Source: an uncultured Bacillota bacterium (GTDB taxonomy: Bacteria; Bacillota; Clostridia; Christensenellales; UBA1242). From it: a stretch of 64,000 nucleotides of DNA. Made by a program: the position numbers and the translations under genes. Location of the stretch: the NCBI GenBank assembly GCA_946499835.1, contig CAMMTJ010000005.1, positions 930 through 64,929 on the forward strand, given 5' to 3'. Position 1 is the stretch's first letter, and every line of letters starts with the position of its first letter. The notes under the pieces were generated by a model. The model searched no databases. It was not told where the DNA came from and worked only from the letters and a program-made list of their open reading frames with translations. This document shows, piece after piece, positions 1-64,000 of the stretch.

Positions 1-156
1 GCGCCAAGTCATGGCGAACCTATTATGGTTTATGAGCCAAATTCAAAAGGTGCGGATGCTTACCTGTCACTTGCGGAAGAGTTTTTGAACAGAAATAAAG
101 TTCGTTATAAAAACATAACCAAAGACACAAAAATTAAGTTGAGAGAGGTGAAATGA
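1..156 (+). CDS. parA: ParA/Soj ATPase, C-terminal fragment (runs off the window start)
   Basis: Frame 1 reads APSHGEPIMVYEPNSKGADAYLSLAEEF, the typical Soj C-terminus; its stop overlaps the parB start (ATGA). Confidence 0.9.
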   Translation, partial: APSHGEPIMVYEPNSKGADAYLSLAEEFLNRNKVRYKNITKDTKIKLREVK

Positions 157-1112
157 TGAGCGGAAAGAAAGGATTGGGAAGAGGACTAGAGTCGCTTTTT
201 GGCTTTTATGAGGATATTGGTTCTGAAACTATAACTAATCAAAAACCTGTTGAGTCAAAGCCACAATCAAAACAAAACGGTGTTACAGAACTTGATATAA
301 ACAAAATTTATCCAAATCCAAATCAGCCTAGAAAGCATTTTGATGAAGAGGCTTTGCAAGAACTGGCAAACTCTATCAAGTTGCATGGTATCATTCAACC
401 GATTGTGGTAAACAAAGAGGATGATGACAAGTATATGATTATTGCTGGTGAACGAAGATGGCGTGCGTCTCGCATTGCTGGACTTAATGTTGTGCCAGTT
501 GTAATTAAAAACTACACAGAAAAGCAAGTTAAGGAAGTGTCTTTGATAGAAAACTTGCAAAGAGAAGACCTTAATCCTATTGAAGCAGCAAGAGCGATCA
601 AGCAACTTATGGAAGAGTACAACTTCACGCAAGAAGCGGTCGCTGATAGAATTGGTAAAAGTAGGTCAAACATCACAAATACTCTTCGTCTTTTAACTCT
701 TTACCCAGAAGTTGTAAAAATGGTTGAAGATGGCAGACTTTCTGCGGGGCATGCAAGAGCGCTTGTTGTAATTGAAGATGCAAATCAACAAATTAAATTG
801 GCGCGTCAATCGGCAGACGGAAAAATGAGCGTGCGTGATCTTGAAAAAGCGGTTAAAAATGTGTTAAATCCACCTAAAAAAGCAGTTACAAAAGTGTCAG
901 AGCAATCGCTCGAACTTAAAGAATTGATTCAAGATATGCAAAGAGTGTTTGCAACCAAAGTTAGTGCAATAGGAAATGACAATAAAGGAAGAATATATAT
1001 TGATTATTATTCAAGAGATGATTTGGACAGACTTGCAGACATGATTGAATTGTTAAAAAAGAAAGAAATTACTCTTGCAGATCTAAGAAATTACAACAAA
1101 AGATCAAAATAG
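153..1112 (+). CDS. parB: ParB/Spo0J chromosome partitioning protein
   Basis: KGLGRGL N-terminus, NPNQPRK, IIAGERRWRA, IENLQREDLNPIE, HTH region GKSRSNITNTLRLL. Confidence 0.97.
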   Translation: MMSGKKGLGRGLESLFGFYEDIGSETITNQKPVESKPQSKQNGVTELDINKIYPNPNQPRKHFDEEALQELANSIKLHGIIQPIVVNKEDDDKYMIIAGERRWRASRIAGLNVVPVVIKNYTEKQVKEVSLIENLQREDLNPIEAARAIKQLMEEYNFTQEAVADRIGKSRSNITNTLRLLTLYPEVVKMVEDGRLSAGHARALVVIEDANQQIKLARQSADGKMSVRDLEKAVKNVLNPPKKAVTKVSEQSLELKELIQDMQRVFATKVSAIGNDNKGRIYIDYYSRDDLDRLADMIELLKKKEITLADLRNYNKRSK

Positions 1113-1125
1113 TAAAATTATTACC

Positions 1126-1153
1126 AAAAAGGCCTATTTTAGGTCTTTTTTTA
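1126..1153 (+). terminator. Intrinsic terminator after parB
   Basis: aaaaaggccta-ttt-taggtcttttttt hairpin with U-tract. Confidence 0.7.
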
Positions 1154-1365
1154 TTAAAAACACGCAATTTTCACCTTGCACCCTCAAAATTTCTCTAAAA
1201 CGCGTTCAAATCGATTTTTACTGTTTTGGACGAATATTCCCTCGTGAAAAAATGAGTAAAAAACAGTCTTTTTTAAGGTATAAAGTGTTGTTTGTGAAAG
1301 TCAACTGATACAATTTAACAAATTTTGAAAAACATGTGGGAAGGGTTGTTTTATAATCGTAAAAA

Positions 1366-1381
1366 TGTTTCACGTGAAACA
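1366..1381. promoter_or_regulatory. parS: parS site
   Basis: Perfect palindrome TGTTTCACGTGAAACA downstream of parB. Confidence 0.95.
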
Positions 1382-1542
1382 TTTTTTATATTGGATAAAC
1401 AAAGATAAAGTTTTACTTTTTGAAAAATTTTAGGATTTTGTTTGAAATATGGTTTTACAGGTGTTTTTTGATCAAAACAAAGAGTGTTTTTAATGCGTTA
1501 GTGATATTAAGGGTTGTTTTATACGCGATTGCTTGTATTGAA

Positions 1543-1558
1543 TGTTTCACGTGAAACA
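1543..1558. promoter_or_regulatory. parS: parS site
   Basis: Second perfect TGTTTCACGTGAAACA; flanking sequence resembles that of the first copy. Confidence 0.95.
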
Positions 1559-1773
1559 TTTTTATATGGATTTTACAAAAAAAATAATTGATTATGTGTT
1601 GCTCTTTTAATAAAAGTTTTAAGTTTTTTTATTAAAATCACCATATTTGACACTTTTTCTAAGCAATAGGCTAGAAGAGATTTGATTAAATAGGGTTTTA
1701 GTTAAGAAAATGAAGATATTTACCTATTATAACTGTTTTTTTTGCAAAATTATAATGTTTCTCCTAAAAAACC

Positions 1774-1802
1774 TTGATTTTAACATAAAAACTAAATATA
1801 AT
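1774..1802 (+). promoter_or_regulatory. SigA-type promoter upstream of a structured RNA candidate
   Basis: TTGATT (1774-1779), 17-bp spacer, TATAAT (1797-1802). Confidence 0.65.
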
Positions 1803-1808
1803 AAAAAT

Positions 1809-1891
1809 GTAATCCGCTGGGGCTAATACTGGTAGGCATTGTGCCCTTCCACTGTTAGCGATCTTGTAAAAGGTCGCGGATTTTTTATTTT
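1809..1891 (+). ncRNA. Putative structured small RNA, family unassigned
   Basis: GC-rich island in AT-rich DNA; outer stem aatccgc/gcggatt, inner hairpins ggca-ttg-tgcc and gcgatct-tgtaaa-aggtcgc, ending in a U-tract. Confidence 0.55.
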
Positions 1892-2813
1892 TGAAACTTG
1901 GTTTATGATTAAGTTTAGTGCTTGTAAGTTCATTTAGTTTGCAAAGCGTTAGGCGTTAATTAAAATTGTAAGAAGTTAGGCAAATATAATAAAGTAAAGA
2001 TTGCACAAGAGGATTTCTCCAACCTATCTTATATAAAAGCAAATTACCAATGAGATTTTCTAACGAAGTAGGAAAAAGGTTATGCTTTGGTAAGAGTAAA
2101 TAAAAAGGGGTTGATAAATAATAAGAAAAACGATCTTTTTGTTGTCTTGCAATTCTAAAAAGCAAGTTATAGACAAATGAAAATAAAACAACCTCATAGA
2201 CAAAAATCGAATTTCAAAAAGATAATTACAAACTTGAAGGCCGGGAGAAAAACCATTTGATCCTTAGAAGATTTTGGTTGATGCCGTAGACACCCTATGA
2301 GATGTTTGTTTATATTAAAAATAAAACGTCAGGATCACTTAGAACACATTTACAATATCTGTTATAAGCTTACTTTTAATAAAAGATCATAATAGTTTGT
2401 GTAGTTATGTAAAAATAACTTTGATATGATTATTTATTGTTGATTACAAAAATTCAGTATCGTTTTTGGATTAAAACCGTGCATAACATATTTCTTATTT
2501 AAGTTTATCTTTATGTATTACAATGTCGCAAAAATAACAAATAATCTTATATATAAACGCCAGGCACAAATCAACTTATAAAATCAAAGTATCAGGTTTG
2601 ATTATTCTTTTTTATTCTCATGTATTTAATTTAACAACAATCTTTTTATATTTGAAAACAAACAATATTTTTTTTGTAATTTGTAAGAATATGTGAAAGT
2701 TAGAAACAAAGACTCTTAAAAGATTAAATTGACCTTAAATGCAAACTAAATCTTTGAATTTTGTTTTGAGTAAAAATATAGATATGGTATAATCTTGACA
2801 AGGAGGAAATCAT

Positions 2814-3353
2814 ATGAAACTTAAAGGATCAAAAACTGAGAAAAATCTTATGGAGGCTTTTGCTGGCGAAAGTCAAGCAAGAAATAAATACACTTTCTAT
2901 GCTTCACAAGCAAAAAAGGATGGTTATGAACAAGTTGCTGCTATTTTTGAAGAAACAGCAAACAATGAAAAGGAACACGCAAAAATGTGGTTCAAAGAAT
3001 TGCATGATGGTGCGATTCCAGACACATACACAAATCTTCTTGATGCTGCTGCAGGTGAACATGGTGAATGGGTTGAAATGTATGTAAGAATGGCGAAAGA
3101 TGCAAAAGCAGAAGGTTTTACAGAAATTGCTAAGAAATTCGAAGGCGTTGCAGCAATCGAAAAACGTCATGAAGAAAGATATGCTCTTCTTTCAAAACTT
3201 ATCAAAGAAGGAAAAGTATTCAAAAAGACAAAGAAAACTGTTTGGATTTGCAGAAACTGTGGACATATTCATGTTGGAACAACTGCTCCTAAAGTTTGTC
3301 CTGTTTGTGCTCATCCACAATCTTACTTCGAAGTTTACAACGAAGAATTTTAA
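2814..3353 (+). CDS. rbr: Rubrerythrin
   Basis: LKGSKTEKNLMEAFAGESQARNKY, EKEHAK, C-terminal CRNCG...CPVCAHP rubredoxin domain; strong RBS. Confidence 0.96.
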   Translation: MKLKGSKTEKNLMEAFAGESQARNKYTFYASQAKKDGYEQVAAIFEETANNEKEHAKMWFKELHDGAIPDTYTNLLDAAAGEHGEWVEMYVRMAKDAKAEGFTEIAKKFEGVAAIEKRHEERYALLSKLIKEGKVFKKTKKTVWICRNCGHIHVGTTAPKVCPVCAHPQSYFEVYNEEF

Positions 3354-3698
3354 TTGAGATTTTTAATAAAATAAAAAAATAATGCTTGACATATGAGCAT
3401 AAAAGTTTATTATGGTTATAAAAATATAATAAAAATACTTTATTATTTAGTTATATAAAAATAACCATAGGGATAACATATAATAAAAATTTGCTGTTAG
3501 GTTTTTAGCAAATAATAATATTTTTATGCTAGAAGATTGTAGAGCATATACTAGCACATTATACCATTGAAATTTGATTTATTTTTTCTAAATCATTTTG
3601 ATGTCAATATATTTTTCTAAAAGTTTTTCTTAAAAATTTTTTTAGAAAAGGCACAAAGTGTGCATAAACTTATAAAACATACGTAAAAGGGGTCTTTC

Positions 3699-4514
3699 AT
3701 GATTTATGCTTTTATTGTTTTAATTGTCGTGATCTTTGCTTTTATGATCTATTTTGCTGTGCTTCGGGCAAGGAAGAACGGAACTGAGTATTATATGAAT
3801 TTGATCTTGCTCAAACGATACAATGCTCTTGCTAAAAAAGTTTTTGGCAAAACGGAAGAGTATCAGTTGAAATTTGTGCAAAAGGAAGAATTTCAAGCGG
3901 ATGACTTTTGTAAAAATATAGAAAGCATAAAGAAGATTGACAGAAATTTCTATTTTCTAAAAAAATATTTGGAAAGTGGCAAAAAAGATGAAAAATTCAA
4001 AGATCAGATAGAAAAAAATATAGAAATCATAAAAAGTGAGCAAACTTTTCAATATCTGGATAAAAATTTTCAATATGGAAAACTTCTTGAACTTGCTGTG
4101 CAAGCCATTCCATATCATCCGCTTAGCGAAGAGATTTCACCGCTATTTGGAAATGCCAAGGCTTATCATTTTGGCGATTTTGCCATGATTCCTGCTGGTA
4201 AAAATATCGTTTTTGTGAATGTGAAAGATGTTTTTGAAAGCAAGATTTTGACAAAAGGAAAAGTGAAATTTGCTTTGCATTTTGAGGAAGAACATGAAGT
4301 TGACTACGATGGTGAAGAGCCACTAGACGAACTTGATTTTAGGCAGGAAAAAGATGTCAAAGAAAATGGCGAAGAAGAAATTTTAACGCATGTAAAATGT
4401 TCGGTCTTTACATTAAAAGTGAAATTTGAAGATGAAGAAGTTGTCAAAAAAATTCATCTTATGAAAAGCAAGGATATAGAACTTGCTAGGCAATATGCCA
4501 AAGAGGAAAAATAA
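3699..4514 (+). CDS. Hypothetical protein with N-terminal transmembrane anchor
   Basis: 271-aa ORF with hydrophobic first ~22 aa and an upstream RBS. Confidence 0.7.
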   Translation: MIYAFIVLIVVIFAFMIYFAVLRARKNGTEYYMNLILLKRYNALAKKVFGKTEEYQLKFVQKEEFQADDFCKNIESIKKIDRNFYFLKKYLESGKKDEKFKDQIEKNIEIIKSEQTFQYLDKNFQYGKLLELAVQAIPYHPLSEEISPLFGNAKAYHFGDFAMIPAGKNIVFVNVKDVFESKILTKGKVKFALHFEEEHEVDYDGEEPLDELDFRQEKDVKENGEEEILTHVKCSVFTLKVKFEDEEVVKKIHLMKSKDIELARQYAKEEK

Positions 4515-4543
4515 AAGCATACCCATGTGGATATGCTTTTTTT
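4515..4543. terminator. Bidirectional terminator
   Basis: aaagcata...tatgcttttt hairpin between convergent genes. Confidence 0.65.
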
Positions 4544-5225
4544 AGTCGATATATGCACCATCTGGTTTTGGTTTGTAAGCGACAATTGCAATAAGTTTGT
4601 TTTTGTATTTATTTTCTTTTGTGCGTTGGAAATCGATGTAAAGTTTTTCTCTAAAAGTCTTTGTCTGTGCAATTTTGAATCCATGATCTGACAAAATGTC
4701 AACAAGTTCGTCTTCATCAAAAAACTGTCTTTTAAGCGTTTTACCATAAGGAGTCGTGTATGTGACAAGGTTGGTGTTTGGATCGTAAGAAGGGTTCATT
4801 TTTTTAAGATGTCTTTCTTTAATCGATCTCATAACGATATAAAACCATCCGCCTGGTCTGAGGACTCTATAAATTTCATCCAAAGCCTTTTCAAACTCTG
4901 CAAAAGTCAGATAATGTAGAACAAGACGGGCATAAACAAGGTCAAAGATTTCATCTGGATAAGGCATTGGATCTCTCACATCTTCAAGTTTGACTTGAAT
5001 TTGTTTTGTTAAGCCATATTTTGCAACCACTCTTTTTGAATAATCTTTTCCTTCTGGGTCAATAGTTGTGGCAATAATGCGAGTAGAGGCATAACGTTTT
5101 GCCATACGCACCTCAGCAGAACATCCTGTGCTTATGCCGATTGATAAAATATTCCTCATATTGTAAGGAATCAATCTGATTGCATAATCTTCTGTTTTGC
5201 TGGGCTTAAAAATTTTTTCTCGCAT
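4542..5225 (-). CDS. Class I SAM-dependent methyltransferase
   Basis: ILSIGISTG motif I variant, FDLVYARLVLHYL, EIYRVLRPGG. Confidence 0.85.
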   Translation of the reverse strand: MREKIFKPSKTEDYAIRLIPYNMRNILSIGISTGCSAEVRMAKRYASTRIIATTIDPEGKDYSKRVVAKYGLTKQIQVKLEDVRDPMPYPDEIFDLVYARLVLHYLTFAEFEKALDEIYRVLRPGGWFYIVMRSIKERHLKKMNPSYDPNTNLVTYTTPYGKTLKRQFFDEDELVDILSDHGFKIAQTKTFREKLYIDFQRTKENKYKNKLIAIVAYKPKPDGAYID

Positions 5226-5329
5226 TTGTGTTACCTTTTTTATTGTTTGCCTTTTTTCGAGGCTGTAATTATTATAGCAAAAAAACTATCTTTTTTCAAG
5301 AGGTAGAAAAGATCTAGGAAAATCAAAGT

Positions 5330-6022
5330 TTAGATTGAGTTTTCAGGAGTTTTATTGGAATGACCTTGCGCTTTGTCGTATAACTCATTTGTCAAAAAGT
5401 CACGAGCCATGCGACTGCTTTGAAAAAGTTCCAAAACAAAAGGCTTGTCATAGTTTTCAACCAGATATTTTGTAAGTAAATAATAGTCATTGTAATAATA
5501 GTTGCGAGGATTGAGAATTTTTTCTTTTGAAGCGGTTAATTGAAGATTCTGCCCCTCTTTTTGACCGCTCAAATAGGTTGCAATTCCTTCAACCAAATAT
5601 CTTTCAGTATAAGAGCAATTTTTTTGTTTGTTGAAATTTTCGTTTATAAAATGCACATATTCATGCAAGATTGTCTTTTTGTAATCTTCAATTGCTTTTT
5701 CATAGTCTTTTTCATCAAAAGCATGTGTCGTTCCGTTATAGCCATGAATTGAAAGGTAAGTGATGACTCCATCTCGGCAAGTGCCTCGGAGCCAACTTGG
5801 AACTTGATAATCTTTTGAGAGGCTTCTGCTGCTTTTGAAAACATTATCAAATTCTTCTTTGCTTGGAATAATGTTGATTTGAACTTTATCTTTTGGCATT
5901 TCTATTTCAAAAAAGTCAAGGGCTATCTTTGCATTTTCATCCAAAAATTTGGACAATTCATCTATCAAGTCTTGGTCTTTTTCTTGAAAATCAAAAATGG
6001 CAGTTTTACATATCTTTTGCAT
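5330..6022 (-). CDS. Putative zinc metallopeptidase (HExxH, gluzincin-like)
   Basis: ILHEYVH followed by LVEGIATYLSGQ. Confidence 0.65.
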   Translation of the reverse strand: MQKICKTAIFDFQEKDQDLIDELSKFLDENAKIALDFFEIEMPKDKVQINIIPSKEEFDNVFKSSRSLSKDYQVPSWLRGTCRDGVITYLSIHGYNGTTHAFDEKDYEKAIEDYKKTILHEYVHFINENFNKQKNCSYTERYLVEGIATYLSGQKEGQNLQLTASKEKILNPRNYYYNDYYLLTKYLVENYDKPFVLELFQSSRMARDFLTNELYDKAQGHSNKTPENSI

Positions 6023-6149
6023 AACTTACTCCTATGTGTCATTTCTATACGCAACTCACTCTAAACACGAGAGTGTTTGAGTGAAACAGGGAATTTTCTA
6101 GCGAAAACGCAAGGCTGGTGAAAGACAGGCTTGCCTGAGCGTGAATATC

Positions 6150-6286
6150 CAATCTTCTTTGACATGCTCCAAAGCAAAGGATCACAATAAATGCGAAAGC
6201 ATTTTTGTGAAGAGGAAAATTTCAAGCGCAAGGGTCGATCTGAGGACGGCGTCCGCAAGACGACAAAAGCGCAGAAATTTTCCTAG
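6150..6286 (-). repeat. tRNA-3'-associated modular hairpin repeat, copy 1 (modules A and B)
   Basis: Starts at the tRNA-Ser CCA; long stem aggaaaatttc/gaaattttcct, then tcacaaaaatgc-n-gcatttattgtga; homologous to copies at 12.3, 41.8 and 42.65 kb. Confidence 0.8.
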
Positions 6287-6373
6287 TGGCGTAGAGAACA
6301 GGATTCGAACCTGCGGAGGGGATTCCTCACACGCTTTCCAAGCGTGCGCCTTAAACCACTCGGCCATCTCTAC
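6287..6373 (-). tRNA. tRNA-Ser(GGA)
   Basis: GTAGAGA/TCTCTAC acceptor stem, anticodon arm CACGC-TTGGAAA-GCGTG, long variable arm, GTTCGAATCC, encoded CCA. Confidence 0.96.
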
Positions 6374-6493
6374 ATAGACAATTTATTCTATATCAAATTT
6401 TTCTTTTTTGTCAATGTTTTTGTAAAAATAAAAAGGTTGAAAAGTGGAAAGTGATGTGATATAATTGACATAACAAAAGAGGGGGGGGTGCAT

Positions 6494-7015
6494 ATGAATA
6501 ACGATGACAAACAATGGAATGGCGATTTGAAAAAAGAGGGAACAGTTTATACCTGTCATCCAAACAAATGGGACACAAGATTTGTTGAAATGACAAGGCT
6601 TGTTGGCACTTGGTCAAGTTGTTTGAGAAGGCATGTTGGGGCAATTATTGTTAGGGACAAGAGAATAATTGCAACTGGCTATAACGGTGCACCATCAGGC
6701 ATTGAAACTTGCAAAGAAAAGGGGGAATGCTTGCGTAACAAACTCCAAATTCCAAGCGGAACTCATGCTGAGATATGTTATGCAGCGCACGCCGAACAAA
6801 ATGCGCTCATGCAAGCGGCAAAATTGGGCATTGAGGTTGATGGTGCGACGTTGTATTGCACTCATCAGCCTTGCACCATTTGTTGCAAACTTATCATAAA
6901 TGCAGGGATCAAAAGAGTTGTATATGAGGATGGTTATCCAGACCAATTTTCATTGCAACTTTTTGATGAGGCTGGCGTGAGAATAGAAAAATATGAGGAA
7001 GAAATAGAAAAATAA
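6494..7015 (+). CDS. dCMP deaminase (ComEB family)
   Basis: SSCLRRHVGA, ATGYNG, HAEQNA and PCTIC zinc-binding motifs. Confidence 0.93.
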   Translation: MNNDDKQWNGDLKKEGTVYTCHPNKWDTRFVEMTRLVGTWSSCLRRHVGAIIVRDKRIIATGYNGAPSGIETCKEKGECLRNKLQIPSGTHAEICYAAHAEQNALMQAAKLGIEVDGATLYCTHQPCTICCKLIINAGIKRVVYEDGYPDQFSLQLFDEAGVRIEKYEEEIEK

Positions 7016-7043
7016 AAATAGGCAATCAAAAGCCTATTTTTTA

Positions 7044-8135
7044 TTATTTTGTCTTTTTTATTTTTTCCCAAGGAAACTCTTCTCTGCCAAAATGTCCAAA
7101 GCAGGCAGTTTGTTTGTAGATAGGACGCAACAGATCGAGTTCTTTGATTATATTATCAGGCGAAAAGTCGAAATTTGCATCAACAAATTCCTCTATCTTT
7201 TCCATAGGGACTGTGTTTGTGCCAAAGCATTCAATATATCGTGAGATAGGCTTTTCAAGACCTATGCCATAACTTACTTGAATTTCACATTCTTTTGCCA
7301 AATGATGGGCAACGATATTTTTTGCGACATAGCGAGCATAATATGCCCCAGACCTGTCAACTTTGGTTGCATTTTTTGAAGAGAAACAGCCTCCGCCAAC
7401 TCGTCCGACACCGCCGTATGAATCAACAATAATCTTTCGCCCTACGCAACCGCTGTCGCCATGACTTCCCCAAATGGTAAATTTCCCGCTTGGGTTTATG
7501 ATAAATTCGGTGTCTTTTGACAGATATTTTTTATACTTTTCAAGCACTGGCAATATGACCTGCTTTTTTATAACAGAACAAATCTTTCTGTGTGAAAGTT
7601 TTGGGCTGTGAGAAACAGAGATCAAAATGGTGGTGAATTTTTTTGGAGTGCGCCCATCGTATTCAACAGATGCTTGGCTTTTTGCATCGGCAAAAAAGTC
7701 ATCACGCGATCTTCGGAAGTTGTCATAACTTTTCATAAGTGCATGCGCCACCATTATTGTCAAAGGCATCAACTCTTCTGTTTCATCGGTCGCATAGCCA
7801 TAAACCATACCTTGATCGTTTGCGCACAACTTTCTTTTGACAACTGCCCTGTTGATGTCTGGACTTTGCTGGCTGAGTTCTTTGACAAAATCAAATTCCT
7901 CTTTGTATCCAACATCTTTCAGCACAGCGCGTGCAAGACCCTCATAGTCAATTTTTGCCTTTGTGGTTGCTTCGCCATAGATAAAAAGTTTGTTGTTTTT
8001 TATGGCACATTCAACCGCCATTTGGCTGTCTTTATCTTGCGAAAGTGCTTCATCAAGAAAAGAATCTGCAATCACATCGCAAGTTTTGTCTGGGTGTCCA
8101 ATATTGACACTTTCACTGGTTACAATTTTTTTCAT
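7044..8135 (-). CDS. metK: S-adenosylmethionine synthetase
   Basis: TSESVNIGHPDK, NDQG, GDSGCVGRKIIVDSYGG, KVDRSGAYYAR, FGHFGR. Confidence 0.96.
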   Translation of the reverse strand: MKKIVTSESVNIGHPDKTCDVIADSFLDEALSQDKDSQMAVECAIKNNKLFIYGEATTKAKIDYEGLARAVLKDVGYKEEFDFVKELSQQSPDINRAVVKRKLCANDQGMVYGYATDETEELMPLTIMVAHALMKSYDNFRRSRDDFFADAKSQASVEYDGRTPKKFTTILISVSHSPKLSHRKICSVIKKQVILPVLEKYKKYLSKDTEFIINPSGKFTIWGSHGDSGCVGRKIIVDSYGGVGRVGGGCFSSKNATKVDRSGAYYARYVAKNIVAHHLAKECEIQVSYGIGLEKPISRYIECFGTNTVPMEKIEEFVDANFDFSPDNIIKELDLLRPIYKQTACFGHFGREEFPWEKIKKTK

Positions 8136-8391
8136 TTTCTTCTCCTATCATTACGCCAAAAGAGAGTTTGTTTTTCCCGATAATGTTTTCTTGCCACAAA
8201 CTTTCGCTCAACCTTGCTATTTCCGATCCATGAAGAGAATAGTAAGGATGATACTGTTCCTGATCTGGCTGAAAAGACTCACCATTTATCCACGTATAGC
8301 CATTTGTGGAAATGCAGTGCTTAAATCTTTCAAAATGTTCTTTTTTCACATATATCCAGACGAGGTTATCTTTCAACAAACCTTTCAGCAT
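8113..8391 (-). CDS. Hypothetical protein between the SAM riboswitch and metK
   Basis: 92-aa ORF with AAGGAG RBS; overlaps the metK start. Confidence 0.65.
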   Translation of the reverse strand: MLKGLLKDNLVWIYVKKEHFERFKHCISTNGYTWINGESFQPDQEQYHPYYSLHGSEIARLSESLWQENIIGKNKLSFGVMIGEENEKNCNQ

Positions 8392-8440
8392 ATTTGACCA
8401 CTCCTTTTTCAAGAAGGCTTTGCAAGAGAAAGTGTTTCAA

Positions 8441-8468
8441 AAAAAGCCCATCTTGCGACAGGCTTTTG
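8441..8468 (-). terminator. Riboswitch expression-platform terminator
   Basis: Minus strand aaaagcc...gggctttttt hairpin just downstream of the aptamer. Confidence 0.6.
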
Positions 8469-8484
8469 TTTTGTTAAAGTTTTC

Positions 8485-8567
8485 CCATCGCGTCAGCCTT
8501 TAGCACCTTACTTTGCAAGCAGGTTGCTGTGTGGTCAAAGGGGCTGTCCCTAACACACTCTTTATGG
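8485..8567 (-). promoter_or_regulatory. SAM-I family riboswitch, compact with reduced or absent P4
   Basis: Minus strand ccatAAAGAG..AGGGACAGCCCC..GACC..CAGCAACC..AAGGTGCTAA.GGCTGA..gatgg, upstream of metK. Confidence 0.88.
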
Positions 8568-8637
8568 TCATGATTATGATAACACATTTTTTCTGCAAGC
8601 GCAACTAAAATAAGATATGTCAAAAATATTTTTGTTG

Positions 8638-9360
8638 TCACTTGATTTGGTAAGTTTTTCCTATTGGAGGCAAAATTATCTTTCCTTGATATTTTTCAGG
8701 CAACTGATCTGGCACATGATGAGTTGAGTAGAACATTTTGCCCTTAAACTCTTTCTGCAAAAGCAAGATCTCATCAGCAGAGAGGTGAATGTTGTTTGCA
8801 GGGCTCATGACACAGTCCAAGAAAACAATGTCGCTCATTTTGATTATTTTTATAAGTCCGTCACACATCGCACTATCTCCTGAAAAGCCGATAGTTTTTG
8901 AAGAGCCTTTTTGTTTTAAGATAAAGCCAAAAGGATATTTGACATTGTGTTTGACCCTCACCATCTCAATTTCATAATCACCAAGAGTAAGTTTGTCACC
9001 ATCTTTAAGTTCTATTATATTGAAAACTTCTTTAATATCTTTTTTTTTGCGGTATCCAAGTTCAAAGATTTTGAACATTCCCATAAGCCTTTTGAAAAGT
9101 GTTTTTGGCCCAACGACAGTGACTTTTTCAAGATTTTTTGTTCGCTTTTTGAGTGCGTCATAAATTATATGCAAGTCGGCAAAGTGGTCAGAATGGAAGT
9201 GTGTGATAAGAATATATTTGAGCTTTTCAAAATCATAACTTCCAAACAAAAACTTGGTGCTTGATTGAGGGGTGTCAATCAGCATTTCATCGTTGACAAG
9301 ATATTGTGGGTTTGGACGGTTTGTCCATGTGCAACTATTTCCTATTATCTTTATCTTCAT
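8638..9360 (-). CDS. Metallo-beta-lactamase-fold hydrolase (RNase Z-like)
   Basis: THFHSDH motif, FSGDS, plus later His motifs. Confidence 0.88.
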   Translation of the reverse strand: MKIKIIGNSCTWTNRPNPQYLVNDEMLIDTPQSSTKFLFGSYDFEKLKYILITHFHSDHFADLHIIYDALKKRTKNLEKVTVVGPKTLFKRLMGMFKIFELGYRKKKDIKEVFNIIELKDGDKLTLGDYEIEMVRVKHNVKYPFGFILKQKGSSKTIGFSGDSAMCDGLIKIIKMSDIVFLDCVMSPANNIHLSADEILLLQKEFKGKMFYSTHHVPDQLPEKYQGKIILPPIGKTYQIK

Positions 9361-10804
9361 ATCTTTTCATCCTCTCATAAAAATCTTGCAAAACAATGTT
9401 TTGGTCAACTTGATAAATAATTGTTGCTTTATCTTTTCCTTTGAAAACAATGTGGGTGTTGTTCATTTTTGCATGACATTTCATTTGGTCAAAAATGACA
9501 GGGCGACTGAGATAAAATGGAACAACGACATCAAACATTGACTTGTATTTTATATTGCCACCAAAACGCTTGTTTGTTGCTTCGAAGTCTTTCGCAAGCA
9601 CTTTGAAAAGACTGCTCTTTTTTGCACGTTTTTGCAAATCTTCCTTTGTTATGACAAGGTTTTGCCCTGTGCAGATAGGGAAAATTGTTTTGTCTTTTAT
9701 GCATTTGAAAACTTTTCTGGTTGCAACAAGATTGGTTGACATATTTGTTTCAGGGCCAATACCATTTGGCATAAGAACGCCCATAAGTGAAAAGAGTTTG
9801 ATTTTGTCTGCAATGTCAGGTGCAATCGTCAGGGCATAGGCAAGGTTGACAGGCGCGCCGATTGAAATGAAGATGACTTTTTCATGTTTGCGACAGATTT
9901 CAATGATTTTTTTGACAGCCTCAGAAGTCTCTTGTTTGCCATAGCCAAGAAGTTGAGTTTGTCCTCTGTAAATCTTTTTGAGAAGTTTTGGTTTGCACAT
10001 TGAAACGAGTTGTTTTGTTTTTTCAAAAGATCTTTCCACATCTTTTTCTATATCCACATCAGGTATGCGTATTCCATAGTGCAAAGCAACGGTTATTGCC
10101 TCAATTTTTGCTTTATCAAAAGTGAGAAGATATGGCAGGGCAAGTTCGTCATCAATCTCATTTGTCATATCGGTGTCAAAGATGATTGGATAGCGTTCTA
10201 TCAAAACTTTTGTGCCTGCCTTTTTGCGTATAATATCATAGACTTCTTCCCAAGAGTCAATTGCTCTGTGGAAACGTTCGTTCCATCGATAGGCTGGTTT
10301 TTGAATTGCAAAAACGCCATTCTCTTCTGCTGACACACAGTGGTCTGCGCGGTCGTCAATAAAGATGTCCACATTGAGTTTTTTGAGAGTTGGGCCTTTC
10401 ACATTTTTACCAAGCACCAGTTTGTCATAAGGCACGTCATGTTCTTTAAGCCATGTGAGAGTCTGCGCCTTTGTTGAAAGTTTATCAAATGTGCGTGCGC
10501 TGACAAAATAAATTTTGTGCCCATCTTTTTTCAATAATCTTATCAGTTGGAGCGCGTTGTTGATAGGACGGAGGTCAGGTATAACAAAGCCGATCGCGTC
10601 TTCGTGGAAGGTGTCCGATTCTTCTTTTGACCAACCGAACATTCCTTGCGAAATGTATTTGTAATGATCGACAAAACCTTTTTTGTGGACTGATCTTTGT
10701 TTGTCAAAAACTTGTGCAAAAGCAACAAGTTGATGACCAAACCTTGCAATAGTGTCATCGATGTCAAATGCGATAATGAGTTGTTTCTTTTTTCCGTCAG
10801 TCAT
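9335..10804 (-). CDS. Fusion of an NT5C-like HAD nucleotidase and an inosine/uridine nucleoside hydrolase-like domain
   Basis: N-half has AFDIDDT, FVSAR and FIDD; C-half has FDTDMTNEIDD, SIGAPVNLA and ETN. Confidence 0.8.
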   Translation of the reverse strand: MTDGKKKQLIIAFDIDDTIARFGHQLVAFAQVFDKQRSVHKKGFVDHYKYISQGMFGWSKEESDTFHEDAIGFVIPDLRPINNALQLIRLLKKDGHKIYFVSARTFDKLSTKAQTLTWLKEHDVPYDKLVLGKNVKGPTLKKLNVDIFIDDRADHCVSAEENGVFAIQKPAYRWNERFHRAIDSWEEVYDIIRKKAGTKVLIERYPIIFDTDMTNEIDDELALPYLLTFDKAKIEAITVALHYGIRIPDVDIEKDVERSFEKTKQLVSMCKPKLLKKIYRGQTQLLGYGKQETSEAVKKIIEICRKHEKVIFISIGAPVNLAYALTIAPDIADKIKLFSLMGVLMPNGIGPETNMSTNLVATRKVFKCIKDKTIFPICTGQNLVITKEDLQKRAKKSSLFKVLAKDFEATNKRFGGNIKYKSMFDVVVPFYLSRPVIFDQMKCHAKMNNTHIVFKGKDKATIIYQVDQNIVLQDFYERMKRYEDKDNRK

Positions 10805-10896
10805 TTTTTTCTCCGTGCAGTTTAAGAAAATTGTATCAAAAAGTTTTCATTTTGCAAAACAAAAAAAGGTTTGCAAAGAGGTTGCAAACCAAAAAA

Positions 10897-11454
10897 CTAT
10901 TTTTCCTCCTTTTTCTCTTCTGTCACAAGGACAGCCTCTTTTGCATTTTGTTTTTGAAGTTCTTCCAAAATTTGTGCAAGAAGTTCTTCCTGTGTTGGTT
11001 TTGGTGGTGGAGGTGGAGTTTTGTTTTCTTCACGAAGACGGGCAGTTTCTGCAATCACAACTTTGTGGTCTTTCATATTTACGCCACGCTCTTTCAAAAT
11101 CTTTTTCTCTGCCTTTGTTGGCTGTTCAGACAAAGTTCTCTTGAAAGCATTGCTGGCATTCATCACAACCCTTAAAATAAGAAAGAGAATAAAGGCAACA
11201 AGTAAAAAATCTATGATTGCTTGGATAAATTTGCCATAGAAAATTTGGGCTCCATTGACCACGAAATACAAATCATCAACAGTTGCAGTGCCAAATATTG
11301 CGCAAACAAAAGGCATAATAAGATCATTGACAAGGCTATTGACAATTTTGGTGAAAGCAGTTCCAACAACGAGAGCGACAGCGAGGTCAAGGACATTGCC
11401 ACGACTGATAAACTTTTTGAAATCCTTAAAGAAATTTGAAATGCGTTTTTTCAT
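10897..11454 (-). CDS. mscL: Large-conductance mechanosensitive channel
   Basis: FKKFISRGNVLDLAVALVVGTAF, YGKFI, EELLAQI. Confidence 0.95.
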   Translation of the reverse strand: MKKRISNFFKDFKKFISRGNVLDLAVALVVGTAFTKIVNSLVNDLIMPFVCAIFGTATVDDLYFVVNGAQIFYGKFIQAIIDFLLVAFILFLILRVVMNASNAFKRTLSEQPTKAEKKILKERGVNMKDHKVVIAETARLREENKTPPPPPKPTQEELLAQILEELQKQNAKEAVLVTEEKKEEK

Positions 11455-11567
11455 AACAACTCCTTTTTTTAAGTTGTATATCTTTTCTCAAAATTTGTCA
11501 AATAAAAAAAGATGCAAAACACCATTTGCATCAAATAAAAAGACTTTCGTTGGTTGAAACAACTTGC

Positions 11568-12203
11568 TTATAAATTGTTTATTATCGATTTTACTTCGTC
11601 GAGTAGTTTGCCAATAAGCGAGCCATCAATGGCAGCATGATTGACTTGAATAGAAACGTTTACCCAGCGCTGACACTTTTCATTTATTTTCATTTTGTCA
11701 AAACTAATATGCGGAATGAAAGAGTTGCGTTGCACGTCTTGTGGATGAGTGATGTGTGAAAACTCAAACCAAGGAGTGCAAGACATATAGGCGATCACTT
11801 GACTTTTTCTTGCGCCAGAAGGCATAGGCTCAAGAAAAGTTTTTTGAGATTGCATTTTCTTTTTTGTCTCTTTGCAAAACTTTTCAATGTCTGGATAATA
11901 TTTGCTGTTGACTATTTTGAAAATATCTTCACCTTGTTTCATCACGCAAAGGTTGGCAAACTTACCATCCTCAACAACAATCTTGCCATTGATTGAGCGT
12001 ATCATAAATTCTTCAATTTTCAAAAGCGCGGTATAAAACACATGACTCAGACAGAAGTAGAAAGACAAGCCTTTCGACTCTGCAAAGTTATAAACCTTTG
12101 TCACTTCAAGTGGCGTGCAAAGTGAGATTTGAGGGATGTCAAATTGGTAGTATAAATTGAAGATATCCTTGCGTTCCCATGTTTCCAAATCAATTTCTTT
12201 CAT
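11568..12203 (-). CDS. Type A chloramphenicol acetyltransferase-like protein
   Basis: IDLETWERK, SCTPWFEFS, QVNHAAIDG catalytic motif. Confidence 0.85.
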   Translation of the reverse strand: MKEIDLETWERKDIFNLYYQFDIPQISLCTPLEVTKVYNFAESKGLSFYFCLSHVFYTALLKIEEFMIRSINGKIVVEDGKFANLCVMKQGEDIFKIVNSKYYPDIEKFCKETKKKMQSQKTFLEPMPSGARKSQVIAYMSCTPWFEFSHITHPQDVQRNSFIPHISFDKMKINEKCQRWVNVSIQVNHAAIDGSLIGKLLDEVKSIINNL

Positions 12204-12287
12204 ACGCAATTCCTTTTAATAAATCATTTATACAACAAAAACAAAAATTTTCAAAGTGTTTTGACAAGGGAAAAGGAAAAGGCAAAT

Positions 12288-12567
12288 TCAATCCGAAGGC
12301 TGACCGAAGCGCAGTCACAAAAACCGTCTTCTTTGCGTTTTCCTCATTGTTTTAAGTCGCGACCAACGCGAAGTGTAACAAGAGTTGCGTCTGGTCGCGA
12401 GAGAGGTGAAAACAAATGCACAGTCACACAAAAAAATCTTCTTTGAATCTTCTTCATTGCAAACTCACAATAAATGCGGAAGCATTTTTGTGAAGAGAGA
12501 AAAAACAAGCGCCACCGTCTTGCCGAGGACAAAGTCCGCAGGCTGACCGAAGCGCAGTTTTTTCTCT
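12288..12567 (-). repeat. tRNA-3'-associated modular hairpin repeat, copy 2 (modules A, B, C and a partial A)
   Basis: Directly after the tRNA-Leu CCA; module C (tcgcgacca...ttggtcgcga) recurs at ~42853-42945. Confidence 0.85.
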
Positions 12568-12650
<83 letters not shown>

Positions 12651-12801
12651 AAGAGCATAGTCACATTATACAAGCAAATCTCAAATTTTGCAAGTCGATT
12701 TTGTTCTTGTTTTTCAAAATTATCTTTCCCGCCTCTTTATTCTTGCGTAAAAGTTATTTTTTTGCTATACTATTTCAAAGTGTGGAGGCAAACAAAAGAT
12801 T

Positions 12802-13539
12802 ATGGAAAACTTTCAAGAAAAAGATATGTCAGCCCAAAACGCTGAAAAAAAGAAAAAGTTGAAAAGAGATTTGCAAATTTCTGGGATTGTCATTGGACTT
12901 GCCGGACTTGCGATGTTTGTTTCTTGTTTTGTTTGGTTTGTGCTTATGGCGACAGAGATTGAAAGCACGCGTGCTCAGAAAATTTTGCCTATGATTCTTT
13001 TCTTGCTTGGGCTTGTGCTGTGTTTTGTGGGCGCAATTTTATCATCATATGCAAAACGTGGAAATGCAGAAGAAAGGCATGAGCAAAGTGATGGCTCATT
13101 TGAAGAAAAACTCAGACAAAACAGACTGAGAGAAAAGAGAAGAAAACCAAAACTTGGAGAAATCTCTCTTAAAAAACTTGGGGATGTTTATGGAGACAAG
13201 GCAGAAGATACCACTCCTGAACAAGAGATTGTGGAGAGCAAGGTAGAGCAGTTGCAAGAGCAAATTGAGGAGTTGGAAGAAAAACTTGAACAGACAGATA
13301 TGACAACTCAGATGCAAGAAAAGACAGGAGTGCAACTCAACTTTGATGAAGAAAAGATTGAAGATGAAGGCAAGATTGTGCTTGGGCATCCAGATATTGA
13401 ACCATTGAAAGTTGATTCTCCTCAAATATCACAGGTGGAGATTGATAAGCCTGATATGGGTGAGATTGTTGTTGAAAGAGGACAGAACGGTCAAGACAAA
13501 ACAACTGAGATAGAAAAAAAGATAAGAGGTGAAAAATGA
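12802..13539 (+). CDS. Hypothetical membrane protein (two TM helices, acidic coiled-coil tail)
   Basis: Two hydrophobic segments then an E/Q-rich region; RBS present. Confidence 0.7.
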   Translation: MENFQEKDMSAQNAEKKKKLKRDLQISGIVIGLAGLAMFVSCFVWFVLMATEIESTRAQKILPMILFLLGLVLCFVGAILSSYAKRGNAEERHEQSDGSFEEKLRQNRLREKRRKPKLGEISLKKLGDVYGDKAEDTTPEQEIVESKVEQLQEQIEELEEKLEQTDMTTQMQEKTGVQLNFDEEKIEDEGKIVLGHPDIEPLKVDSPQISQVEIDKPDMGEIVVERGQNGQDKTTEIEKKIRGEK

Positions 13540-14327
13540 AAAAGATTGCACTTGTCACAGGGGCTTCATCTGGAATGGGAAGAGAGTTTGTCAGAGAGAT
13601 TGACTCTCTTGGTCTTGATGAGATTTGGGGAATTGCAATGAATAAAGACAAACTTGAAAAGGTGAAAAGTGAAACAAAAACACCGTTCAAAGTATTTGCG
13701 TTTGACCTTACAAAAGATGAAAGCATAAAGGCTTTGCAAGAAAAACTGGAAAAAGAAAAGCCAGAGATAAGATATCTTGTCAACGCTTCTGGTTTTGGCA
13801 AGTTTGGAAGATATGATGAGATTGAAATTTCACAGTCAGCAAACATGATTGACCTCAACTGTAAGGCTCTCGTTGAGGTTACAGAGCACGCTCTTCCATA
13901 TATGAGTGAGGGTGCAAGAATTTTGCAAATTGCCTCTGTGGCAGGCTTTCAACCAACGCCATATATCAATGTCTATGCCGCAACAAAGGCATTTGTGGTG
14001 TCATATTCAAGAGCACTTAATGTTGAACTTAAAAGCAGAAAAATTTCAGTCACATGCGTATGTCCTTTCTGGACAAAGACACCATTTTTTGACAGAGCAA
14101 CAGCCATTAAGACAGACAGAGATGTTATCACAAAGTTTGTCGCTATGTATAAGCCGGAAGATGTTGTGCACAAAGCCATGAAAGATGCAAGAAAAAGAAA
14201 AGAACTTTCAATTTGTGGCTTTATTGCAAGAAGTCAAGTTAGGCTTGTGAGCATGCTTCCAAAGAAACTGGTTATGAAAGTTTGGTGCGGACAACAAAAG
14301 TTCGACAAAAAATACAAAAATAAATAA
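13536..14327 (+). CDS. Short-chain dehydrogenase/reductase
   Basis: TGASSGMG, LVNASG, YAATK. Confidence 0.93.
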   Translation: MKKIALVTGASSGMGREFVREIDSLGLDEIWGIAMNKDKLEKVKSETKTPFKVFAFDLTKDESIKALQEKLEKEKPEIRYLVNASGFGKFGRYDEIEISQSANMIDLNCKALVEVTEHALPYMSEGARILQIASVAGFQPTPYINVYAATKAFVVSYSRALNVELKSRKISVTCVCPFWTKTPFFDRATAIKTDRDVITKFVAMYKPEDVVHKAMKDARKRKELSICGFIARSQVRLVSMLPKKLVMKVWCGQQKFDKKYKNK

Positions 14328-14399
14328 AAAATTTTAGGCGCTAATCAAGAATAAAAAGCCTTTCCTTAAACAAACTAAAAGTGTTTTAAGGAGAGAGTT

Positions 14400-15041
14400 A
14401 TGCAAAAACTTTTGTTTTTATTTATGATAGCGCCTATTATATTATGTTCTCAGGCAGGACTTTTGCCTGACATATTTGGTGAGGCGCAAATGGTCAAAGT
14501 TTACAATGATGGACAGGAAATAGTGATGAGTGAAGAGTCAAAGGCTGAGTTTGACACTCTTTTTGTTGAAGCGCTTGTTGGAGCAAGGCAAATGCCAGCC
14601 TTTGGTGTGTCAATTCACAAACTGACTTGTGAAGAACTTAAAAGCGGAATATGGGTTAAGTTTGTCTATGAGCAAACTATGGAAGCGAGCGGAATGCCTT
14701 TTGACGAACTGCTTGTTCATGTGCAAAAAGATATGCATGGTGTCAACATAATCAGGGGAAATGGTGGCACCTATAATGGAAGATGTTTCTATCTTGACCT
14801 AGATGGAACTCTTGACAAAGTTTATGATTTTCTTGCAAATCTTGAAAATGAAGAGCAGACAATAGAAGTGGAACTTGAAAAGGGAGAAGAAAAAGAGACA
14901 GTCATTGTCAACGAGCCAAGTGAAGAAAAGGGCAAAGATGACGAGGGCGGAGCGCAAGAGAACGATGTTGAAGGCGGAGGCGATGACAAAGAGAAGGCGG
15001 AGGAGGCTCTTCTTGAAAAGGTCTCTCAGTTTGACGAGTGA
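14400..15041 (+). CDS. Hypothetical exported protein with acidic tail
   Basis: Signal-peptide-like N-terminus; RBS. Confidence 0.65.
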   Translation: MQKLLFLFMIAPIILCSQAGLLPDIFGEAQMVKVYNDGQEIVMSEESKAEFDTLFVEALVGARQMPAFGVSIHKLTCEELKSGIWVKFVYEQTMEASGMPFDELLVHVQKDMHGVNIIRGNGGTYNGRCFYLDLDGTLDKVYDFLANLENEEQTIEVELEKGEEKETVIVNEPSEEKGKDDEGGAQENDVEGGGDDKEKAEEALLEKVSQFDE

Positions 15042-15145
15042 AAAACGGAAAAATTTTTTCGTTTTTTTTGAGTAACTGGTATGAAACATTTGCTTTATAA
15101 AAAAGTATTATGATATAATGTCAATGCTAAAAACGGAGGAGAAAA

Positions 15146-17407
15146 ATGACAAAAGAAATTGACAAAAATGACATTGCATGGAAAGGCTTCAAAGGTGAAG
15201 ACTGGAAAAGCCAAATCAATGTTTCAGACTTCATTTTGAAAAACTATACCGAATATCGTGGAGACGACTCTTTCCTTGCTGGCATCAGTGCCAAGACAAA
15301 GAAGGTTTGGTCAAAATGTGAAAAACTTTTGGCTCTTGAAAGAAAAAAAGGACTTTTGGATGTTGAACTTAAAATCATGTCCGGCATCAACACTTTCAAG
15401 CCAGGATATATTGACAAGAGAAATGAGGTGGTTGTTGGACTTCAAACAGACAAGCCTCTCAAAAGAATTGTCAACCCATATGGTGGAATCAGAATGGCAA
15501 TGCAGGCTCTTGCTGCTTATGGCAAACACATGGATCCTGCTATGGAGAAAATTTTCACATCAGGCATGAGAAAAACACACAACGACGGTGTTTTCGATGC
15601 TTACACACCTGACATTCGTGCCGCAAGAAGTGCAGGACTTTTGACAGGACTTCCAGATGCTTATGGCAGAGGAAGAATTATTGGTGATTATAGACGTGTT
15701 GCTCTTTACGGAATTGATCGTCTTATTGAAGAGAAGAAAAAAGATCTTCTTCTCCCTCAAATGCTTGACGTTTCAACAGAAGAGGGCATCAGACATCGTG
15801 AAGAACTCTCTGAACAAATCAGAGCACTTGAACAAATCAAGGCTATGGCAAAAGGTTATGGCTATGACATTTCAAAGCCTGCAACAAATGCTCGTGAGGC
15901 TTTCCAATGGACATATTTTGCATACCTTGCAGCAGTAAAAGAAAATAATGGTGCAGCAATGAGTCTTGGAAGAGTTTCAACCTTCCTTGATATCTATGTT
16001 GAAAGAGATATGAAAAAAGGCTTGCTTGATGAGGTGGGCGCACAAGAACTTGTTGACCAATTCACAATCAAACTTCGTCTTGTTCGTCACCTTCGCACAC
16101 CTGAGTATGATGAAATCTTCGCAGGTGACCCAACTTGGGTAACTGAAAGTATAGCCGGTATGGCAGACGACAAGAAGAGTCTTGTCACAAAAAACTCTTT
16201 CAGATTCTTGCACTGCCTCATCAATCTCGACAGTTCACCAGAGCCTAACCTCACAGTGCTTTGGTCAACTCGTTTGCCAGAAAACTTCAAAAAATATTGC
16301 GCAAAGATCTCAATTCTCACCGATTCAATTCAGTATGAAAGCGATGATGTTATGCGTCCAATTTATGGCAATGACTATGCGATTGCGTGTTGCGTATCTG
16401 CAATGAAAGTTGGAAAACAAATGCAATTTTTTGGTGCAAGATGCAACTTGGCGAAATCTCTTCTTTACTCAATCAACGAGGGCAGAGATGAAAAGAGTGG
16501 CAAACTTGTTGTTGCTGGCGTTGCAAAGATGAGCGGAAAAGTGCTTGATTATGAAAAAGTGAAAAAGGCATATTTTGCCACACTTGACAAAGTTGCAAAA
16601 ACTTATGTTGATGCAATGAACATCATTCACTATATGCACGACAAATATGCATATGAAGCAGGACAAATGGCACTTCATGACACAAATGTTGAAAGACTTA
16701 TGGCATTTGGTATGGCTGGTCTTTCAGTTGCGGCAGATTCACTTTCTGCAATCAAGTATGCAAAGGTTGAACCTATCCGCAATGAGCAAGGCATCGCTGT
16801 TGACTTCAAAGTTGAAGGCGATTTCCCTAAATATGGAAATGATGATGATCGTGTTGACGAAATCGCAGTTGAGATTGTCAAACACTTTATTGCAGCACTT
16901 AAAAAGCACAAACTTTATCGTGGTGCAATCCATACACTTTCTGCCCTTACAATCACATCAAATGTTATGTATGGCAAAAAGACAGGAAACACACCTGATG
17001 GAAGAAAGGCAGGATGTGCATTTGCCCCTGGTGCAAACCCAATGCACGGAAGAGACTGCTCTGGCGCACTTGCATCTCTCAACTCAGTAGCAAAAATTCC
17101 TTATGCTGACTGCTGTCAAGACGGAATTTCAAACACATTCTCAATCATTCCAAACGCGCTTGGTCATGATATGAAATCAAGAGTGAAAAACCTTGTTTCA
17201 ATCCTTGACGGCTATTTCATTCAAGGCGCACAACATATCAATGTCAATGTGCTTGACAGAGAAAAACTTGTTGATGCTATGAATCACCCAGAAAAATATC
17301 CAACACTCACAATCAGAGTTTCAGGATATGCAGTAAACTTTGTCAAACTTTCTCGTGCACACCAAGAGGAAGTTATCGCCAGAACTTTCCATGAGAGGAT
17401 AAAATAA
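15146..17407 (+). CDS. pflB: Pyruvate formate-lyase
   Basis: [24 protein letters not shown] catalytic Cys pair, TIRVSGYAV glycyl-radical motif. Confidence 0.98.
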
Positions 17408-18750
17408 TGGAGCAATTTCTTCAAAAGATAGATTCTTGGCAAAGAAATGTGTTTATATTTGACTTTGACGGGACTTTGCTTAACAGTGAGCCCTGTCATT
17501 TTCTTTCACACAAAAAAGTTATTGAAGGGCTTTTTCCTGAAAGAACATTCACAAGAGAAGATTTTCAACACTTTGTTGGGAAAAGAGATGTGGATATATA
17601 TCAAGAGATTTCCACATGGGGAAAAATTGATAAAGAAAAAGCAATAAAAGACAAACAAAAATTTTCATTGCAGATGTTGAAGAAAAAAGATGTGAAGATT
17701 TTTGATTATTTTCATTCAATAACAAAACTTTTCCCAGACGCTCACTATATCATTGCATCAAATCAAGATGAAAATACCATCAGGCAGGTCTTGAAAAGCA
17801 AAAAGATAGAAGATAAGTTTGAAAAAATATATTCTATGGACACTTTGAAAATAAAAAAGGACCAATTTTTGAAAGAGGTGAAGAGTTGCACATCTTTTTC
17901 ACCAAAAGAGATTGTTCTGTTTGAAGATTCCATTTCAATTTTGGCTCTTGGAAAAAGTCTTGGCATGAAAAGCGTTGGAATAAAAAATGACATAAACAAA
18001 GACCTTAAATTTGACTGTGACCTAGTGATTGATTGCACAAAAAAAGATGTGCTGGGCAAAGTCAACAGTGTTGAGTCAATGGGATTGGTTGATGGGCCAG
18101 GCATAAGATATGTTGTCTTTTTGCAAGGTTGCATGCTTCGTTGCAAATATTGTCACAATCCAGAGACTTGGGAAATTGATGGAAAAAGTGAACTTATCAG
18201 TGCAAAAAAACTTGTGGACAAGGCTGAAAAATTCAAAGCTTATTATGGTGAAGAGGGTGGCATGACTTTTTCAGGAGGAGAACCGCTTTTGCAACCACAA
18301 TTCTTGCTGGAATGTTTGAAAGAGTGCAAAGCAAGAGGCATAAACACAGCGCTTGATACGGCAGGCGTGGGCTTTGGTGACTATGATGAAATTTTGGACT
18401 ATGTCGATCTTGTTATACTGGACATCAAGGCGGTTGACAAAGATGAATATAAAGATCTCACTGGACAGCCAATGGATAGGTTTGAAACCTTTTTGGCTCA
18501 GGCGATCAAAAAGAAAAAACGTTTTTGGCTCAGGCAAGTCATTGTCCCAGGAATAAATGATGACGAAAAGCACGTCAAAGCACTCAAAAAGTTTGCGGAT
18601 GGTGTGCCAAATGTGGAAAAGGTGGAACTTTTGCCATACAAGACAATAGGCGTCATGAAATATAAAGATCTTGGCATAAAATATCGTCTTGAAGGCGTGC
18701 CTGACATGGATGAAGAAAAATGTGACAAACTTGCATTGCTCTTAAAATAA
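17407..18750 (+). CDS. pflA: HAD phosphatase domain fused to PFL-activating enzyme
   Basis: N-half has FDFDGTL and FEDS; C-half has DGPGIRYVVFLQGCMLRCKYCHNPETW and SGGEP. Confidence 0.9.
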   Translation: MEQFLQKIDSWQRNVFIFDFDGTLLNSEPCHFLSHKKVIEGLFPERTFTREDFQHFVGKRDVDIYQEISTWGKIDKEKAIKDKQKFSLQMLKKKDVKIFDYFHSITKLFPDAHYIIASNQDENTIRQVLKSKKIEDKFEKIYSMDTLKIKKDQFLKEVKSCTSFSPKEIVLFEDSISILALGKSLGMKSVGIKNDINKDLKFDCDLVIDCTKKDVLGKVNSVESMGLVDGPGIRYVVFLQGCMLRCKYCHNPETWEIDGKSELISAKKLVDKAEKFKAYYGEEGGMTFSGGEPLLQPQFLLECLKECKARGINTALDTAGVGFGDYDEILDYVDLVILDIKAVDKDEYKDLTGQPMDRFETFLAQAIKKKKRFWLRQVIVPGINDDEKHVKALKKFADGVPNVEKVELLPYKTIGVMKYKDLGIKYRLEGVPDMDEEKCDKLALLLK

Positions 18751-18784
18751 AAAACGGCGGATGCCGTTTTTTTGTTCAAAAATT

Positions 18785-19414
18785 TTATGATGGCGAATAA
18801 ATCACAGTAAAAGTTTGATAAAAGGAAATACTTTCACATGAAAAGGTTATTGTGCCAGAGGTGTGAGAAGTCAGGAAAATGTTTGAAAGTATTTTGGTGA
18901 ATGTGATTCCAGATGAAGAAATTGTCACATCAAGTCCGGTGACAGAACTTCCGTCATCGCCTACAAAAGAGTAAGAAAATTGAGCGCCATCGGTGTACGT
19001 GATTATTCCATCAGAATAAGAACAATTTTCAATCGGCACGATATTGATTGAATAGACATCGTTGACAACGACGGTTAGACTTGCCGTGCGGGCCATTCCC
19101 TCATAAGTTGCAGTTATCGTTATGGTGGTCTCACCAGCACTGACACCCAAGATGCGAGAAGAAACAATGCGTGCAATTGAAGGATCAGAACTTTCAAAAG
19201 TTATGCTTGCATCATCTATTGAACATGAATAAGGGACGGCAACCACACTTCCAACCTCAATAGTAATGTCCGATGCAGACAAAGTGAAATCTTGTGGCGA
19301 ACTTGTCTTCTTCGGTGGCAATAAGAACAATAAAAGGATGGCAACAATGCCACCAACAAACAATATACAATTTGTCACAACAATTGCAACTTTACTTTTA
19401 CTCATCTTTTGCAT
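18785..19414 (-). CDS. Membrane-anchored Ig-like (Big_2-type) protein
   Basis: N-terminal TM helix; FESSDPSIARI...GVSAGETTITITA. Confidence 0.7.
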   Translation of the reverse strand: MQKMSKSKVAIVVTNCILFVGGIVAILLLFLLPPKKTSSPQDFTLSASDITIEVGSVVAVPYSCSIDDASITFESSDPSIARIVSSRILGVSAGETTITITATYEGMARTASLTVVVNDVYSINIVPIENCSYSDGIITYTDGAQFSYSFVGDDGSSVTGLDVTISSSGITFTKILSNIFLTSHTSGTITFSCESISFYQTFTVIYSPS

Positions 19415-19445
19415 AAACCAATTTTATATAAAACTCAAATAAAAA

Positions 19446-19691
19446 TCAATAACTGCCTTCGATATCGCGTGATTTGAACAAAGGGTCATTGTAAAAGTCA
19501 TAAATGGTCATGTCAAGTGCTTCGCAAATGTCAAGAATAGTCCTTGCCCCAGTATTTTTGCTTTGTCCATACAATATTGAAGAAATAGTAGAAGAAGAAA
19601 ATCCTGCCATAGAGGCAAGTTTGTTGATTGACAAACCTCTTTCTTTGCATAAAGATAAAATTCTTTTTGAAATCGCTTCTTCCAATTTCAC
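19446..19691 (-). CDS. XRE-family HTH regulator
   Basis: RILSLCKERGLSINKLA...STISSI...ICEALDMTIYDFY. Confidence 0.88.
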   Translation of the reverse strand: MKLEEAISKRILSLCKERGLSINKLASMAGFSSSTISSILYGQSKNTGARTILDICEALDMTIYDFYNDPLFKSRDIEGSY

Positions 19692-19802
19692 AGCGTCACC
19701 TCATGATATATCGTAAACAATTTTAACAAACTTACTCTAAAAACATTGACGATATATAGTAAACGTATGTAAAACTACAAGTATAAACTAATAAAAAAAC
19801 GC

Positions 19803-20020
19803 GAAGTTTATCACTTCGCTTTGTTTTTTTTGGTAGCAGCAACTGGGACCTTACCCCTATGCTCACTTCATTCGCATTGGGGACCCCGAATTTCACCCCT
19901 GTGCTCATTTTATTCGCACTGGGGACCAGTGGCACTGGTTCGCTCCCTTAAAAGTGCATAGTGCAATAAAAAAAGGAAGTTTATCACTTCGCTTTATTTT
20001 CTTGGTAGCAGCAACTGGGA
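19803..20020. repeat. Duplicated tRNA-Met 3' end plus terminator, enclosing two REP-like hairpins
   Basis: gaagtttatcacttcgcttt...tggtagcagcaactggga at 19803-19848 and 19976-20020; 33-bp repeats at 19853-19885 and 19895-19927. Confidence 0.8.
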
Positions 20021-20079
20021 TCGAACCAGTGACCTCATGAGTATGAATCATGCGCTCTAGCCAGCTGAGCTATGCTGCC
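20003..20079 (-). tRNA. tRNA-Met(CAT), probably elongator
   Basis: GGCAGCA/TGCTGCT acceptor stem, anticodon arm CATGA-TTCATAC-TCATG, encoded CCA. Confidence 0.94.
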
Positions 20080-20261
20080 ATATATCAAGTGGACGCTTTT
20101 TATTATATCTATTTGTGAGAGCAAAGTCAATGATTTTTTGCAAGAAAAAAGTGCTTTTCTTTGTTTTGTCTATTATTAAAAGGCAAAAAAGGCAACAATT
20201 GACACAAAGTTGCTTGAAAAAAATCAAGCGCTATGATAAAATATATCAAAGAGAGGGTGCT

Positions 20262-21335
20262 ATGGCAGGATATGAAAAAAACACACAAACCTTAAACGAG
20301 GTGAATGAAAGAAAAAGGAAAAGGGCTTCAAATCAAAGAGAAGCAAATATCAAATATTTGGTTGAACAAGTTGGTTTTTCAGAAGAACTTGCAAAAAAGA
20401 TGGTGGACAAGGAAAATCTTGCTCCGCTGAGCAATGAAGAACTTGCATCTCGTATGGAGTTTTTCAGAGGACTTGGCATGACTAATTCTGAAATTGTGAA
20501 AATGTCAAAAAAATTTTCCAAGATTTTTTCTTACACAGTGCCACATATGAAGGAAGTGTGTGAGAACTTAAAAAATGGTCTTGGCGCAGATGAAAAACAA
20601 ATTTTTGATACCGTCACATCTTTTCCAAGAATTTTTAGTTATAGCCTAAAAAATATCCAAGAAAAAAAGAAGTTTGTCAAGGAAAACTTGTGTCCAGCAG
20701 GCGTTTCAAGCAAAGAATTGATGGCCAAAAATTTGCAAATTCTTTGCAGGAGCGAGAAAGATCTTTTGGATAGAAAAGCATTTTTGAAAGAAACTTTTGG
20801 ACTCAATGAAAATGAATGCAGAGACGTTATTTTCAATAATACTTACATTTTCGGCATGGCAAAAGAAAGTTTGTCAAAAAAGGCAGATGCCATTGAACAG
20901 GTTTTTGGAAGCAAGAAATATGTCCTCAATGACAATTTCATTTTGACAGCATCGCCTGAAAAATTGAAGTTCAACTATATGATTTTGTCACAATATAGTG
21001 CTGACCCATCATCCTTTATGAAGAGAAGATTTTATTTGCACAGGCCAAGTGTGTTATATGCAAGAGCAGAAGGACTGAAAAGTGCGAACAGGCAAGTGAG
21101 AACATCTTTGATTTTACAAACAAACAAATATTTTGAAGAAAAAACAGGGTTAAACACGCAAAGCCTGATGAAAGATTTCCCATTTGACAACGATGTTGCA
21201 CAAGAAATTATTTTGAATTATCATGAAAAATTCCCAAAAGTTCCAATAACTTTGGATGAAGAAGAAATCAAAGTTATTGTGGCGGGTGGACATAGTGCAA
21301 GAGCGAAAAAAGAAGTTGAAATGGGGGAGGTGTGA
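20262..21335 (+). CDS. mTERF-like helical repeat protein, large subunit of locus 1
   Basis: ~35-aa repeats such as LGMTNSEIVKMSKKFSKIFSY and LGADEKQIFDTVTSFPRIFSYS; C-terminus aligns with the 30776-31969 protein; start chosen from the RBS. Confidence 0.7.
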   Translation: MAGYEKNTQTLNEVNERKRKRASNQREANIKYLVEQVGFSEELAKKMVDKENLAPLSNEELASRMEFFRGLGMTNSEIVKMSKKFSKIFSYTVPHMKEVCENLKNGLGADEKQIFDTVTSFPRIFSYSLKNIQEKKKFVKENLCPAGVSSKELMAKNLQILCRSEKDLLDRKAFLKETFGLNENECRDVIFNNTYIFGMAKESLSKKADAIEQVFGSKKYVLNDNFILTASPEKLKFNYMILSQYSADPSSFMKRRFYLHRPSVLYARAEGLKSANRQVRTSLILQTNKYFEEKTGLNTQSLMKDFPFDNDVAQEIILNYHEKFPKVPITLDEEEIKVIVAGGHSARAKKEVEMGEV

Positions 21336-21622
21336 TTATGCCAAAGGTATTTGAAGAGTATGGTCTTAGCAAATATGATTTTGAAACCATAAAAAGTATT
21401 TTTCCATCCGTTTCTGTGCTTGATGAAGAGAGAATGAGAAAGAATATCGAACTTGTTGTTCATTTTGGCTATCCAGTTGAGGACATTTCAATTTTCATGG
21501 TGACAAACCCATCTTTTCTCAGCTATGATCCACAAAGACTTAAAAAGAAACTGGAAATACTTACTGATGGAAAAACTTTCAATCTTGAAAACTTGCTCAA
21601 ATGCGATCCATTTATCATTTAA
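21332..21622 (+). CDS. Small mTERF-like partner protein, locus 1
   Basis: Overlaps the upstream stop; FGYPVED...NPSFL...LKCDPFII; paralog of 30481-30774. Confidence 0.7.
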   Translation: MIMPKVFEEYGLSKYDFETIKSIFPSVSVLDEERMRKNIELVVHFGYPVEDISIFMVTNPSFLSYDPQRLKKKLEILTDGKTFNLENLLKCDPFII

Positions 21623-21634
21623 GGAGAAAAAATT

Positions 21635-22057
21635 ATGTTGTATGATCAAATAAAGAAAGCCAACGTTGAGGCTATGAAAAACAAAGATGCTGTTGCAAGA
21701 AGCATTTACAGTGTCGTGCTCAACAAACTTATGCTTGAAGTAATCAAAAAAAGAGAAAAAGGGCAAGAAATTGATGACGCTGACGTGTCAAACATCTTGC
21801 AAAAGACAATAAAAGAACTCAGCGAAGAAAAAGAAAACTATGCAAAAGTTGGCAACAATGAGGAAGTGGAAAAAATCACAACTCAAATTGCCACATTAGA
21901 AAAGTTTTTGCCAAAAATGCTTTCAAAGCAGGAAATTGCCGATATCATAAATTCACTTGATGACAAGAGCATTCCATCAGTCATGAAACACTTTAAGGCA
22001 AATTACAACGGCAAGTGCGATATGCGTCTTGTTCAAGAAGTTTTGAGGAATTTGTGA
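21635..22057 (+). CDS. GatB/YqeY domain protein
   Basis: LYDQIKKANVEAMKNKD, LEKFLPKMLS, MKHFKANYNGKCD. Confidence 0.88.
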   Translation: MLYDQIKKANVEAMKNKDAVARSIYSVVLNKLMLEVIKKREKGQEIDDADVSNILQKTIKELSEEKENYAKVGNNEEVEKITTQIATLEKFLPKMLSKQEIADIINSLDDKSIPSVMKHFKANYNGKCDMRLVQEVLRNL

Positions 22058-22761
22058 TGAAGGTCTTTGCAATAAGCGACCTTCATCTTTCTCTGCACAA
22101 TCCAAAGCCTATGGATATCTTTGGGCCTGCATGGGAAGGGTATATTGACAAGATTTTCGCTGACTGGAAAGAGAAGGTGACAGAGGAAGACCTTGTGCTT
22201 CTTGCTGGCGACTTTTCTTGGGCGATGAATCTTGAAAACACAAAGAGCGACTTTGAACTTTTAAGCCAACTTCCTGGCAAAAAAGTCATCATAAGAGGCA
22301 ATCATGACTATTGGTGGAAAAGCATCTCGGCGGTGCGAAAGTTTGTTCCAGAAGGGTTTTATGTTATTCAAAATGACGCCATGAAGTTTGGCAATATCGT
22401 CATTTGTGGGACAAGAGGTTGGAGCGTGCCAGAGAAAAACAGTGAGATATCACCAGAAGATCAAAAAATTTTGGCACGTGAGGTTATAAGGCTTGAAATG
22501 AGCCTCAACAGTGCAAAGAAATTGTGCACTGATGAGAGGGACAAGATCGTTTGCATGATGCACTATCCGCCAGTCAACTTTAAGAGAGAAGACAGTCAAT
22601 TTTCATCTCTTATCAAAGATTATGGCGTAAGCGCTGTTGTCTTTGGGCATCTTCACGGCTACAAAAATATTGCGTTGAAGTTTTTCAAGGATGATTTGCC
22701 TTACTATTTGACCTCTTGTGACCTCACCGAAAACAAACTGGTTTTGATTGAAGAGGTTTAA
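22057..22761 (+). CDS. Calcineurin-like metallophosphoesterase
   Basis: SDLH, AGD, GNHD, HYPP, GHLH. Confidence 0.92.
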   Translation: MKVFAISDLHLSLHNPKPMDIFGPAWEGYIDKIFADWKEKVTEEDLVLLAGDFSWAMNLENTKSDFELLSQLPGKKVIIRGNHDYWWKSISAVRKFVPEGFYVIQNDAMKFGNIVICGTRGWSVPEKNSEISPEDQKILAREVIRLEMSLNSAKKLCTDERDKIVCMMHYPPVNFKREDSQFSSLIKDYGVSAVVFGHLHGYKNIALKFFKDDLPYYLTSCDLTENKLVLIEEV

Positions 22762-22859
22762 CTTTTCAAAAAAGGGCAAAAACAAAAATATATTTGACAT
22801 AACAAGAACTTTTGTTGTAAACTTTATTGTCAAAAGGACTAAATTTAACGGAGAATTTT

Positions 22860-24293
22860 ATGAAAAGAAAGAATTTGGCAAAAGCATGCTTTGCAATTCT
22901 TGCACTTCCACTTATTTTGACAGGTTGTGCAACTGTTGGCAACGTGCTTGATGAAAATGGCAATAATATATATTTTGAAGATATAACCTTCTTCGGTGGC
23001 AATGGTGTCAAGGTGGGAGATTATCTTTATTATGCAAATGGTTATACCGAAGTTGGTGATGGGACAAGTTTCAACTATCAAACGGCGGCAGAGACAGGAT
23101 ATCTTTCACGCATCAACCTTTCAGACGGCATAGGAGCATCATCAAATCAAGAAGCACCAAATGATGTTGAAAAGGTCAATGACAAAGCGGTAGGTTATGA
23201 AAACCAATATATGTTTGCATATCAAAACTATCTTTATTTCACATCAGCAAACCAGCACCAAACAGCATCTCTTGAAAATGATTACACCCGTGTGAGTGTT
23301 TTCAGGGTGAGATTCAATGGTGACGGCGTGCAAGAACTCTTCACAACAAGATATGACTCCTCATCATTTATCACCGCAGTTGAGGGCTCTGACGGAAGAG
23401 CATACATCATCACTTATGCGGAAACAGATAGGGACGTTTCATCAGATACAACAGAATATGATATAAGCGTTATGCCAATCGGCGACAGCCTTGGTTCAAG
23501 AGAAGTTGTTGTTGAAAATGCAACCTCAGCCGTTGTTGATAGTGATGAAAACAGCCAAATCAAATCTGTATTCTACACAAAAACGCCAGAACTTGGTCAG
23601 TCAACCTCAAACGTTTTTGCTTATGACTATGCAACAAAACAGACAACAAATTATTCTGTTGAAAACTTTGGCTCAACCACAGATCTGCTTGCAAAAATTG
23701 ATGATCAACTTTTCTATACTTACACGTCAAAGACAGTGACACAAGTTTATAAAACCGATCTGCTGGCAAGCGACAAAATTTTGGGCTCAGAGAGTGATGT
23801 TTTCCATCCAACATCTTCAATGTCAAACATTTACAGAGTTGCAGATGGCACGCCAAGAGCAGGATATGTCTTTGTGGGCTCTTCATCAAATCTCATGTAT
23901 AAGGCAGATAACGCAAGAGATGCCGTTCCAATTCTCACGTCAAGCAACTTTGAAGATATTTTGTTCGTCAGTGGCGACTATGTCTACTTCTCAAACTCAA
24001 CATCAATTGGAAGGGTTACTTTCATTGAGAATGGTGGAGAATACAAACAAGAAACTCTTGTCACAATGACCAGCATTGTTTCAGGCGAATATGCTTTCGT
24101 TGATGGATATATCTATTTCTATGCTCAATATGAACCTGTTGAGGTTGAAGAAGGGGAAGATTCTGTAGAGTATGAGACTGATGAGAGCATCTATATGTAT
24201 CGCATTCAAGCAGGCTCACCTGAACATATTGGACCTTACCAGCTTATTGGCAAAAACAAAGTTATGCCAGTTGTTGAAGATGACGAGGAATAA
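22860..24293 (+). CDS. Lipoprotein, probable beta-propeller
   Basis: Lipobox LTGC; recurring GDYLYY, NYLYF, DYVYF and GYIYF strands. Confidence 0.75.
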   Translation: MKRKNLAKACFAILALPLILTGCATVGNVLDENGNNIYFEDITFFGGNGVKVGDYLYYANGYTEVGDGTSFNYQTAAETGYLSRINLSDGIGASSNQEAPNDVEKVNDKAVGYENQYMFAYQNYLYFTSANQHQTASLENDYTRVSVFRVRFNGDGVQELFTTRYDSSSFITAVEGSDGRAYIITYAETDRDVSSDTTEYDISVMPIGDSLGSREVVVENATSAVVDSDENSQIKSVFYTKTPELGQSTSNVFAYDYATKQTTNYSVENFGSTTDLLAKIDDQLFYTYTSKTVTQVYKTDLLASDKILGSESDVFHPTSSMSNIYRVADGTPRAGYVFVGSSSNLMYKADNARDAVPILTSSNFEDILFVSGDYVYFSNSTSIGRVTFIENGGEYKQETLVTMTSIVSGEYAFVDGYIYFYAQYEPVEVEEGEDSVEYETDESIYMYRIQAGSPEHIGPYQLIGKNKVMPVVEDDEE

Positions 24294-24424
24294 TTTTTGA
24301 TTTTTCAGGCTGACACTTTTCGTCAAAAAGAAAGGTGGACAGCCTTTTTTTATGCAATATTCTCTAAAACAAAAACTCACAAAATATATGAGAAAATTCT
24401 TCATTCTTTATCCTATCTTTGTCT

Positions 24425-24495
24425 TTCGACCAAATTTTACCCTCTTCGACAAGAAACGCCCAAGACTTGCAGGCAGTATAATTTCCTTTGTCGTA
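24425..24495. promoter_or_regulatory. Spo0A boxes upstream of spo0A
   Basis: Perfect TTCGACA at 24445-24451; one-mismatch TTCGACC at 24425 and TGTCGTA at 24489. Confidence 0.6.
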
Positions 24496-24547
24496 AAAAT
24501 GTGTTATCTTAAAAAAGGTGATCACAGAAAATATAAAGGAGCAAAAA

Positions 24548-25300
24548 ATGGAAAACAAAAATGACAAAAAATTCCGTATCTATTTTGCGGATAATGCAGA
24601 AGATGAAAAACTTTTTTCATACTTTTCAAACAATGACAAGTTTGAAGTTGTTGGGAAAAGCGTGGTTGGAGAAGAGGTTGTCAAAGATGTTGAAAAAACA
24701 TTGCCAGACTTTCTTGTTATGGAAGTTCTTCTCTCTGGCATGGACGGATTTATGGTGCTTGAAAAACTCAAAAGTTCGCTCGGCAAAAGTATGCCAAAAG
24801 TGATCTTTATCTCAAACCTTTCACACAGTGGATTTGTGGCAAAAGCAATCAAAGAAGGTGTGAGTTATTTCATGGTTAAGCCAATTTCACCTGAAAATCT
24901 TGAACAAAGAATCATCGATTTGACAAAGCCTCAAAAATCAAAGGAAAAGGGTGAAAAAGTTTTGGAAGAAAAGATTTCAAACATATTTATCACTATCGGC
25001 ATCCCAGCACATATCAAAGGTTATCAATTTTTGAGAGAGGCTGTCAAACTTGCCATTGAAGAGCCTGAAATAATTGGATCAATCACAAAAAGACTTTATC
25101 CAACGATAGCCGAAAGATTTTCAACCAGTTCTTCAAAAGTGGAAAGAGGCATGCGTCATGCCATAGAAGTGGCTTGGAATAGAGGCAAAATTGAAAACAT
25201 CAATAATCTTTTTGGACTTAAAATTTATAGTAGCAATGAAAAGCCTACAAATGGTGAACTCATCGCCCTCATAGCAGACAAAATGCTTATGGAAGGATAA
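24548..25300 (+). CDS. spo0A: Sporulation master regulator Spo0A with atypical receiver domain
   Basis: GIPAHIKGYQFLREA, ITKRLYPTIA, SKVERGMRHAIEVAWNRG, KPTNGELIALIADK. Confidence 0.95.
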   Translation: MENKNDKKFRIYFADNAEDEKLFSYFSNNDKFEVVGKSVVGEEVVKDVEKTLPDFLVMEVLLSGMDGFMVLEKLKSSLGKSMPKVIFISNLSHSGFVAKAIKEGVSYFMVKPISPENLEQRIIDLTKPQKSKEKGEKVLEEKISNIFITIGIPAHIKGYQFLREAVKLAIEEPEIIGSITKRLYPTIAERFSTSSSKVERGMRHAIEVAWNRGKIENINNLFGLKIYSSNEKPTNGELIALIADKMLMEG

Positions 25301-25354
25301 ACTTGACTGCAAAACAAACTTGTGCTAAACTTTCTTAGGATAAAGGAAAGGAAT

Positions 25355-25696
25355 ATGCTCAAAGTATTAAATCTCAAAGAAGATTTTGTCAGCACCGATC
25401 AAGCGCTTGCCATGGTTGAGATTGAAATTGAAAAGTGTGCTTTTGATGGATGCGTTGCCATCAAAGTGCTTCATGGATATGGTTCTCACGGCAAGGGTGG
25501 AAAGATACTGATTGCACTTAGACAAAAGTTGAGACAATGGAAGAGAAACGGGTTTATCAAAAACTATTTCGCAGGCGACAAGTGGGATGTTTTTGATAAG
25601 GACGCATGGGAAATTTTGCAAGCGGACAAGTCGATATCTGGCGACGAAGATTTGGGACGAGCAAACCCAGGAATTACAATAATAGCCATCAAATGA
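25355..25696 (+). CDS. Smr domain protein
   Basis: KVLHGYGSHGKGG and NPGIT motifs. Confidence 0.85.
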   Translation: MLKVLNLKEDFVSTDQALAMVEIEIEKCAFDGCVAIKVLHGYGSHGKGGKILIALRQKLRQWKRNGFIKNYFAGDKWDVFDKDAWEILQADKSISGDEDLGRANPGITIIAIK

Positions 25697-25782
25697 CTTA
25701 TTGACGAGAAATGAAGGGACGCCTTCTTTTTTTTATTGTCTTTTTATTGGAAAGAAGGGGCAGGGTGGTGTATAATACTTGT

Positions 25783-26619
25783 ATGGAAAAGTGTTTTGAC
25801 TGCCCAAGGAATTGTGGCGTTGACAGAGAAAAAGAGAAAGGCTTTTGCAGAGAAGGCAGTCGCATTCGTGTGGCAAAAGTGATAGAAAATTTTATGTGGG
25901 AAGAGCCACTCATTTCTGGAAAGAAAGGGGCGCTTGCTATATTTTTTTCTGGTTGCAGTTTGAGATGCAACTATTGTCAAAACTTTCAAATATCTCATAT
26001 CGGCAAAGGGGAAAGTTATTCACCAGAGGAGTTTGCATCCTTTTTGAAAAAATTTGACTATTCAAAATATGACAGCCTTGACCTTGTCACACCGACTCAT
26101 TTTTCATCGCTACTCAAAGAGGCTTTTTCTATTTTCAAACCGCCAGTGCCAGTGGTTTGGAACAGCAGTGGCTATGAAAAGGTGGAAACGCTTGAAGGAC
26201 TGTCTTTCATCGATGTGTTTTTGGTAGATTTCAAATATCACTCAAAAGAACTATCAAAAAGGTTGTCTTTTGCTGACGATTATTTTGATGTGGCAAGGCA
26301 GGCGATAAGTTTTATGATAAAGTCAAGGCAAGATAAAATTGAAGACGGTGTTCTCAAAAGAGGAGTGATTGTGCGTCATCTTGTTTTGCCAGATGAGGTG
26401 CGTGACAGCATGGCGGTGCTTGATGAAATTGCAAAAATGGGGAAACCTATTTTAAGTCTTATGAGGCAGTTTACGCCAACAGGACGAGGAGAAAAGAAGA
26501 GAAAGATTTCTTCCTTGGAATTTAAGACTGTGCTTGCTCATGCCTTAAAATTGGGGCTTGACAAAGGGTTCGTGCAAGATGAGGACTCGGCAAGCGACAA
26601 ATATATTCCTTCTTTTTAA
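25783..26619 (+). CDS. Radical SAM protein (PflX family)
   Basis: CFDCPRNCGVDR, WEEP, FSGCSLRCNYCQN, VRHLVLP. Confidence 0.9.
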   Translation: MEKCFDCPRNCGVDREKEKGFCREGSRIRVAKVIENFMWEEPLISGKKGALAIFFSGCSLRCNYCQNFQISHIGKGESYSPEEFASFLKKFDYSKYDSLDLVTPTHFSSLLKEAFSIFKPPVPVVWNSSGYEKVETLEGLSFIDVFLVDFKYHSKELSKRLSFADDYFDVARQAISFMIKSRQDKIEDGVLKRGVIVRHLVLPDEVRDSMAVLDEIAKMGKPILSLMRQFTPTGRGEKKRKISSLEFKTVLAHALKLGLDKGFVQDEDSASDKYIPSF

Positions 26620-26677
26620 GAAACGTTTGACAACAAAATGTTTATTTTGTTAAAATATAAGAAAAGTGAGGGGAGAT

Positions 26678-26983
26678 ATGTCTGCTTATAAAACATATTT
26701 GAAGAAAAAATTTACGCGTTCAAGAATTTATGGCTTGATTTTCTCTCTTATGGGAGTTGCAATCGTTTTGCTATACTTTTTGACTGACCTTAACAAATGG
26801 CTTCTTATGATAAGTCTTGGCTATGTTATGGGTGCAATCTTTATGAGCAATATCACCTATCAAGACATTCGTGTTGGCTCACCATGGCCAAAAATTAACG
26901 CTTGTTTTGCAGTTCTGTTCTACTTTTTGTCTATTGGGCTTATGATTTATGGCTTTACAACTGGCGAACTTAGCATTGTATAA
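26678..26983 (+). CDS. Small membrane protein (three TM helices)
   Basis: Hydrophobic ORF with RBS. Confidence 0.65.
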   Translation: MSAYKTYLKKKFTRSRIYGLIFSLMGVAIVLLYFLTDLNKWLLMISLGYVMGAIFMSNITYQDIRVGSPWPKINACFAVLFYFLSIGLMIYGFTTGELSIV

Positions 26984-27008
26984 AACGCAAAGAGATTTGC
27001 GTTTTTTT

Positions 27009-28472
27009 TTAATAAACTCCTTCCACACGATAAACATAAATGTCTGCATCTTGATAATACACACTGCTCATCGTCACAGAGCCAGAAGATCTTGACAAGA
27101 TAATTGTGTAAAAGACAGCAAAACGATTTTGAGCCTCTGTGGCTCTCAAATGGACAAGATAGCAATTCAGTCCAGTTGCGTCAGTGGACAGAATGACACC
27201 ATCGGTGATTGCGCCATGTAAAGGCATTTCTGTGTAGGCGTAATAGTTTTTTACGCAAGCATAAACACGAAGTTTTTTGTATTTTGCATAATCAATGACA
27301 AGCGTTTTTGATCCAGTCATTCCATCTGGGCAGTTGTTGTTGTGATCTGGATCATCTTTGTCATAGAGCAGTTCAACAGTTTCGCCACCGCCACCACTTC
27401 CGCCACCGCCAAGAGAGTCGATTTCATTCTCACAAGCGGTGACACGTTGGGCAATTGATGTCAAACTGGCACGCGTGCTTTCAAGAGTGGTTGAAAAAGA
27501 AGAAACATCATCTTCCATATTGCCGACAGTCGTCTCGCAGGTGTTGACCTTGTTTTCACAAGTCGTCATTCTTTGAGAGACTGAGGTGAGTGAGGCTCTG
27601 GTGCTTTCCAGCGTAGTGTCCAAAGTGTCAACTTCACTTGACAGACTGCTCAAATCTCCGTCCAGTGCAGAAACTTCGCTTTCAAGAGAGTCTATATCTG
27701 TTTGCATGGCAGATATGCTTGATGAGTGAGAAGAAGTTGTTGACTGCAAAGAGTCAATCTCACCTTCGGCTGTGGTCACCCTTTGAGCAACAGATGTGAG
27801 AGAAGATCTTGTGCTTTCAAGCGTGCTGTCAAGATCGTTCACTTGCTCGGAGATTGAAGATATCGAGCCTTGGGCGCTTTCGACTTGATCAGATAACCCT
27901 GAAAGAGATGTTTGCAAAGCCGTTATTGACGTGTCATGCCCTTGCAGAGATGTTTGAATTTCGTCAATCTCACCTTCGGCTGTTGTAACTCGTTGGGCTA
28001 TCGCAGTCAATGATGATCTTGTGTTTTCAAGCGTTGTGGAAAGTGTGCCAATGCTTGTGGTGTTGGCAGAGATCGCTTCTTCTGCATCTTCTAGGTCACT
28101 TTCAAGAGTGGATATAGAAGAAGAAAGGGTGGATAGTGATTGAGAAAGGGTTGAGAGAGAAGAAGATAGATCAGTTATTTGGCTTGTATGATTGCTAGTA
28201 GTATTAGTAAGAGTGTCAAGATCCTCCTGCATACTGCTGTCCGCTAGTTCAAGATTTGTCAGCCTGCTTTTGATATCCTTGATTGTCTGCTGAGAAGAGA
28301 GCAGTTCATCCAAAAAAGAGAGCACTGCCGATTTGATAGCCTCAGTCGTTGTGCCTTGTGAAATAAGAGCGGTAAGTTCTTCTTTAAGCGCTGGCAAACT
28401 CTTTTTGACAAGAGCCCAAAGTTCTTTTTCAAGTTGTTCAACGCTGTTTGATAACATTTGAAATTTGTCCAT
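27009..28472 (-). CDS. Long coiled-coil fibre-like protein with Gly linker and C-terminal beta-rich head
   Basis: Heptad S/T-rich stalk with TLE(S/N)TR.SLT...QR repeated four times; GGGGSGGGG linker. Confidence 0.7.
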   Translation of the reverse strand: MDKFQMLSNSVEQLEKELWALVKKSLPALKEELTALISQGTTTEAIKSAVLSFLDELLSSQQTIKDIKSRLTNLELADSSMQEDLDTLTNTTSNHTSQITDLSSSLSTLSQSLSTLSSSISTLESDLEDAEEAISANTTSIGTLSTTLENTRSSLTAIAQRVTTAEGEIDEIQTSLQGHDTSITALQTSLSGLSDQVESAQGSISSISEQVNDLDSTLESTRSSLTSVAQRVTTAEGEIDSLQSTTSSHSSSISAMQTDIDSLESEVSALDGDLSSLSSEVDTLDTTLESTRASLTSVSQRMTTCENKVNTCETTVGNMEDDVSSFSTTLESTRASLTSIAQRVTACENEIDSLGGGGSGGGGETVELLYDKDDPDHNNNCPDGMTGSKTLVIDYAKYKKLRVYACVKNYYAYTEMPLHGAITDGVILSTDATGLNCYLVHLRATEAQNRFAVFYTIILSRSSGSVTMSSVYYQDADIYVYRVEGVY

Positions 28473-28534
28473 AAAAAAACTCCTTTGCAAGCATTTTACA
28501 AAGGAGATTTGTCTTCTTCAAGAAAGACTGCCAA

Positions 28535-29143
28535 TTATTTCTTTTTGGAGCGTTTTTTCCGGATGAAAATCACTGACAGAATAATAGTGACAAGGGCGAC
28601 AATTATGGTTATTGATGCGATTAGTGCACCGCTTATGCCATAAGGTGCAATATCTTGCGTTCTCATCATGCCATAGAAGAGGGATCCATCTTCCAAAACT
28701 ATTGCAAGAGAGGTAAACTCATTTTGGTCATCAAAACCGCCGTAAATGGTTATGCCTTGCCCAAGTTTTGCGATGTGCTGAGTTGGATTTCCATTGATGT
28801 CATAAATGATCGCGCCATCAAGAGTGACCGATCCGTTGAAAACAGGATAAACATCTTGCCCATTCTCATTTGTTGTGACGTAATATTTGTAAACGTATCC
28901 CTCTATTGTCTGATCTTCAACATCTGCTCTGACAAGAATGAAATCGCCATTTTCTTCAATTGCTTGGAATATTGTTCCATGTTCAAAAGTATAAGCCTGT
29001 CCAGAGGCGTCTGCAAGCACTGTTTCAAAAGAAGGCGAGGCATACAAATTGACAAAAGTTGCCACAACTGATAGGCTCTGTCCACCTGAAACCGTTGAGG
29101 CAAAACTGGTAACTAAAAGAATGCACGCAAGCAAAGTTTTCAT
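28535..29143 (-). CDS. Exported protein with SH3b-like domains and C-terminal TM anchor
   Basis: Signal peptide; VNLYASPS...GYVYKYYV; terminal TM helix followed by basic RKKRSKKK. Confidence 0.6.
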   Translation of the reverse strand: MKTLLACILLVTSFASTVSGGQSLSVVATFVNLYASPSFETVLADASGQAYTFEHGTIFQAIEENGDFILVRADVEDQTIEGYVYKYYVTTNENGQDVYPVFNGSVTLDGAIIYDINGNPTQHIAKLGQGITIYGGFDDQNEFTSLAIVLEDGSLFYGMMRTQDIAPYGISGALIASITIIVALVTIILSVIFIRKKRSKKK

Positions 29144-29199
29144 AACTCAATTATTGCCAAAACAAAGGTGTTTGTCAAGTTAATTTCTTAGAAAATCTA

Positions 29200-29316
29200 T
29201 GTGGATAACTCTCCATTTTATGTGGATAACTGCCCATAAAAATGTGGATAACTGTGCCTATTATGTGGATAACTCGACAAAAAAATGTGGATAACTTGAC
29301 CCAAAATTGTGGAAAA
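29200..29316. promoter_or_regulatory. DnaA-box array (five perfect, one with a single mismatch)
   Basis: TGTGGATAA at 29200, 29221, 29243, 29264 and 29286; TGTGGAAAA at 29308. Confidence 0.88.
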
Positions 29317-29384
29317 GTGAGAAAGAAAAGTATAACTATAAATGGCAAGAAGCCCCTCTTTTCAATCCCTTCTTTGCAAGACAA

Positions 29385-29413
29385 ACAAAAAAGCATATCG
29401 GTCGATATGCTTT
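29385..29413. repeat. 29-bp direct repeat (terminator hairpin), left copy
   Basis: acaaaaaagcatatcggtcgatatgcttt, identical to 30436-30464. Confidence 0.85.
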
Positions 29414-29808
29414 GGTTTCGTTGAAAGATATCTAAAAATTGTTATTGCATTTCCGCCTTTCCAAGCATAAAATGCAAACCTATTTTTGCGGCTCTGATAC
29501 AATCGCATCTTGCCTTCAGATCACGTTTGGCATATTCTCTTGTCATATTAAAATCTCCTTTTTTTTCTTTTATTTTAGCACGGGGGCGTGGGTGATAGAC
29601 GTTTGCGAAGAAATAGGAATTATTAAAAATGATAAAACGGGCAGAAAAATTATCACATTGGAAGAATGGCAAAAAGATTATGATTTTGAAAAAACAATTA
29701 TATACTTATTTAATATTTTATTGGAAAATTGAGAGATATGTATTATTATATGTATAGATATCTTCAAATCAAAAATTAGAATATATAAAAAATTAAAGGA
29801 GTTTAAAA

Positions 29809-30297
29809 ATGAAAGAATACGAACACAGTTTTAAAGTAAAGTCAATACTTCCATATTTAGAATATTGCAAACAAAATGGATATACAGAGTTTGATGCTGT
29901 TACTCAAAATAGAGTGGTTTATGAAAATAGCAATAGCGACCACATTATCGCAAGAATTACTACTGAAACGGTTGGAGAAGGTAAAGAAAGAATAGTTTTT
30001 GATTGCAAAAATGTAGGTAGCAAACGAAAAGATTTGAATATTTCTAGTGAGTCAATTCCAATGGAGTTAACAGAAGAGACCAAAAAGATTGTTTTATCTA
30101 TGTTAGAGGTTCTTGAATTTTATGTCGCAGCAGATAATTTAAGAACAAGATATATATTCAAAAAGGAAGGTGTAACTTTTGAGATAGATGACTATATAAG
30201 ACCACAAACTCAAGTAGTTGCGATTGAAGGCAAAGAAGAGGCTGTAGAAAAAGTATATAGCGATATTCTATCTAAGATAAACAACATTATAAAATAA
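29809..30297 (+). CDS. CYTH-domain protein (triphosphate tunnel metalloenzyme-like)
   Basis: N-terminal EYE motif, RTRYIF, FEIDDY, VAIEG. Confidence 0.7.
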   Translation: MKEYEHSFKVKSILPYLEYCKQNGYTEFDAVTQNRVVYENSNSDHIIARITTETVGEGKERIVFDCKNVGSKRKDLNISSESIPMELTEETKKIVLSMLEVLEFYVAADNLRTRYIFKKEGVTFEIDDYIRPQTQVVAIEGKEEAVEKVYSDILSKINNIIK

Positions 30298-30302
30298 AAA
30301 TC

Positions 30303-30410
30303 ATGAAGATAGGAATAGATATAGATGATACAATTACAGATACAGGTTTATATTTTATAAAATTTGTAGCAGAATATTTCAAATTAGATAAAAACTATTT
30401 GAAAAAATAA
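30303..30410 (+). pseudogene. Truncated NT5C-like HAD nucleotidase
   Basis: MKIGIDIDDTITDT start, then a stop after 35 aa just before the right repeat. Confidence 0.7.
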
Positions 30411-30435
30411 TAAATTTTATAATATCTTTATAAAT

Positions 30436-30464
30436 ACAAAAAAGCATATCGGTCGATATGCTTT
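30436..30464. repeat. 29-bp direct repeat (terminator hairpin), right copy
   Basis: Identical to 29385-29413; positioned to terminate mTERF-like locus 2. Confidence 0.85.
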
Positions 30465-30480
30465 TGTTTTTTATTTAATT

Positions 30481-30774
30481 TCAAATTGCAAAAGGATTGT
30501 TTTTTAGATATTCTTCAATATCAATCTTTTGCAGGATGAGTTTGTCAAGTTCATTCATCAACACATTTTCGTCCATTGTCATAACATTAGGGTTTTGACA
30601 GAAAAGGTCTGGCAAATCTTCTTTTGGAAAGCCATAACAACTTAAAACTCGCATCACACCTTTAACTTCTTTCAGCGTGGTAACATCAAGGGTTGGAGCA
30701 ATATTTTTCATATCTTCAATCTCATTTTTAGTAAATTTCATTTGCAGTAAAAAATTTTCCAAATCTTTCTGCAT
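30481..30774 (-). CDS. Small mTERF-like partner protein, locus 2
   Basis: AGGAG RBS; YGFPKED...NPNVM...LKNNPFAI; paralog of 21332-21622. Confidence 0.75.
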   Translation of the reverse strand: MQKDLENFLLQMKFTKNEIEDMKNIAPTLDVTTLKEVKGVMRVLSCYGFPKEDLPDLFCQNPNVMTMDENVLMNELDKLILQKIDIEEYLKNNPFAI

Positions 30775-30775
30775 A

Positions 30776-31969
30776 TCATTCTCCTCTTTCTGCACTTTTT
30801 TGCAAATCTTCCAATTTAACTTCAAGTTTTTTATCGTCATTTATTTCTGTGAGTTTGTCATATTCGCTATTCACAAATTCCACAACTTCTTTTGTGATTG
30901 GAAACTTTTCCATAAGTTTAATGCTCTCAACTCCATATTTTTTTTGAAAGTTTTTTTCACCAAGAAATACATCGTCAGGCCTCATTTTATCAGTTTGGTT
31001 CATTTGAGAATATCTTGCCCAAAATTTTCTTTCGCTTGTCATGCTCCAGAATTTTTTATCAAGGAATTTTTTGTTGCCAAAAGCAACATATAAAAGCATA
31101 TATTTGAAAATAAAACCTTTGGAAGGTGTTGCCAACATTGAAGGATTTTTAATTATATCATCTTTGCTTAACTTAATCTTATCAAAAATTTCCTTCTTGT
31201 TTTTAAGCCCTTCATTAGCATAACATAAAAGAGAAGGTGAAATTTTAAGCATTTTGTTGAACTCATCTTGTGTCAAGCCAAAAGTCTCTTTATAAAATTT
31301 AGTCTTTTGTAACACACTTTCATCATTCAAATTTAGAATGGAAGGCAAAGATTTGAATATTTTGCTGAATTCATCTTGTGATAAGTCAAAAGTCTCTTTA
31401 TAAAACTTAGCCTTTTCCAAAACATTTTCACTATTGAGACCCAAAAGGGTAGGAGAGGATTTAATCATTTTGGAAATTTGGTCTTGTGTTAAGTTGAAAG
31501 TGTCTTTATAAAAGTTAACTTTTTCCAAAACATTTTTCTTTTTCAAAAATAAAAGAGAAGGTTGAGATTTTATCATTTTGTTTGCTTCTTCTCGTGTTAA
31601 GTTAAAAGTTCCTTGATAAAAGTCAATTTTTTCTTTCACGCTTTTATTTTTCAAACATAAAAGAGTAGGATAAGTTTTAATCGTTTTGTTAAATTCGCTT
31701 TGTGTTAGGCCAAAAGTTTCTTGATAAAACTTAGCCTTTTCCAAAACACTTTTATTACTATAACTTAAAATGGCAGGCAAGGTCTTAACCATTTTGATAA
31801 AGTCTCTTTGTGTTAAGTTAAATGTTGGTTTATAAAAGTCAGTTTTTTTCGAAATTTTTTCTTTTTTGAGATATAAAAGCGATGGAAGAGATGCTTCTTT
31901 CCTTTTGATATCATCATCTGTCCACTCAAAATCTTGTTTCAAAATCTCAGTAATACTTGTTATCCCCAT
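30776..31969 (-). CDS. mTERF-like tandem repeat protein, large subunit of locus 2
   Basis: Six well-conserved 36-aa repeats; mTERF-like C-terminal pattern SERKFWARY...EKNFQKKY; GGAGG RBS. Confidence 0.8.
   Translation of the reverse strand: MGITSITEILKQDFEWTDDDIKRKEASLPSLLYLKKEKISKKTDFYKPTFNLTQRDFIKMVKTLPAILSYSNKSVLEKAKFYQETFGLTQSEFNKTIKTYPTLLCLKNKSVKEKIDFYQGTFNLTREEANKMIKSQPSLLFLKKKNVLEKVNFYKDTFNLTQDQISKMIKSSPTLLGLNSENVLEKAKFYKETFDLSQDEFSKIFKSLPSILNLNDESVLQKTKFYKETFGLTQDEFNKMLKISPSLLCYANEGLKNKKEIFDKIKLSKDDIIKNPSMLATPSKGFIFKYMLLYVAFGNKKFLDKKFWSMTSERKFWARYSQMNQTDKMRPDDVFLGEKNFQKKYGVESIKLMEKFPITKEVVEFVNSEYDKLTEINDDKKLEVKLEDLQKSAERGE
31196..31843 (-). repeat. Six 108-bp coding tandem repeats
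   Basis: Consensus xxFYKxTFxLTQxEFxKMIKxxPxLLxLxxxSVLEK. Confidence 0.9.
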
Positions 31970-32063
31970 TTCAACCTCCATTCGAATTTTATCATAATAT
32001 GACAAAATTGTCAATATGCAAGTTATCGGTGATATATATCAAAATTGAATAATATATTACCAT

Positions 32064-32753
32064 ATGCGATTTATTGTAATAAAAAAGAAAATGATTGTTT
32101 GTTGTTTGGCGATTTTGCTTATACTTTCTGTTGTTCTTATTTTTTTTGCAGTGCGTGGGGTTGAGACGAATATGCCAAAACCTGAACACATTATTGTCAT
32201 TGATGCCGGCCATGGCGGGCGTGATGGTGGCACGGTGGGCAGCGGCGGAGCGATAGAAAGTCAGCTTAATCTCGACTATGCCATCACCTTAAAACAAATG
32301 TGTGAAAGTTTTGGTTTTGGTGTGGTTATGACAAGAGAAAATATGAATGGACTTTATGATGAAAACGCTCCAAACAAAAAGCGTAGCGAGATGGAAAAAA
32401 GAAAAAAGATTATTGATGAAAGTGATGCAGACATTGTGATAAGTTTGCATATGAACGGCTTTCCTCTTCCATCAGCAGAAGGGGCGCAGGTTTTTTACGG
32501 GAAAGGCAATGAGGCTGGGCAGGCACTGGCAGAATCGGTCACAACCTCACTTTCACGAGATTTTGAAAGTGCAAGAGATTATTGCACAGTTGGTGATTAC
32601 TTTGTTTTGAACTGCACCGATAAGGCTGGTGTTTTGGTTGAGTGTGGTTTTTTAAGCAATCCAAGCGAAGAAAAATTGTTGCAAAGCAGAGAATATCGGC
32701 AAAAGTTTTGTTATAGTTTGCTTTACGGCATTATCACATATTTTCAAATGTAG
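32064..32753 (+). CDS. cwlD: N-acetylmuramoyl-L-alanine amidase (CwlD-like)
   Basis: VIDAGHGGRDGG, ESQLNL, ISLHMN, LVECGFLSNPSE. Confidence 0.8.
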   Translation: MRFIVIKKKMIVCCLAILLILSVVLIFFAVRGVETNMPKPEHIIVIDAGHGGRDGGTVGSGGAIESQLNLDYAITLKQMCESFGFGVVMTRENMNGLYDENAPNKKRSEMEKRKKIIDESDADIVISLHMNGFPLPSAEGAQVFYGKGNEAGQALAESVTTSLSRDFESARDYCTVGDYFVLNCTDKAGVLVECGFLSNPSEEKLLQSREYRQKFCYSLLYGIITYFQM

Positions 32754-32819
32754 TGACACCTCTCTTTCAAAATCTTGACAAAAATTTTTCAAGTTTCTAT
32801 ACTCTAAGTGGGAGAAATA

Positions 32820-33704
32820 ATGAAAAACACCAAAGATAATCTTATCATTGACCTTCATATGCATACCAATTTTTCAGATGGTGGATGCACCTTGCAACAA
32901 CTTTTTGACAATCTTCACAAACAAAAAGTGTCAGTTGCGTCTATTACAGACCATAACAGCATTGAAGCATATAAAAATCTCGATGGGGTTCAAACATACG
33001 GGATTGGTCTTGTCAAGGGCATGGAATGTAATGTTGATTTTATGGGAAAACATTATCATGTTTTGATGTATGATTTTGACGATTGTCCTGCCTTAAAAAA
33101 ATACCTCAAGGTTGTCAGAAAAGATGACATCAAATTTTTCAAAAAACTGATAAGCACTCTTGAAAAACTTTACCGATTGAAGTTTGACAAAAAGGCAGTT
33201 GAAGACTTTATAAACAATAACACCTATCTTGACAAAGTGCGCTTAAACAATTTTTTGATGGAGCAGGGACTTGCAACCTCTCCACGACAAGCCTTTTTCA
33301 AATTTACAAAGCCACTTCCAGATAAACTTGGATATTTTTATCCAGCCAAAAAGTTTTTCTCTCTTGTCAAAAAGAGTGGTGCCCTTTCCATTCTTGCGCA
33401 TCCAAACAAATATTTGGCGTTTTTAGACAACGAACAAGAGTTGAAGAGCATTATTTTGCAGTTAAAGAAAATGGGACTTGATGGCGTTGAGGTTTTCAAC
33501 AATCGTCAAACAAAAGAATATGAAAAAATCTATCTTGATTTTGTCAAAGAAAACAACATGGAGTGGAGTGGTGGCAGTGACTTTCACAAGAAGTTTGGAG
33601 TGATAGAAAGAAAAAGACTTGGGCATGCAATTGATCATAACATTTCGATTGATTGTTATAGCACCAAACTAAGGCAGTTGATTTTTAAGGCAATAGGAAA
33701 ATAA
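32820..33704 (+). CDS. PHP-domain phosphoesterase
   Basis: DLHMHTNFSDG, ITDHN, LAHP, GGSDFH. Confidence 0.9.
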   Translation: MKNTKDNLIIDLHMHTNFSDGGCTLQQLFDNLHKQKVSVASITDHNSIEAYKNLDGVQTYGIGLVKGMECNVDFMGKHYHVLMYDFDDCPALKKYLKVVRKDDIKFFKKLISTLEKLYRLKFDKKAVEDFINNNTYLDKVRLNNFLMEQGLATSPRQAFFKFTKPLPDKLGYFYPAKKFFSLVKKSGALSILAHPNKYLAFLDNEQELKSIILQLKKMGLDGVEVFNNRQTKEYEKIYLDFVKENNMEWSGGSDFHKKFGVIERKRLGHAIDHNISIDCYSTKLRQLIFKAIGK

Positions 33705-33718
33705 AAAAGGAGAGAAAA

Positions 33719-34267
33719 ATGTTAATACTTTTATCTGGAGTTTCGGGGGTGGGGAAGAATACGGTTATTGCAAACCTTCTTGAAAGGAGAAAAAATCTTT
33801 CTTTTATGCTTTCTGGCACAACCAGAACTCGCAGAAATAGTGAGAAGGATGCAAACTATATCTATATGACCAAAGAGGAGTTTGCTCGCAGAGAAAAAAA
33901 TGGCGATTTTTTTGAAACGCAACAGGTGCATGGAAACATGTATGGCATTTTGAAAGATTCGCTTTTGAAAGCAAGTGAGGATCGTGAAAAAGACTATATC
34001 AAAGACATCGATGTTTATGGCAACAAAAAAGTCAGAGGTTTTTTGAAGGGAAAGGCAAAGGTGCTTTCAATCTTTCTTGACGCGCCAGATGACGTTTTGG
34101 CAGAAAGGCTTAGAGGGCGAGGGGAAGAAGAGGAGCGAATAAAAGCCCGTCTGTCACGAGCGGAAGAAGAGAGGGCTCACAAGAAAGACTATGATGCAGT
34201 CATAGAAAACATAGATCTTGAAAAGACGATAAAAACTATTCTTGAACTGATTGAAAAAAACAAATGA
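33719..34267 (+). CDS. gmk: Guanylate kinase
   Basis: SGVSGVGK, TTRTRR, HGNMYG, RLRGRG. Confidence 0.85.
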   Translation: MLILLSGVSGVGKNTVIANLLERRKNLSFMLSGTTRTRRNSEKDANYIYMTKEEFARREKNGDFFETQQVHGNMYGILKDSLLKASEDREKDYIKDIDVYGNKKVRGFLKGKAKVLSIFLDAPDDVLAERLRGRGEEEERIKARLSRAEEERAHKKDYDAVIENIDLEKTIKTILELIEKNK

Positions 34268-34355
34268 CAAAATTTGATAGCATCTTGCAAAAGTGGACAA
34301 TCTTCACTTATGCAAGATTTTTTTTGAGAGTTATACTTGAAGAAAAGGAAGTTTT

Positions 34356-36638
34356 ATGAAAAGCAAACTTTATTTTCTTGTGATGTTTATCCTCTTTTTT
34401 GCCCTTTTTGCACTTCTTAACTTTGCCTCTATTGGCGGGGTGGTTTATCCTTTTGCCTTTTCAATGCTCTTTGCACTTGCTTGGGCAAATCAAAAGGTGT
34501 GGCTTCTTGCTCCTGCATACATCGGGGCGACTCTTGCCGTCAATTTTTCTTTTGAAAGTGCGATCGGCTCGGTGGTTTGTGCTCTCTTTCTTGTTGTGCC
34601 ATATTATATACATATCTTGCTTAAAAAGAACATCAAAAAGTGGGAACTTCTCATTTATTGCATCCTAAGTCAAACGGCGACTGTGGTTTTTCAAGCGCTT
34701 GGAGGAGTCAGCCCTTTTATCATAGTCGCATCCTTAATTGGTGGAGGCTTGTTCTTCTGGGCGTGCTGTCATATCTTTGAGCCAATTATAATCAGGGGCT
34801 TTGCCTTCAAGTTGACATCAGGTGAACTGATTTGTGGTGCAATCGTGCTCATGGCTCTCAGCGATGGACTTTACTCTTGTGACCTGTATGGCTTTTCCTT
34901 TCTCAAACTTTTTGTGGTCTTTTCTCTTTTGTCAATCTCTTACACTTCAAAATCTGCTTATACCGCTCTTATTTCTGCCGTGCTTGCTCTTGGCACTCTT
35001 GTGCATGAAAACAACCCAGTTTATGTCACACCAATTATTCTTTGGGCGCTTTCAATTGTGGCTTTCAAAACTCAAAAAAGGATTTTTCCAGCCTTAGCAG
35101 TGATTGCCTGTGAGACAGTTGTCGGATTTTATTTCAAACTATATTATTCTTTTGGCATTTTGCAGTTTGCACCAGTCATTGCAGGTGCGCTTATATTCTT
35201 CCTTTTGCCAAAGAAGTGGTATGACAAAGTCAGTGTGCTTTTGTCCACAAACAATGATCGAATGGCAGTCAAAAATGTTATCAACCGAAACAGAGAAGTG
35301 CTTAAACGCAGGCTTGATAACCTAAGCGAAGTCTTTTTGGATATGAACGAAGTTTTCAAAAAATTGATAAAAGAAAGCCTTTCGCCTAGTCAGGTGCAAG
35401 AACTTCTGTTTGAAGAGGTCAAGGGCTCTGTGTGCAAAAATTGTCCAGAGGCAAAACACTGTCACCGCACGTTTTGTGGCGAAACGAAAAAGATGTTTTG
35501 TGAACTTATCAAGATCTCAATGGATAGGGGAAGAATAACTTTGCTTGATCTTCCAAGTTATCTCACTTCCCGTTGTGGAAGAGTCAACAATTTGATGAGT
35601 GAGATCAACACTCTCACAAATCAATACAAAAACTATCAAAGTCTTGTTTCCAATGTGGACATAAGCAAAATGCTCATCTCTGATCAACTTGGCGGAATTG
35701 CTCAAATCATGCGATCACTTTCAAATGAGGTTGACAGTTTGATTTCCTTCAACTCTGCACAAGAGAGCAAAATTATTGATGAACTTTCTTACAACAACAT
35801 CTTCTGCTCGGATGCCGTTGTGTATGACAAGGATGCTCGCACTGTTATGGCAAGCCTTGTGGTAAGGGCGGAGGATGCAAGCAGACCACGGCTTGCCCAA
35901 GTGGTCAGCAAAGTATGCTCTTGTCCTATGGCTGTGTATGAGGCCTACCCATCATCGCGTTCAGGACTTGTCAATGTCAACTTGAAAACATCGCCAAGAT
36001 ATGATGCCATTTTTGGAGTTGCAATCCACAGAAAAACTGGCTCAAACATTTCTGGCGACTGCCACAGCATTATCAAACTTGACGGCGACAAATTTTTGTT
36101 TGCAATTTGCGATGGCATGGGAAGTGGAGAAAAGGCAAATGAAAAAAGTGACACAACAATCGGCCTTATTGAAAACTTTTACAAAGCAGGCTTTGACAAT
36201 GAACTTATTTTGTCAAGCGTAAACAAACTGTTAAACCTTGAAAAAGACGATGTCTTTTCAACCATTGATGTATGCGTGGTTGACCTCAAAAATGGAATAG
36301 CCGATTGCATAAAAATGGGTGCACCTTCTTCCTTTGTCAAAGGCGAGGAGGAGTGCAAGATTATTGAAGGCGGGGCATTGCCAGTTGGTGTGCTTCAAGA
36401 AGGAAAGGCGCAAATCAAGAAAATTGTGCTTTGTGAAAAGGACATGATCGTGCTTGCAAGTGATGGCATAAATGATTCTTTTGGAAGTGACAGCGAAATG
36501 AAAGATTTCCTGTGCACTCTCAAAACAACCAATCCGCAAGAGTTTGCAAACGCACTTCTCGACAAAGCGCTTGCAAACAACAATGGCCATGCAGTTGACG
36601 ATATGACAGCACTTGTTATCAAAATTTTTGCAAATTGA
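34356..36638 (+). CDS. spoIIE: Stage II sporulation phosphatase SpoIIE
   Basis: Multiple N-terminal TM helices, CKNC region, PP2C motifs SGD, CDGMGSG, SDG and DDMT. Confidence 0.92.
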   Translation: MKSKLYFLVMFILFFALFALLNFASIGGVVYPFAFSMLFALAWANQKVWLLAPAYIGATLAVNFSFESAIGSVVCALFLVVPYYIHILLKKNIKKWELLIYCILSQTATVVFQALGGVSPFIIVASLIGGGLFFWACCHIFEPIIIRGFAFKLTSGELICGAIVLMALSDGLYSCDLYGFSFLKLFVVFSLLSISYTSKSAYTALISAVLALGTLVHENNPVYVTPIILWALSIVAFKTQKRIFPALAVIACETVVGFYFKLYYSFGILQFAPVIAGALIFFLLPKKWYDKVSVLLSTNNDRMAVKNVINRNREVLKRRLDNLSEVFLDMNEVFKKLIKESLSPSQVQELLFEEVKGSVCKNCPEAKHCHRTFCGETKKMFCELIKISMDRGRITLLDLPSYLTSRCGRVNNLMSEINTLTNQYKNYQSLVSNVDISKMLISDQLGGIAQIMRSLSNEVDSLISFNSAQESKIIDELSYNNIFCSDAVVYDKDARTVMASLVVRAEDASRPRLAQVVSKVCSCPMAVYEAYPSSRSGLVNVNLKTSPRYDAIFGVAIHRKTGSNISGDCHSIIKLDGDKFLFAICDGMGSGEKANEKSDTTIGLIENFYKAGFDNELILSSVNKLLNLEKDDVFSTIDVCVVDLKNGIADCIKMGAPSSFVKGEEECKIIEGGALPVGVLQEGKAQIKKIVLCEKDMIVLASDGINDSFGSDSEMKDFLCTLKTTNPQEFANALLDKALANNNGHAVDDMTALVIKIFAN

Positions 36639-36795
36639 AAGAAAAACAGCATTCTTTTGCTGTTTTTTCTTGTTTTTTCAATATTTTTTCATGTTTGTTA
36701 TTGCACTTATAAAATAATTGATATATAATAAATAAGACACTTTTGGCAAAAATAATTGTTTTTTGCCTTAAAAATATATATTAACGGAGTTTTTT

Positions 36796-38127
36796 ATGCA
36801 ATCGGTGGAAAAATTTATTGAACAGACAAAGATGATCAAGGCTGGTGATGTTATCGGTGTTGGATGCAGTGGAGGAAGTGATTCAATGGCTCTTCTTTCA
36901 TTTTTGGCACAAAATCAAGAAAAGTATGATATTGAAGTTGTGGCAATTCATGTTGACCACTCTATACGAGAAAACAGCAGTGATGATGCAGATTTTGTAA
37001 GGGCAAAGGCGCGTGAAATGGGCGTGCGTTTTTACAAGTTTCGCATAGACGCACCAAAGATTGCAAAAGACAGAGGAATAAGTCTTGAATCAGCGGCAAG
37101 AGAAGGAAGATATGGAGTGTTTGAGGCACTTCTCAAAAAAGGACTTGTAGATAAAATTGCTCTTGCTCATCAAAAATCTGACCAAGCAGAAACAATTCTT
37201 ATGCACCTTTTCAGAGGAGCGGGCATGAGCGGTGCAAAAGGCATGGAAGCAATTCGCGACAATGTCTATATCAGACCAATGCTCAACACATCAAAGCAAG
37301 AAATTTATGACTGGCTGAGTGAAAATAGAATTGACTATGTTGATGATGAAACAAATGCTGACAACACTTACAATCGCAATTTTGTGCGCAATGTGCTTAT
37401 GCGTGAGGTTGTCAAAAGATGGCCTAACGCCATTGATGCAATCACATCGTTTGCAAAATCTATTGCAGAAGATGATGAGTTTATAAATTCAATGGCACAC
37501 ATAGATGCTGTTATGTTTGAAGACAAGGTGGCAAGAGTGCCACTGAGTTACTTTCTCTACCAAAGCCCAATCGTAAACAGAATACTTTTCAAAGTTTTTA
37601 AGCGAATTGGCATAACAAGAGATATTGAAAGAAAGCACATTGAGGCAATCAAAGAACTTGCAACCAAAGGGGAAAACGGCAAGAGAATTTATCTTCCTTT
37701 TGAAGCGATTGCGATAAAAGAATATGACTATTTGACAATTTACAATCGCCATGTGGAAGAAGTGACCTTCTCTGAGCCTTTCAAGTGCGGTGAATTTGAA
37801 GTGCCTTCTTTTGGAAAGGTGATTGTCAGACGTGTCAAAGATTTCACGCCAAAAGAAGGGGTGCTTTATCTTGACTATCGCAAAGTGCCAAAGACGGCGT
37901 CATGGCGTTTTAGAGAAGACGGAGACGTGTTTGAAAAATTTGGCGGTGGAAAGAAAAAACTCAAAAGTTTTCTTATCGACAAAAAAATACCACAGCGCAA
38001 ACGAAATTTTTTGCCAGTGCTTGCTGACGGCAATGAAATTTATGCCATTGCAGGAGTTGAGATTTCTGAAAAGGTAAAAGTTGAAGATGTGCCAACCGCA
38101 TATATGATTGAAGTGAAAAATGGCTAG
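36796..38127 (+). CDS. tilS: tRNA(Ile)-lysidine synthase
   Basis: SGGSDS, HVDH, AHQKSDQAET, IRPML, C-terminal TilS domain; follows spoIIE. Confidence 0.95.
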   Translation: MQSVEKFIEQTKMIKAGDVIGVGCSGGSDSMALLSFLAQNQEKYDIEVVAIHVDHSIRENSSDDADFVRAKAREMGVRFYKFRIDAPKIAKDRGISLESAAREGRYGVFEALLKKGLVDKIALAHQKSDQAETILMHLFRGAGMSGAKGMEAIRDNVYIRPMLNTSKQEIYDWLSENRIDYVDDETNADNTYNRNFVRNVLMREVVKRWPNAIDAITSFAKSIAEDDEFINSMAHIDAVMFEDKVARVPLSYFLYQSPIVNRILFKVFKRIGITRDIERKHIEAIKELATKGENGKRIYLPFEAIAIKEYDYLTIYNRHVEEVTFSEPFKCGEFEVPSFGKVIVRRVKDFTPKEGVLYLDYRKVPKTASWRFREDGDVFEKFGGGKKKLKSFLIDKKIPQRKRNFLPVLADGNEIYAIAGVEISEKVKVEDVPTAYMIEVKNG

Positions 38128-38137
38128 GTGAGTTGAT

Positions 38138-38947
38138 ATGGAAGAAAAATTGACATTATCAACGCTCTATCGTGCCCAAAGCGTGGTTGACGGCAGGACT
38201 TTTCAAACCTTGCCAGTGAAAAGAGTTTCCTTGTCAGATGCACAGGGACTGATTTTCAATCCAGACCACACAAGATACATATATTTTTCGCCATCGAGCG
38301 TTCATCATGCATATTTTATAAACAAAAAACTGATTGACACAGTCAACTATTTTTTGGATAAATATGGCAAAAGAGTCAATTGTCTTGTCAGCAGAGATTT
38401 TGACAATTTGCAAAAAGTCAAGATGGCGCTTTCCGAACTTGGCGATCTGAGAAAAGATGTCAAAGTCGAGTCAATCGCACTTGAATATCTTGCAGTGTTT
38501 AAGCAAATGATTGATGACTGCGCGGTAAAACAAGGAAAAACTCAAACTGACGAGAAGGCATATATTCCAGAGATTTCAGACACAAAAAGATATGGCGGAG
38601 GTATCGGACTTGCAGAATCATGGCTGGATCTGCTCAAAGACACAACGGTGTTTATAAGGAAAAAAGAGATTTCCATTGACGATCTTTTTATGAACATCGT
38701 CTCACGCAAAAAAATGAGCAAAAGAGAGGTCTTCAACCTCTTTGACACCAAAAAACACACTCTGCAAGGGATCTATCACATAAGGGATAAAAATGGAGCA
38801 AATGCAATCAGGCATGATGTTATGAAAATTGAAGAGAATGGTGAGTATAATCAAAATGAATTGACATGCCAAAAAGACTATTTTTCTTCATTTCGACGAG
38901 AACTTAAACATCAAAGGGATCTTGCACTTGATATGCTGGGCAAATAG
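38138..38947 (+). CDS. Hypothetical protein
   Basis: 269-aa ORF 10 bp after tilS; no motif recognised. Confidence 0.65.
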   Translation: MEEKLTLSTLYRAQSVVDGRTFQTLPVKRVSLSDAQGLIFNPDHTRYIYFSPSSVHHAYFINKKLIDTVNYFLDKYGKRVNCLVSRDFDNLQKVKMALSELGDLRKDVKVESIALEYLAVFKQMIDDCAVKQGKTQTDEKAYIPEISDTKRYGGGIGLAESWLDLLKDTTVFIRKKEISIDDLFMNIVSRKKMSKREVFNLFDTKKHTLQGIYHIRDKNGANAIRHDVMKIEENGEYNQNELTCQKDYFSSFRRELKHQRDLALDMLGK

Positions 38948-39052
38948 ACAAAAATTAGAAAAAATTTACGAACAAATTTACGAACAAATAGGTGCATTTT
39001 GTTTCGTAAATTTTTTTGTTTATGCTACAATATAATTATTACGGAGGTGATT

Positions 39053-39631
39053 ATGAGCACAGGTGCTATTGTCGGCATAGTTGTGGGCGGTGTTGTTGGA
39101 ATCCTTTTGATCGCAATCATTGCTTGGATATGGGCGACATACAACAAATTTATTAGAATGAGAAATGATTGTGATGAGGCTTTCTCAACAATGGATGTTT
39201 ATCTCAAAAAGAGATATGACCTTATTCCAAACCTTGTTGAAACTGTAAAAGGTTATGCAAAGCATGAAAACAAAACTTTGGAAGCAGTTATTCAAGCCAG
39301 AAACATGGCAATGAATTCTAAGTCAGCAGAAGAACAAATCAAAAATGAAAACATCTTGTCAGGCACACTCAAATCTTTGTTTGCTGTTTCTGAAAATTAT
39401 CCAGAACTCAAAGCAGACAAACATTTTACTGAAATGATGAATTCACTCAGACAAATTGAAGAGGAAATCACATCTTCAAGAAAGTATTACAATGCAGTTG
39501 TCAAAGAATACAACATCAAAAGAGAAGTTTTCCCAAGTTCAATTATTGCAGGTTGGTTCAAATTCGTCAAAAAGCCTCTTTATGAGATTGAGGATGTTGA
39601 ACAACGCAAAAATGTGAAAGTTCAATTTTAA
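39053..39631 (+). CDS. lemA: LemA family protein
   Basis: KRYDLIPNLVETVKGYAKHE, ENYPELKA, VFPSSIIA. Confidence 0.95.
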   Translation: MSTGAIVGIVVGGVVGILLIAIIAWIWATYNKFIRMRNDCDEAFSTMDVYLKKRYDLIPNLVETVKGYAKHENKTLEAVIQARNMAMNSKSAEEQIKNENILSGTLKSLFAVSENYPELKADKHFTEMMNSLRQIEEEITSSRKYYNAVVKEYNIKREVFPSSIIAGWFKFVKKPLYEIEDVEQRKNVKVQF

Positions 39632-39637
39632 TCTTTT

Positions 39638-39668
39638 GCAGGCAGGCAGAAAGGCCTGCCTGCTTTTC
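39638..39668 (+). terminator. Strong hairpin between lemA and the DUF2207 gene
   Basis: gcaggcaggc-agaaag-gcctgcctgc followed by ttttt. Confidence 0.7.
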
Positions 39669-39682
39669 TTATGTGAGGTTTT

Positions 39683-41623
39683 ATGAAAAAAATATTAAGC
39701 GCAATTTTTATCACAATTCCAGCACTCATCATTCTTGCAATTCTTGCCTTTGTGCCATCATCAAACTTTACGCAATTACAGAAAGATGACGGCTTTGTCA
39801 TTGAAAATTACAGCGTAACAATGCAGGTCAATGAAGACAACTCAATCGATGTGCAAGAAAGTATCACTGCATATTTCAGTCTTTCCTCTCGTGGGCTTGT
39901 CAGAAATCTTCCTTTGCAAGGTTATGTGTCAAATGTCGATGAAAAGGGAAATGTCAAAACTGAAATTTATGATTACACAATCTCAAATTTGAAAGTTAAG
40001 GAAAGTGAAAACGTCTATCTCGTTGATAGTGAAGAATATGGAGATTATCTTGTTTTGTATATTGGCAATTCTTCTTATCAGGCAGATTTCACTGAAAACT
40101 ATTCTCTCTCTTATACCATTTCACTTGGCGATGACAGAGATGGAAGCAAAGATAGTTTTTATTATAATGTGCTTGGCTCGGGATGGACAACGGAGATTGA
40201 AGAGTTTTCTTATCAAATCACTTTTCCAGACAAAACTGACTTGACAGGGCAAGAATATTTTGTTTATGTTGGTGCTTATGGAGAAGATGGGACAGGCACA
40301 AAACTGACATTTGAAGGGAACACCATATCTGGACAATATTCTGACCTTGAATATGGCACAGCAGTCACAGTGCAAACTTTCTTTGAACAAGGCTATTTCG
40401 ATGTGCCTTACAACTACACAACTGACGCCATTTTCCTTGTGATAGCGCTTATTCTATTGGTTATCGGCATAATTGTCATTTGGCGTTATCGTAAGAAAAA
40501 CAGAGTTATAGAAGTGGTTGAATTTTCAGCGCCAGACGGCATAACTCCAACAGAGGCAGGCTTTCTTATTGATGGTTGCGTCCAAAACAAAGACTTAACG
40601 GCGCTTATTGTTTACTGGGCGTCAAAAGGCTATTTGAAAATTGAAGAGAAAGACAAAGACGTTGTGCTGACAAAACTTAAAGACTTGCCAGAAAATGCAA
40701 CAACTCATGAAAAAAAGTTCTTTGCTGGCATATTTGCAAGCGAACAAAAAGAGGTGCTTGTTTCAAGCCTAGGCAACACTACGGCAGTTGCTGGAAACAG
40801 TGCAAAGGTGCAGGTTGAGAGCAGATTTAAGCAGTTTTTTGTGGACAATATGAAAATACTCTCCTTTGTGGCAGTTTTGGTATATATTACAATTATGGCT
40901 TTTGCTGTAAAACTTGGCTTGCAAACAAACAGCGAACTTAATATCTTCTACAAATTTCTCTTTGCTTGGAGTATGCTTATTGGCGTTTTGTGTTATGCCA
41001 TTTATGACAAAAACAAAGACAATTTTTCAAAAGTCAAAAAAGTTCTTTGTTTGATATTCTTTACTCTTTTCTATATCGCCGGCTTTGTGGGATACAATTT
41101 CTTTTTCCAATATTTTCCATATGATCCATTTGGAACAAGATTTATTCTCTCTCTTTCACTTCTTTTGACATGTATTGGTTTTTCTTTGGTGGAAAAATAT
41201 ACCAAAGAAGGTGCGCTTATGCTTGGAAGGGTGAGAGGACTAAGAAAATACATTCTTTTGACTGAAAAAAAGAAAATGGAAATGCAGGTGGAAGAAAATC
41301 CAAAACTCTTCTATGATATATTGCCTTATGCCTATGCGCTTGGAGTGAGTGATGTATACATGGAAAAATTTGAAGATATAAAGGCGACTCTTGAACAAAC
41401 CTCTGACATCGGCATAAATATTGCAGGCATATTGCTGGCTTCTCATCTTCTCAATGCAAGATTTGCTGCTATCGGAATGATTGCAACAAGAAGTTTGCTT
41501 ACCACTGTTATTGGGACGGCGATAAAATATGGAGCAAGTGGCAAATTTGGTGGTCGAGGCTTTGGAGGAGGCGGAGGCTTTTCCGGTGGTGGCCACGGCG
41601 GAGGTGGTGGAGGAAGATTTTGA
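39683..41623 (+). CDS. DUF2207 family membrane protein
   Basis: Follows lemA; LPYAYALG; Gly-rich GGGGFSGGGHGGGGGGRF end. Confidence 0.9.
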   Translation: MKKILSAIFITIPALIILAILAFVPSSNFTQLQKDDGFVIENYSVTMQVNEDNSIDVQESITAYFSLSSRGLVRNLPLQGYVSNVDEKGNVKTEIYDYTISNLKVKESENVYLVDSEEYGDYLVLYIGNSSYQADFTENYSLSYTISLGDDRDGSKDSFYYNVLGSGWTTEIEEFSYQITFPDKTDLTGQEYFVYVGAYGEDGTGTKLTFEGNTISGQYSDLEYGTAVTVQTFFEQGYFDVPYNYTTDAIFLVIALILLVIGIIVIWRYRKKNRVIEVVEFSAPDGITPTEAGFLIDGCVQNKDLTALIVYWASKGYLKIEEKDKDVVLTKLKDLPENATTHEKKFFAGIFASEQKEVLVSSLGNTTAVAGNSAKVQVESRFKQFFVDNMKILSFVAVLVYITIMAFAVKLGLQTNSELNIFYKFLFAWSMLIGVLCYAIYDKNKDNFSKVKKVLCLIFFTLFYIAGFVGYNFFFQYFPYDPFGTRFILSLSLLLTCIGFSLVEKYTKEGALMLGRVRGLRKYILLTEKKKMEMQVEENPKLFYDILPYAYALGVSDVYMEKFEDIKATLEQTSDIGINIAGILLASHLLNARFAAIGMIATRSLLTTVIGTAIKYGASGKFGGRGFGGGGGFSGGGHGGGGGGRF

Positions 41624-41713
41624 GAGCCTTCACAATTTTCAAAACTTCTTGACAGCGAGAGAGAAAAGGTATAAAATAGAAAAATCAAAGTGCAAGAAAT
41701 TGCACTTTTCTTT

Positions 41714-41799
41714 GCAGAAGTGGCGGAATGGCAGACGCGCAGGTTTCAGGTACCTGTGATAGCAATATCGTGTGGGTTCAACTCCCATCTTCTGCACCA
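41714..41799 (+). tRNA. tRNA-Leu(CAG)
   Basis: GCAGAAG/CTTCTGC acceptor stem, anticodon arm CAGGT-TTCAGGT-ACCTG, encoded CCA. Confidence 0.96.
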
Positions 41800-41965
41800 G
41801 AGGAAAAATTGCACTTAGGTCAGCCTGCGGACTTTGTCATCGGCAAGACGGTGGCGCTCAGTTTTCTCTTTTCACAAAAATGCTAGCGCATTTATTGTGA
41901 GTTTGCATTGAAGTTTTCGCAAAGAAGATTTTGTGTGACTGCGCAGCGGATGACATTCCGCATAG
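41800..41965 (+). repeat. tRNA-3'-associated modular hairpin repeat, copy 3 (modules A and B)
   Basis: ggtcagcctgcggactttgtc..cggcaagacggtggcgct nearly identical to the reverse complement of ~12505-12550. Confidence 0.88.
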
Positions 41966-41994
41966 GTGGTATAAATTTCATTGAGGTTAAGAAA

Positions 41995-42585
41995 ATGATT
42001 ATTGAAACTGATAGATTGATTTTAAGAGAATGGAAAATGTCTGACATTGAAGATAATGTTGAAGGATTGAATAACTTTAATGTTACAAAAAACTTAACTG
42101 TCAAGTTTCCGTATACAAAACAAGATGCAATATGCTTTATTGAAAAACATAGAAATAATGATGAAGAAAATTATTATTTTGCAATTCAATTAAAAAATGA
42201 AAACAAGGTTATTGGTGGAACTGCTATATTAGTTGATAAACACAATATGATTGGAAAGGGTGGAATTTGGATAAATGAAAAATATTTGGGAAAAGGATAT
42301 GGGACGGAGGTTTGGATAGCGAGAGCAAAGTTTGCTTTTGAAAATTTGTCTTTGAAAAAATTGCAGAATGGTTATTTCGAATTTAACGAAATCTCTTGGA
42401 AAATGCAAAAAAAAGTAGGATATAAAATTGTAGGAGAAAAAACTAATTTTAGCAAAGCCCTTAATCAAAAAGTTAAAGAGATTGTAACAGAATTGACAAA
42501 AAGTGAATTTAATAAAGCATTAGAAAAAAACTTTAAACAAATAAATTTTACATTTAAAGTTTTAGAAGATAACAAGTATTCGTGA
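41995..42585 (+). CDS. GNAT acetyltransferase (RimJ/RimL-like), AT-rich
   Basis: IETDRLILREW, YLGKGYGTE, NEISWKMQKKVGY. Confidence 0.88.
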   Translation: MIIETDRLILREWKMSDIEDNVEGLNNFNVTKNLTVKFPYTKQDAICFIEKHRNNDEENYYFAIQLKNENKVIGGTAILVDKHNMIGKGGIWINEKYLGKGYGTEVWIARAKFAFENLSLKKLQNGYFEFNEISWKMQKKVGYKIVGEKTNFSKALNQKVKEIVTELTKSEFNKALEKNFKQINFTFKVLEDNKYS

Positions 42586-42653
42586 TCAATTATGTAATGT
42601 CGCGAAATCAATGTTGAGAAATCAAAAAATCGACTTTGTTGTTAGTCGACACA

Positions 42654-42950
42654 AGAGAAAAAACTGCGCTTCTGCCTAGGCTCTATTCGAGCCGTTACGG
42701 CGGTGGCGCTCAGTTTTCTCTTTTCAAAATATGCTATCGCATTTATTGTGATTTTGCAGTGAAGCCCTCGCAAAGAAGATTTTGTGTGACTGCATAGAGG
42801 ATGACATACTGCCATGGTGCTTTTTTTTTGAAAAAGCAAAAACTACGCACTGACATTTGTTTTCGCCTCTCGCGACCAAACGCAACTCTCCTTACACTTC
42901 GAGTTGGTCGCGACTTGAAGCAATGAGGCAAATGCAAAGAAGATTGTTTT
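42654..42950 (+). repeat. Modular hairpin repeat, copy 4 (modules A', B and C) downstream of the GNAT gene
   Basis: agagaaaaaactgcgct...ggtggcgctcagttttctc, gcatttattgtga, tcgcgacca...ttggtcgcga. Confidence 0.88.
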
Positions 42951-43084
42951 TACAACAAACAAGTAATTAGAATTAAAGAATATTTTTATAAAGATGAGAC
43001 AAAAAGAGGAGTCTTTTCCAACACTTCTCTTTTTTTGTTTTAATAATCTATATTGTTATGATATAATTTTTGAAAGGAGGGGGT

Positions 43085-43480
43085 ATGGTTTTTCAGGCGA
43101 AGAAAAAAGATTTGGCGGTTGTTTGTGATCTTGCCGTTAAGATTTGGGGCGGAGATGAGAAGATGATGGAAAAAGAATTTGCTCCACGCCTTGCAAACAA
43201 CAAAATTGGAGTTCTTGTGGCCAAGGTTGAAAATGTGCCAGCAGGATTTATTGAATGTGCGCTGAGAGAGGATGGTGGCAAGGTGACAGGCAATTTGGAA
43301 GGAGTCTATGTTCTGCCAGAATTTCGCGGAAGAGGAGTTGCGCGAGACTTGTTTGATGAGGCTGTCAAGTTTGTAAAGAAAAAAGGTGCAGTAGATGTGG
43401 AAAGCGGATGTCCTTATTGCAAAAAGCAACTTCTTTTGTTAAATGAAAAGGGAAAAAGTGAGCAGAATAAAAGAAAATAG
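43085..43480 (+). CDS. GNAT acetyltransferase, AAC(6')-like, possibly truncated at the C-terminus
   Basis: GFIECALR, LEGVYVLPEFRGRGVA. Confidence 0.75.
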   Translation: MVFQAKKKDLAVVCDLAVKIWGGDEKMMEKEFAPRLANNKIGVLVAKVENVPAGFIECALREDGGKVTGNLEGVYVLPEFRGRGVARDLFDEAVKFVKKKGAVDVESGCPYCKKQLLLLNEKGKSEQNKRK

Positions 43481-43573
43481 ACATTTCCTGTTGCAAAATA
43501 TCGGTTTTTGGTATATTATATAAGATGAAAGATGTTTTTTTCAAAAACAAATTTTAATTTATTGGAGGAAGAT

Positions 43574-43972
43574 ATGGATAAAATTTGGGACAAAAAGTGG
43601 ATCAAAATTCTTATTTGGCTTAGTGGATACATCAACTTTATCGCATATGCTATCGTAGGTGGTTATGTGATTGCAAAGAGCCAAGATGAAGAACTTCGCA
43701 AAGAAACAAAGAAGGCGTTTATTGTCACCCTTGTTTTCACTGCACTTTTGGGACTTATCTTGATCTTTAACACAGCATGCACATTTTCATCATCTTATGA
43801 ATTTATAGCATTTACCTTGGTATTCACACTGATTACACTCATTGGGCAATTTATCACCTACCTCACCTTTATTCTCCTTGTTGCATTTCCACCTAAAAAG
43901 AAGGAAAAAGTGACAGAAGCAAAAGTGGTTGAGGATAAACAAGAAGAACCAGAAAAGAAAGATGAAGAATAA
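43574..43972 (+). CDS. Membrane protein (three TM helices)
   Basis: GGAGG RBS; hydrophobic segments. Confidence 0.65.
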   Translation: MDKIWDKKWIKILIWLSGYINFIAYAIVGGYVIAKSQDEELRKETKKAFIVTLVFTALLGLILIFNTACTFSSSYEFIAFTLVFTLITLIGQFITYLTFILLVAFPPKKKEKVTEAKVVEDKQEEPEKKDEE

Positions 43973-44061
43973 AGAAGAGAGGCAAAGGCCTCTTTTTTTG
44001 TTGACTTTTTTTGAAAAATGTTGAAAATCGTTTTGATAAGACAAACAAGTATGTTACAATA

Positions 44062-44084
44062 TTATTGAGATTAAGTCTCAATAA
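44062..44084. promoter_or_regulatory. Inverted repeat, probable Fur/PerR-type operator
   Basis: ttattgaga-ttaag-tctcaataa upstream of the peroxiredoxin and Fur-family genes. Confidence 0.65.
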
Positions 44085-44106
44085 AAAAAATAAAAGGAGA
44101 TAAATT

Positions 44107-44775
44107 ATGGAACAAACAAGAATGCCTCTTATTGGCGACGACGCACCTGCATTTCATGCAGTGACAACACAAGGGGAAATCAACTTTCCAGAGGACTATA
44201 AAGGAAAATGGGTGATTTTGTTTTCACACCCAGCAGACTTCACACCAGTTTGCACAACAGAGTTTATGACTTTCGGCTCTATGATGGATGAGTTTAAGGC
44301 GCTCAACACAGAACTTATTGGGCTCAGTGTGGACAGCCTCTATTCTCACATTGCTTGGCTTAGAAAAATTCAAGAACTTGAATGGAACGGCAAAAAGCAC
44401 ATTGAAGTTAAATTTCCACTTATTGAAGATATCAAAATGGAGATTGCAAACAAATATGGCATGATCCAACCGGGTGCTTCAACAACACAAGCCGTTCGAG
44501 CAGTGTTTGTCATTGACCCACAAGCAAAGATCAGAACAATTCTCTATTATCCACTTTCAACAGGAAGAAACTTTGATGAAATCAAAAGAATCATCATTGC
44601 TCTTCAAAAGGCTGACAAGGATGGCGTTGCAACTCCTGCCGATTGGCGTCCAGGACAAGATGTGATTATTCCAACCGCTGGTTCTTGTGGCGTTGCAAAG
44701 GAAAGAGTTGAAAGTAAGGCGGCAGATCAATATTGTCTTGATTGGTTCATCTGCTTTAAGCGTGAGAAAAAATAA
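44107..44775 (+). CDS. Peroxiredoxin (Prx6-type)
   Basis: FSHPADFTPVCTTEF, GRNFDEI, TPADW. Confidence 0.95.
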   Translation: MEQTRMPLIGDDAPAFHAVTTQGEINFPEDYKGKWVILFSHPADFTPVCTTEFMTFGSMMDEFKALNTELIGLSVDSLYSHIAWLRKIQELEWNGKKHIEVKFPLIEDIKMEIANKYGMIQPGASTTQAVRAVFVIDPQAKIRTILYYPLSTGRNFDEIKRIIIALQKADKDGVATPADWRPGQDVIIPTAGSCGVAKERVESKAADQYCLDWFICFKREKK

Positions 44776-45161
44776 TGAGAAAGACAAAGCAGAAAGAATT
44801 TGTTCTGTCACTTTTGCAAAAACGTTATGATCATCCAACAGCACAAGATATTCAAGATCAGGCTTTGCAGGAGGGGGTAAAAATTGGAAGGGCAAGCATT
44901 TATCGCATTCTGTCTGATATGGTCAGTGCAGGGCAAGTGCGAAAACTTTTGACAAAAGACAATGTTGCTCACTATGATTTTTATAGACCAAACCATGTGC
45001 ATATCGTTTGCAAAAATTGTGGCAAGATTTTTGACTTGCCAAGCGAAAAGATCTTTTTGCAAGACTTTAAGCAAAATTTTGGTGGATTTGAAATAGAAGA
45101 GCAAGAGGTGGAACTCTTTGGGCTCTGCAAAGAATGCAAAACAAAAAACGCTTCAATTTGA
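44775..45161 (+). CDS. Fur-family regulator (PerR-like)
   Basis: HPTAQDI, ASIYRIL, HVHIVCKNCG, GLCKEC. Confidence 0.9.
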   Translation: MRKTKQKEFVLSLLQKRYDHPTAQDIQDQALQEGVKIGRASIYRILSDMVSAGQVRKLLTKDNVAHYDFYRPNHVHIVCKNCGKIFDLPSEKIFLQDFKQNFGGFEIEEQEVELFGLCKECKTKNASI

Positions 45162-45182
45162 AGCGTTTTTTTTGATTTAATT

Positions 45183-46805
45183 TTATAGTGGCAAATCTTT
45201 TTTATCAAATCGGAAGACGCCGATGATTATTGTCACAATGCCGACAGCGAGCAAGATTCCGAATTTCCACAGCCAATCCATTGAGCCTGTCAAAATATCT
45301 GTGGTGTCAAAGAAGGTTATGATTGAGAGATAGTTGAAGAAATTCATTTGAGAAATTCTCATTGCGCTTGGCACAACGGAAGAACCAAACAGTCCAAGAA
45401 TTGTGCAGACAAGTGAGAAGATTGTAAGTCCACCACCGATTGAAAGAGAATGTTTTGTTCTGTTGAAAATTGCAGAACACATAAAGCAAAAACCGGCAAT
45501 GGCAAACATGGTCAAGAATGCACCAAGATTGAAGAGCAATATTTCAGAGAAGTTGATTGCAAAGTTGTTGCCTCCGACTATCCAAACGGCAATCACACTG
45601 ACAACTGTGAGAAGTGCAAACATAGAGAAGAGTGCGAAGAGAAGGTAAGTCATTTGTGTGACAGAAACTGTTCTTCTCTTGGTTGGTGTTGAAAGCACAT
45701 ATGCCATTGAGCCAGAGTCAACTTGACCTGCAAGCAAACTGTTTGCTGTCATGATGACGAACACCATTGGAAGAAGAAGTCCTGCGATGCGATAGAAGAT
45801 TGAACCGATAATAAGCCCATACACATCCATATTTCCCAGTTCTTCAAGTGCGACAGCGACTTTTTCTGGAATTTGGTCAGAGATTGACTTGGTTGCCTCA
45901 GTTTTTGCGAGTGCTTTTTCGTCATCTGTCAAACTTCCGTCAGCCGAATATTCATGTTGCCAGAGTTGATAAGTTGAAATTGCAGTGTTTGAGATGACTT
46001 TGACTGCTGTTGCATTGATGTTTGCCTCATCTTCTTCAACGCCTTGTGAGATTTGGAGGTTGTAAACTGAGTCATACATCATTTGATTTACATACTGGGC
46101 TGCATTTGATTCAAATAGTGCAGTTGAATAAACAAATGTTGGTGACCCTGATTGAGTAATATAGTCATTTACTGCGACAGTAGCAAGGGCAAGCACTTGT
46201 TCTTCTGTTGCAGTTGCCTCTTCCTCTGTTGCACCATTTGCAAGAGCCTGCTCCTTAGCCTGAGAGGCTATTTGCTGTGGAAGCATGTTTGGAAGAAACA
46301 TTTTGATGAGATTTATAAAGTTCGTTTCTGCTGCTGGGTCGCTGTCATAGGCTGCGAGTTGCCCAACTATCAACGCTTGAAGTTGTTCTGATGTGAAACC
46401 TGTGCCTTCAAGCATGCCTTCAAATTGAGATACCATACCTTGTGCAATTTGAGTTTGGATTGCGACCAGTGCATCACCTGTTGCAGGGGAGCCTGTTGCC
46501 GTCTCGTATTCCTCTTTTGCGTTGTCATATGAGTCAAACATTTGTCCAATGCCTACAACAATTTGATTTGATCCATCGACAGAAGTCAAATAAAGGTCAT
46601 AACTATCAACAGAATTTTCTTTCAAGACGGCTTCTTGGTCGGCTTGTGTGAAGACATCTTTGAGAGAATCTCTGATGTCATTTATTCCAAGATTGCCAAG
46701 CACAATAATGACAATTGCAAGCATAGTGCAAGTGGCAATGGTTACTGAAAGCCATTTGACCCAGTTTGCTTTGCATGACTGTTTGAAAAGTGCCTTGTTT
46801 ATCAT
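45183..46805 (-). CDS. ABC-2 type permease with large extracellular domain
   Basis: AGQVDSGSMAYVLSTP, FDKKDLPL. Confidence 0.85.
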   Translation of the reverse strand: MINKALFKQSCKANWVKWLSVTIATCTMLAIVIIVLGNLGINDIRDSLKDVFTQADQEAVLKENSVDSYDLYLTSVDGSNQIVVGIGQMFDSYDNAKEEYETATGSPATGDALVAIQTQIAQGMVSQFEGMLEGTGFTSEQLQALIVGQLAAYDSDPAAETNFINLIKMFLPNMLPQQIASQAKEQALANGATEEEATATEEQVLALATVAVNDYITQSGSPTFVYSTALFESNAAQYVNQMMYDSVYNLQISQGVEEDEANINATAVKVISNTAISTYQLWQHEYSADGSLTDDEKALAKTEATKSISDQIPEKVAVALEELGNMDVYGLIIGSIFYRIAGLLLPMVFVIMTANSLLAGQVDSGSMAYVLSTPTKRRTVSVTQMTYLLFALFSMFALLTVVSVIAVWIVGGNNFAINFSEILLFNLGAFLTMFAIAGFCFMCSAIFNRTKHSLSIGGGLTIFSLVCTILGLFGSSVVPSAMRISQMNFFNYLSIITFFDTTDILTGSMDWLWKFGILLAVGIVTIIIGVFRFDKKDLPL

Positions 46806-47812
46806 TTTTTGTCCTCCTTTTGTTTTTCATATTCTTTTTTAAGAGTTTTTCTTTCCCTTTTTCGCTCTCTCTTTGTCTTATCCAGTTCTTTGCTGGTGAC
46901 AATTTTCACCTTGCGCTTGTTGAGCAAAATTTCTTTGAAATGCCTTTCAAGATTTTGTTTAACTTCGCTTATAAATTTCAGATGATAGTTTTTAAGCACA
47001 TTGAACAGGTGATTTAGAGAGGTGGTAGCGATTTTTATTGTCACCTGCGTGTATTGTGGTTGGTCTCTCACCACTTCAAATTTAAGATTTTTGAATTTTT
47101 TATAGTCCTGCTCATTTGTAAACTCTATTTTATACAGTTTGAAAGCAGGGTTTTGCAATTTTTCTATGTCTGCAATGTCAATTATCTTTCCGTCCAAGAT
47201 AAGAGCCACTCTGTCACAAGTCATTTCAAGTTCGTCAAACATTTGACTGGACATCAAAATTGTTTTACCTTTTTTCTTTTCTTCCAAAATTATTTCAAGA
47301 AAAGTTTCTCGCATAAGTGGGTCAAGTCCAGTGGTTGGCTCGTCCAAGATAAGAATATCTTTGTCTGCCATAAGTGCTGCCACAATCGCTGTTTTTTGTT
47401 TCATACCTTTGCTCATTCGTTTAAGATTTGCCGAAGGGTCAAGTTGCAGTCTGGAAATAAGTGAGTTGGCATAATCCATATTTTTAAGTCCCAAAAGTTC
47501 GGCTTGATTTTTGAGAAAGGTGATACCATTGTTAAGGTCTGGAAAAGCGATTTCCCCAGGCACATATTCCACAAATTCTTTTATTTTTGGACCGTCTTTC
47601 CAGGCATCCATATCAAGCACTTTGACTTCTCCCTGTTCTGCCTTCAAAAAGCCCATAATGTGTCGAATAGTTGTTGTTTTTCCACTGCCGTTTGTGCCGA
47701 CAAAACCGAAGACTTCTCCTTTATGGACGTTGAAAGTGACATCAAAAATGCCTCGTCCCATACCATAATCTTTTGTGAGGTGTTCAACATCAATGACAAT
47801 TTCTTTTTTCAT
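46802..47812 (-). CDS. ABC transporter ATP-binding protein
   Basis: GTNGSGKT, MSKGMKQK, ILDEPT. Confidence 0.93.
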   Translation of the reverse strand: MKKEIVIDVEHLTKDYGMGRGIFDVTFNVHKGEVFGFVGTNGSGKTTTIRHIMGFLKAEQGEVKVLDMDAWKDGPKIKEFVEYVPGEIAFPDLNNGITFLKNQAELLGLKNMDYANSLISRLQLDPSANLKRMSKGMKQKTAIVAALMADKDILILDEPTTGLDPLMRETFLEIILEEKKKGKTILMSSQMFDELEMTCDRVALILDGKIIDIADIEKLQNPAFKLYKIEFTNEQDYKKFKNLKFEVVRDQPQYTQVTIKIATTSLNHLFNVLKNYHLKFISEVKQNLERHFKEILLNKRKVKIVTSKELDKTKRERKRERKTLKKEYEKQKEDKK

Positions 47813-48768
47813 AGCACACCTCCAAACTTTTTGTCTTCATGATAAAATTGCATGAAATAATCTTCGATAGTAAACTTTATTTCTTCAAATTTTGCAATAT
47901 CGTATTCGCCAAGAAGGGAAATAAATTTGTCAACAAACTTGTCATTTATTGCCACCACAGCCCACAAGCCTTTGTTGTCACAAGAAGAAATTGAAGGGGT
48001 CTTAACGGTCAAGGCATCTTTTCTTTTTCTAGGCAAAGAGGCGACAAATTTTTGATAATTCTTTTTGTCCTTAAATTGCACCTTAAAGTTTTTGTCTTGG
48101 TTATGTTTTATGTCATTGGTGTCAAAGGTGGAAACGATACGCCCATCTTTAATGATTGAAATTCTGTCACAAGTGGCTTCAACTTCATTAAACATATGGC
48201 TTGAAAGCAAGATTGTCTTGCCCCTCTTTTTTTCTTCTTTGATAAAGTCAATAAAAACTTGTTGCATTACAGGGTCAAGTCCACTTGTAGGCTCGTCAAG
48301 TATGAGAACATTTGGGTCTGCCATAAAGGCTGTGACGATTGCAAGTTTTCGCTTATCTCCCAAACTCATTTTTTTTGTTTCGCCAGCAGGATTAAGTTCA
48401 AACTTTTCAAGCAAATAGTCAAGTCTTTTTCTATCTTTGCAGTGACGCAAGTCACTCATCATTTGAATAAATTCCCAGCCTGTCAAACCTTCTGGCAAGG
48501 CGATTTCGCCGGGCAAATAGCCCACATCTTCAAGCAGTTTATAATAGTTGCCAAAAGATTCAAGCCCATTGACCAAAGTTTGCCCAGATTGAGGACGAGA
48601 AAAGCCCATAATATGACGAATAGCAGTGCTTTTTCCAGCACCATTTGGGCCAAGAAATCCGAAAACTTCACCCTTATGGACAATAAAGGAAACATCAAAA
48701 ACACCACGACCATGACCATAGTCTTTTGTGAGGTGGTCAACAATAATTACTTTTTCTTCACCAATCAT
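47809..48768 (-). CDS. ABC transporter ATP-binding protein
   Basis: GPNGAGKS, MSLGDKRK, ILDEPT, SSH. Confidence 0.93.
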   Translation of the reverse strand: MIGEEKVIIVDHLTKDYGHGRGVFDVSFIVHKGEVFGFLGPNGAGKSTAIRHIMGFSRPQSGQTLVNGLESFGNYYKLLEDVGYLPGEIALPEGLTGWEFIQMMSDLRHCKDRKRLDYLLEKFELNPAGETKKMSLGDKRKLAIVTAFMADPNVLILDEPTSGLDPVMQQVFIDFIKEEKKRGKTILLSSHMFNEVEATCDRISIIKDGRIVSTFDTNDIKHNQDKNFKVQFKDKKNYQKFVASLPRKRKDALTVKTPSISSCDNKGLWAVVAINDKFVDKFISLLGEYDIAKFEEIKFTIEDYFMQFYHEDKKFGGVL

Positions 48769-48890
48769 ATCTGTTTCCCCCAACAAAAATTTTAGTTGTT
48801 ATTATATATTCATATTATAGACCAATCTTTGTCAAAAAGCAACAAAAAAGAGAGGCTAAAAAAGCCTCTTGTTTTCCCATAAGCAAAAAG

Positions 48891-50249
48891 TTACATTTTC
48901 CTCAAAGGAGAAAGGCTTATTGCTTCTATTGCCAGTTCGCACATTTGAGGGCTGTTTGCCTCTTTCCATTCTTCATCAGTGATTGGTGCTGAGCCAGAAG
49001 TCTTTTTTTCTGCCAATTTTGATAAACCTTCTCTTTTGAGTTTCAAAGTAGAAAGTATTGACAATGAAAACGTCCTAGAAAAATTGCCAAGTGAGAGAAC
49101 GTTTTCACTCTTCAATTTTTCATATTTTTTGAAATAACTTTCAAAGAAAGGTTGTGATTGTTTTTTGAGGACTGTTGGGTTGAAGTTGATATGCAAAAGG
49201 TTTGCATTTTTCCCAGATTGTTCTGTTTGGTGATAATTTAGTATGCCAAGCGTTTTGTCATAACTTCTTAAAAAATATAGTTTGTCAAGTATGCCTTTTT
49301 CAAGACTGTCTATATTTTTTTTGTATATGCCCTTGCACAAAATTCTTGGCAGACAGTTTTCAGTGATAAAAGAAAAATGTTGAGCCTCTTTTGGAGTGAA
49401 TACTTTGCGACAAAGGTGAGAATATAATGAATCTTTGTCTATTTTCTTTTGTGCATACAATGACAAAAATTCTTTGCTCATAAGTCTTACTTTTTCACAG
49501 TCAGGCAGAAATTTGAAAATCAGTGGAGAGTATCTATCGCCATAAAGATACATACCCATAGCATTGTTTATGTTATAATTTTTTTGTGATTCAGGTGGTT
49601 TTGAAAGAGAACCCCAACTTTTGATTTGGTTCATGGTTTGCACATAAAGGAAAGAAATCGCAGCTGCTGATTTTTTGTATTTTTTTGCAACCTTGGCTTG
49701 TCCGTTTTGCAGTATCTGCATAAAAACATCATATTTTTTTGGAGTTAAACAGACTGAAAGTTTTTTAAGAAAATTTCGCAAATAAACTCTTTTGTCAGCA
49801 TTTTCAAAGTCTTCCAAACTTTCGGGGTCAGGGATTATGTCTTGCAGTAAACCATCGTCTTCTTTCCCAATTTCTTTTTGCAAAGAAATGCTTTCATTCA
49901 AAACTCTTGAACCATTGGTATTTTCTTTTCTATAAATTCGGTCGACAACATTTTTGACAGTCATATGGATAAAAGATGAAAATTTCACATTTTTTGTTAA
50001 GTCAAAATTTTTTACAAGGTTGGAAAATTTCATGGCAAACTCTTGCAAAACATCGTCTTCTGTATAGGCGGGGTAACCTTTAATTCTTGGCGCTGCCTTA
50101 TAGACGAAAGAGTGAATGAGAGGCTTGTTGAAGATATAAAGTTCTTCAACAAATGGATTTTTTTCATTTGGATTTTCTCGTGAAAAAGTTTGAGCCTTGG
50201 CAATAAGTTCTCTATTTTTTTCATCCCAATCTATTTTATCTTTCGCCAT
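48891..50249 (-). CDS. Divergent sigma-70-like protein with long C-terminal extension
   Basis: Region 2-like DDVLQEF...VKNFDLTKNVKFSSF; region 3.2-like ISLQKEI..LQDIIPD; region 4-like HTH. Confidence 0.65.
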   Translation of the reverse strand: MAKDKIDWDEKNRELIAKAQTFSRENPNEKNPFVEELYIFNKPLIHSFVYKAAPRIKGYPAYTEDDVLQEFAMKFSNLVKNFDLTKNVKFSSFIHMTVKNVVDRIYRKENTNGSRVLNESISLQKEIGKEDDGLLQDIIPDPESLEDFENADKRVYLRNFLKKLSVCLTPKKYDVFMQILQNGQAKVAKKYKKSAAAISFLYVQTMNQIKSWGSLSKPPESQKNYNINNAMGMYLYGDRYSPLIFKFLPDCEKVRLMSKEFLSLYAQKKIDKDSLYSHLCRKVFTPKEAQHFSFITENCLPRILCKGIYKKNIDSLEKGILDKLYFLRSYDKTLGILNYHQTEQSGKNANLLHINFNPTVLKKQSQPFFESYFKKYEKLKSENVLSLGNFSRTFSLSILSTLKLKREGLSKLAEKKTSGSAPITDEEWKEANSPQMCELAIEAISLSPLRKM

Positions 50250-50304
50250 AACTTTCCTCCAAAACAAAGAGTTTTTTCAACAAAAGTCTATTAAATATAG
50301 GTGT

Positions 50305-51345
50305 TTATGAAAGACCTTGCTTCATCGCCTCGTTTATATCTTCTTCTGTCAGTTCCAGTGCAGGTTTATAATGAAATTTTGAATATTTCTTTTTGTTTCT
50401 TATGCCATAAATTTCAGTATATGTGCGACTTTCTCGAATAGTCTCTGAATTTTTTGAAATTTTGAGAGGCTTGTAGCAAGGATCGACACAAATTTTTCTT
50501 TCAATAATTGGCATAACCGCTTTGCGACTTGCACGTCCATTTGCTTTCAAGTAAGGATCATGCTCATTTCTTTTTGCTATTTTTTTGCCTGTGATGTAAG
50601 AGACTTCTTTAATAGAAAGAACAACTCCTGGATCATCACGTTTGACTCTACCAGTTGCCAAAGCGGATAACACGGCATCTTTTTTCGTTGTGGCGTGTTT
50701 TATGACTTGAAGGGGATAATATTTCCCTTTGCCAACATGACCGCCTTTCAAAACTATTAGGTAAGTTTTAAGTTTGGCATTGTTTTTTTGATTGTCAACA
50801 CTTTTTTGAGAGATGATTTTGTCAAGTAATTTGATTTTTGGTTGATAAATGCTTTTATATTCTTGGGTAGAGAAAGATAACAATTTTTTCAAGTTATTAT
50901 ATCGGTCGAGCAATGTTTTTGAAATTGTGACAAAATTTTCATGGCCTTTATTGTTTATTCTTTTGCTTAAATACGCATATTCAACAGCAAGAGTTGCATC
51001 TGTTATGCAGTTTGCATTGGGGTCATCAAGAAACTGGGTGTTGGCCCACAAAATTTCATAAATTTTGTCTTGATTTTTTATTCCAAGTTTATCCAAAACC
51101 TTGTATTTTTTAAGATAGTCTATGCAACCGAGTTTCTCTTCTGAACTTTCTATTTTTCTTATGTGGCGAAAAATTGTCGTATAAAAAACATTTTCACAGT
51201 CAAGCCCACGTTCTTTTGCCAATAAATATGCCTCACTTGCCATAGGTATCAAGCGATTATGCACAAATTGTGGGTTGTATTTGTGGATTGGCGACTTTCT
51301 CAAAAAGTCTAGCATTTGTTGTTGCAAAAAATCTAAGTCTTTCAT
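50305..51345 (-). CDS. Hypothetical two-domain protein (degenerate HD-like helical part and basic GHVG domain)
   Basis: 346-aa ORF; C-domain YLIVLKGGHVGKGKYYP...RVKRD...DPYL. Confidence 0.6.
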   Translation of the reverse strand: MKDLDFLQQQMLDFLRKSPIHKYNPQFVHNRLIPMASEAYLLAKERGLDCENVFYTTIFRHIRKIESSEEKLGCIDYLKKYKVLDKLGIKNQDKIYEILWANTQFLDDPNANCITDATLAVEYAYLSKRINNKGHENFVTISKTLLDRYNNLKKLLSFSTQEYKSIYQPKIKLLDKIISQKSVDNQKNNAKLKTYLIVLKGGHVGKGKYYPLQVIKHATTKKDAVLSALATGRVKRDDPGVVLSIKEVSYITGKKIAKRNEHDPYLKANGRASRKAVMPIIERKICVDPCYKPLKISKNSETIRESRTYTEIYGIRNKKKYSKFHYKPALELTEEDINEAMKQGLS

Positions 51346-51399
51346 AATATTCCTTTGAAATTATTATACAACCACAAATCCTTGCTTGTCAAGTTGGCT

Positions 51400-52974
51400 T
51401 TATAATTTGAGATAAAGAGAATTGCCTTGTTTTTTGAGAAGTATGGAAAATGTTGCAAACAAAACAAGGGTTATGCCTATATGAATCAACATGAAAATCC
51501 AAGGGGCAAGTATTGAAAGGATCTGTGGAAAAATCATAACTATTGCAAATGGCAACAGTGAAAGAGCGAAAGCGACCATTACGCCATAAAAAACAGAGAT
51601 AGATTGTTTGACAGCCTGAGTTTCAGTTGTCCAGTTGACTTTTGGATATTTGAGATTTATATAAAGTCCGACAGTCACCATAGCAACGAGAGAAGAAATT
51701 TGCGTCAGCAAAGAAAAAATGATCATCAAGATTTCTCCGCCTGAGATTGAAAAGAAAAGTATGTTTGCAATCACAATAAATGGCAAGTATAAAACTACTG
51801 AAAATATTATTTTGCTCAGCGCAATTTTTTCAAAAGAAATTGGAAGACTTTTGGTCGTCTCTATGTTTGGGCCATCCACATTGAAAGTGACATATGTTGG
51901 AAGGGCACTTCCAAAACAACATATTGCACACATGGAAAATATTACTGCAAACATTGGGGCGAGTTCGCTTGGCACATCTTGTGTGGTTAGAGATAAAATG
52001 AGTGCCAAGACAATGGTCATTATTGCGCCCATAAAACAGTTTGTGCAATAGATTGGCATATTGAAAAATGTCTTAAATTCCTTTTTGAGAAGCGTTGAAA
52101 AAACAGGACGAGATTTGTATGTGATAGAAATCTTTTTGCTTGATGATGATTTGTCTGACAAACTGCTTCGATTGAAAGCGAAAGTGCTGAGAGTTACGCT
52201 CAAAGCAAGGCAGACAAAACAAATGCCCAAAAACATTAAGAAGAAGAGGAAGGTGCCCGCTGTTATGCTTTCAAATAATGGCCAGATATATGGCAAGACA
52301 ATTTTTATCCATAGAGGAATTTCTCCGCTTGTGAAAAGTGAGGTTAAAGAACCAGAAGATGAAAGTGATATGAAAACAACAAGTCCAATCGTCAAAACCA
52401 GTGAAAAGATTGTGGTAACCATGTTTTTGTTTTTCATCTTTGCTGTCAAAAGACTTATTAAGAAACCCAAAGCATTTCCTATAAGCATAATAAATGATGG
52501 CAACAAAAACAAAGAGATTATGCAATAGATGATGGGAACTATCGATATTGGTGCAAAGCAGAAATATACCACAAAGACTGGAAAAGATGAGGCGGTTGAG
52601 AAAAACAGACAGTTGAGATAAGAACTTGCAAATTTTGCCACTACTATTTGCACAGGTTTAATTGGCAGGGGTGATAACATCTCAAAATCTTTTGCACGAA
52701 AAAAGACAGCCTGTTGCTCAAACACTGTGAACATAAGCGTCATAAATGCCGAAAAGATAAGCCCAACCACCAAAACCATTTCCACCATGCCTGCTGAGGC
52801 AAACTGCTGGGCTATTCCGTAAAAAGAAGAGCCAAGAGCGGCTGCAACAAAAATCATAAGGCATATAAAAAACAAAGCGTTTTTCCAAAGAGGAGAGACT
52901 TTTTTCGAGTTGCCAAAGGATGAAAATGTTTGTTTGAGATAGATCTTGATCAAATCAGTTGTCGTTTTTCTCAT
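51400..52974 (-). CDS. ABC transporter permease (multi-TM)
   Basis: KDFEMLSPLPI, KSLPI, YPKVNWTTETQAVKQS. Confidence 0.85.
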   Translation of the reverse strand: MRKTTTDLIKIYLKQTFSSFGNSKKVSPLWKNALFFICLMIFVAAALGSSFYGIAQQFASAGMVEMVLVVGLIFSAFMTLMFTVFEQQAVFFRAKDFEMLSPLPIKPVQIVVAKFASSYLNCLFFSTASSFPVFVVYFCFAPISIVPIIYCIISLFLLPSFIMLIGNALGFLISLLTAKMKNKNMVTTIFSLVLTIGLVVFISLSSSGSLTSLFTSGEIPLWIKIVLPYIWPLFESITAGTFLFFLMFLGICFVCLALSVTLSTFAFNRSSLSDKSSSSKKISITYKSRPVFSTLLKKEFKTFFNMPIYCTNCFMGAIMTIVLALILSLTTQDVPSELAPMFAVIFSMCAICCFGSALPTYVTFNVDGPNIETTKSLPISFEKIALSKIIFSVVLYLPFIVIANILFFSISGGEILMIIFSLLTQISSLVAMVTVGLYINLKYPKVNWTTETQAVKQSISVFYGVMVAFALSLLPFAIVMIFPQILSILAPWIFMLIHIGITLVLFATFSILLKKQGNSLYLKL

Positions 52975-53689
52975 TTTCTATCTCCAAGAAAAGTTGTTCA
53001 AGGTCTTTATTGCCTCTTATTTCATCCATTTTGCCTAAGCAAAGCAACTTTCCTTTTTTTATTATTGCAACGTGTGAGCACAACTTTTCTGCAACCTCCA
53101 AAACATGGGTTGAATAAAAGATAGCCACGCCAGTCGAAGATTTTTCTTTTAAGATTTCTTTAAGTTCATGGCTACTCACTGGATCAAGCCCAACAAAAGG
53201 CTCGTCCATAAGCAAAACTTTTGGATTGTGGACAAGTGCACAAACTATTGCAAGTTTTTGTTTCATACCATGACTGTAAGTGGATATTTTTCCACCAAGA
53301 TCGTCATAAATACCAAGCCTTTTTGCGTAGAACTCTGTTTTTGCTTCTCGCTCTTTTTCGCTGACTCCAAAGACGTCACAGATAAAGTTTATCTGCTCAA
53401 TTCCACGCGAATGTTCAAAGAGTTGCGGATTATCAGGCAAATATGCAATCTCCATCTTTGCTTTCATGGGTTCTTTTTTTATGTCGATGCCATCGATCAA
53501 AATTTGACCTTCATCAAAATCGATTATTCCAGCAATCGCCTTTAAGGTCGTGGTTTTTCCTGCACCATTGTGACCAATAAATGCCATAATTTGACCGCCA
53601 TCTATTGAAAGAGTCAAGTTGTCCACAGCCTTTTTGCTTTCACCATTTTTTGAACCATAAATTTTTGACAAAGACTTTATTTCAAGCAT
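52955..53689 (-). CDS. ABC transporter ATP-binding protein
   Basis: GHNGAGKTT, YSHGMKQK, MDEPFVGLDP. Confidence 0.93.
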   Translation of the reverse strand: MLEIKSLSKIYGSKNGESKKAVDNLTLSIDGGQIMAFIGHNGAGKTTTLKAIAGIIDFDEGQILIDGIDIKKEPMKAKMEIAYLPDNPQLFEHSRGIEQINFICDVFGVSEKEREAKTEFYAKRLGIYDDLGGKISTYSHGMKQKLAIVCALVHNPKVLLMDEPFVGLDPVSSHELKEILKEKSSTGVAIFYSTHVLEVAEKLCSHVAIIKKGKLLCLGKMDEIRGNKDLEQLFLEIENEKNDN

Positions 53690-53704
53690 AAATCCTCCTT
53701 ATTT

Positions 53705-54625
53705 TTATCCCATCAAAAAGCCTTGAATTATCACTTTTTCTGCTTCTTCTTGACTTAGTCCCAAAGTCATAAGTTTGACAAGTTCGTCACCAGCAATCTT
53801 TCCAATGGCTGCTTCGTGAACAAGAGATGCTTCCACGCATTTTGCAGTTATTTTTGGAATAGAGATCATTTGTGCATCGCCAAGCAAAATTCCGTCACAT
53901 TCGACATGTCCAAAGCACTCATTTTCACCAACAAGGTTGGATAAAAATTCTTGACGAGATGAGTCTTTTGCAACGCTGTGGCTGACAACTTCAACAGAGC
54001 AATCTTTTCCTTTCAAATTGACCTTGAATTTTGTCTTTGCTTGCTGATTGTCAGTCGTCAAAATGTTTTCCTTGATGACAAGTTTTGCCTTGTCGTCCAA
54101 AGTGGCATTTGTTGTCCTTAAAGAACTGTCAACACCACCAATTTGCAAAGTGTCAATTTCCACGAAAGAATTTTCGCCAAGATGCAAGTTTGTCACAGGG
54201 TTCAAAATTTTTCCGCCTTTGCCAATTCCAGAACCAAAATGTTTTTCAACATATTTGACGTGTGCATTTTTTCCAACATAAAAGGTGTGAATGCCATTGT
54301 GCTCACTGTCATGACAGGTTGGATTGTCAATACCGCAACCTGCGATGATGACCACATCGGCGTCATCGCCGATATAGAAGGTGTTGTAAACAAGATCGGT
54401 AAAGCCTCCCTTGGTCACAATAACAGGTATATGCACACTTTTGTTTTTTACCCCATTTTTTACAATAATATCAATGCCACTTTTGCCTTTTTTTGGCACA
54501 ATTTCAATTTCTGCATCGCTATGTCTTGCAACAGCCTCACCATTTTTTCTTATATTAAACACGCCAGTAGGTGTGGAGTGGAGGTCGGCAATTTGTTCAA
54601 GCAGTTTTTTGTCTATCTTATTCAT
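53705..54625 (-). CDS. sufB: SufB/SufD-family Fe-S scaffold protein, short form
   Basis: GHVECDG, HEAAIGKIAG, LMTLGLS. Confidence 0.85.
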   Translation of the reverse strand: MNKIDKKLLEQIADLHSTPTGVFNIRKNGEAVARHSDAEIEIVPKKGKSGIDIIVKNGVKNKSVHIPVIVTKGGFTDLVYNTFYIGDDADVVIIAGCGIDNPTCHDSEHNGIHTFYVGKNAHVKYVEKHFGSGIGKGGKILNPVTNLHLGENSFVEIDTLQIGGVDSSLRTTNATLDDKAKLVIKENILTTDNQQAKTKFKVNLKGKDCSVEVVSHSVAKDSSRQEFLSNLVGENECFGHVECDGILLGDAQMISIPKITAKCVEASLVHEAAIGKIAGDELVKLMTLGLSQEEAEKVIIQGFLMG

Positions 54626-55328
54626 TTTCACCTCGCAGTTTGGTGCAAGAAGAGTTTGTGGTCAAAGGCAAGATTTCTTCTTTGCCTCCAACTTTGACAA
54701 TTTCTCCATTTTTCATGAGTATAATCTTATCGGCAATTTCCAAAATTTTTCTTTGATGGCTGACGATAAGAGTTGTCCCTTTGACAGAGGAGAAAAGACT
54801 CACAAGTTTGTCAAAACTCCACAGGTCTATTCCTGCCTCAGGTTCGTCAAAGATGTTGAGTTTGCCTTTGCGTGACAAAGCCATGGCAAGTTCAATACGT
54901 TTGAGTTCGCCACCGCTGAGTTTGTCGTCTATGTATCTGTCTATATAATCTCTTGCGCACAATCCAACCTTTGAAAGATAGTCACAATTCTGTGACAAAC
55001 TATTCTTTTGGCCAGAGGCTATATCCAAAAGTTCTTTCACTTTCAAGCCCTTAAAGGTGACAGGAGACTGAAAGGCAAAAGATATTCCAAGTCTTGCCCT
55101 TTCATGTATAGGCATTGATGAAATGTCTTTTCCGCCAAAAAAGATTTGTCCACTCGTTTGCGACAAGATCCCCATTATGATTTTGACAAGAGTGCTTTTT
55201 CCGCTTCCGTTTTGTCCAGTGATCACATAGAGTTTGTTTTGAGCAAGCGACAAATTGATATTTTTGAGTATTTCTTTGCTTTTTCCGTTCTCTTGGACAG
55301 AAAAAGATAGGTTTTTGATTTCAAGCAT
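54618..55328 (-). CDS. sufC: SufC-like ABC ATPase
   Basis: GQNGSGKST, ERARLGI, LSGGELKRIE, FDEPEAGIDLWS. Confidence 0.88.
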   Translation of the reverse strand: MLEIKNLSFSVQENGKSKEILKNINLSLAQNKLYVITGQNGSGKSTLVKIIMGILSQTSGQIFFGGKDISSMPIHERARLGISFAFQSPVTFKGLKVKELLDIASGQKNSLSQNCDYLSKVGLCARDYIDRYIDDKLSGGELKRIELAMALSRKGKLNIFDEPEAGIDLWSFDKLVSLFSSVKGTTLIVSHQRKILEIADKIILMKNGEIVKVGGKEEILPLTTNSSCTKLRGENE

Positions 55329-55415
55329 ACAAAGAGTATAACGCTTTTTGTCCGTTTAGTCAACAAAAAGGCTGTTTAGTTTGACTTACAAAATTTTATT
55401 ATTTATACTTTAACT

Positions 55416-56672
55416 ATGAAATCCAAACAAAAGATGAAATTACGCAGCAACAAGATCCTTGCCCTGTTTCGTGTGTTTTCTTGGGATCTTGTTTTCTTTT
55501 ATTCTTTCAGCGTGCTATTTTTGACACAAATCAAAGGCTTTTCGGAAGCAGAGATAATGTACACAAGTGCGGTGGTTGCTCTTGTGCCAATTTTACTTCA
55601 ATATCCTTTTAACTTGGTGGCAAAAAAGATAGGCCCTCTTGCTTCTGTCAGACTAGGCATGTTTTGTTTTCTTGCTTTTACAGCAGGCATCTTAATTTAT
55701 GAAAATGTGGTTCTTTTGTATCTTAACTATTGTTTGTATGCAATAGGGGCAATATTTCTTGTTCCAAACGTTTCCGTTTTGGCAATCAATAATTTGAAAG
55801 TGGAAGGCAAGGATGGTGAATTTTCAAGACTTGAAGGGCGAGGCGCAGGCGTTTATTATATCATCAACGCAGTCGCTTCAATTGGACTTGGTTATCTGTT
55901 TGATGTCAATGCCTATTTGACAATGTCTTTTGCAGTTATGGCAAGTGTGGTTGGCGTCATTTTGTCTTTTGTGATAAGAGATGAAGAAAAGTTTGCAGGC
56001 AATCTGCCAGAGCAGACTCTTCCACCAAAAGAGGAAGAGATTCCTCAAAAAGCAAAAAAGAAAAAGACTGTTGGGCTTGCAATGATTTATCTCCTTTTGA
56101 TTTCAACAAGTTTTTATGGACTTATCATGCTTGAAAGCAACATCAAACAACTGTTATTCCAAGAAGTTTTGTTCAGCGCCACAGCGATTGGGTGGATAAG
56201 TTTTGGAGTATCCATTGTCAAAAGCGCTTCTTGTGAGGTTTTCAAGTTTTTCAAACATAAGGCAAAACTTTTCATCACAATCGTTCCGTTATTCTATCTT
56301 GCAATCTTGCTTGCCATGGCAATCATATTTCTTTTGGTGGACAATTTGTTGGCATTGCAAATTATGGTTATCATTGTCAGTGTATTGCTTCCTTTTTTCA
56401 ACGAACCATTCAAGATTGGCGCGAAAGACTATATCAGACAGACGGTGCCAGAAAAAGAACAGGTGGATGCCTATTCAAACCTCTTTGTTGTGAGAAATAT
56501 AAGTCAACTGTTTTATAGTTTCTTTATTGGGACGTTGCTGACAGGAATGAGTCTTTCTTCAAGTCTTTTATACATCGTCGCTGTTGGCGGAGGAATGTAT
56601 GCTATTGCTCAGATTACATATTTTGTCATAAAGAAAGTCAGGGCAAAGAAAAATTCTGTATTTTTGCAGTAA
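55416..56672 (+). CDS. MFS transporter
   Basis: About 12 TM helices in two halves separated by a central loop. Confidence 0.82.
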   Translation: MKSKQKMKLRSNKILALFRVFSWDLVFFYSFSVLFLTQIKGFSEAEIMYTSAVVALVPILLQYPFNLVAKKIGPLASVRLGMFCFLAFTAGILIYENVVLLYLNYCLYAIGAIFLVPNVSVLAINNLKVEGKDGEFSRLEGRGAGVYYIINAVASIGLGYLFDVNAYLTMSFAVMASVVGVILSFVIRDEEKFAGNLPEQTLPPKEEEIPQKAKKKKTVGLAMIYLLLISTSFYGLIMLESNIKQLLFQEVLFSATAIGWISFGVSIVKSASCEVFKFFKHKAKLFITIVPLFYLAILLAMAIIFLLVDNLLALQIMVIIVSVLLPFFNEPFKIGAKDYIRQTVPEKEQVDAYSNLFVVRNISQLFYSFFIGTLLTGMSLSSSLLYIVAVGGGMYAIAQITYFVIKKVRAKKNSVFLQ

Positions 56673-56737
56673 AGAAGCAAATTTGTTTGGCATGAAGAGA
56701 AAGTTAATGTATAATTAAATCAAGGAGGATAAGGAGT

Positions 56738-57049
56738 ATGGCAAACAAATCTTCAAAATCAACAAAATCAACAACAAAAAGAAGCGTTTGGGGTCTCAAC
56801 AAAATCAGCATGTGGATGCTTATTGCCGTTGCACTTTTGTATGTGGTTTCAATGATTCTTTCACTCGTAAGCCAAGATCTTGCAGTTGCAGTGCTTGCAA
56901 TCCAAGGCGTAGCAACAGCAATCATGGTTTGCATCGTTGCAGTGCTTGCTTGGAGATATGTCCGTCCAAAAGAAGTGGTATGGAAAATTCTCTACGTGCT
57001 TTGCTTGTTGCTTGTGATTGTTGGCGTGATTATTCCAATGTGCGTATAA
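56738..57049 (+). CDS. Small membrane protein (three TM helices)
   Basis: Strong RBS; hydrophobic. Confidence 0.7.
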   Translation: MANKSSKSTKSTTKRSVWGLNKISMWMLIAVALLYVVSMILSLVSQDLAVAVLAIQGVATAIMVCIVAVLAWRYVRPKEVVWKILYVLCLLLVIVGVIIPMCV

Positions 57050-57152
57050 AAAAGAAGGCAAAAAAAGAGCCTTCTTTTTTTTGTAAAAATTCCCTCAATA
57101 TTGACTTTGAAATAAAAATGATATATAATATTATTAACAAAAGGGGGGATTT

Positions 57153-59999
57153 GTGACAATAGAGGAAAAACTCAAATCAAATGAGTGGAAAAAATATAGA
57201 AAACAAATTCCAGATGCAAAGGGACTAGGCAAGCATTATGTGAAAGATACTTGCAAAATTTTGTCTATTGCAGATGACTTCAAACAAATGGACAACCAAA
57301 CTCTTCAAATGAGGGCAAAATCTCTTCAAGAAAGAGTAAAAAATGGTGAAAAACTCGACAATGTCAAGTATGAGGCTTATGCACTTATGCGTGAGGCTTC
57401 TCGTCGTGTGCTTGGCAAAGAACAATATCCAGTCCAAGTGCTTGGTGCTTGTGCTTTGTATGATGGCAATATCGCAGAAATGGCAACAGGGGAAGGCAAA
57501 ACTCTTATGGCACTTTTGCCAACATATCTCTATGCTTTGACAGGTGAGAACGTTCATGTGATAACAGCCAATGAATATCTTGCAAAACGTGACAGCGAAA
57601 TGGCAGGAAAAGTGTTTGAGTTTCTTGGTATGACTTGTGGCGTTTCGACAGCAAGAATGAAGACAGAAGACAAGCAGAAGGCTTACAGAAAAAATGTAAC
57701 TTACACAACTTGCACAGAAGTCGGCTTTGACTATTTGCGTGACAATATGGCTTTGTCAAAAGACACACAAGTTTTGCAAGGTTGCAATTTTGCAGTTATT
57801 GACGAAGTGGACAATGTCCTTCTTGACGAGGGAATGACCCCACTTGTTATCAGTGCAGGAAAGGAAAAGAGAGATGAAAATCTTCTCAAAAAAGCAAAGG
57901 AGTTTGTTGACTCTTTGAAGGCAGAAGATGTTGAACTTGCCCTTGATAGTTTTTATGTTGCTCTGACCGATGAAGGTATGGATAGAGCGGAAAAGTTTTT
58001 TGGCGTAGAAGGACTGTATGGTGATCAGGATGCGGAAGAAGAGGGTGAAGTTGACATAGACAAGGCGATTTTGAGAGATTATATTTCAAACGCGTTGAAG
58101 GCAGAATATCTTTTCGAAAAAGATCGTGAATATATTGTGACAGATGACAAGATTGAAATTGTCGGTGGATCTATTGGTAGGGTGCTTTCTGGACGAGAAT
58201 ATTCAGACGGACTTCATCAAGCATTGCAAGCAAAAGAAGGTGTTTCAATCACACCTGAAACAAAGTATGCGGCAAAGATAACAATTCAAGGGCTTTTTGA
58301 CCTTTACAAACATAAGTGTGGAATGACAGGAACTGCAAGCACAGATGCAATCGAATTTGAAGAAGGCTATGATATGCCAGTTGTGCAAATTCCGCTCAAT
58401 AGAGAAAGAAAAAGAGAAGACTTAGGGATCGAGGTTTATGCAGACCAAAGAGAAAAGTTGATTGCAATCATTACACAAGTGGTTGAATGTCATGAAAAAG
58501 GACAGCCAATTTTGATTGGTGTGACAAGCGTTGAAGATTCACTTATGATCTCTGATTTGCTTAAACAATTTGGGCTTGACCATAATGTTCTTAACGCCAG
58601 AGTTTCGGCAGGCATAACTGCAAATGACAAAGATGAAAGACAAGCCCAAGATGAAGACTTTATTGTGGCGCAAGCAGGAAGAAAAGGTGCAATCACTGTT
58701 GCAACAAACATGGCGGGTCGTGGAACAGATATCTTGCTTGGTGGAAACAGTGAATTTATGGCTCGCGAAGCACTTCTCAAAGAAGGATACAGCGAAGAGC
58801 AAATTGCAAAAGCAGAAAGTTTGATTGAAAGTGAAGATGAAAAAGTCCGTGCATTGCAAGAGCGTTTCCAAGAATTGAAAGCATTCTTCCAAGAACAAGT
58901 TGAAAAGGAAAAGAAAGAAGTTGAAAATGCCGGTGGACTGTTTGTGCTTGGATGTGAATTGAACATGAGCAGACGTATTGATGATCAACTCAAAGGAAGA
59001 TCGGGCAGAAATGGTGACAAGGGGCAAACAAAAATTGTATGCTCGCTTGACGACAGGGTTATGGAAAGTGTGCTTGAAGAGGAAGAACTTGACAAACTCA
59101 AAAGAAAATATCAAGGGGTTGAAGGACAGATCAAAGATCGTTCTCTTCTTGGCGAAATGCAGTCTGCACAAAAAATGGCAGAAGGACGCTCAACACAATC
59201 AAGAAAATGGGCAAGAGCGTTTGGCAAAGGTGAAGACAAGATTCGCAAAAACTTTTATGCTCTTCGAGATGAGGCTCTTGATGAAAAATCTTCAATGACA
59301 AATCTTTATGGCGGAATGGTAAACTTTTTGATAAGAGAAGAACTTTCTTTGCCATATGATCAAGAGACTTATGACAAGAGCAATCCTCGTCAATATGTGA
59401 TTGAAAAGATTGCTGAAAAATATGGAGTTGACAAAGAGCCTCTCAAAGATGCTTATTTCTTGGAAGATAGACAAGTTGCTGACGAAATCACAAAAGCAGT
59501 CATGGATAGAGATGGCGAACTTCTCAAAAAATACAACAATTGGACAAAAGGACAATGGCTTCGCTCTTTGAATGGAGTTTGGGCTGAATATATTTCAAAA
59601 TCTTCTCAAATGTCTATGACGGCAGGGCTTTCTTATAGGGGAAGCAAAGATATTCCAGCAGATCTTGCAAAAGATCAACTCTCTCTTCTTGAAAAGATGA
59701 TAAATTCATGCGCTGAAAACTTTGTGCGTGAGACTCCAACAACTCTTCGTGAGGCAGAAGAAAAACGCAAGAAGGAAAGCGAAGCGAGAATGGCAAATCA
59801 AGCAGCCATGACCAATCCTACCAGCAGAAAAAGACGGATACGGATTATCACAAATGCAATTTTTGAACCTGTTCGAGAACAACAGCCAACACAGGAAAAT
59901 CAACCTCAAAAACAAGAAGAAAAACAACAAAAGAAAGGGAAGAATTTGTCTGACCTAGACGGTTCAGGATCTGGACAGGAAGGTGGAATGGGGATCTAA
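57153..59999 (+). CDS. secA: Divergent SecA-family translocase ATPase
   Basis: EMATGEGKT, DYLRDNM, DEVD, GMTGTA, ATNMAGRGTDI, RRIDDQLKGRSGR; no SEC-C tail. Confidence 0.88.
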   Translation: MTIEEKLKSNEWKKYRKQIPDAKGLGKHYVKDTCKILSIADDFKQMDNQTLQMRAKSLQERVKNGEKLDNVKYEAYALMREASRRVLGKEQYPVQVLGACALYDGNIAEMATGEGKTLMALLPTYLYALTGENVHVITANEYLAKRDSEMAGKVFEFLGMTCGVSTARMKTEDKQKAYRKNVTYTTCTEVGFDYLRDNMALSKDTQVLQGCNFAVIDEVDNVLLDEGMTPLVISAGKEKRDENLLKKAKEFVDSLKAEDVELALDSFYVALTDEGMDRAEKFFGVEGLYGDQDAEEEGEVDIDKAILRDYISNALKAEYLFEKDREYIVTDDKIEIVGGSIGRVLSGREYSDGLHQALQAKEGVSITPETKYAAKITIQGLFDLYKHKCGMTGTASTDAIEFEEGYDMPVVQIPLNRERKREDLGIEVYADQREKLIAIITQVVECHEKGQPILIGVTSVEDSLMISDLLKQFGLDHNVLNARVSAGITANDKDERQAQDEDFIVAQAGRKGAITVATNMAGRGTDILLGGNSEFMAREALLKEGYSEEQIAKAESLIESEDEKVRALQERFQELKAFFQEQVEKEKKEVENAGGLFVLGCELNMSRRIDDQLKGRSGRNGDKGQTKIVCSLDDRVMESVLEEEELDKLKRKYQGVEGQIKDRSLLGEMQSAQKMAEGRSTQSRKWARAFGKGEDKIRKNFYALRDEALDEKSSMTNLYGGMVNFLIREELSLPYDQETYDKSNPRQYVIEKIAEKYGVDKEPLKDAYFLEDRQVADEITKAVMDRDGELLKKYNNWTKGQWLRSLNGVWAEYISKSSQMSMTAGLSYRGSKDIPADLAKDQLSLLEKMINSCAENFVRETPTTLREAEEKRKKESEARMANQAAMTNPTSRKRRIRIITNAIFEPVREQQPTQENQPQKQEEKQQKKGKNLSDLDGSGSGQEGGMGI

Positions 60000-60110
60000 T
60001 TTGACAGATTAGACAAAAACAGACAAAGAAAAAATGATTAACAATTTTCCGAGCATCATAGTATAATAGTGGTTAGATGCAAAAATTTTAAAAAAGGAGG
60101 GGGTTAGGTC

Positions 60111-60344
60111 ATGAAGTCATTGGTTAAGGCTTTCGATTCATTGCCAAAATGGGTTAAAGTTATCCTTGCATTGCCTGTGCTTGACATTGTTTGGGCAATT
60201 TACAGACTTTGCAGATCAATTTCAAAAGGCAACGCTCTTGGCATCGTGCTTGCAGTTTTGATGCTCATCTTATGCCCAGTTATTTTCTGGCTCGTTGACA
60301 TCATCACATTGATTTTGATTGACAGAGTGCTTTGGATCGACTAA
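60111..60344 (+). CDS. Small membrane protein
   Basis: 77 aa, hydrophobic, strong RBS, terminator downstream. Confidence 0.7.
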   Translation: MKSLVKAFDSLPKWVKVILALPVLDIVWAIYRLCRSISKGNALGIVLAVLMLILCPVIFWLVDIITLILIDRVLWID

Positions 60345-60438
60345 AAAATCGCCTTTAAGAAAAGGCGTTTTTTTTATGCATAAAATCATTTGCAAAACTT
60401 GAAAAAAATGGGGTATAATAAAAATAGGAGAAAAGAAA

Positions 60439-60792
60439 ATGGCATTGAAGGCATTATTTAGAAAGGTTAAAGCTATGAGCGAAGAACAAAAAAAACAAAT
60501 GGAAGTTGATGCAATAAAACTTGCTGCAGTGCCCGTGCCTGGCAAAGAGTGTCCTGTGTGTGGAAACAAGTCGATTTTCACAGAGCCTGCCATCCCCGCA
60601 GTAATAAGACCTGCAATCTGGTCATATTTGATGTTGACAAGAAAACCTCGCTTTGTTTGTTTGAATCCTGGTTGCGATGCTTCTTATCAAAAGACAAAAA
60701 CAAGATTTACAGTAAACTCTATTGGAGATCTTGTGATGACCCATCCATTCAGTCAAATTTGCAAAGAAAATCCATTTAGAATACATTTATAA
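60439..60792 (+). CDS. Small zinc-ribbon protein
   Basis: CPVCG and CLNPGC pairs; RBS. Confidence 0.65.
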   Translation: MALKALFRKVKAMSEEQKKQMEVDAIKLAAVPVPGKECPVCGNKSIFTEPAIPAVIRPAIWSYLMLTRKPRFVCLNPGCDASYQKTKTRFTVNSIGDLVMTHPFSQICKENPFRIHL

Positions 60793-60832
60793 AAGACGAC
60801 CATATCGGTCGCCTTTTTTTGATATAAGCAAA

Positions 60833-62323
60833 TTAGTCTTGGAAAAGATGATTGTTGAGATATTGAGGCTGGCAGGTGATGTTGATTTTAAGTTTTTTCA
60901 GCGTCATCTCTTCGGCAGGTGAAAGCATATATGTGCAATGTGCTTCACAACCTTCAAGACGAGGAAGACATTCAAGTGCCTTTTTGGCTTTTGGGTTGGA
61001 TGAAGAGCAAATTGCAAGAGCGACAAGCACGTCATCGGCAGTCAGCACACTGCATTTTGTGTGAAGATAATCTCTTCTTAAATTCATGATTGGGAAAAGG
61101 ACGTTGTCAGAAATGACATCAAAGTCATCACCAAGGTTTGCAAGTGTGCGAAGTGCGTTGAGAAGAACGGCACCGCTTGCCGAGATAACCTTTTTTGTTT
61201 TTCCTGTCACGATTTCACCATTTGGGAGTTCAAGTGCAACGCAAGGATAACCGCTTTCTTTTGCAGTCTTCTTTGCCACCTTTGTCACTTTGAGATAATC
61301 TATATCAAGGTCAAGTTCTGCCATGAGATATTGAGTGCGCTCAACAGTGTCAAAAGAAACTTGTCCTTTTTTATAGTCACACTCTGCATGGAGAAATCTT
61401 CTGACGATCTCTTTCTTTGAAGCCTCTTGCACAACCTTGTCATTTGTGATTGCTGATGCAACCATGTTGACACCCATATCGGTTGGCGACTTGTAAATTT
61501 CTTTGCCAGTGATCTTTTTGAGGATGTTGCTTAGCACTGGAAAAACTTCAATGTCGCGGTTATAGTTGACAGCGAGTTTTCCATAAGCATTGAAATGGAA
61601 TGGGTCGATTTGATTGATATCTTTCAGGTCAGCCGTTGCTGATTCATAAGCAATGTTGACAGGATGTTTGAGTGGCAAGTTCCAAACAGGGAAGGTCTCA
61701 AATTTTGCATAGCCTGACTTGATGCCTTTTTTGTAATCATGATACATTTGGCTAAGACAGGTGGCAAGTTTTCCACTTGATGGGCCAGGCGCTGTCACAA
61801 CGACAAGAGGACGTGAAGTTTCAATGTATGGATTTGCACCATAGCCTTCATCAGAAACGATGACATTGACTTCATTTGGATAACCTTTTGTATAGTTATG
61901 AAAATATACCTTTTCGCCTCTATTTTGAAGTTTTTGAGCAAACTTTTGAGCACTTGGTTGCCCTTTGAAAAGGGTGATAACGATTGAAGAGACATAAAGT
62001 CCAATTTCGCGCAAGTTGTCAATGACTCTGAGCATTTCATCATCATAACCCAGTCCAAGATCGGCACGGATTTTGTTTTTCTCAATTGCATTTGCGCTTA
62101 TGCAGAAAATGATTTCTGCCTTATCTTTGAGTTTCAAAAGAAGTTTTGTTTTGATGTTTGGGTCAAAGCCAGGAAGCACACGAGCGGCGTGATAATCATC
62201 AAACAATTTTCCGCCAAATTCGAGATAAAGTTTTGAAAACTTTTTGATTCTTTTCAAAATATTCTCGCTTTGCAGTTTAAGATACAGTTCATTGTCAAAA
62301 CCGACATTTTCTTTTGTTTTCAT
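60833..62323 (-). CDS. DUF1846 (UPF0371) family protein
   Basis: KLYLEFGGKLFDDYHAARVLPGF, GYAKFETFPVWNLPLKHPVN, YKSPTDMGVN. Confidence 0.92.
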   Translation of the reverse strand: MKTKENVGFDNELYLKLQSENILKRIKKFSKLYLEFGGKLFDDYHAARVLPGFDPNIKTKLLLKLKDKAEIIFCISANAIEKNKIRADLGLGYDDEMLRVIDNLREIGLYVSSIVITLFKGQPSAQKFAQKLQNRGEKVYFHNYTKGYPNEVNVIVSDEGYGANPYIETSRPLVVVTAPGPSSGKLATCLSQMYHDYKKGIKSGYAKFETFPVWNLPLKHPVNIAYESATADLKDINQIDPFHFNAYGKLAVNYNRDIEVFPVLSNILKKITGKEIYKSPTDMGVNMVASAITNDKVVQEASKKEIVRRFLHAECDYKKGQVSFDTVERTQYLMAELDLDIDYLKVTKVAKKTAKESGYPCVALELPNGEIVTGKTKKVISASGAVLLNALRTLANLGDDFDVISDNVLFPIMNLRRDYLHTKCSVLTADDVLVALAICSSSNPKAKKALECLPRLEGCEAHCTYMLSPAEEMTLKKLKINITCQPQYLNNHLFQD

Positions 62324-62528
62324 TTGAAAGTCCCTCCAAAATACAAAAAAATTATAACCCATTTTGCCAGTTTTTCGCAACCAAAATTAAAGCAAAGTTG
62401 GCAAAAAATTGGACGTTAAATTTTTTCTTGCAACAGTGGCAAAAAGTTTGGAAATACTCTTGTGCTTATGCTAGAATATGGAGTATGAGGGCTTGTGCCC
62501 ACTACTGAGAAAAGGAGACAAAATTTTT

Positions 62529-63401
62529 ATGAAAAAGATTGCAGTAGTCACAGACAGCAATTCAAATATAACGCAACAAGAGGCAAAAGAATTAAAAGAT
62601 GTTTATGTCATTCCAATGCCTTTTATCGTTGACGGAGAGGAATTTTTTGAAGATGTCAACTTGACACAAGAAGGCTTTTATGAAAAACTGCTTGCGGGTG
62701 CGGACATCTCAACGTCACAACCTTCAGTTGGGCAGGTGACCGAACTGTGGGATGAACTTCTCAAAAATTATGACCAAATCGTTCACATCCCTATGTCAAG
62801 TGCACTGAGCGAGTCTTGCAACAGTGCAAAAAATTATGCAAAGGAATATAATGGACGCGTTGTAGTTGTTGACAACAGACGCATTTCAATCACTCTCAGA
62901 CAATCTGTTCTTGATGCACTCACTCTTGCAAAGAAAGGTTATGACGGCGAAGAGATAAGACAAGAACTTGAAGAAACTCAATCAGATTCAAGCATATATA
63001 TCATGGTTGACACTCTCAAATATCTCAAAAAAGGTGGTCGTATCACTCCTGCTGCCGCTGCAATTGGAACGCTTTTGAAAATCAAGCCAGTGCTTCAAAT
63101 TCAAGGTGGAAAACTTGATCAATATGCAAAAGTTATGAATGAAAAAGTGGCAAGAATAAAAATGATAGGAGCCATGAAACATGACTTCGAAACTCGCTTT
63201 GCTGAGTTTGTGGCAAATGGCGAAATTGAAATTGAAATGGCTTACACAAATTGTGTGGGCAAGGCGGAAGAGTTCAAAAAGCAAGTGCAAGAGGCTTTTC
63301 CAAATGTTAAAATTGGGCCAATGGTGCCACTTCCACTTTCAATCGCTTGTCACATCGGCTCAGGTGCTTTGGCTGTGGCATGTGCAAGGGTTGTGAAATG
63401 A
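62529..63401 (+). CDS. DegV/FakB fatty-acid-binding protein
   Basis: IAVVTDS, STSQPS, YLKKGGRI, LKIKP, HIGSG. Confidence 0.93.
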   Translation: MKKIAVVTDSNSNITQQEAKELKDVYVIPMPFIVDGEEFFEDVNLTQEGFYEKLLAGADISTSQPSVGQVTELWDELLKNYDQIVHIPMSSALSESCNSAKNYAKEYNGRVVVVDNRRISITLRQSVLDALTLAKKGYDGEEIRQELEETQSDSSIYIMVDTLKYLKKGGRITPAAAAIGTLLKIKPVLQIQGGKLDQYAKVMNEKVARIKMIGAMKHDFETRFAEFVANGEIEIEMAYTNCVGKAEEFKKQVQEAFPNVKIGPMVPLPLSIACHIGSGALAVACARVVK

Positions 63402-64000
63402 AAAACAAAATTGCAGGAAAGGTTGTTTTTATCACAGGTGCAAGCAGTGGCATAGGACTTGCTTTGGCAAACAAACTGACATCGCTTGGTGCCATAGTTT
63501 ATGGCGTTGCAAGAAGCAAATGTCAAGAGAAAGGCTTTGTTTGCTATGAATGTGATGTCAATGATAGTGAAAAGATGGAACAAATTTTGAAAGAAGTCTT
63601 TGAAAAAGAGGGCAGGCTTGATGTTTTTGTCAACAATGCAGGCTATGGAATTGCAGGTGCGATTTGCACCACTCAAACAAAGTCAATTTATGACCTTGTT
63701 GACACCAATCTTTCAGCAGTGATAAATCTTTCTGCAAAAGCAATACCTTATCTCAAACAATCAAAAGATGGAAGAATAATCAATATCTCTTCAATAGGCG
63801 GAATTGTCCCTCTGCCATATCAAGCGGTTTATTCAGCCACAAAAGCAGGCGTGGATATATTTTCAAGAGCGCTTGCCAATGAAGTTAAGCCATTTGGAAT
63901 CAAAGTGAGCGTTGTTATGCCGGGGGATATAAAGACAGGCTTTACTGCAAACCGCAAGATTGAAGGTGGCAAAACAGATGATGAATATTCAAAGTCAGTT
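63398..64000 (+). CDS. Short-chain dehydrogenase/reductase (runs off the window end)
   Basis: ATG overlaps the degV stop; ITGASSGIG, VNNAG, YSATK. Confidence 0.9.
   Translation, partial: MKNKIAGKVVFITGASSGIGLALANKLTSLGAIVYGVARSKCQEKGFVCYECDVNDSEKMEQILKEVFEKEGRLDVFVNNAGYGIAGAICTTQTKSIYDLVDTNLSAVINLSAKAIPYLKQSKDGRIINISSIGGIVPLPYQAVYSATKAGVDIFSRALANEVKPFGIKVSVVMPGDIKTGFTANRKIEGGKTDDEYSKSV

Follow-up and report, generated by a model that had tools for sequence, protein, structure and literature searches.

A small mTERF-like protein encoded behind a large mTERF-repeat protein in a gut Clostridia bacterium and its possible role as a groove-occupying partner

Introduction

Why would a bacterium encode a small mTERF-like protein directly behind a large one, and what might the small protein do to its neighbor? 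We addressed this question for a gene pair of a chicken-gut Clostridia bacterium, the genome of which (about 1 Mb) has two such pairs. L1 and S1 designate the large and small genes or proteins of locus 1, and L2 and S2 those of locus 2; the window is the whole stretch of DNA that was analyzed (64,000 nucleotides).

A statement in a 2026 plant paper calls mTERF proteins absent from prokaryotes (PMC12977773). In the literature on bacterial mTERF, we found one description, that of pTERF (Nucleic Acids Res 2024, PMC11417379), the main text of which presents single DNA-binding proteins of biotechnological interest from Bacillota/Clostridia metagenome-assembled genomes (MAGs), with 3 to 11 mTERF motifs in tandem. 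According to the same text, pTERF1 and pTERF2 bind specific double-stranded DNA, pTERF1 with a Kd of 1.87 nM.

Results

Gene layout of locus 1

Both open reading frames of locus 1 were confirmed, and the large and small gene pair of the preliminary description was borne out (Table 1). That description had the two genes overlapping at a GTGA. This tetranucleotide is present, as GTG 21332 overlaps the L1 stop codon TGA (21333-21335), and the S1 reading frame would be 21332..21622 (+) if this GTG were taken as the start. However, ATG 21338, behind GGGGGAGG, is the start conserved in 13/13 aligned small proteins (invariant M1, alignment A2). With this conserved start, the two genes are 2 nt apart and do not overlap.

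Table 1. Coordinates of the features of loci 1 and 2 in the window
Feature	Position	Strand	Description
tRNA-Met (CAT)	20003..20079	-	ARAGORN; divergent from operon; one edge of variable slot
Candidate promoter (TTGAAA, 17 nt, TAAAAT, with TG)	20214..20242	+	From a consensus scan only; 20 nt before ATG 20262
L1, large gene	20262..21335 (ORF 20115/20262..21335)	+	357 aa from ATG 20262, pI 9.1; mTERF-repeat protein
Shine-Dalgarno-like GGGGGAGG	21323..21330	+	Within the L1 3' end, with 7 nt between it and the S1 ATG; read from the sequence
S1, small gene (mini-mTERF)	21338..21622	+	94 aa, pI 5.1; ~2.5 mTERF motifs
yqeY	21635..22057	+	12 nt behind S1; Pfam YqeY PF09424, E 7.1e-18
Metallophosphoesterase gene	22057..22761	+	Pfam Metallophos, E 1.5e-16; last in apparent operon
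S2, paralogous small gene	30481..30774	-	97 aa, pI 4.6; ATG 30774, 1 nt after L2 TGA
L2, paralogous large gene	30776..32014	-	412 aa, pI 9.3; homogeneous 36-aa repeats

As described earlier, the pair diverges from a tRNA-Met gene and runs into yqeY and a metallophosphoesterase gene, both of which were recognized by Pfam. The gene order at the metallophosphoesterase gene is the same in the genome G157. Spo0A is also encoded within the window.

In the metatranscriptome run X16, contigs identical to the window were present on L1, S1, and yqeY. In run X17, a contig of 1603 nt, from a related strain, spans positions 20773-22354; it takes in the second (3') half of L1, all of S1 and yqeY, and the first part of the phosphoesterase gene. 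With the proviso that RNA-library contigs can hold DNA and that a two-gene contig is no proof of a single transcript, the pair appears to be co-transcribed with yqeY, a core gene of the genus (145/154 genomes). Neither run covered 20094-20384, upstream of L1 and into its 5' end, a gap that proves nothing.

Both proteins of locus 1 belong to the mTERF family

L1 (E 3.8e-14, 52.8 bits), S1 (E 4.2e-6, 26.4 bits), and L2 (E 1.3e-37, 129.9 bits) all scored above the gathering cut-off of the Pfam mTERF family (PF02536, 23.1 bits), S2 being the only one of the four proteins to fall below it (E 6e-4, 19.3 bits). The best sequence-profile match of the large family (profile A1) was human MTERF1 (E 7.8e-24).

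The AlphaFold2 model of L1 (pLDDT 89.9) displays a repeating long-medium-short helix pattern and comprises an N-terminal long helix, five contiguous degenerate mTERF motifs, and a conserved C-terminal module (residues 218-357). Its top Foldseek match was the MTERF1-DNA structure 3mvb (E 3.2e-7, TM 0.51/0.55). S1, which terminates in the NPFxI-type motif of the family, was modeled with a pLDDT of 92.9, and its first 18 Foldseek matches were mTERF proteins without exception (query-normalized TM 0.53-0.80). A solenoid of three-helix motifs, with units of ~30-36 aa, was thus found to be superimposable on solved mTERF structures. In a profile alignment, the C-terminal module starts with the last mTERF motif, aligned column for column with MTERF1; the module gave only chance-level matches against PDB sequences (E of at least 0.57). 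The family alignment has proline-consensus columns at the motif proline that caps the central helix, of which L1 keeps one of five (P122), and none of the five DNA-reading arginines of MTERF1 is kept by L1 at the aligned positions.

Fused large and small forms were looked for with the small-family HMM, the matches of which inside large proteins all lay in the repeat region and none behind the C-terminal module. In the ESM Atlas, Bacillota mTERF clusters of ~94-99 aa and of 300-510 aa are found, which we treat as leads only.

Loci 1 and 2 are old paralogous pairs

Locus 2 has the same layout as locus 1, namely, a stop codon TGA, 1 nt, and an ATG. The preliminary description had drawn the two loci together by motifs shared at the C termini of the large proteins and by an end-to-end likeness of the small ones, and had proposed pairwise alignment as a check. 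Both alignments proved significant. L1 and L2 are 23% identical over 288 aa (BLASTP E 5e-16), in an alignment that includes every quoted motif pair, and S1 and S2 align end to end with 27% identity over 84 aa (E 1e-9). The repeats had also been described as homogeneous at locus 2 and degenerate at locus 1, and indeed, L2 harbors at the DNA level an array of 5.7 copies of a 108-bp unit (31222-31837) that is absent from the L1 DNA (20262-21335). These data support the view that the two loci are old paralogous pairs that are significantly related.

S1 is predicted to lie in the groove of L1

Prediction of the cognate L1-S1 complex gave a score of 0.89 (runs of 0.89, 0.89, and 0.84), compared to 0.00 for the best of three controls, and the cognate pair hence passed against its controls. 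At least 84% of the contacts agreed between runs, with a partner pLDDT of at least 88. The mark applied is reached by 58/80 solved complexes and by 2/110 mismatched pairs, a calibration that is rough here, our own alignments having been used.

According to the contact list, the predicted interface comprises 40 of the 357 L1 residues, distributed over positions 72-344, and 40 of the 94 S1 residues. S1 would contact five L1 repeats and the C-terminal module, with a net charge at the interface of +4 on L1 and -4 on S1. A capping subunit, one of the roles considered for S1 in the preliminary description, does not fit these contacts, which are predicted to run over 72-344 rather than at one end.

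Relative to the motif proline (P), the MTERF1 register places R162 at P-2; R202, F243, and R350 at P+1; and R251 and Y288 at P+9. The corresponding L1 residues that contact S1 in the model are K84 and S120 (P-2); Q159, Y195, and F226 (P+1); and S203 (P+9). Within residues 72-234, predicted S1 contacts were found at 6/15 positions of this DNA-reading register versus 16/148 other residues (Fisher one-sided p 0.007, for a register picked after the data had been seen). Conserved S1 positions were not enriched in the interface, which contains 7/17 of the invariant or nearly invariant positions versus 40/94 overall. The model is in keeping with S1 plugging the groove rather than capping one end; S1 would then cover the motif positions with which MTERF1 reads DNA.

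Linkage and divergence of the pair

A small gene lies directly behind a large gene in all 17 cases in which an intact small gene has upstream DNA. In contrast, 17/32 large genes in the tree lack a small partner behind them, and 11 of these partnerless genes form a separate branch next to a GDPD-like gene. The large protein can therefore exist without the plug. The "obligate two-component unit" that had been proposed consequently holds for the small genes and not for the large ones.

The pair evolves much faster than its neighbors, with identities to G157 of 25% for the large protein, 55% for the small protein, 74% for YqeY, and 73% for the phosphoesterase. Most large proteins are basic (pI >8.3 in 29/31); the L1 ortholog at the syntenic position in G157 has a pI of 6.8 and is not basic.

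Discussion

S1 as a possible anti-factor of L1

We propose that locus 1 encodes a pTERF-like two-protein unit in which S1 is the cognate, groove-occupying anti-factor of a nucleic-acid-binding L1, a reading that we consider to have an even chance of being right. L1 would be a basic, all-helical mTERF solenoid that, judging from its homology and fold, may use its inner face to bind nucleic acid, in the manner of MTERF1 and pTERF1/2. S1 would be made from the L1 transcript by coupled translation, through the succession of stop codon, 2 nt, and ATG and the internal ribosome-binding site. In the predicted complex, which is tight and of 1:1 stoichiometry, the L1 solenoid is wrapped round S1. S1 would shut the binding face of L1 until displaced or degraded, as expected of a regulator with its anti-factor. 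The inhibitory role of S1 is what we infer from this arrangement, and the effector/inhibitor pairing suggested earlier may apply and fits the predicted groove position. The greater conservation of the small protein would be unusual for an inhibitor in an arms race.

A more far-reaching version is also conceivable, although we hold it only tentatively. Here, S1 would be an acidic plug of 2.5 motifs, derived from the solenoid itself and mimicking nucleic acid, which gates a fast-evolving and possibly programmable parent, and the pair would be an accessory cassette of the conflict type, inserted into variable slots like that between tRNA-Met and yqeY.

Alternatively, the small protein might be a permanent structural subunit, a mini-mTERF that fills or stiffens the solenoid or adds a recognition surface and never leaves, the active nucleic-acid binder or scaffold being the heterodimer as a whole. 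The very large predicted interface on S1, the strict linkage with coupled translation, and the better conservation of the small protein are all in agreement with this, and so is its nearly fixed length (94-103 aa in 53/56 database clusters). However, the small protein is acidic in 13/13 cases (pI 4.05-5.31), and S1 is placed over the DNA-reading positions of MTERF1, which leaves no obvious canonical binding face. Furthermore, purified pTERF1 and pTERF2 each bound DNA on their own, according to the main text of their description (PMC11417379). On balance, we find a permanent subunit rather improbable.

The distribution of the pair brings to mind a toxin-antitoxin-like or defense-type cassette, in which the large solenoid would be a harmful roadblock on DNA or RNA and the small acidic protein its antidote. 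The distribution is patchy: 27/154 genomes of the genus (with L1 as the query), 0/380 genomes representing 41 further families of the order, and 0/400 genomes of a phylum sample. The place of the pair, between tRNA-Met and yqeY, is a variable slot; of 29 related loci in the genus, 11 have the slot empty, with 140-203 bp from tRNA-Met to yqeY, and 4 have unrelated short ORFs in it. ORFs of 330-404 aa before yqeY in other species were considered as diverged L1 homologs and rejected (best E 0.056 with the large-family HMM); read by eye, they are presumably alanine racemase, RecF, and others.

This patchiness, the tRNA-side slot, the fast divergence compared to yqeY and the phosphoesterase, and the presence of two pairs in so small a genome would all suit such a cassette. 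Yet no known toxin, antitoxin, or defense family was matched: PADLOC gave no match for L1 or S2, E 0.014 for S1, and, as the best but unconvincing hit, E 1.7e-4 over a 45-residue stretch of L2; no PHROG match was below E 0.0019, and NCBIfam gave none. In addition, no integrase or other mobile-element gene was seen beside the pair, which is apparently co-transcribed with a core gene, partnerless large genes are common, and the gene order places the putative antidote after the putative toxin, the antidote being the better conserved of the two. We therefore regard a toxin or defense cassette as unlikely.

Finally, we consider it very improbable that duplication of a repeat array left the small ORF behind as a remnant, with neither a working gene nor a functional partnership. 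The small protein does resemble the large-protein repeats, in which the small-family HMM finds its matches, and G077 has a 58-aa small-gene fragment only, without a large gene. However, the small family has 13 invariant columns over 13 sequences that are 27-56% identical to S1, its length is fixed, both paralogs keep the start codon and the ribosome-binding site, the confident S1 fold fits a real protein, and RNA libraries contain this stretch.

Relation to known systems

The closest described kind is pTERF, which we compared by description, the main text (PMC11417379) carrying no accession or sequence. As far as that text goes, both come from uncultured Clostridia/Bacillota gut MAGs and share a prokaryotic origin, Pfam mTERF motifs in tandem three-helix units of varying number (five motifs in L1 and 5.7 copies in L2), and an MTERF1-like predicted fold. 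The likeness is strongest for L2 with its homogeneous tandem 36-aa units; unlike the near-identical repeats described for pTERF, those of L1 are degenerate. Moreover, the main text of PMC11417379 mentions neither a small partner gene nor a conserved C-terminal module.

MTERF1 (PDB 3MVA, 3MVB, and 3N6S) is the best match of the large family by profile and of L1 by fold, but it is eukaryotic, nucleus-encoded, and organelle-acting, and it is a monomer on DNA. L1 also departs from it in its single motif proline and in the missing reading arginines. To our knowledge, no small mTERF partner occupies the MTERF1 groove. NSUN4 docks close to the C terminus of MTERF4. The MTERF4-NSUN4 complex (PDB 4FP9 and 4FZV) likewise joins an mTERF protein to a second protein in an obligate complex, although its partner is an rRNA methyltransferase, whereas the partner here is a mini-mTERF predicted in the groove. 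Foldseek matched this complex with L1 as well as with S1.

Anti-sigma factors and DNA-mimic proteins offer a parallel, in which a small acidic protein occupies the surface through which a basic protein, encoded by the adjacent gene, would bind nucleic acid. The likeness of S1 to these is one of predicted mode of action, not of family membership, and no sequence or fold relation between them was found. Unlike them, S1 consists of the type of repeat that also makes up L1, its target.

If S1 is indeed a plug derived from the solenoid, the pair would represent a new type of module, regulator with anti-regulator or toxin with antidote, in which both components came from one fold. If many bacterial members use a groove-filling partner, in vitro binding studies and reprogramming should take that partner into account, and the pair would be a simple model for the gating of a repeat-protein binding face. 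The fast divergence of the pair and its location in a variable slot raise the question of its role in the reduced genomes of gut Clostridia.

Gene layout and expression of the two loci

An ORF scan of the window showed the same build at both loci, a large gene (L1 at locus 1, L2 at locus 2) followed by a small one (S1 and S2). The Pfam mTERF family was matched by L1 (E 3.8e-14), S1 (E 4.2e-6), and L2 (E 1.3e-37), and by S2 under the cut-off (E 6e-4). BLASTP aligned L1 with L2 over 288 aa (23% identity, E 5e-16) and S1 with S2 over 84 aa (27% identity, E 1e-9). With mTERF matches for all four proteins, locus 1 is indeed a second, divergent large-plus-small pair, as the preliminary description had proposed, and the motif pairs quoted there for the large and small proteins all fall inside the two alignments. 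Its account of the repeats, homogeneous at locus 2 and degenerate at locus 1, was borne out as well: the DNA of locus 2 carries an array at 31222-31837 (108-bp unit, 5.7 copies, 71% matches), and no DNA-level array was found in locus 1. The pair also runs into yqeY and a metallophosphoesterase gene and diverges from tRNA-Met, as had been stated.

Genes of the two mTERF-like loci and neighbors of locus 1, by position in the window
Feature	Position	Strand	Description
L1	20262-21335	+	ORF, 357 aa, starting at the ATG that follows AGAGAGGG
S1	21338 (ATG) to 21622	+	Small ORF
L2	30776-32014	-	ORF, 412 aa
S2	30481-30774	-	ORF, 97 aa
tRNA-Met	20003-20079	-
yqeY, then metallophosphoesterase gene			Downstream of S1

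Because the first methionine is invariant across the alignment of 13 small proteins (A2), we place the S1 start at ATG 21338, 7 nt past GGGGGAGG. The L1 stop and the S1 start are thus 2 nt apart, and the overlap at GTGA described earlier has to be abandoned. At locus 2, the junction reads TGA, 1 nt, then an ATG preceded by AGAGGAG. Judged from sequence, both layouts suggest coupled translation.

Contigs of metatranscriptome run X16 identical to the window covered L1 (20442-20815), the L1/S1 junction (21153-21348), S1 into yqeY (21416-21660), and yqeY into the phosphoesterase gene (21675-22112), the last being the only one that, under the 31-letter rule, bridges a junction. Run X17 yielded a single 1603-nt contig of a related strain that covered 20773-20981 and 21129-22354; between these two parts its sequence is diverged at unchanged length. 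Depth in X17 was >1000 at tRNA-Met versus ~8 for the operon. The only plus-strand terminator-like site past the L1 start was weak and located at 22622, inside the phosphoesterase gene. These data are consistent with the four genes being transcribed together, which they do not prove, because the contigs carry no strand and RNA libraries can contain DNA.

The diverged X17 stretch (window 20981-21129, 147 nt) corresponds to L1 residues about 240-290, including predicted S1 contacts 256-264 and 287-289. The 95% identical protein P0002 departs from L1 mainly at residues 298-323, a segment in which P0004, although more distant (71%), matches L1 exactly. Together, these patterns suggest mosaic recombination.

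The large protein resembles MTERF1 and, by description, the pTERFs

Profile A1, built from 31 large proteins, matched human MTERF1 (E 7.8e-24), MTERF3 (E 9.2e-20), and MTERF4 (~1e-7). The AlphaFold2 model of L1 (pLDDT 89.9, pTM 0.78) was all helices in a repeated long-medium-short pattern; in Foldseek it matched MTERF1-DNA complexes best (E 3.2e-7, TM 0.51/0.55, with ~300 columns aligned), and MTERF3 and MTERF4 came next. A C-terminal module conserved in all large proteins (alignment A3) takes up the final 140 residues and has no match of its own among PDB sequences. In the profile alignment, the opening of this module corresponds to the final mterf motif of MTERF1, with 'IIENPRVLDSSISTLKSRIK' aligned to 'IlknpkiLtaPankLklrY' of the large family. 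Searching A3 against 1.84 billion representative proteins returned 407 hits at an E cut-off of 1e-3 and 194 at 1e-10. Among 400 other genomes sampled from the order, the module occurred in 4/20 of this bacterium's family and in 0/380 of the other 41 families; the phylum sample gave 0/400.

Prokaryotic mTERF-like proteins (pTERFs), obtained from MAGs mostly of Bacillota, consist of 3-11 tandem three-helix units, according to the partial text of PMC11417379; there, pTERF1, from a ruminant-gut Clostridia MAG, binds ACTNNNAGTC with a Kd of 1.87 nM, and pTERF2 has a different target motif. As that text gives no accession, L1 and L2 are likened to pTERF by description, and the large protein is a putative pTERF-like nucleic-acid binder. 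Among the literature matches listed, no further report of bacterial mTERF-like proteins was found, the remainder dealing with plant PtERF genes and other unrelated subjects. The partial text of a 2026 plant paper describes mTERF as absent from prokaryotes (PMC12977773).

The small protein is predicted to lie in the groove of the large protein

The S1 model (pLDDT 92.9) has eight helices, or ~2.5 mterf motifs, and its first 18 fold matches were all mTERF proteins (TM by query 0.53-0.80); the short length of S1 makes their E-values weak. A profile search with the small proteins (mini-mTERFs) recovered 56 clusters, 53 of them of 94-103 aa and none named. Their terminal 'NPFxI' corresponds to the 'NPxIL' opening the large-protein C-terminal module, and in sequence they look like the final repeats of a large protein, severed ahead of that module.

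With A1 and A2 as alignments, the predicted L1-S1 complex scored 0.89, 0.89, and 0.84, compared to 0.00 for the best of three controls; the score mark was met by 58/80 solved complexes and 2/110 mismatched pairs, rates that hold only roughly because our own alignments were used. The runs shared at least 84% of contacts, with a partner pLDDT of at least 88. Confident contacts involved 40/94 residues of S1 and 40/357 of L1 (72-84, 112-121, 159, 195-203, 226-231, 256-264, 287-289, 299-303, and 338-344). Since S1 touches the C-terminal module and five motifs in a row in the model, it would lie along the solenoid inner face. The predicted contacts, which run over L1 72-344, do not fit a position on one solenoid end, nor the capping subunit considered earlier. 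L1 and S1 probably form a real two-protein complex.

In MTERF1, the base-flipping residues are R162, F243, and Y288. PDB titles give these three as mutated. We counted the motif register by hand, with the residues mutated in 3mvb, 5crk, and 5co0 as calibration. In the profile alignment, R162 falls at P-2 (two residues ahead of the motif proline), R202, F243, and R350 at P+1, and R251 and Y288 at P+9. In the same register, S1 contacts L1 at P-2 (K84, S120), P+1 (Q159, Y195, F226), and P+9 (S203). Register positions were contacted in 6/15 cases versus 16/148 among the remaining residues of 72-234 (Fisher test, one-sided, p 0.007), which is only an indication because the register was chosen after the data had been seen. 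According to the partial text of PMC4705650, the base-reading residues of MTERF1 are R162, R202, R251, R350, and R387, and motifs 5-8 line up with the DNA backbone through their central helices. All 13 small proteins are acidic (pI 4.05-5.31), and 29/31 large proteins have a pI >8.3 (exceptions, G157 with 6.8 and one G017 copy with 6.6); at the modeled interface the charge is +4 for L1 and -4 for S1. This charge pattern fits groove binding of S1.

We propose that the large protein would be a pTERF-like nucleic-acid binder co-translated with an acidic mini-mTERF, which would sit in its groove and cover the binding face until displaced or lost. The odds for this reading as a whole seem to us about even, and inhibition of the large protein by the mini-mTERF, taken by itself, is a tentative proposal. 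Alternatively, the mini-mTERF could be a permanent structural co-subunit, which we consider rather doubtful. A toxin-antidote or defence-type cassette, as a special case of inhibition, we regard as improbable, and that the small ORF is a non-functional leftover is very hard to believe.

Small genes are linked to large genes, and some large genes stand alone

Within the genus set (154 genomes, this one included), the L1 protein query found relatives in 27 genomes, and the small-protein profile matched in 15 at E up to 1e-6. In the genomes searched, intact small genes with upstream DNA were present at 15 loci, each a few bases from the end of a large gene (this genome, G000, with two; G157, G011, G034, G143, G082, G094, G083, G090, G099, G119, G113, and G064; and G334, of a different genus in the same family). 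An S2 search of genome contigs gave seven loci, 7/7 with a large gene ending just upstream; five (81-84% identity) probably repeat genomes already counted and two (64% and 54%) are new, so that linked small genes total 17/17. This count leaves out G174 (small gene at a contig start, large gene at another contig's edge) and G077 (58-aa fragment, large gene absent).

Large genes without a small gene precede a GDPD-like gene in G025, G017, G152, G155, G084, G072, G149, G098, G158, G170, G101, and G065; others occur in G017 and G065, adjoining a helicase gene, and in G092 and G126 (tandem). The gene directly downstream of this partnerless branch (L031, L016, L047, L027, L028, L030, L033, L036-L039, L070) is conserved in at least 12 genus genomes, encodes ~245 aa beginning 'MDLFNSWLV..PIAHRGLHD', and by its sequence looks like a glycerophosphodiester phosphodiesterase. 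Two large genes stand in tandem in G152 and G126.

The C-terminal module tree (32 rows, of which 14 are paired, 17 are solo, and 1 lies at a contig edge) separated 11 solos from all 14 pairs and 6 solos, with support of 93/92, not starred. The partner label changed 4 times versus 10.5 with labels shuffled, which shows clustering only, because related rows share labels. L1 and L2 do not group as sisters: L2 falls within a starred clade that comprises 8 pairs, and the branch of L1 is long and unresolved.

The pair occupies a variable slot between tRNA-Met and yqeY

The yqeY gene was found in 145/154 genus genomes. At the 29 loci whose yqeY is closest (L079-L107; 3 have <300 bp of upstream DNA), no mTERF gene lay upstream of it. 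The slot is empty in 11/29, since tRNA-Met lies only 140-203 bp from yqeY; in 4/29 it holds unrelated short ORFs (130-227 aa) on the opposite strand, and elsewhere yqeY is preceded by other genes, some resembling alanine racemase or RecF, as read from the sequences. Only G000 and G157 carry the mTERF pair in this slot (window 20080-21634). Being empty or otherwise filled in relatives, the slot is variable in this genus and the pair is accessory cargo beside a tRNA gene; no integrase was seen beside the pair at the locus.

The syntenic ortholog in G157 keeps the order large, small, yqeY, phosphoesterase, with identities to the window of 74% for yqeY, 73% for the phosphoesterase, 55% for the small, and 25% for the large protein. 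Small/large identities for other pairs were 81/58, 38/39, 35/36, and 48/28%, by which the small protein is at least as conserved as the large one.

Genomic surroundings

The genome (995,667 bases, 16 contigs, 99% complete) encodes Spo0A in the window, and the sequencing runs containing this stretch are mostly labeled chicken gut metagenome. Outside the window, Pfam mTERF has a third match, a weak one (E 0.0028), at C3:63454-63654 (locus L005), within a 957-codon open frame.

Between the two mTERF loci, a gene-free stretch carries five perfect DnaA boxes (TTATCCACA) on the minus strand at 29200-29294, spaced 21-22 bp (0.49 expected by chance per whole window; 5 reached in 0/100 shuffles). As cumulative GC skew does not turn there, the cluster may be DnaA-titrating or regulatory rather than an origin. 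Beside locus 2 (27009-29143, minus strand), a Ser/Thr-rich coiled-coil protein of 493 aa and a membrane-anchored one of 202 aa are encoded; look-alikes of this duo, by N-terminal sequences read, directly follow the G082 mTERF pair (L020 2595-3783). At 17407-18750 (plus strand), a 447-aa pyruvate formate-lyase activating enzyme-like ORF has a CxxxCxxC motif and, in the translation read by eye, a ~210-aa N-terminal extension with a DFDGTL motif, typical of HAD-type hydrolases.

The large protein with its dedicated mini-mTERF partner is a real feature; the partial text of PMC11417379 mentions no partner gene for pTERF. The bacterial mTERF kind has been known since 2024, and the dedicated mini-mTERF partner is a new variant of it.

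Follow-up and report, generated by a model that had tools for sequence, protein, structure and literature searches.

The window analysed here, a 64,000-nt stretch of bacterial DNA, carries on its minus strand a gene (30776..31969) for a 397-aa protein whose six tandem repeats probably, at odds that we put near 60%, form a DNA-reading solenoid and make it a pTERF-type protein, that is, a bacterial tandem-repeat protein of the mTERF fold. The six three-helix units would stack, together with the N-terminal cap and the first motifs of the C-terminal part, into one superhelix of about the size of human MTERF1, and its basic inner surface would, as in that protein, wrap double-stranded DNA along the major groove. 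By the same analogy, Pro21 of each unit would cap helix 2 at the DNA-facing edge, while the invariant lysines K15, K18 and K34 may touch the backbone and unit positions 19, 22, 25 and 26 are the best candidates for contacting bases. The protein may act as a sequence-specific regulator or a transcriptional roadblock, with units duplicated, lost and exchanged between species so that length and specificity would change; both DNA binding by this protein and its cellular role we infer by analogy.

The plant and animal literature still calls the mTERF family absent from bacteria (PMC12977773, 2026, and PMC4005652), yet Hu and colleagues reported sequence-specific DNA-binding tandem versions, the pTERFs (Nucleic Acids Res 2024;52:10464, PMC11417379). 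Since that 2024 paper both described the class and suggested that it might be reprogrammable, the present protein is one more example, not a new kind. What it adds is a clean architecture of 44 + n x 36 + 137 residues (n from 2 to 9), whole-unit mosaicism among genes that are otherwise nearly identical, a few candidate specificity positions picked by reference to MTERF1 readout residues, and a conserved small acidic partner gene, which goes unmentioned in the main text of PMC11417379, where the terms 'operon', 'adjacent gene' and 'genomic context' do not occur.

A bacterial mTERF-fold protein built of exact 36-residue units

The gene, an open reading frame with a Pfam mTERF match, encodes 397 aa plus a stop (pI 9.3; net charge +16), and its start methionine is an invariant column of the family alignment. 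A 44-aa N-terminal cap (31838..31969), identical in length across all relatives, leads into an array of six mTERF-type units of 36 aa, or 108 bp, each (31190..31837; aa 45-260), with units 1 to 6 at 31730-31837, 31622-31729, 31514-31621, 31406-31513, 31298-31405 and 31190-31297. An all-helical C-terminal domain of 137 aa follows (30779..31189; KNPSML...WSMTSERKFWARY...), which is conserved in the wider family and whose first part can still be superposed on MTERF1; all of these features lie on the minus strand. Unit spacing is exactly 36 aa, and Tandem Repeats Finder upholds the 108-bp period (5.7 copies, 71% matches, score 465, at 31222-31837) that a preliminary description of this DNA had placed at 31196..31843, which is the same array offset by 6 nt. 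The six nine-residue segments listed there as flanking the proline (TLPAILSYS, TYPTLLCLK, SQPSLLFLK, SSPTLLGLN, SLPSILNLN and ISPSLLCYA) are all found in the translation. The near-constant scaffold described around them is not: only 10 of 36 positions (1, 2, 5, 6, 8, 15, 18, 21, 24 and 34) are invariant in all six units, 26 vary, and mean pairwise identity is 52% for amino acids (62-75% for nucleotides). Among the invariant residues are Pro21, kept in 6/6 units, and the lysines at positions 15, 18 and 34; the net charge of the array, calculated from sequence, is +12.

The protein is an mTERF-fold protein. Its score with Pfam PF02536 (mTERF) is 129.9 bits, where the cut-off is 23.1 (E 1.3e-37), a PF02536 search of its own genome recovers it too (81.1 and 59.7 bits), and a sequence search of the PDB returns MTERF1, MTERF3 and mS93. 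AF2, given an alignment of 80 sequences, yields a model with a mean pLDDT of 95.7 and a pTM of 0.89, superseding a first run from nine sequences (pLDDT 58; Foldseek E 3e-3 or worse), and DSSP divides each unit of this model into the three helices of an mTERF motif, roughly 15, 10 and 5 residues long. The top 17 Foldseek matches are without exception mTERF entries (best E 1.1e-7, to 3m66), and the model superposes on solved mTERF structures: MTERF1-DNA complexes align with a VIA Z of 20.3 over 313/324 residues (rmsd 7.2 A; model residues 4-332 against MTERF1 73-396), and MTERF3 with a Z of 18.3 and an rmsd of 4.1 A. As the plant and animal literature describes them, mTERFs are eukaryotic, nucleus-encoded and organelle-targeted, whereas the present gene belongs to a bacterial genome of 995,667 bp and its product has no N-terminal extension.

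The next family by VIA is TALE-like (Z <=7.8). TALE and TALE-like proteins (dHax3, PthXo1, BurrH and the STAR proteins treated in PMC11417379) resemble the present protein in their tandem units of 33-36 aa, DNA-tracking superhelix, variable repeat number and scope for recombination between units. The structural match is weak, however (Z 5.5-7.8; rmsd 12-15 A), and a TALE unit of 33-35 aa combines two helices with an RVD loop of two residues in an otherwise near-identical sequence, whereas here there are three helices per unit and variation over 26/36 positions. PPR proteins are likewise built of a two-helix motif, of 35 aa and recognized by profile, unlike these three-helix units; neither PPR nor TALE families are among the nine Pfam matches at E up to 1. 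NCBIfam yields nothing near any of its cut-offs for this protein. We also rejected an HTH domain (Pfam HTH_19 at aa 164-191, 26.8 bits, below the cut-off of 30.2), which reflects the units' LTQ-x-E/Q motif, a known defence family (one sub-significant PADLOC match, PDC-S05, E 1.4e-4, with no single stretch passing) and a known phage family (weak PHROGs matches of unknown function).

The pTERF class, relatives and array turnover

The pTERFs are prokaryotic mTERF-like tandem-repeat DNA binders from gut Clostridia MAGs, for which sequence-specific binding of double-stranded DNA is reported from SELEX, EMSA and BLI (PMC11417379). The target given for pTERF1 is a 10-bp ACTNNNAGTC, partly palindromic with seven specified bases and bound with a Kd of 1.87 nM; pTERF2, which differs from pTERF1 in repeat arrangement, has another motif, and 46 homologs of the two are listed. 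This published evidence for DNA binding and differing specificities concerns the pTERF class, which the present protein fits by architecture and origin when compared with the published description of pTERF1 and pTERF2. Both come from bacterial MAGs of gut Clostridia or Bacillota (relatives of our protein are from uncultured Clostridia or Christensenella MAGs), both carry mTERF-like three-helix units strictly in tandem (3-11 in the published pTERFs; six here and 2-9 among relatives), and AF2 predicts for both an ordered solenoid resembling MTERF1. They differ in that the Pro-8 and heptad features of mTERFs are reported as not seen in pTERF1, whereas Pro21 is present in 6/6 units here and Pfam mTERF matches at E ~1e-37; because of this proline our protein may belong to a different bacterial branch. 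Within the window ACTNNNAGTC is not enriched (two matches against 4.7 expected), which is uninformative since the array differs from that of pTERF1.

The layout is 44 + n x 36 + 137 residues, with n ranging from 2 to 9 among relatives. Near-identical genes differ by whole units: relatives L016 and L017 have N-caps that are 100% identical and C-tails that are 98.8% identical, but identity falls to 88% in units 5-6. Such unit-level mosaicism fits diversification by recombination. Recent expansion or homogenization, which had been read from high similarity between units, applies to relatives, where adjacent units are 98% (L017) or 96% (L015) identical, but not to the six-unit array studied here, the most diverged of those compared. 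DNA of the locus occurs in metagenome runs of chicken gut that belong to 10 studies and may include the source sample; contigs from four runs contain no joint inside the array that would mark a strain-level variant in repeat number, which does not show that variants are absent, because contigs drop rare ones.

Alternatively, the protein may be RNA-binding or ribosome-associated, like MTERF3, MTERF4, mS93 or plant mTERF4/9, and would then serve rRNA maturation or RNA processing in place of reading DNA sequence. The lowest rmsd, 4.1 A, is that of MTERF3 (3M66; Z 18.3); the Tetrahymena mitoribosomal protein mS93 (6Z1P chain BY) reaches Z 16.7, and MTERF4 reaches Z 11.2 in 4FP9 and Z 10-11 in intermediates of mitoribosome assembly, with PDB sequence matches to these proteins at E 1e-4 to 2.5e-5. 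Plant mTERFs are described in intron splicing and ribosome assembly (PMC4005652, PMC7826268), and predicted pTERF targets are said to be tied to RNA-metabolism GO terms (PMC11417379). MTERF3, MTERF4 and mS93 act on ribosomes or RNA or via protein partners, and none has a regular tandem array. Against such a role, the only bacterial tandem-repeat mTERF-like proteins tested are reported to bind double-stranded DNA sequence-specifically with nanomolar affinity (PMC11417379), and the best-covered structural match is to DNA-bound MTERF1. The gene occurs in 29 of 154 genomes from the genus and in 2 of 399 sampled across the class; so patchy a distribution, taken with the rapid array turnover, is unlike a core ribosome-biogenesis factor. 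We consider an RNA or ribosomal role unlikely.

Variable positions and candidate base readout

Conserved prolines of MTERF1 track the major groove, and R162, R202, R251, R350 and R387 are given as its direct readout residues (PMC4705650). In our alignment, whose register was checked with two landmarks, P277 of the GPG loop and the alanines that the RFY mutant 3mvb carries at chain positions 109, 190 and 235, R162 aligns at Pro-2 (unit position 19), R202, F243 and R350 at Pro+1 (position 22), F322 at Pro+4 (position 25; a 'contact' only by the existence of a substitution structure, per its PDB title) and R251 at Pro+9 (position 30). Likeness to MTERF1 (3MVA, 3N6S and the substitution series 5CKY/5CRK/5CO0/5CRJ) extends from the whole-length fold and the three-helix motif, with its proline capping helix 2, to the base-reading residues, which fall on Pro-flank positions here. 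The two differ in that identity is 15-16%, MTERF1 motifs are degenerate and of unequal length where ours are exact, MTERF1 reads bases with arginines where the same positions here hold small or neutral residues (A/T/S/N/G/C/Y/L) and no arginine, and MTERF1 is eukaryotic and organellar where ours is bacterial and cytoplasmic. Because flank positions 19, 22 and 25 align with R162, R202/F243/R350 and F322, respectively, a per-unit code is plausible from sequence, and we infer from the analogy that 19, 22, 25 and 26 are the candidate reading positions.

Variability is moderately concentrated at the Pro flank (defined as unit positions 19, 20 and 22-27). The flank averages 0.345 against 0.193 elsewhere in 13 close arrays (random-subset p 0.031) and 0.619 against 0.503 in 16 distant arrays (p 0.058), a modest enrichment of 1.2-1.8-fold over the rest of the unit at nominal p 0.03-0.07; positions 19, 22, 25 and 30 together exceed random four-position sets (p 0.027 close, 0.017 in the 16 distant arrays). 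All of these comparisons were made post hoc and their p values are nominal. The flank is therefore more variable, as had been proposed, but variation is not confined to it. The highest entropies in 37 units of 10 proteins are at positions 11 (3.05 bits), 4 (2.84), 7 (2.33) and 22 (2.16), and averaging within the 13 close arrays ranks the top ten as 35, 4, 25, 11, 22, 36, 26, 7, 19 and 20. Positions 3, 4, 7, 11, 33, 35 and 36, away from the flank, are equally variable, and the variation is spread over three surface patches.

Tree-based counts give a global dN/dS of 0.40 and no position significantly above 1, the highest being 35 (1.71, P 0.10) and then 22 (1.20, P 0.21). Pairwise pN/pS above 1 at positions 10, 22, 23, 25 and 26 was not robust, resting on low local pS, and at 22, 23, 25 and 26 vanishes once the mean pS is applied.

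A strict modular code, in which two or three Pro-adjacent positions of every unit read a set number of bases so that targets could be predicted and rebuilt as for TALE or PPR proteins, would suit units that are regular, exchangeable, spaced by exactly 36 aa and present in 2-9 copies per protein. Positions 22, 25 and 26, homologous to MTERF1 readout residues, carry 30 distinct triplets in 73 units of the 13 close arrays, with T-S-L, T-G-L and A-S-Y recurring, and the authors of PMC11417379 themselves raise reprogrammability. MTERF1, by contrast, has no regular code and reads at Pro-2, +1, +4 and +9 in different motifs, and it superposes on a stretch that contains all six units and the caps. It covers roughly 20 bp, which would give about 2-3 bp per motif, not one. 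The seven specified bases of the partly palindromic pTERF1 motif (PMC11417379) also offer no obvious fit of one unit per base, and 26/36 varying positions include no sharp hypervariable pair. We regard a strict code as rather unlikely. Of the modular recognition code first suggested for this array, the alignment of the flank with base-reading residues of MTERF1 survives, and the sharp TALE- or PPR-like form does not. The further suggestion of a reprogrammable, recombination-diversified binder agrees with a nucleic-acid-binding fold, with 2-9 units and with whole-unit differences, but is not new, being already in print (PMC11417379). If a per-unit code exists, such arrays would be compact design scaffolds; if not, they would be ordinary lineage-specific regulators.

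The small acidic partner gene and flanking signals

The large gene is the first of a two-gene operon, in which the second gene (30481..30774, minus strand; 97 aa plus stop) encodes a small, acidic (pI 4.55), mTERF-like protein that matches Pfam mTERF at E 6e-4, under the cut-off. Its ATG starts 1 nt past the large-gene stop codon, and an ortholog lies immediately downstream of the large gene in 6/6 genome-contig loci; a metagenome scan with the small protein found three loci. This partner gene and a second paralogous pair set the present case apart from the main-text account of the pTERFs. A predicted complex of the two proteins scored 0.05 (mark 0.32), which we count neither for nor against binding. 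Fusion of the small to the large protein was considered and rejected: the small-protein profile matches large proteins along the repeats only, as generic mTERF similarity, with no C-terminal fusion.

Such a co-transcribed acidic mTERF-like protein is a candidate ligand, and might suggest that the array is a protein-binding scaffold whose variable patches record changing partners or neutral drift and hold no nucleic-acid code. MTERF4 acts through its partner NSUN4, according to the titles of 4fp9 and 4fzv, and the variable positions here are approximately neutral (site dN/dS 0.7-1.7, none significant) and lie on several helix faces. Yet the array carries a strong positive charge and invariant Lys at 15, 18 and 34, fold and class precedent (PMC11417379) favour nucleic acid, and the enrichment of variability at counterparts of MTERF1 readout residues recurs in the independent distant set (p 0.017). 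A scaffold is accordingly improbable. A little likelier, though still improbable, is a bolder version of DNA reading in which Pro+1, +4 and +5 (22, 25, 26, perhaps also 19 and 20) would determine which bases each unit contacts, arrays would be retargeted in nature as units are duplicated, lost and exchanged (as in L014, L016 and L017), and the 97-aa protein would serve as partner, cap or anti-factor controlling DNA binding. If true, the array would be a programmable scaffold for DNA binding, bacterial in origin, small and wholly helical, and provided with its own regulator.

A ribosome-binding site, GGAGG (31975..31979, minus strand), lies 5 nt before the ATG of the large gene, and upstream of it is a promoter-like site, TTGACA-17 nt-TAAAAT with a TG before the -10 hexamer (31986..32014, minus strand), which, as a consensus match only, has 11/12 matches and is the best of 19 sites in 30250-32120. 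An apparent palindrome upstream of the large gene, TGACAAAATTGTCA, which contains the minus-strand -35 hexamer TTGACA and, on the plus strand, a TTGTCA, was not taken as an operator. Contigs from RNA libraries of one study do not cover the DNA beyond 31967 upstream or 30570 downstream, which is not evidence of transcript ends. A terminator-like hairpin of 11 pairs (30440..30465), with T-runs on both strands, lies 16 nt past the small-gene stop.

An mTERF-like protein with six exact repeat units

The 108-bp repeats lie inside a minus-strand open reading frame. Tandem Repeats Finder gives them a score of 465 over 31222-31837, with 5.7 copies and 71% matches, and translation gives six units at exact 36-aa spacing (aa 45-260, window 31190-31837 (-)). 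The period, the exact spacing and the presence in the translation of all six nine-residue stretches quoted in the preliminary description establish that the array is real; it is the same array as reported there, with coordinates that were 6 nt off. The gene (30776-31969 (-)) likely starts at the ATG at 31969, which has GGAGG 5 nt upstream, and encodes 397 aa up to a stop codon at 30776-30778; M1 is an invariant column in the homolog alignment.

The protein matches Pfam mTERF (PF02536) at E 1.3e-37 (129.9 bits, cut-off 23.1), and among PDB sequences it matches, below E 1e-3, solely human MTERF1 and MTERF3 and mS93, an mTERF protein of the mitoribosome. With 9 aligned sequences AF2 gave a poor first model (pLDDT 58); with 80, taken from a representative search that found 864 clusters at E <= 1e-3 (278 at <= 1e-10, 54 at <= 1e-30), it gave a model with mean pLDDT 95.7 and pTM 0.89, in which each unit has three helices of ~15, ~10 and ~5 residues. 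Entries of the mTERF family fill the top 17 Foldseek matches (best 3m66, E 1.1e-7), and VIA-align places the model on DNA-bound MTERF1 with Z 20.3 (313/324 residues, rmsd 7.2 Å, model 4-324/332 against chain 73-396), on MTERF3 with Z 18.3 (rmsd 4.1 Å) and on mS93 with Z 16.7, whereas the next family, TALE-like, reaches at best Z 7.8 (rmsd 12-15 Å). These matches predict a single mTERF superhelix of about MTERF1 size, made up of the N-cap, all six units and the first of the C-terminal motifs. We favour, at a probability of roughly 0.6, a sequence-specific dsDNA-binding regulator or roadblock of the pTERF type, whose basic solenoid would wind around DNA along the major groove in the manner of MTERF1, with residues flanking the unit proline as candidate base readers and arrays reshaped from species to species by exchange of units. 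A role with RNA or the ribosome, the setting of mS93, which scores below MTERF1 in this comparison, is unlikely.

Separately, a sub-threshold Pfam HTH_19 match at 31400-31480 (aa 164-191; 26.8 bits, cut-off 30.2) arises from the repeated motif L-T-Q-x-E/Q-[FI]-x-K-M; the second helix of every unit superficially resembles an XRE-type HTH helix, probably by convergence.

Unit turnover and variability within the unit

Close homologs are scarce (12 matches, nine of them close, in a search of 5.8 billion proteins), and the nine share one plan of a 44-aa N-cap, n exact 36-aa units and a 133-137-aa C-tail, with one metagenome homolog (P0008) lacking part of the N-cap. Compared across relatives, as had been suggested, repeat number ranges from 2 to 9: the window's protein has n = 6, the nine metagenome homologs 2 to 5, and six species-representative genomes (uncultured Clostridia or Christensenella MAGs) 9, 7, 8, 8, 8 and 3. 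Three related loci (L014, L016, L017) share N-caps at 100% nucleotide identity and units 1-4 at 95-100%; between L016 and L017 the C-tails are 98.8% identical, and units 5-6 reach only 88% best matches mutually. Two neighbouring units of L017 are 98% identical, and three units of a further locus, L015, stand at 96%. Near-identical genes that differ by whole units point to unit-level duplication and exchange. The window's own units share 62-75% nucleotide and 52% protein identity, the latter being the lowest within-array value of ten proteins compared, and this array is old, with no fresh expansion; the recent expansion or homogenization initially proposed is seen in relatives, not here.

We number the unit F1 Y2 ... 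P21 ... K34. Its scaffold had been described as near constant; in the window's array only 10 of the 36 positions keep the same residue in all six units. Across 37 units from 10 proteins, entropy is highest at positions 11, 4, 7, 22, 25, 20, 35, 36, 3 and 29, while mean within-array variability peaks at positions 35, 4, 25, 11, 22, 36, 26, 7, 19 and 20 in 13 close arrays and at positions 20, 35, 36, 22, 19, 25, 26, 10, 33 and 14 in 16 distant arrays; P21 and K34 rank near the bottom for variability in both sets. Variation thus falls into about three patches: the Pro flank (positions 19, 20 and 22-27 around P21), the exposed stripe of helix 1 (33, 35, 36, 3, 4, 7) and the beginning of helix 2 (10, 11, 14). 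Without its proline, the flank is 1.2-1.8 times as variable as the rest of the unit and ranks first (close set) and second (distant set) among 36 circular shifts, with nominal, post hoc random-subset p values of 0.031 and 0.058, a modest enrichment.

With changes counted on a tree of 43 distinct units (from 7 genes, recombination within units being ignored), global dN/dS is 0.40 and site values are 1.71 at position 35, 1.20 at 22, 1.11 at 4, 1.01 at 11, 0.98 at 25, 0.88 at 20 and 0.77 at 26. On this tree no position lies significantly above neutrality (P >= 0.10), and the label 'hypervariable' is therefore too strong; the variable positions evolve at an approximately neutral rate on a constrained scaffold. 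Such rates would suit a protein scaffold with drifting surfaces, which we consider very unlikely for a protein whose highest VIA-align score is to DNA-bound MTERF1. Pairwise pN/pS exceeds 1 at positions 10, 22, 23, 25 and 26 alone, which we discounted as a selection signal because it is due to low local pS; when the mean pS (0.545) is used instead, position 4 alone reaches 1 (1.02).

The Pro flank and the pTERF class

The published account of MTERF1 (PMC4705650) has its conserved prolines capping the central helix and following the major groove, and names R162, R202, R251, R350 and R387 as direct-readout residues. We transferred MTERF1 contacts by HMMER alignment, pairing the unit Pro with the MTERF1 motif prolines, such that facing is homology-inferred; the numbering offset was verified by P277, placed by that account in the 'GPG loop' (PMC4705650), and by the alanines of the RFY triple mutant 3mvb. 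R162 falls at Pro-2 (unit position 19), R202, F243 and R350 at Pro+1 (22), F322, taken as a contact solely since a structure of its substitution exists, at Pro+4 (25), and R251 at Pro+9 (30); the mapping leaves out R387. Within arrays, these four positions vary more than randomly drawn sets of four (p 0.027 close, 0.017 distant; post hoc). The variable flank thus aligns with readout residues and on this alignment would face the groove rather than solvent or the core, which makes it the best candidate reading surface. MTERF1 has arginines at readout positions, whereas the residues at the candidate positions here are small and neutral (A/T/S/N/V at 22, G/S/C/N at 25, Y/L at 26). A strict unit-by-unit code, the stronger form of the initial reading, could draw on the same alignment; we regard it as unlikely. 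For the modular, recombination-diversified binder itself, unit exchange in relatives speaks in favour and the near-neutral sites speak against; the original observation is confirmed in part, and its interpretation is supported in part.

Hu et al. (Nucleic Acids Res 2024; PMC11417379) describe pTERFs as prokaryotic mTERF-like tandem-repeat proteins, from MAGs mostly of Bacillota, with 3-11 units per family member. There, pTERF1, which stems from a Clostridia MAG of the ruminant gut, binds ACTNNNAGTC at a Kd of 1.87 nM (SELEX, EMSA, BLI, GFP reporter), pTERF2 selects a different motif, and the authors take this to suggest 'potential reprogrammability'. For the class, the idea of a reprogrammable binder has therefore been published already, and the window's protein is probably a further member of this known, young class; statements in other papers hold mTERF to be absent from bacteria (PMC12977773, PMC4005652). 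According to Hu et al. (PMC11417379), the Pro-8 feature is not seen in pTERF1, whereas the window's protein keeps its Pro and may therefore be a sister branch.

Operon, neighbourhood and distribution

The large gene is the first of a compact operon, in the order promoter-like TTGACA-17-TAAAAT (11/12 consensus matches), RBS, large gene, a 97-aa gene (30481-30774 (-)) whose ATG lies 1 nt past the large gene's stop, and a terminator-like hairpin 16 nt past the small gene. The small protein is acidic (pI 4.55 versus 9.3 for the large protein) and weakly mTERF-like by Pfam. Its ortholog stands directly behind the large gene in 6/6 genome_contigs loci and, among 14 further distinct loci of the genus, also in L025, L029, L030 and L036; no fused large-small form was seen in the homolog loci searched. 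A second, more degenerate pair (20115-21335 (+), 21332-21622 (+)) comprises a 406-aa protein (own-genome Pfam match 46.2 bits) and a small one of 94-96 aa that overlaps it and is homologous to the 97-aa partner, with 27% identity and common YGYP..D...NP and DPF.I motifs; the genome thus carries at least two large-small mTERF-type operons. The own-genome search also returned a weak mTERF match in a 957-aa frame on another contig (C3). Here and in relatives, the large gene has a divergent amidase_3 gene upstream, and the locus is therefore chromosomal and syntenic, and not obviously mobile.

Some members of the genus carry two large pTERF-type genes in tandem, of 499 and 504-514 aa (L028, G113:C5) and of 481 and 480 aa (L038, G142:C14), with no small partner detectable in the stretch examined near either pair. 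In the window, 4-5 direct copies of ATGTGGATAAC (29198-29320, period 21-22 bp, TRF scores 87-140) sit among short ORFs only, ~1.2 kb from the operon; the unit includes the reverse complement of a perfect DnaA box, TTATCCACA, and these copies could form a DnaA-binding cluster, of oriC type or another. In a 493-aa ORF (27009-28490 (-)), the C-terminal domain is preceded by about four long repeats rich in Ser/Thr (LESTR.SLT..AQRVTT.E.EID.LQ...) and by a Gly-rich linker.

The distribution of the large gene is narrow and patchy: homologs occur in 29/154 genomes of the genus, including 23 of the 103 high-quality ones, and in 2/399 genomes of a class-wide sample, one being the window's own and the other holding a copy with two stop codons. 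This copy (L040, G511:C3:434692-435417), the sole match outside the genus in that sample, is broken by two TAA stops and may be decaying. The window's DNA is present in chicken-gut metagenome runs of 10 studies, and in two metatranscriptome runs of one study, where DNA carry-over is possible, contigs match at 100%, span the array and bridge the large-small junction. At 31115-31177, where the C-terminal domain begins after the last unit, the chicken-gut DNA runs X15 and X16 each contain a second contig of 123 nt with the same 8 differences within 63 nt, a strain or paralog variant co-existing with the reference form.

Follow-up and report, generated by a model that had tools for sequence, protein, structure and literature searches.

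How did an AT-rich acetyltransferase gene come to lie between two sets of structured repeats directly behind a tRNA gene? This arrangement is found on the plus strand of the window, that is, the whole stretch of 64,000 nucleotides of contig C5 that was analyzed. The locus is anchored by tRNA-Leu(CAG) (41714..41799; ARAGORN, Rfam tRNA score of 52.3 bits), which has an encoded CCA end. From the first base past this CCA extends a long hairpin, module A copy A1 (41800..41872), the outer stem of which is degraded here. It is followed by module B (41872-41944), a hairpin CACAAAAATGC..GCATTTATTGTG with a tail ending in GTGTGACTGCGC (fold z-score of -2.33), and by the small hairpin A5 (GCGGATGACATTCCGC; 41940-41961). 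The GNAT1 unit (41962..42653), which is the portion shared with another species, consists of an extended -10-like motif TGgTATAAA (41967-41975) that appears promoter-like, an RBS, the GNAT1 ORF (41995-42585; Pfam Acetyltransf_3, E-value 1.7e-16) and a 67-nt remnant (42587..42653) of an element R that is described below. This remnant, located with nhmmer, covers positions 90-156 of the 158 positions of the R profile, contains one iteron GTCGCGAAATCAA and ends in GACTTTGTTGTTAGTCGACACA. Behind the unit lie module A copy A2, or A' (42654..42724), a second copy of module B plus a hairpin A5' as direct repeat (42725..42819, with B itself at 42725-42794), and module C (42823..42953), a hairpin TCGCGACCAAAC..GTTGGTCGCGA plus tail that was recognized by sequence comparison. 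The last feature is the small GNAT acetyltransferase gene GNAT2 (43085..43480; Pfam Acetyltransf_1, E-value 1.3e-11), which has no R element 3' of its ORF and no DNA match at E<=1e-8 in the other 153 genomes of the genus. ARAGORN, Pfam and repeat comparison confirmed the order given in a first-pass annotation of this DNA, namely tRNA-Leu(CAG), A-B, an AT-rich GNAT gene, A'-B-C and a second GNAT gene. Its view that A and A' are versions of one module holds for the outer stem, which is common to both, but not for the inner hairpins, which are unrelated in sequence. The two B copies flanking GNAT1 are 84% identical over 93 nt. With a GC content of 26.4% vs. 37.1% for the window, GNAT1 is a strong compositional outlier.

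Two further loci in the window allow a comparison. On the minus strand, tRNA-Leu(TAG) (12285..12650, the ARAGORN-predicted tRNA being at 12568-12650) is followed by contiguous A, B and C modules and the start of another A. The modules A, B and C of the GNAT1 locus match there at 88%, 86% and 88%, respectively, in agreement with the earlier reading that no gene separates them at this tRNA; the echo of its tRNA/repeat junction in the start of the second repeat at the GNAT1 locus also proved to be real by repeat comparison. Past this A-B-C lies a CAT-like gene (11568-12203; Pfam CAT, E-value 9.2e-20). The GNAT1, GNAT2 and CAT-like proteins all score far under the curated cut-offs of the named resistance families in NCBIfam. 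A third A-B copy in the window, which we add to the earlier reading, is located on the minus strand behind tRNA-Ser(GGA) (6140..6373, A-B at 6140-6286), where an A with a compensated outer stem AGGAAAATTTC/GAAATTTTCCT is followed by B.

Copies of the modules were detected by blastn at nine places in the genome. Seven of these are located at most 200 nt behind a tRNA gene on the same strand, one is located behind the GNAT1 unit, and one at a contig end. The proportion of assessable places this close to a tRNA gene is 7/8, the chance expectation being 0.0046 per place. The association of the modules with tRNA genes is not due to chance, and a scatter of copies unrelated to tRNAs, which would have spoken against the earlier reading, was not observed. 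Module A starts 0-3 nt from the base after the CCA, and all 11 pairs of its outer stem are kept in three sequence versions. In the tRNA-Ser(GGA) copy these 11 pairs go along with a fold z-score of -6.48, and A2 has a predicted fold of -34.5 kcal/mol (z-score of -5.05). Altogether, stable folds were predicted for 3 of the 4 copies of A tested, with z-scores of -4.3 to -6.5 vs. -0.77 for A1. Terminator-like sites are present within A1 (41835-41856) and A2 (42691-42708), and five such sites were found where 0.8 were expected. As judged from these predictions, module A has the features of an intrinsic terminator, i.e. a GC-containing stem, a directly following T-run and a position at the end of a transcription unit. 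Like intrinsic tRNA terminators, it begins 0-3 nt past the CCA and combines an A-tract and a GC clamp with a T-run that follows the stem. Plain hairpin terminators occupy this position at other tRNAs of the genome, and a stem identical to that of module A, but with a 4-nt loop, is present in the relative G003. In contrast to such terminators, module A carries as its loop an extra hairpin of 35-40 nt with at least five unrelated sequences, and is followed by the further shared hairpins B and C.

The modules are not limited to one locus or one species. The A5 hairpin recurs behind tRNA-Leu(TAA) on contig C9, and module C is 88% identical to the copy behind tRNA-Leu(TAG) and 96% identical to a copy behind tRNA-Leu(CAA) on C9. 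Matches to C occur in more than 15 further species of the genus, and A2-type copies are found behind tRNAs in other species too. Outside this species, a tRNA is located no more than about 450 nt upstream at 8 of 18 A2 and C loci, C often not being tRNA-adjacent. We discarded the idea that the modules are species-specific: an A1-B query matched in 1 of 40 relatives, and a wider query found A2 and C in many species. No Rfam family matched the modules at gathering score or at E<=1, and the exact module-B pattern had 0 matches in the genome_contigs set. Taken together, positions and predicted folds identify the A-B-C modules as putative tRNA-trailer hairpins. Module A would be an extended terminator-like hairpin that is maintained by selection on pairing, and the A-B-C copies may have been homogenized among tRNA loci via gene conversion.

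The GNAT1 unit is 98.6% identical over 707 nt to a sequence in the genome of another species, G058 (L026 1468-2173), compared with 68-80% for other genes aligned between these genomes. In G058 the unit lies behind tRNA-Leu(TAA) (UAA anticodon), is preceded by a leader of the type L described below, and has a copy of this tRNA's own trailer (91% identical) behind it. The shared unit does not include the leader; in the present genome, A1-B-A5 precedes it instead. This difference requires one extra recombination or conversion event, and the leader would have been replaced either in this genome or in G058. The last 56-67 nt of the unit match R (87.5% over 56 nt to R of G014 in blastn), and the 3' UTR of GNAT1 folds no better than shuffled sequences (z-score of -0.12). 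In the genome_contigs set, relatives of GNAT1 were found at one locus, which is the G058 contig, and in the metagenome_contigs set none were found. An invariant locus among relatives would argue against an insertion; the DNA behind tRNA-Leu(CAG) differs, however, in nearly all of the 31 species examined. Of 16 relatives that carry the upstream DUF2207 gene, G017 alone has tRNA-Leu(CAG) adjoining this gene; there, a plain terminator and then mnmG come after the tRNA. In G008, whose tRNA-Leu(CAG) is 97% identical, an A-like module is followed by a C-like module without a gene between them. The DNA was traced to 19 sequencing runs, none of them recorded as RNA. GNAT1 was present in the assembled contigs of all four sequencing runs compared, which come from four studies. 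Neither an empty site nor a circular form was seen in these contigs, which cannot reveal rare forms, and all skip and go-back joints in the four runs were accounted for by other repeat copies, such as the contiguous A-B-C behind tRNA-Leu(TAG) and a B-to-A2 join behind tRNA-Gly(CCC). The comparison with G058 indicates that the GNAT1 unit is mobile between species, and the earlier proposal that a gene unit was inserted at a tRNA 3' end is well borne out.

The R remnant connects GNAT1 to a larger family of cassettes, for which we found no published description. A full cassette consists of a leader L, one or two ORFs, and R. The leader starts with A(A/C)TATAY..ATAAAAAGTCTTTTT. R is a 158-nt element with three TCGCRAAATCAAA iterons and TTTTGATT/AATCAAAA palindromes, and it ends in ..GACTTYGTTGTYAGTTGACACA (also given as ..GTTGACACA). 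The ORF is flanked by inverted clusters of the same iteron, and positions 172-254 of L show a reverse match of 78% to the beginning of R. An nhmmer profile was built from 19 copies of R. None of the 30 predicted pairs in R showed compensatory changes in these copies, and R is conserved in its sequence rather than its structure. A query comprising R and the first 36 nt of L had matches in 40 of the 154 genomes of the genus including the present one (39 of the 153 others), and in none of 242 genomes from outside the genus that were sampled from the order. The present genome contains a single, shortened copy of R and no copy of L, and the local GNAT1 cassette may no longer be mobile.

The cassettes are arranged head to tail, the first beginning at the base past the tRNA CCA and each later one at the base past the previous R, and the original terminator or trailer of the tRNA sits behind the last R. 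For example, tRNA-Arg(TCG) in G014 is directly followed by L, a Peptidase_S51 gene and R, then by L, two ORFs and R, and then by another L; in G001, tRNA-Gly(CCC) is followed by L, a cupin gene and R. Besides these, cassette ORFs encode GNAT or transglutaminase-like proteins, or have no Pfam family. A tRNA gene of one of eight anticodon types lies within 1.5 kb upstream on the same strand at 15 of 30 R loci, compared with a chance of approximately 3% per locus, which is a rough hand estimate based on about 40 tRNAs per 1-Mb genome. The other 15 loci have no tRNA within 1.5 kb, some being at contig ends, deeper in arrays or interrupted by IS21. By a strict pattern, an L start comes next at 10 of 29 distinct R ends, and several of the remaining ends are by eye followed by A-run/hairpin/T-run terminators like those behind tRNAs. 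We also considered a decayed tRNA 3' end as the origin of the cassette end, but rejected this, as one and the same end is shared by cassettes behind eight tRNA types.

Two other cassettes behave like GNAT1. Cassette 1 of G014 is 95.0% identical to a sequence in G124 over 1096 nt, starting within the tRNA, 6 nt before its end, and stopping 14 nt beyond R, and lies behind tRNA-Arg(TCG) in G014 and behind tRNA-Leu(TAA) in G124. Cassette 2 of G014 is 98.7% identical to a sequence in G159 over 2075 nt, the identity beginning at the junction; it occupies the second place after tRNA-Arg(TCG) in G014 and the first place after tRNA-Thr(CGT) in G159. The background identity for both pairs of genomes is 67-76%. 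Including GNAT1, three cassettes are 95-99% identical between species against a background of 67-80%, each behind a different tRNA, and at the level of sequence comparison this shows that cassettes have recently moved between species three times, each time with a cassette junction as the boundary. All genomes used are metagenome assemblies, in which chimeric joins are not wholly excludable, but three independent cases argue against them. The first-pass annotation had described a gene-plus-repeat capture array. Short tandem arrays of cassettes do exist at tRNA genes, but the A-B-C repeats are not the recombination sites, the cassette end being R. Structured repeats that adjoin a gene need not be the recombination sites of that gene.

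Which enzyme could move these cassettes? In line with the earlier statement that the window lacks a recombinase gene, no tyrosine recombinase (PF00589) was matched on C5. The search for a co-occurring recombinase or nuclease that the first-pass annotation had proposed yielded, for the whole assembly, tyrosine recombinases on C1, C3, C6 and C14, and no Y1 HUH transposase (PF01797), which had 0 matches in this 99%-complete assembly while the control hit 6 of 14 reference genomes. No resolvase was found anywhere in the assembly. Tyrosine recombinases are present in all five R-rich genomes checked, in none of which a recombinase lies beside the arrays. The nearest integrase in G014 is about 15 kb from an array, and in G056, G077, G165 and G159, as judged by contig and position, no integrase adjoins any of the R matches listed. 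Priming by a reverse transcriptase on the tRNA CCA was rejected, RVT_1 genes being present in only two of the five R-rich genomes. A palindrome scan near two Xer-like genes for a dif-like R-L junction gave nothing usable.

On the basis of these data, we consider it reasonably probable that the locus is a tRNA-anchored insertion site, and that the GNAT1 unit is an eroded representative of a genus-wide family of one-gene cassettes that lack a recombinase gene. The unit A1-B-A5-GNAT1-R would have entered directly after the CCA of tRNA-Leu(CAG), separating this tRNA from its former trailer A2-B-C, which explains why the gene is found between two sets of repeats; A2 would then be the start of the displaced original trailer. 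A circular cassette might recombine through its R-L junction (..ACA/AATATA..) with the CCA/A.. junction of tRNA and trailer, catalyzed in trans by a tyrosine recombinase encoded elsewhere.

Homologous recombination among the dispersed A-B trailer repeats, by which a circle or fragment with GNAT1 plus A-B crossed in by a Campbell-type event without any dedicated system, is an unlikely source of this arrangement, even though A-B copies of 72-92% identity are present at six or more loci (blastn). A contig from run X15 has an A1-type instead of an A2 inner hairpin behind GNAT1 (joint 42668>41814), and this swap implies exchange among copies between strains. However, the GNAT1 unit in G058 is flanked by sequence without A-B homology, and the two other shared cassettes, which follow unrelated tRNAs, have their limits at the CCA on one side and at the R end on the other. 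Moreover, the B copies that flank GNAT1 differ by 16% and the A inner hairpins are unrelated, so that the two repeat sets are no recent duplication. GNAT1 could also be an old vertical neighbor of tRNA-Leu(CAG), the modules having spread later, for instance as small elements landing behind CCA-like ends, and the G058 copy being a one-off transfer. A homologue with 57% amino acid identity does begin 25 nt past the tRNA-Leu(CAG) CCA in G057, and relatives in uncultured Clostridia form a graded series of 79%, 70%, 66% and below. Nonetheless, we regard this history as decidedly improbable: GNAT1 is absent behind the most similar tRNA-Leu(CAG) genes (97%; G080, G140, G112 and G008), it is a strong compositional outlier with an R remnant, and in G058 and G078 homologues also occur behind different tRNAs or remnants of tRNAs, a pattern that repeated insertion explains more readily than inheritance does.

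Sites downstream of tRNA genes are targeted by some Tn7-like and CRISPR-associated transposons. Non-autonomous DDE transposons of the Tn7/Mu type, with several transposase-binding repeats at their ends and a trans-acting transposase that steers them to tRNA genes, would fit the ..CA-3' ends of the units and the ORF between inverted iteron clusters. We consider such elements very unlikely here. The single-cassette locus of G001 shows no target-site duplication, the insertion is at zero distance from the CCA and not at a fixed offset, and the tRNA-adjoining part of L travels with the cassette. In addition, rve genes were found in only three of the five R-rich genomes, two of them above the curated cut-off, and the rve gene of G002, which is not one of these five, belongs to IS21. 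A true integron or CALIN-type array with the A hairpins as attC sites is extremely improbable. Module A is indeed a long imperfect hairpin in which the outer stem is conserved and the inner part varies, compensatory changes are present, and the neighboring genes encode small acetyltransferases, which are typical cassette cargo. Against this, there is no integrase in the window or beside the arrays, copies of A occur behind tRNAs with or without a gene next to them, and the interspecies identity of GNAT1 ends before A. Furthermore, A followed by its T-run reads as an intrinsic terminator, the same stem having a 4-nt loop in a relative, and the real cassette end, R, is conserved by sequence and not by structure.

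The cassette system that we favor is integron-like in its logic, yet it is neither an integron nor a REP/RAYT system. It shares with integrons the short one-gene units without their own recombinase, the single orientation with head-to-tail stacking at a fixed anchor, the occurrence of one cassette at different anchors and positions in different genomes, and a cargo of small accessory enzymes. In contrast to the attI site next to intI in integrons, the anchors are ordinary tRNA 3' ends of several kinds per genome, and the arrays have no adjoining integrase. While attC sites are imperfect palindromes with R''/R' cores (GTTRRRY) that retain their structure rather than their sequence, R has a length of about 158 nt, is sequence-conserved and is rich in iterons, and an integron, which the first-pass annotation had brought up as a resemblance, could not be upheld in the absence of an adjoining IntI and an attC-type site. 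The cassettes also have a long leader, some with their own promoter, and the arrays observed comprise 1-3 cassettes only.

A broader possibility, which we put forward tentatively and with considerable doubt, is that these gut Clostridia possess a second, independently evolved capture platform, in which a dedicated recombinase inserts R-L cassettes at almost any tRNA 3' end by recognizing the tRNA end instead of a long identical core. If so, each tRNA gene would be a potential attI, and exchange between species would take place at single-gene resolution. Should this picture hold, bacteria whose genomes measure 1 Mb and contain few classical mobile elements would swap single genes by cassettes with parts unrelated to those of integrons, their tRNA gene ends serving as docking points, and this would account for the high variability of the DNA behind tRNA genes in the group. 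The exact CCA junction without a copied tRNA segment would represent a new target of site-specific recombination, and the R-L junction with its TCGCRAAATCAAA iterons provides a handle for finding the enzyme.

Insertion at tRNA 3' ends is also known for islands, tycheposons and CIMEs. Tycheposons encode integrases and have partial tRNA copies at their flanks (bioRxiv 10.1101/2020.12.28.424599). The cassettes resemble such tRNA-targeting elements in their insertion at tRNA 3' ends, in successive insertions that displace older ones outward, in the possible movement of integrase-less elements in trans, and in small, streamlined host genomes; they differ in that their distal end is R and not a tRNA copy. 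The cassettes abut the CCA, and 15/30 R loci have a tRNA upstream within 1.5 kb, but no direct repeat of the tRNA 3' part was found: the 40 kb downstream of tRNA-Leu(CAG) contain no second copy of any 12-mer from its final 45 nt. The cassette ORFs include no integrase. Other differences from tRNA-targeting elements are the junction exactly at the CCA, the use of many tRNAs by one cassette type, and the unit size of 0.5-2.2 kb, each unit holding one or two genes. As mosaic, hairpin-forming extragenic repeats in varying combinations, modules A, B and C resemble REP/BIME sequences. Unlike REP/BIME systems with RAYT, however, this genome has no RAYT or Y1 gene, so that the REP-mediated capture suggested in the first-pass annotation falls away, and the A copies are confined to tRNA 3' flanks, where they resemble extended terminators.

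Behind tRNA-Leu(CAG) (41714-41799, +), one of four tRNA genes in the window, the elements follow each other on the same strand in the order module A, a long hairpin directly behind the tRNA (copy A1, 41800-41872), module B, a hairpin with a conserved tail (41872-41944), the small hairpin A5 (41940-41961), the acetyltransferase gene GNAT1 (41995-42585, 196 codons, Pfam Acetyltransf_3), a second A (copy A2, 42654-42724), a second B (42725-42794) followed by A5', module C (42823-42953) and GNAT2, a GNAT gene of 131 codons (43085-43480). This tRNA, A-B, AT-rich GNAT, A'-B-C, second GNAT layout had been described in the first-pass annotation and is real: coordinates, repeat identities and GC content (26.4% for GNAT1 versus 37.1% for the window) agree. 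According to the repeat finder, the two B copies are 84% identical, and A, B and C are each 86-88% identical to their partner modules at tRNA-Leu(TAG) (12568-12650, −). At the latter locus the three modules were confirmed to be contiguous behind the tRNA with no gene between them, and a CAT-like gene follows (11568-12203). A third A-B copy lies behind tRNA-Ser(GGA) in the window.

Module copies were detected by blastn at nine places in the genome. Seven of these begin no more than 200 nt downstream of a tRNA gene and on the same strand as it (Ser-GGA, Leu-TAG, Leu-CAG, Gly-CCC, Arg-ACG, Glu-CTC and Leu-CAA; chance expectation 0.0046 per place), and the repeat copies are thus tied to tRNAs; the remaining two are located behind GNAT1 and at a contig end. 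Module A starts 0-3 nt past the CCA, and its outer stem occurs in three sequence versions, AGAGAAAAAAC/GTTTTTTCTCT, AGGAAAATTTC/GAAATTTTCCT and ATGAAAATTTC/GAAATTTTCAT, each of which keeps 11/11 pairs. The inner hairpin part is represented by at least five unrelated sequences with the same architecture. Three of four tested A copies folded much better than shuffled sequences (z −4.3 to −6.5), a T-run directly follows the A stem, and a simple scan scores A as terminator-like. The outer stem is also present with a 4-nt loop behind tRNA-Met in another genome of the genus (G003), and in G008 the orthologous tRNA-Leu(CAG) is followed by an A-like module and, without an intervening gene, a C-like one. 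From these sequence features, module A is read as a predicted extended hairpin of the tRNA terminator or trailer type; B and C are additional shared hairpins, and none of the three modules has a match in Rfam. A narrow search that matched one of 40 relatives had made the modules appear species-specific, a view that was dropped when a wider query across the genus recovered copies of the A2 and C types from many species. In these, a tRNA is located just upstream at 8 of 18 loci, C often being without an adjacent tRNA.

The GNAT1 protein is 100% identical in another species of the genus, G058, and the DNA of the GNAT1 block is 98.6% identical over 707 nt (41962-42668). For other genes aligned between the two genomes the identity is 68-80%, and the flanks of the block do not align. 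The common block starts with ATAGGTGGTATAA, with the −10-like TGgTATAAA, and ends with ..GTCGACACA. In G058 it is located behind a different tRNA, Leu(TAA), where ~210 nt of another leader type precede it and it is itself followed by a copy, 91% identical, of the tRNA-Leu(TAA) trailer. Since GNAT1 is preceded by A1-B-A5 here versus a leader of the cassette type L (see below) in G058, one of the two leaders must presumably have been replaced. In sequencing run X15, one contig has the A1-type inner hairpin, not A2, behind GNAT1; therefore, module copies exchange between strains. Variable content at this locus, as suspected in the first-pass annotation, was borne out across relatives, as the DNA behind tRNA-Leu(CAG) differs in nearly all of the 31 species compared. 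Only two of the 31 have a GNAT1-like gene there, G057 (57% amino-acid identity, directly past the CCA) and G011 (28% identity). In the G057 locus (L031, 1390-2620) the homologue begins 25 nt past the CCA, its last ~75 nt recur ~190 nt further downstream, the two copies enclosing a small insert, and a Cas9-like ORF begins at ~2548.

A genus-wide blastn search with window 41800-44100 as query revealed that the last ~56 nt of the GNAT1 3' UTR recur in at least 10 other species at 84-89% identity. Inspection of loci in those species identified this stretch as the terminal part of a 158-nt element, R, which contains three TCGCRAAATCAAA iterons and palindromes built on TTTTGATT/AATCAAAA, and which terminates in AAAAAAGACTTYGTTGTYAGTTGACACA. 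Units closed by R have the form leader-ORF-R, where the leader, L, begins A(A/C)TATAY..ATAAAAAGTCTTTTT and, further inside, repeats the start of R in inverted orientation. These cassettes are arranged head to tail, and the arrays begin at the base past a tRNA CCA. Two arrays were read directly: tRNA-Arg(TCG), L-Peptidase_S51-R, L-two ORFs-R, L.. in G014, and tRNA-Gly(CCC), short L-cupin-R, .. in G001. A query made of R and the initial 36 nt of L matched at least 40 of the 154 genus genomes, this one included, and none of 242 genomes sampled from the order outside the genus; all genomes compared are metagenome assemblies, and the genome counts are lower bounds, no more than five candidates having been scored in each genome. 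The present genome has a single R copy, a 67-nt remnant at 42587-42653, and no copy of L. At 15 of 30 loci centred on R matches, a tRNA on the same strand precedes the match by at most 1.5 kb (Arg-TCG, Gly-CCC, Leu-TAG, Leu-TAA, Leu-CAG, Thr-CGT, Thr-GGT or Lys-TTT), the other 15 including contig ends, deeper array positions and loci without a visible tRNA. With a strict pattern, an L start was found directly after 10 of 29 distinct R ends. Several of the remaining ends are followed, as judged by eye, by A-run/hairpin/T-run terminators like those directly behind tRNAs here, which fits insertion between the CCA and the tRNA's own terminator.

Besides the GNAT1 unit, two cassettes are each common to a pair of species, with boundaries at the junctions. 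The first cassette of the G014 array recurs in G124 with 95.0% identity across 1096 nt, a stretch that includes the final 6 nt of the tRNA and continues for 14 nt beyond R; the cassette lies behind tRNA-Arg(TCG) in G014 and behind tRNA-Leu(TAA) in G124. The second recurs in G159 with 98.7% identity across 2075 nt; it occupies the second position in G014, after the junction ..GTTGACACA/AATATATGG, and the first position in G159, behind tRNA-Thr(CGT), after ..CAGCTCCA/AATATACTA. The background identity of the chromosomal DNA beside the G014 array is 67-76% in G124 and G159.

We propose that A1-B-A5-GNAT1-R arrived as an insertion separating the CCA of tRNA-Leu(CAG) from an older trailer, A2-B-C. 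This would explain why GNAT1 lies between two repeat sets, whereas tRNA-Leu(TAG) has one contiguous set. A cassette circle with the R-L junction ..ACA/AATATA.. may recombine with the tRNA end ..CCA/A.. or with a resident R end. Neither a circle nor an empty site was seen in the four runs examined, from four studies, GNAT1 being present in all. None of the 30 predicted pairs in R showed covariation, indicating that R is conserved in sequence, not in structure. Lambda-type attP sites have protein-binding arms; the iterons flank the R-L junction on both sides in opposite orientation, which by analogy suggests that they are putative arms of this kind. Among the enzyme classes tested, only tyrosine recombinases occur in all five R-rich genomes (RVT_1 in two; rve in three, two above cut-off). 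None of the integrases in these five genomes is located beside an array.

The absence of a recombinase gene from the window, noted earlier, was upheld by searches of the whole assembly (0.996 Mb, 16 contigs): there is no tyrosine recombinase on the window's contig, and no Y1 transposase or resolvase anywhere. The lack of a Y1 transposase also argues against REP-mediated capture; this is not a REP/RAYT system. The comparison with integrons stands as far as the logic of the cassette family is concerned, but not as an identity, both an IntI next to the array and an attC-type site being missing. Genomic islands, tycheposons and CIMEs share tRNA targeting and tandem accretion with the cassettes, as described for tycheposons (bioRxiv 10.1101/2020.12.28.424599). 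The cassettes differ from them in three respects: they lack an integrase, their distal end is not a copy of a tRNA segment, and one cassette type uses many different tRNAs. Full-text literature searches listed no published description of such tRNA-anchored cassettes.

Several further features were observed. In locus L102 of G002 (11530-14124), an IS21 element (istA/istB) is inserted in an R element, truncating it. The genes directly behind module-bearing tRNA-Leu are mostly small acetyltransferases, those behind Leu(CAA) (contig C9, 15100-17450) being two GNATs, a kinase-like protein and a NUDIX protein; none of these, nor the CAT-like gene behind Leu(TAG), reached the NCBIfam cut-off of a named resistance family. 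For ten of the 37 tRNA genes in this genome, the 3' end is repeated at most 215 nt downstream, and the repeat bounds a small insert (window 19831-20079, −; contigs C2, C4, C9, C13 and C16). At the loci read, these inserts are 170-215 nt long and contain a terminator plus an inverted copy of the variable-loop/T-stem part of the tRNA. Their hairpin, CCC(Y)GAAAA..AGATTTTT(R)GGG, is nearly identical in G058, G056 and G109. They are a different family from the leader-ORF-R cassettes. In G058 and G017, 5'-side versions duplicate the tRNA 5' end instead, and in G017 the region just upstream of tRNA-Leu(CAG), where the 5' part of the tRNA is duplicated, contains a stretch of N (L017, 2490-2590). Beyond the window, the intact tRNA-Leu(TAA) is followed by a partial tRNA-Leu (C9, 27-108) in which the TAA anticodon region is joined to the trailer and the 3' acceptor strand of tRNA-Leu(CAA); it looks like a recombination product of these two paralogues, whose positions are swapped in G058. 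At 29199-29319 there is a cluster of at least six direct repeats ATGTGGATAAC(T), which we take to be DnaA-box-like, and a replication origin is probably located here. A SAM riboswitch at 8482-8570 (−) matches Rfam RF00162 with 50.3 bits, which exceeds the gathering score, and six tandem copies of a 108-nt unit with 62-73% identity at 31114-31953 presumably form a repeat domain inside a gene.
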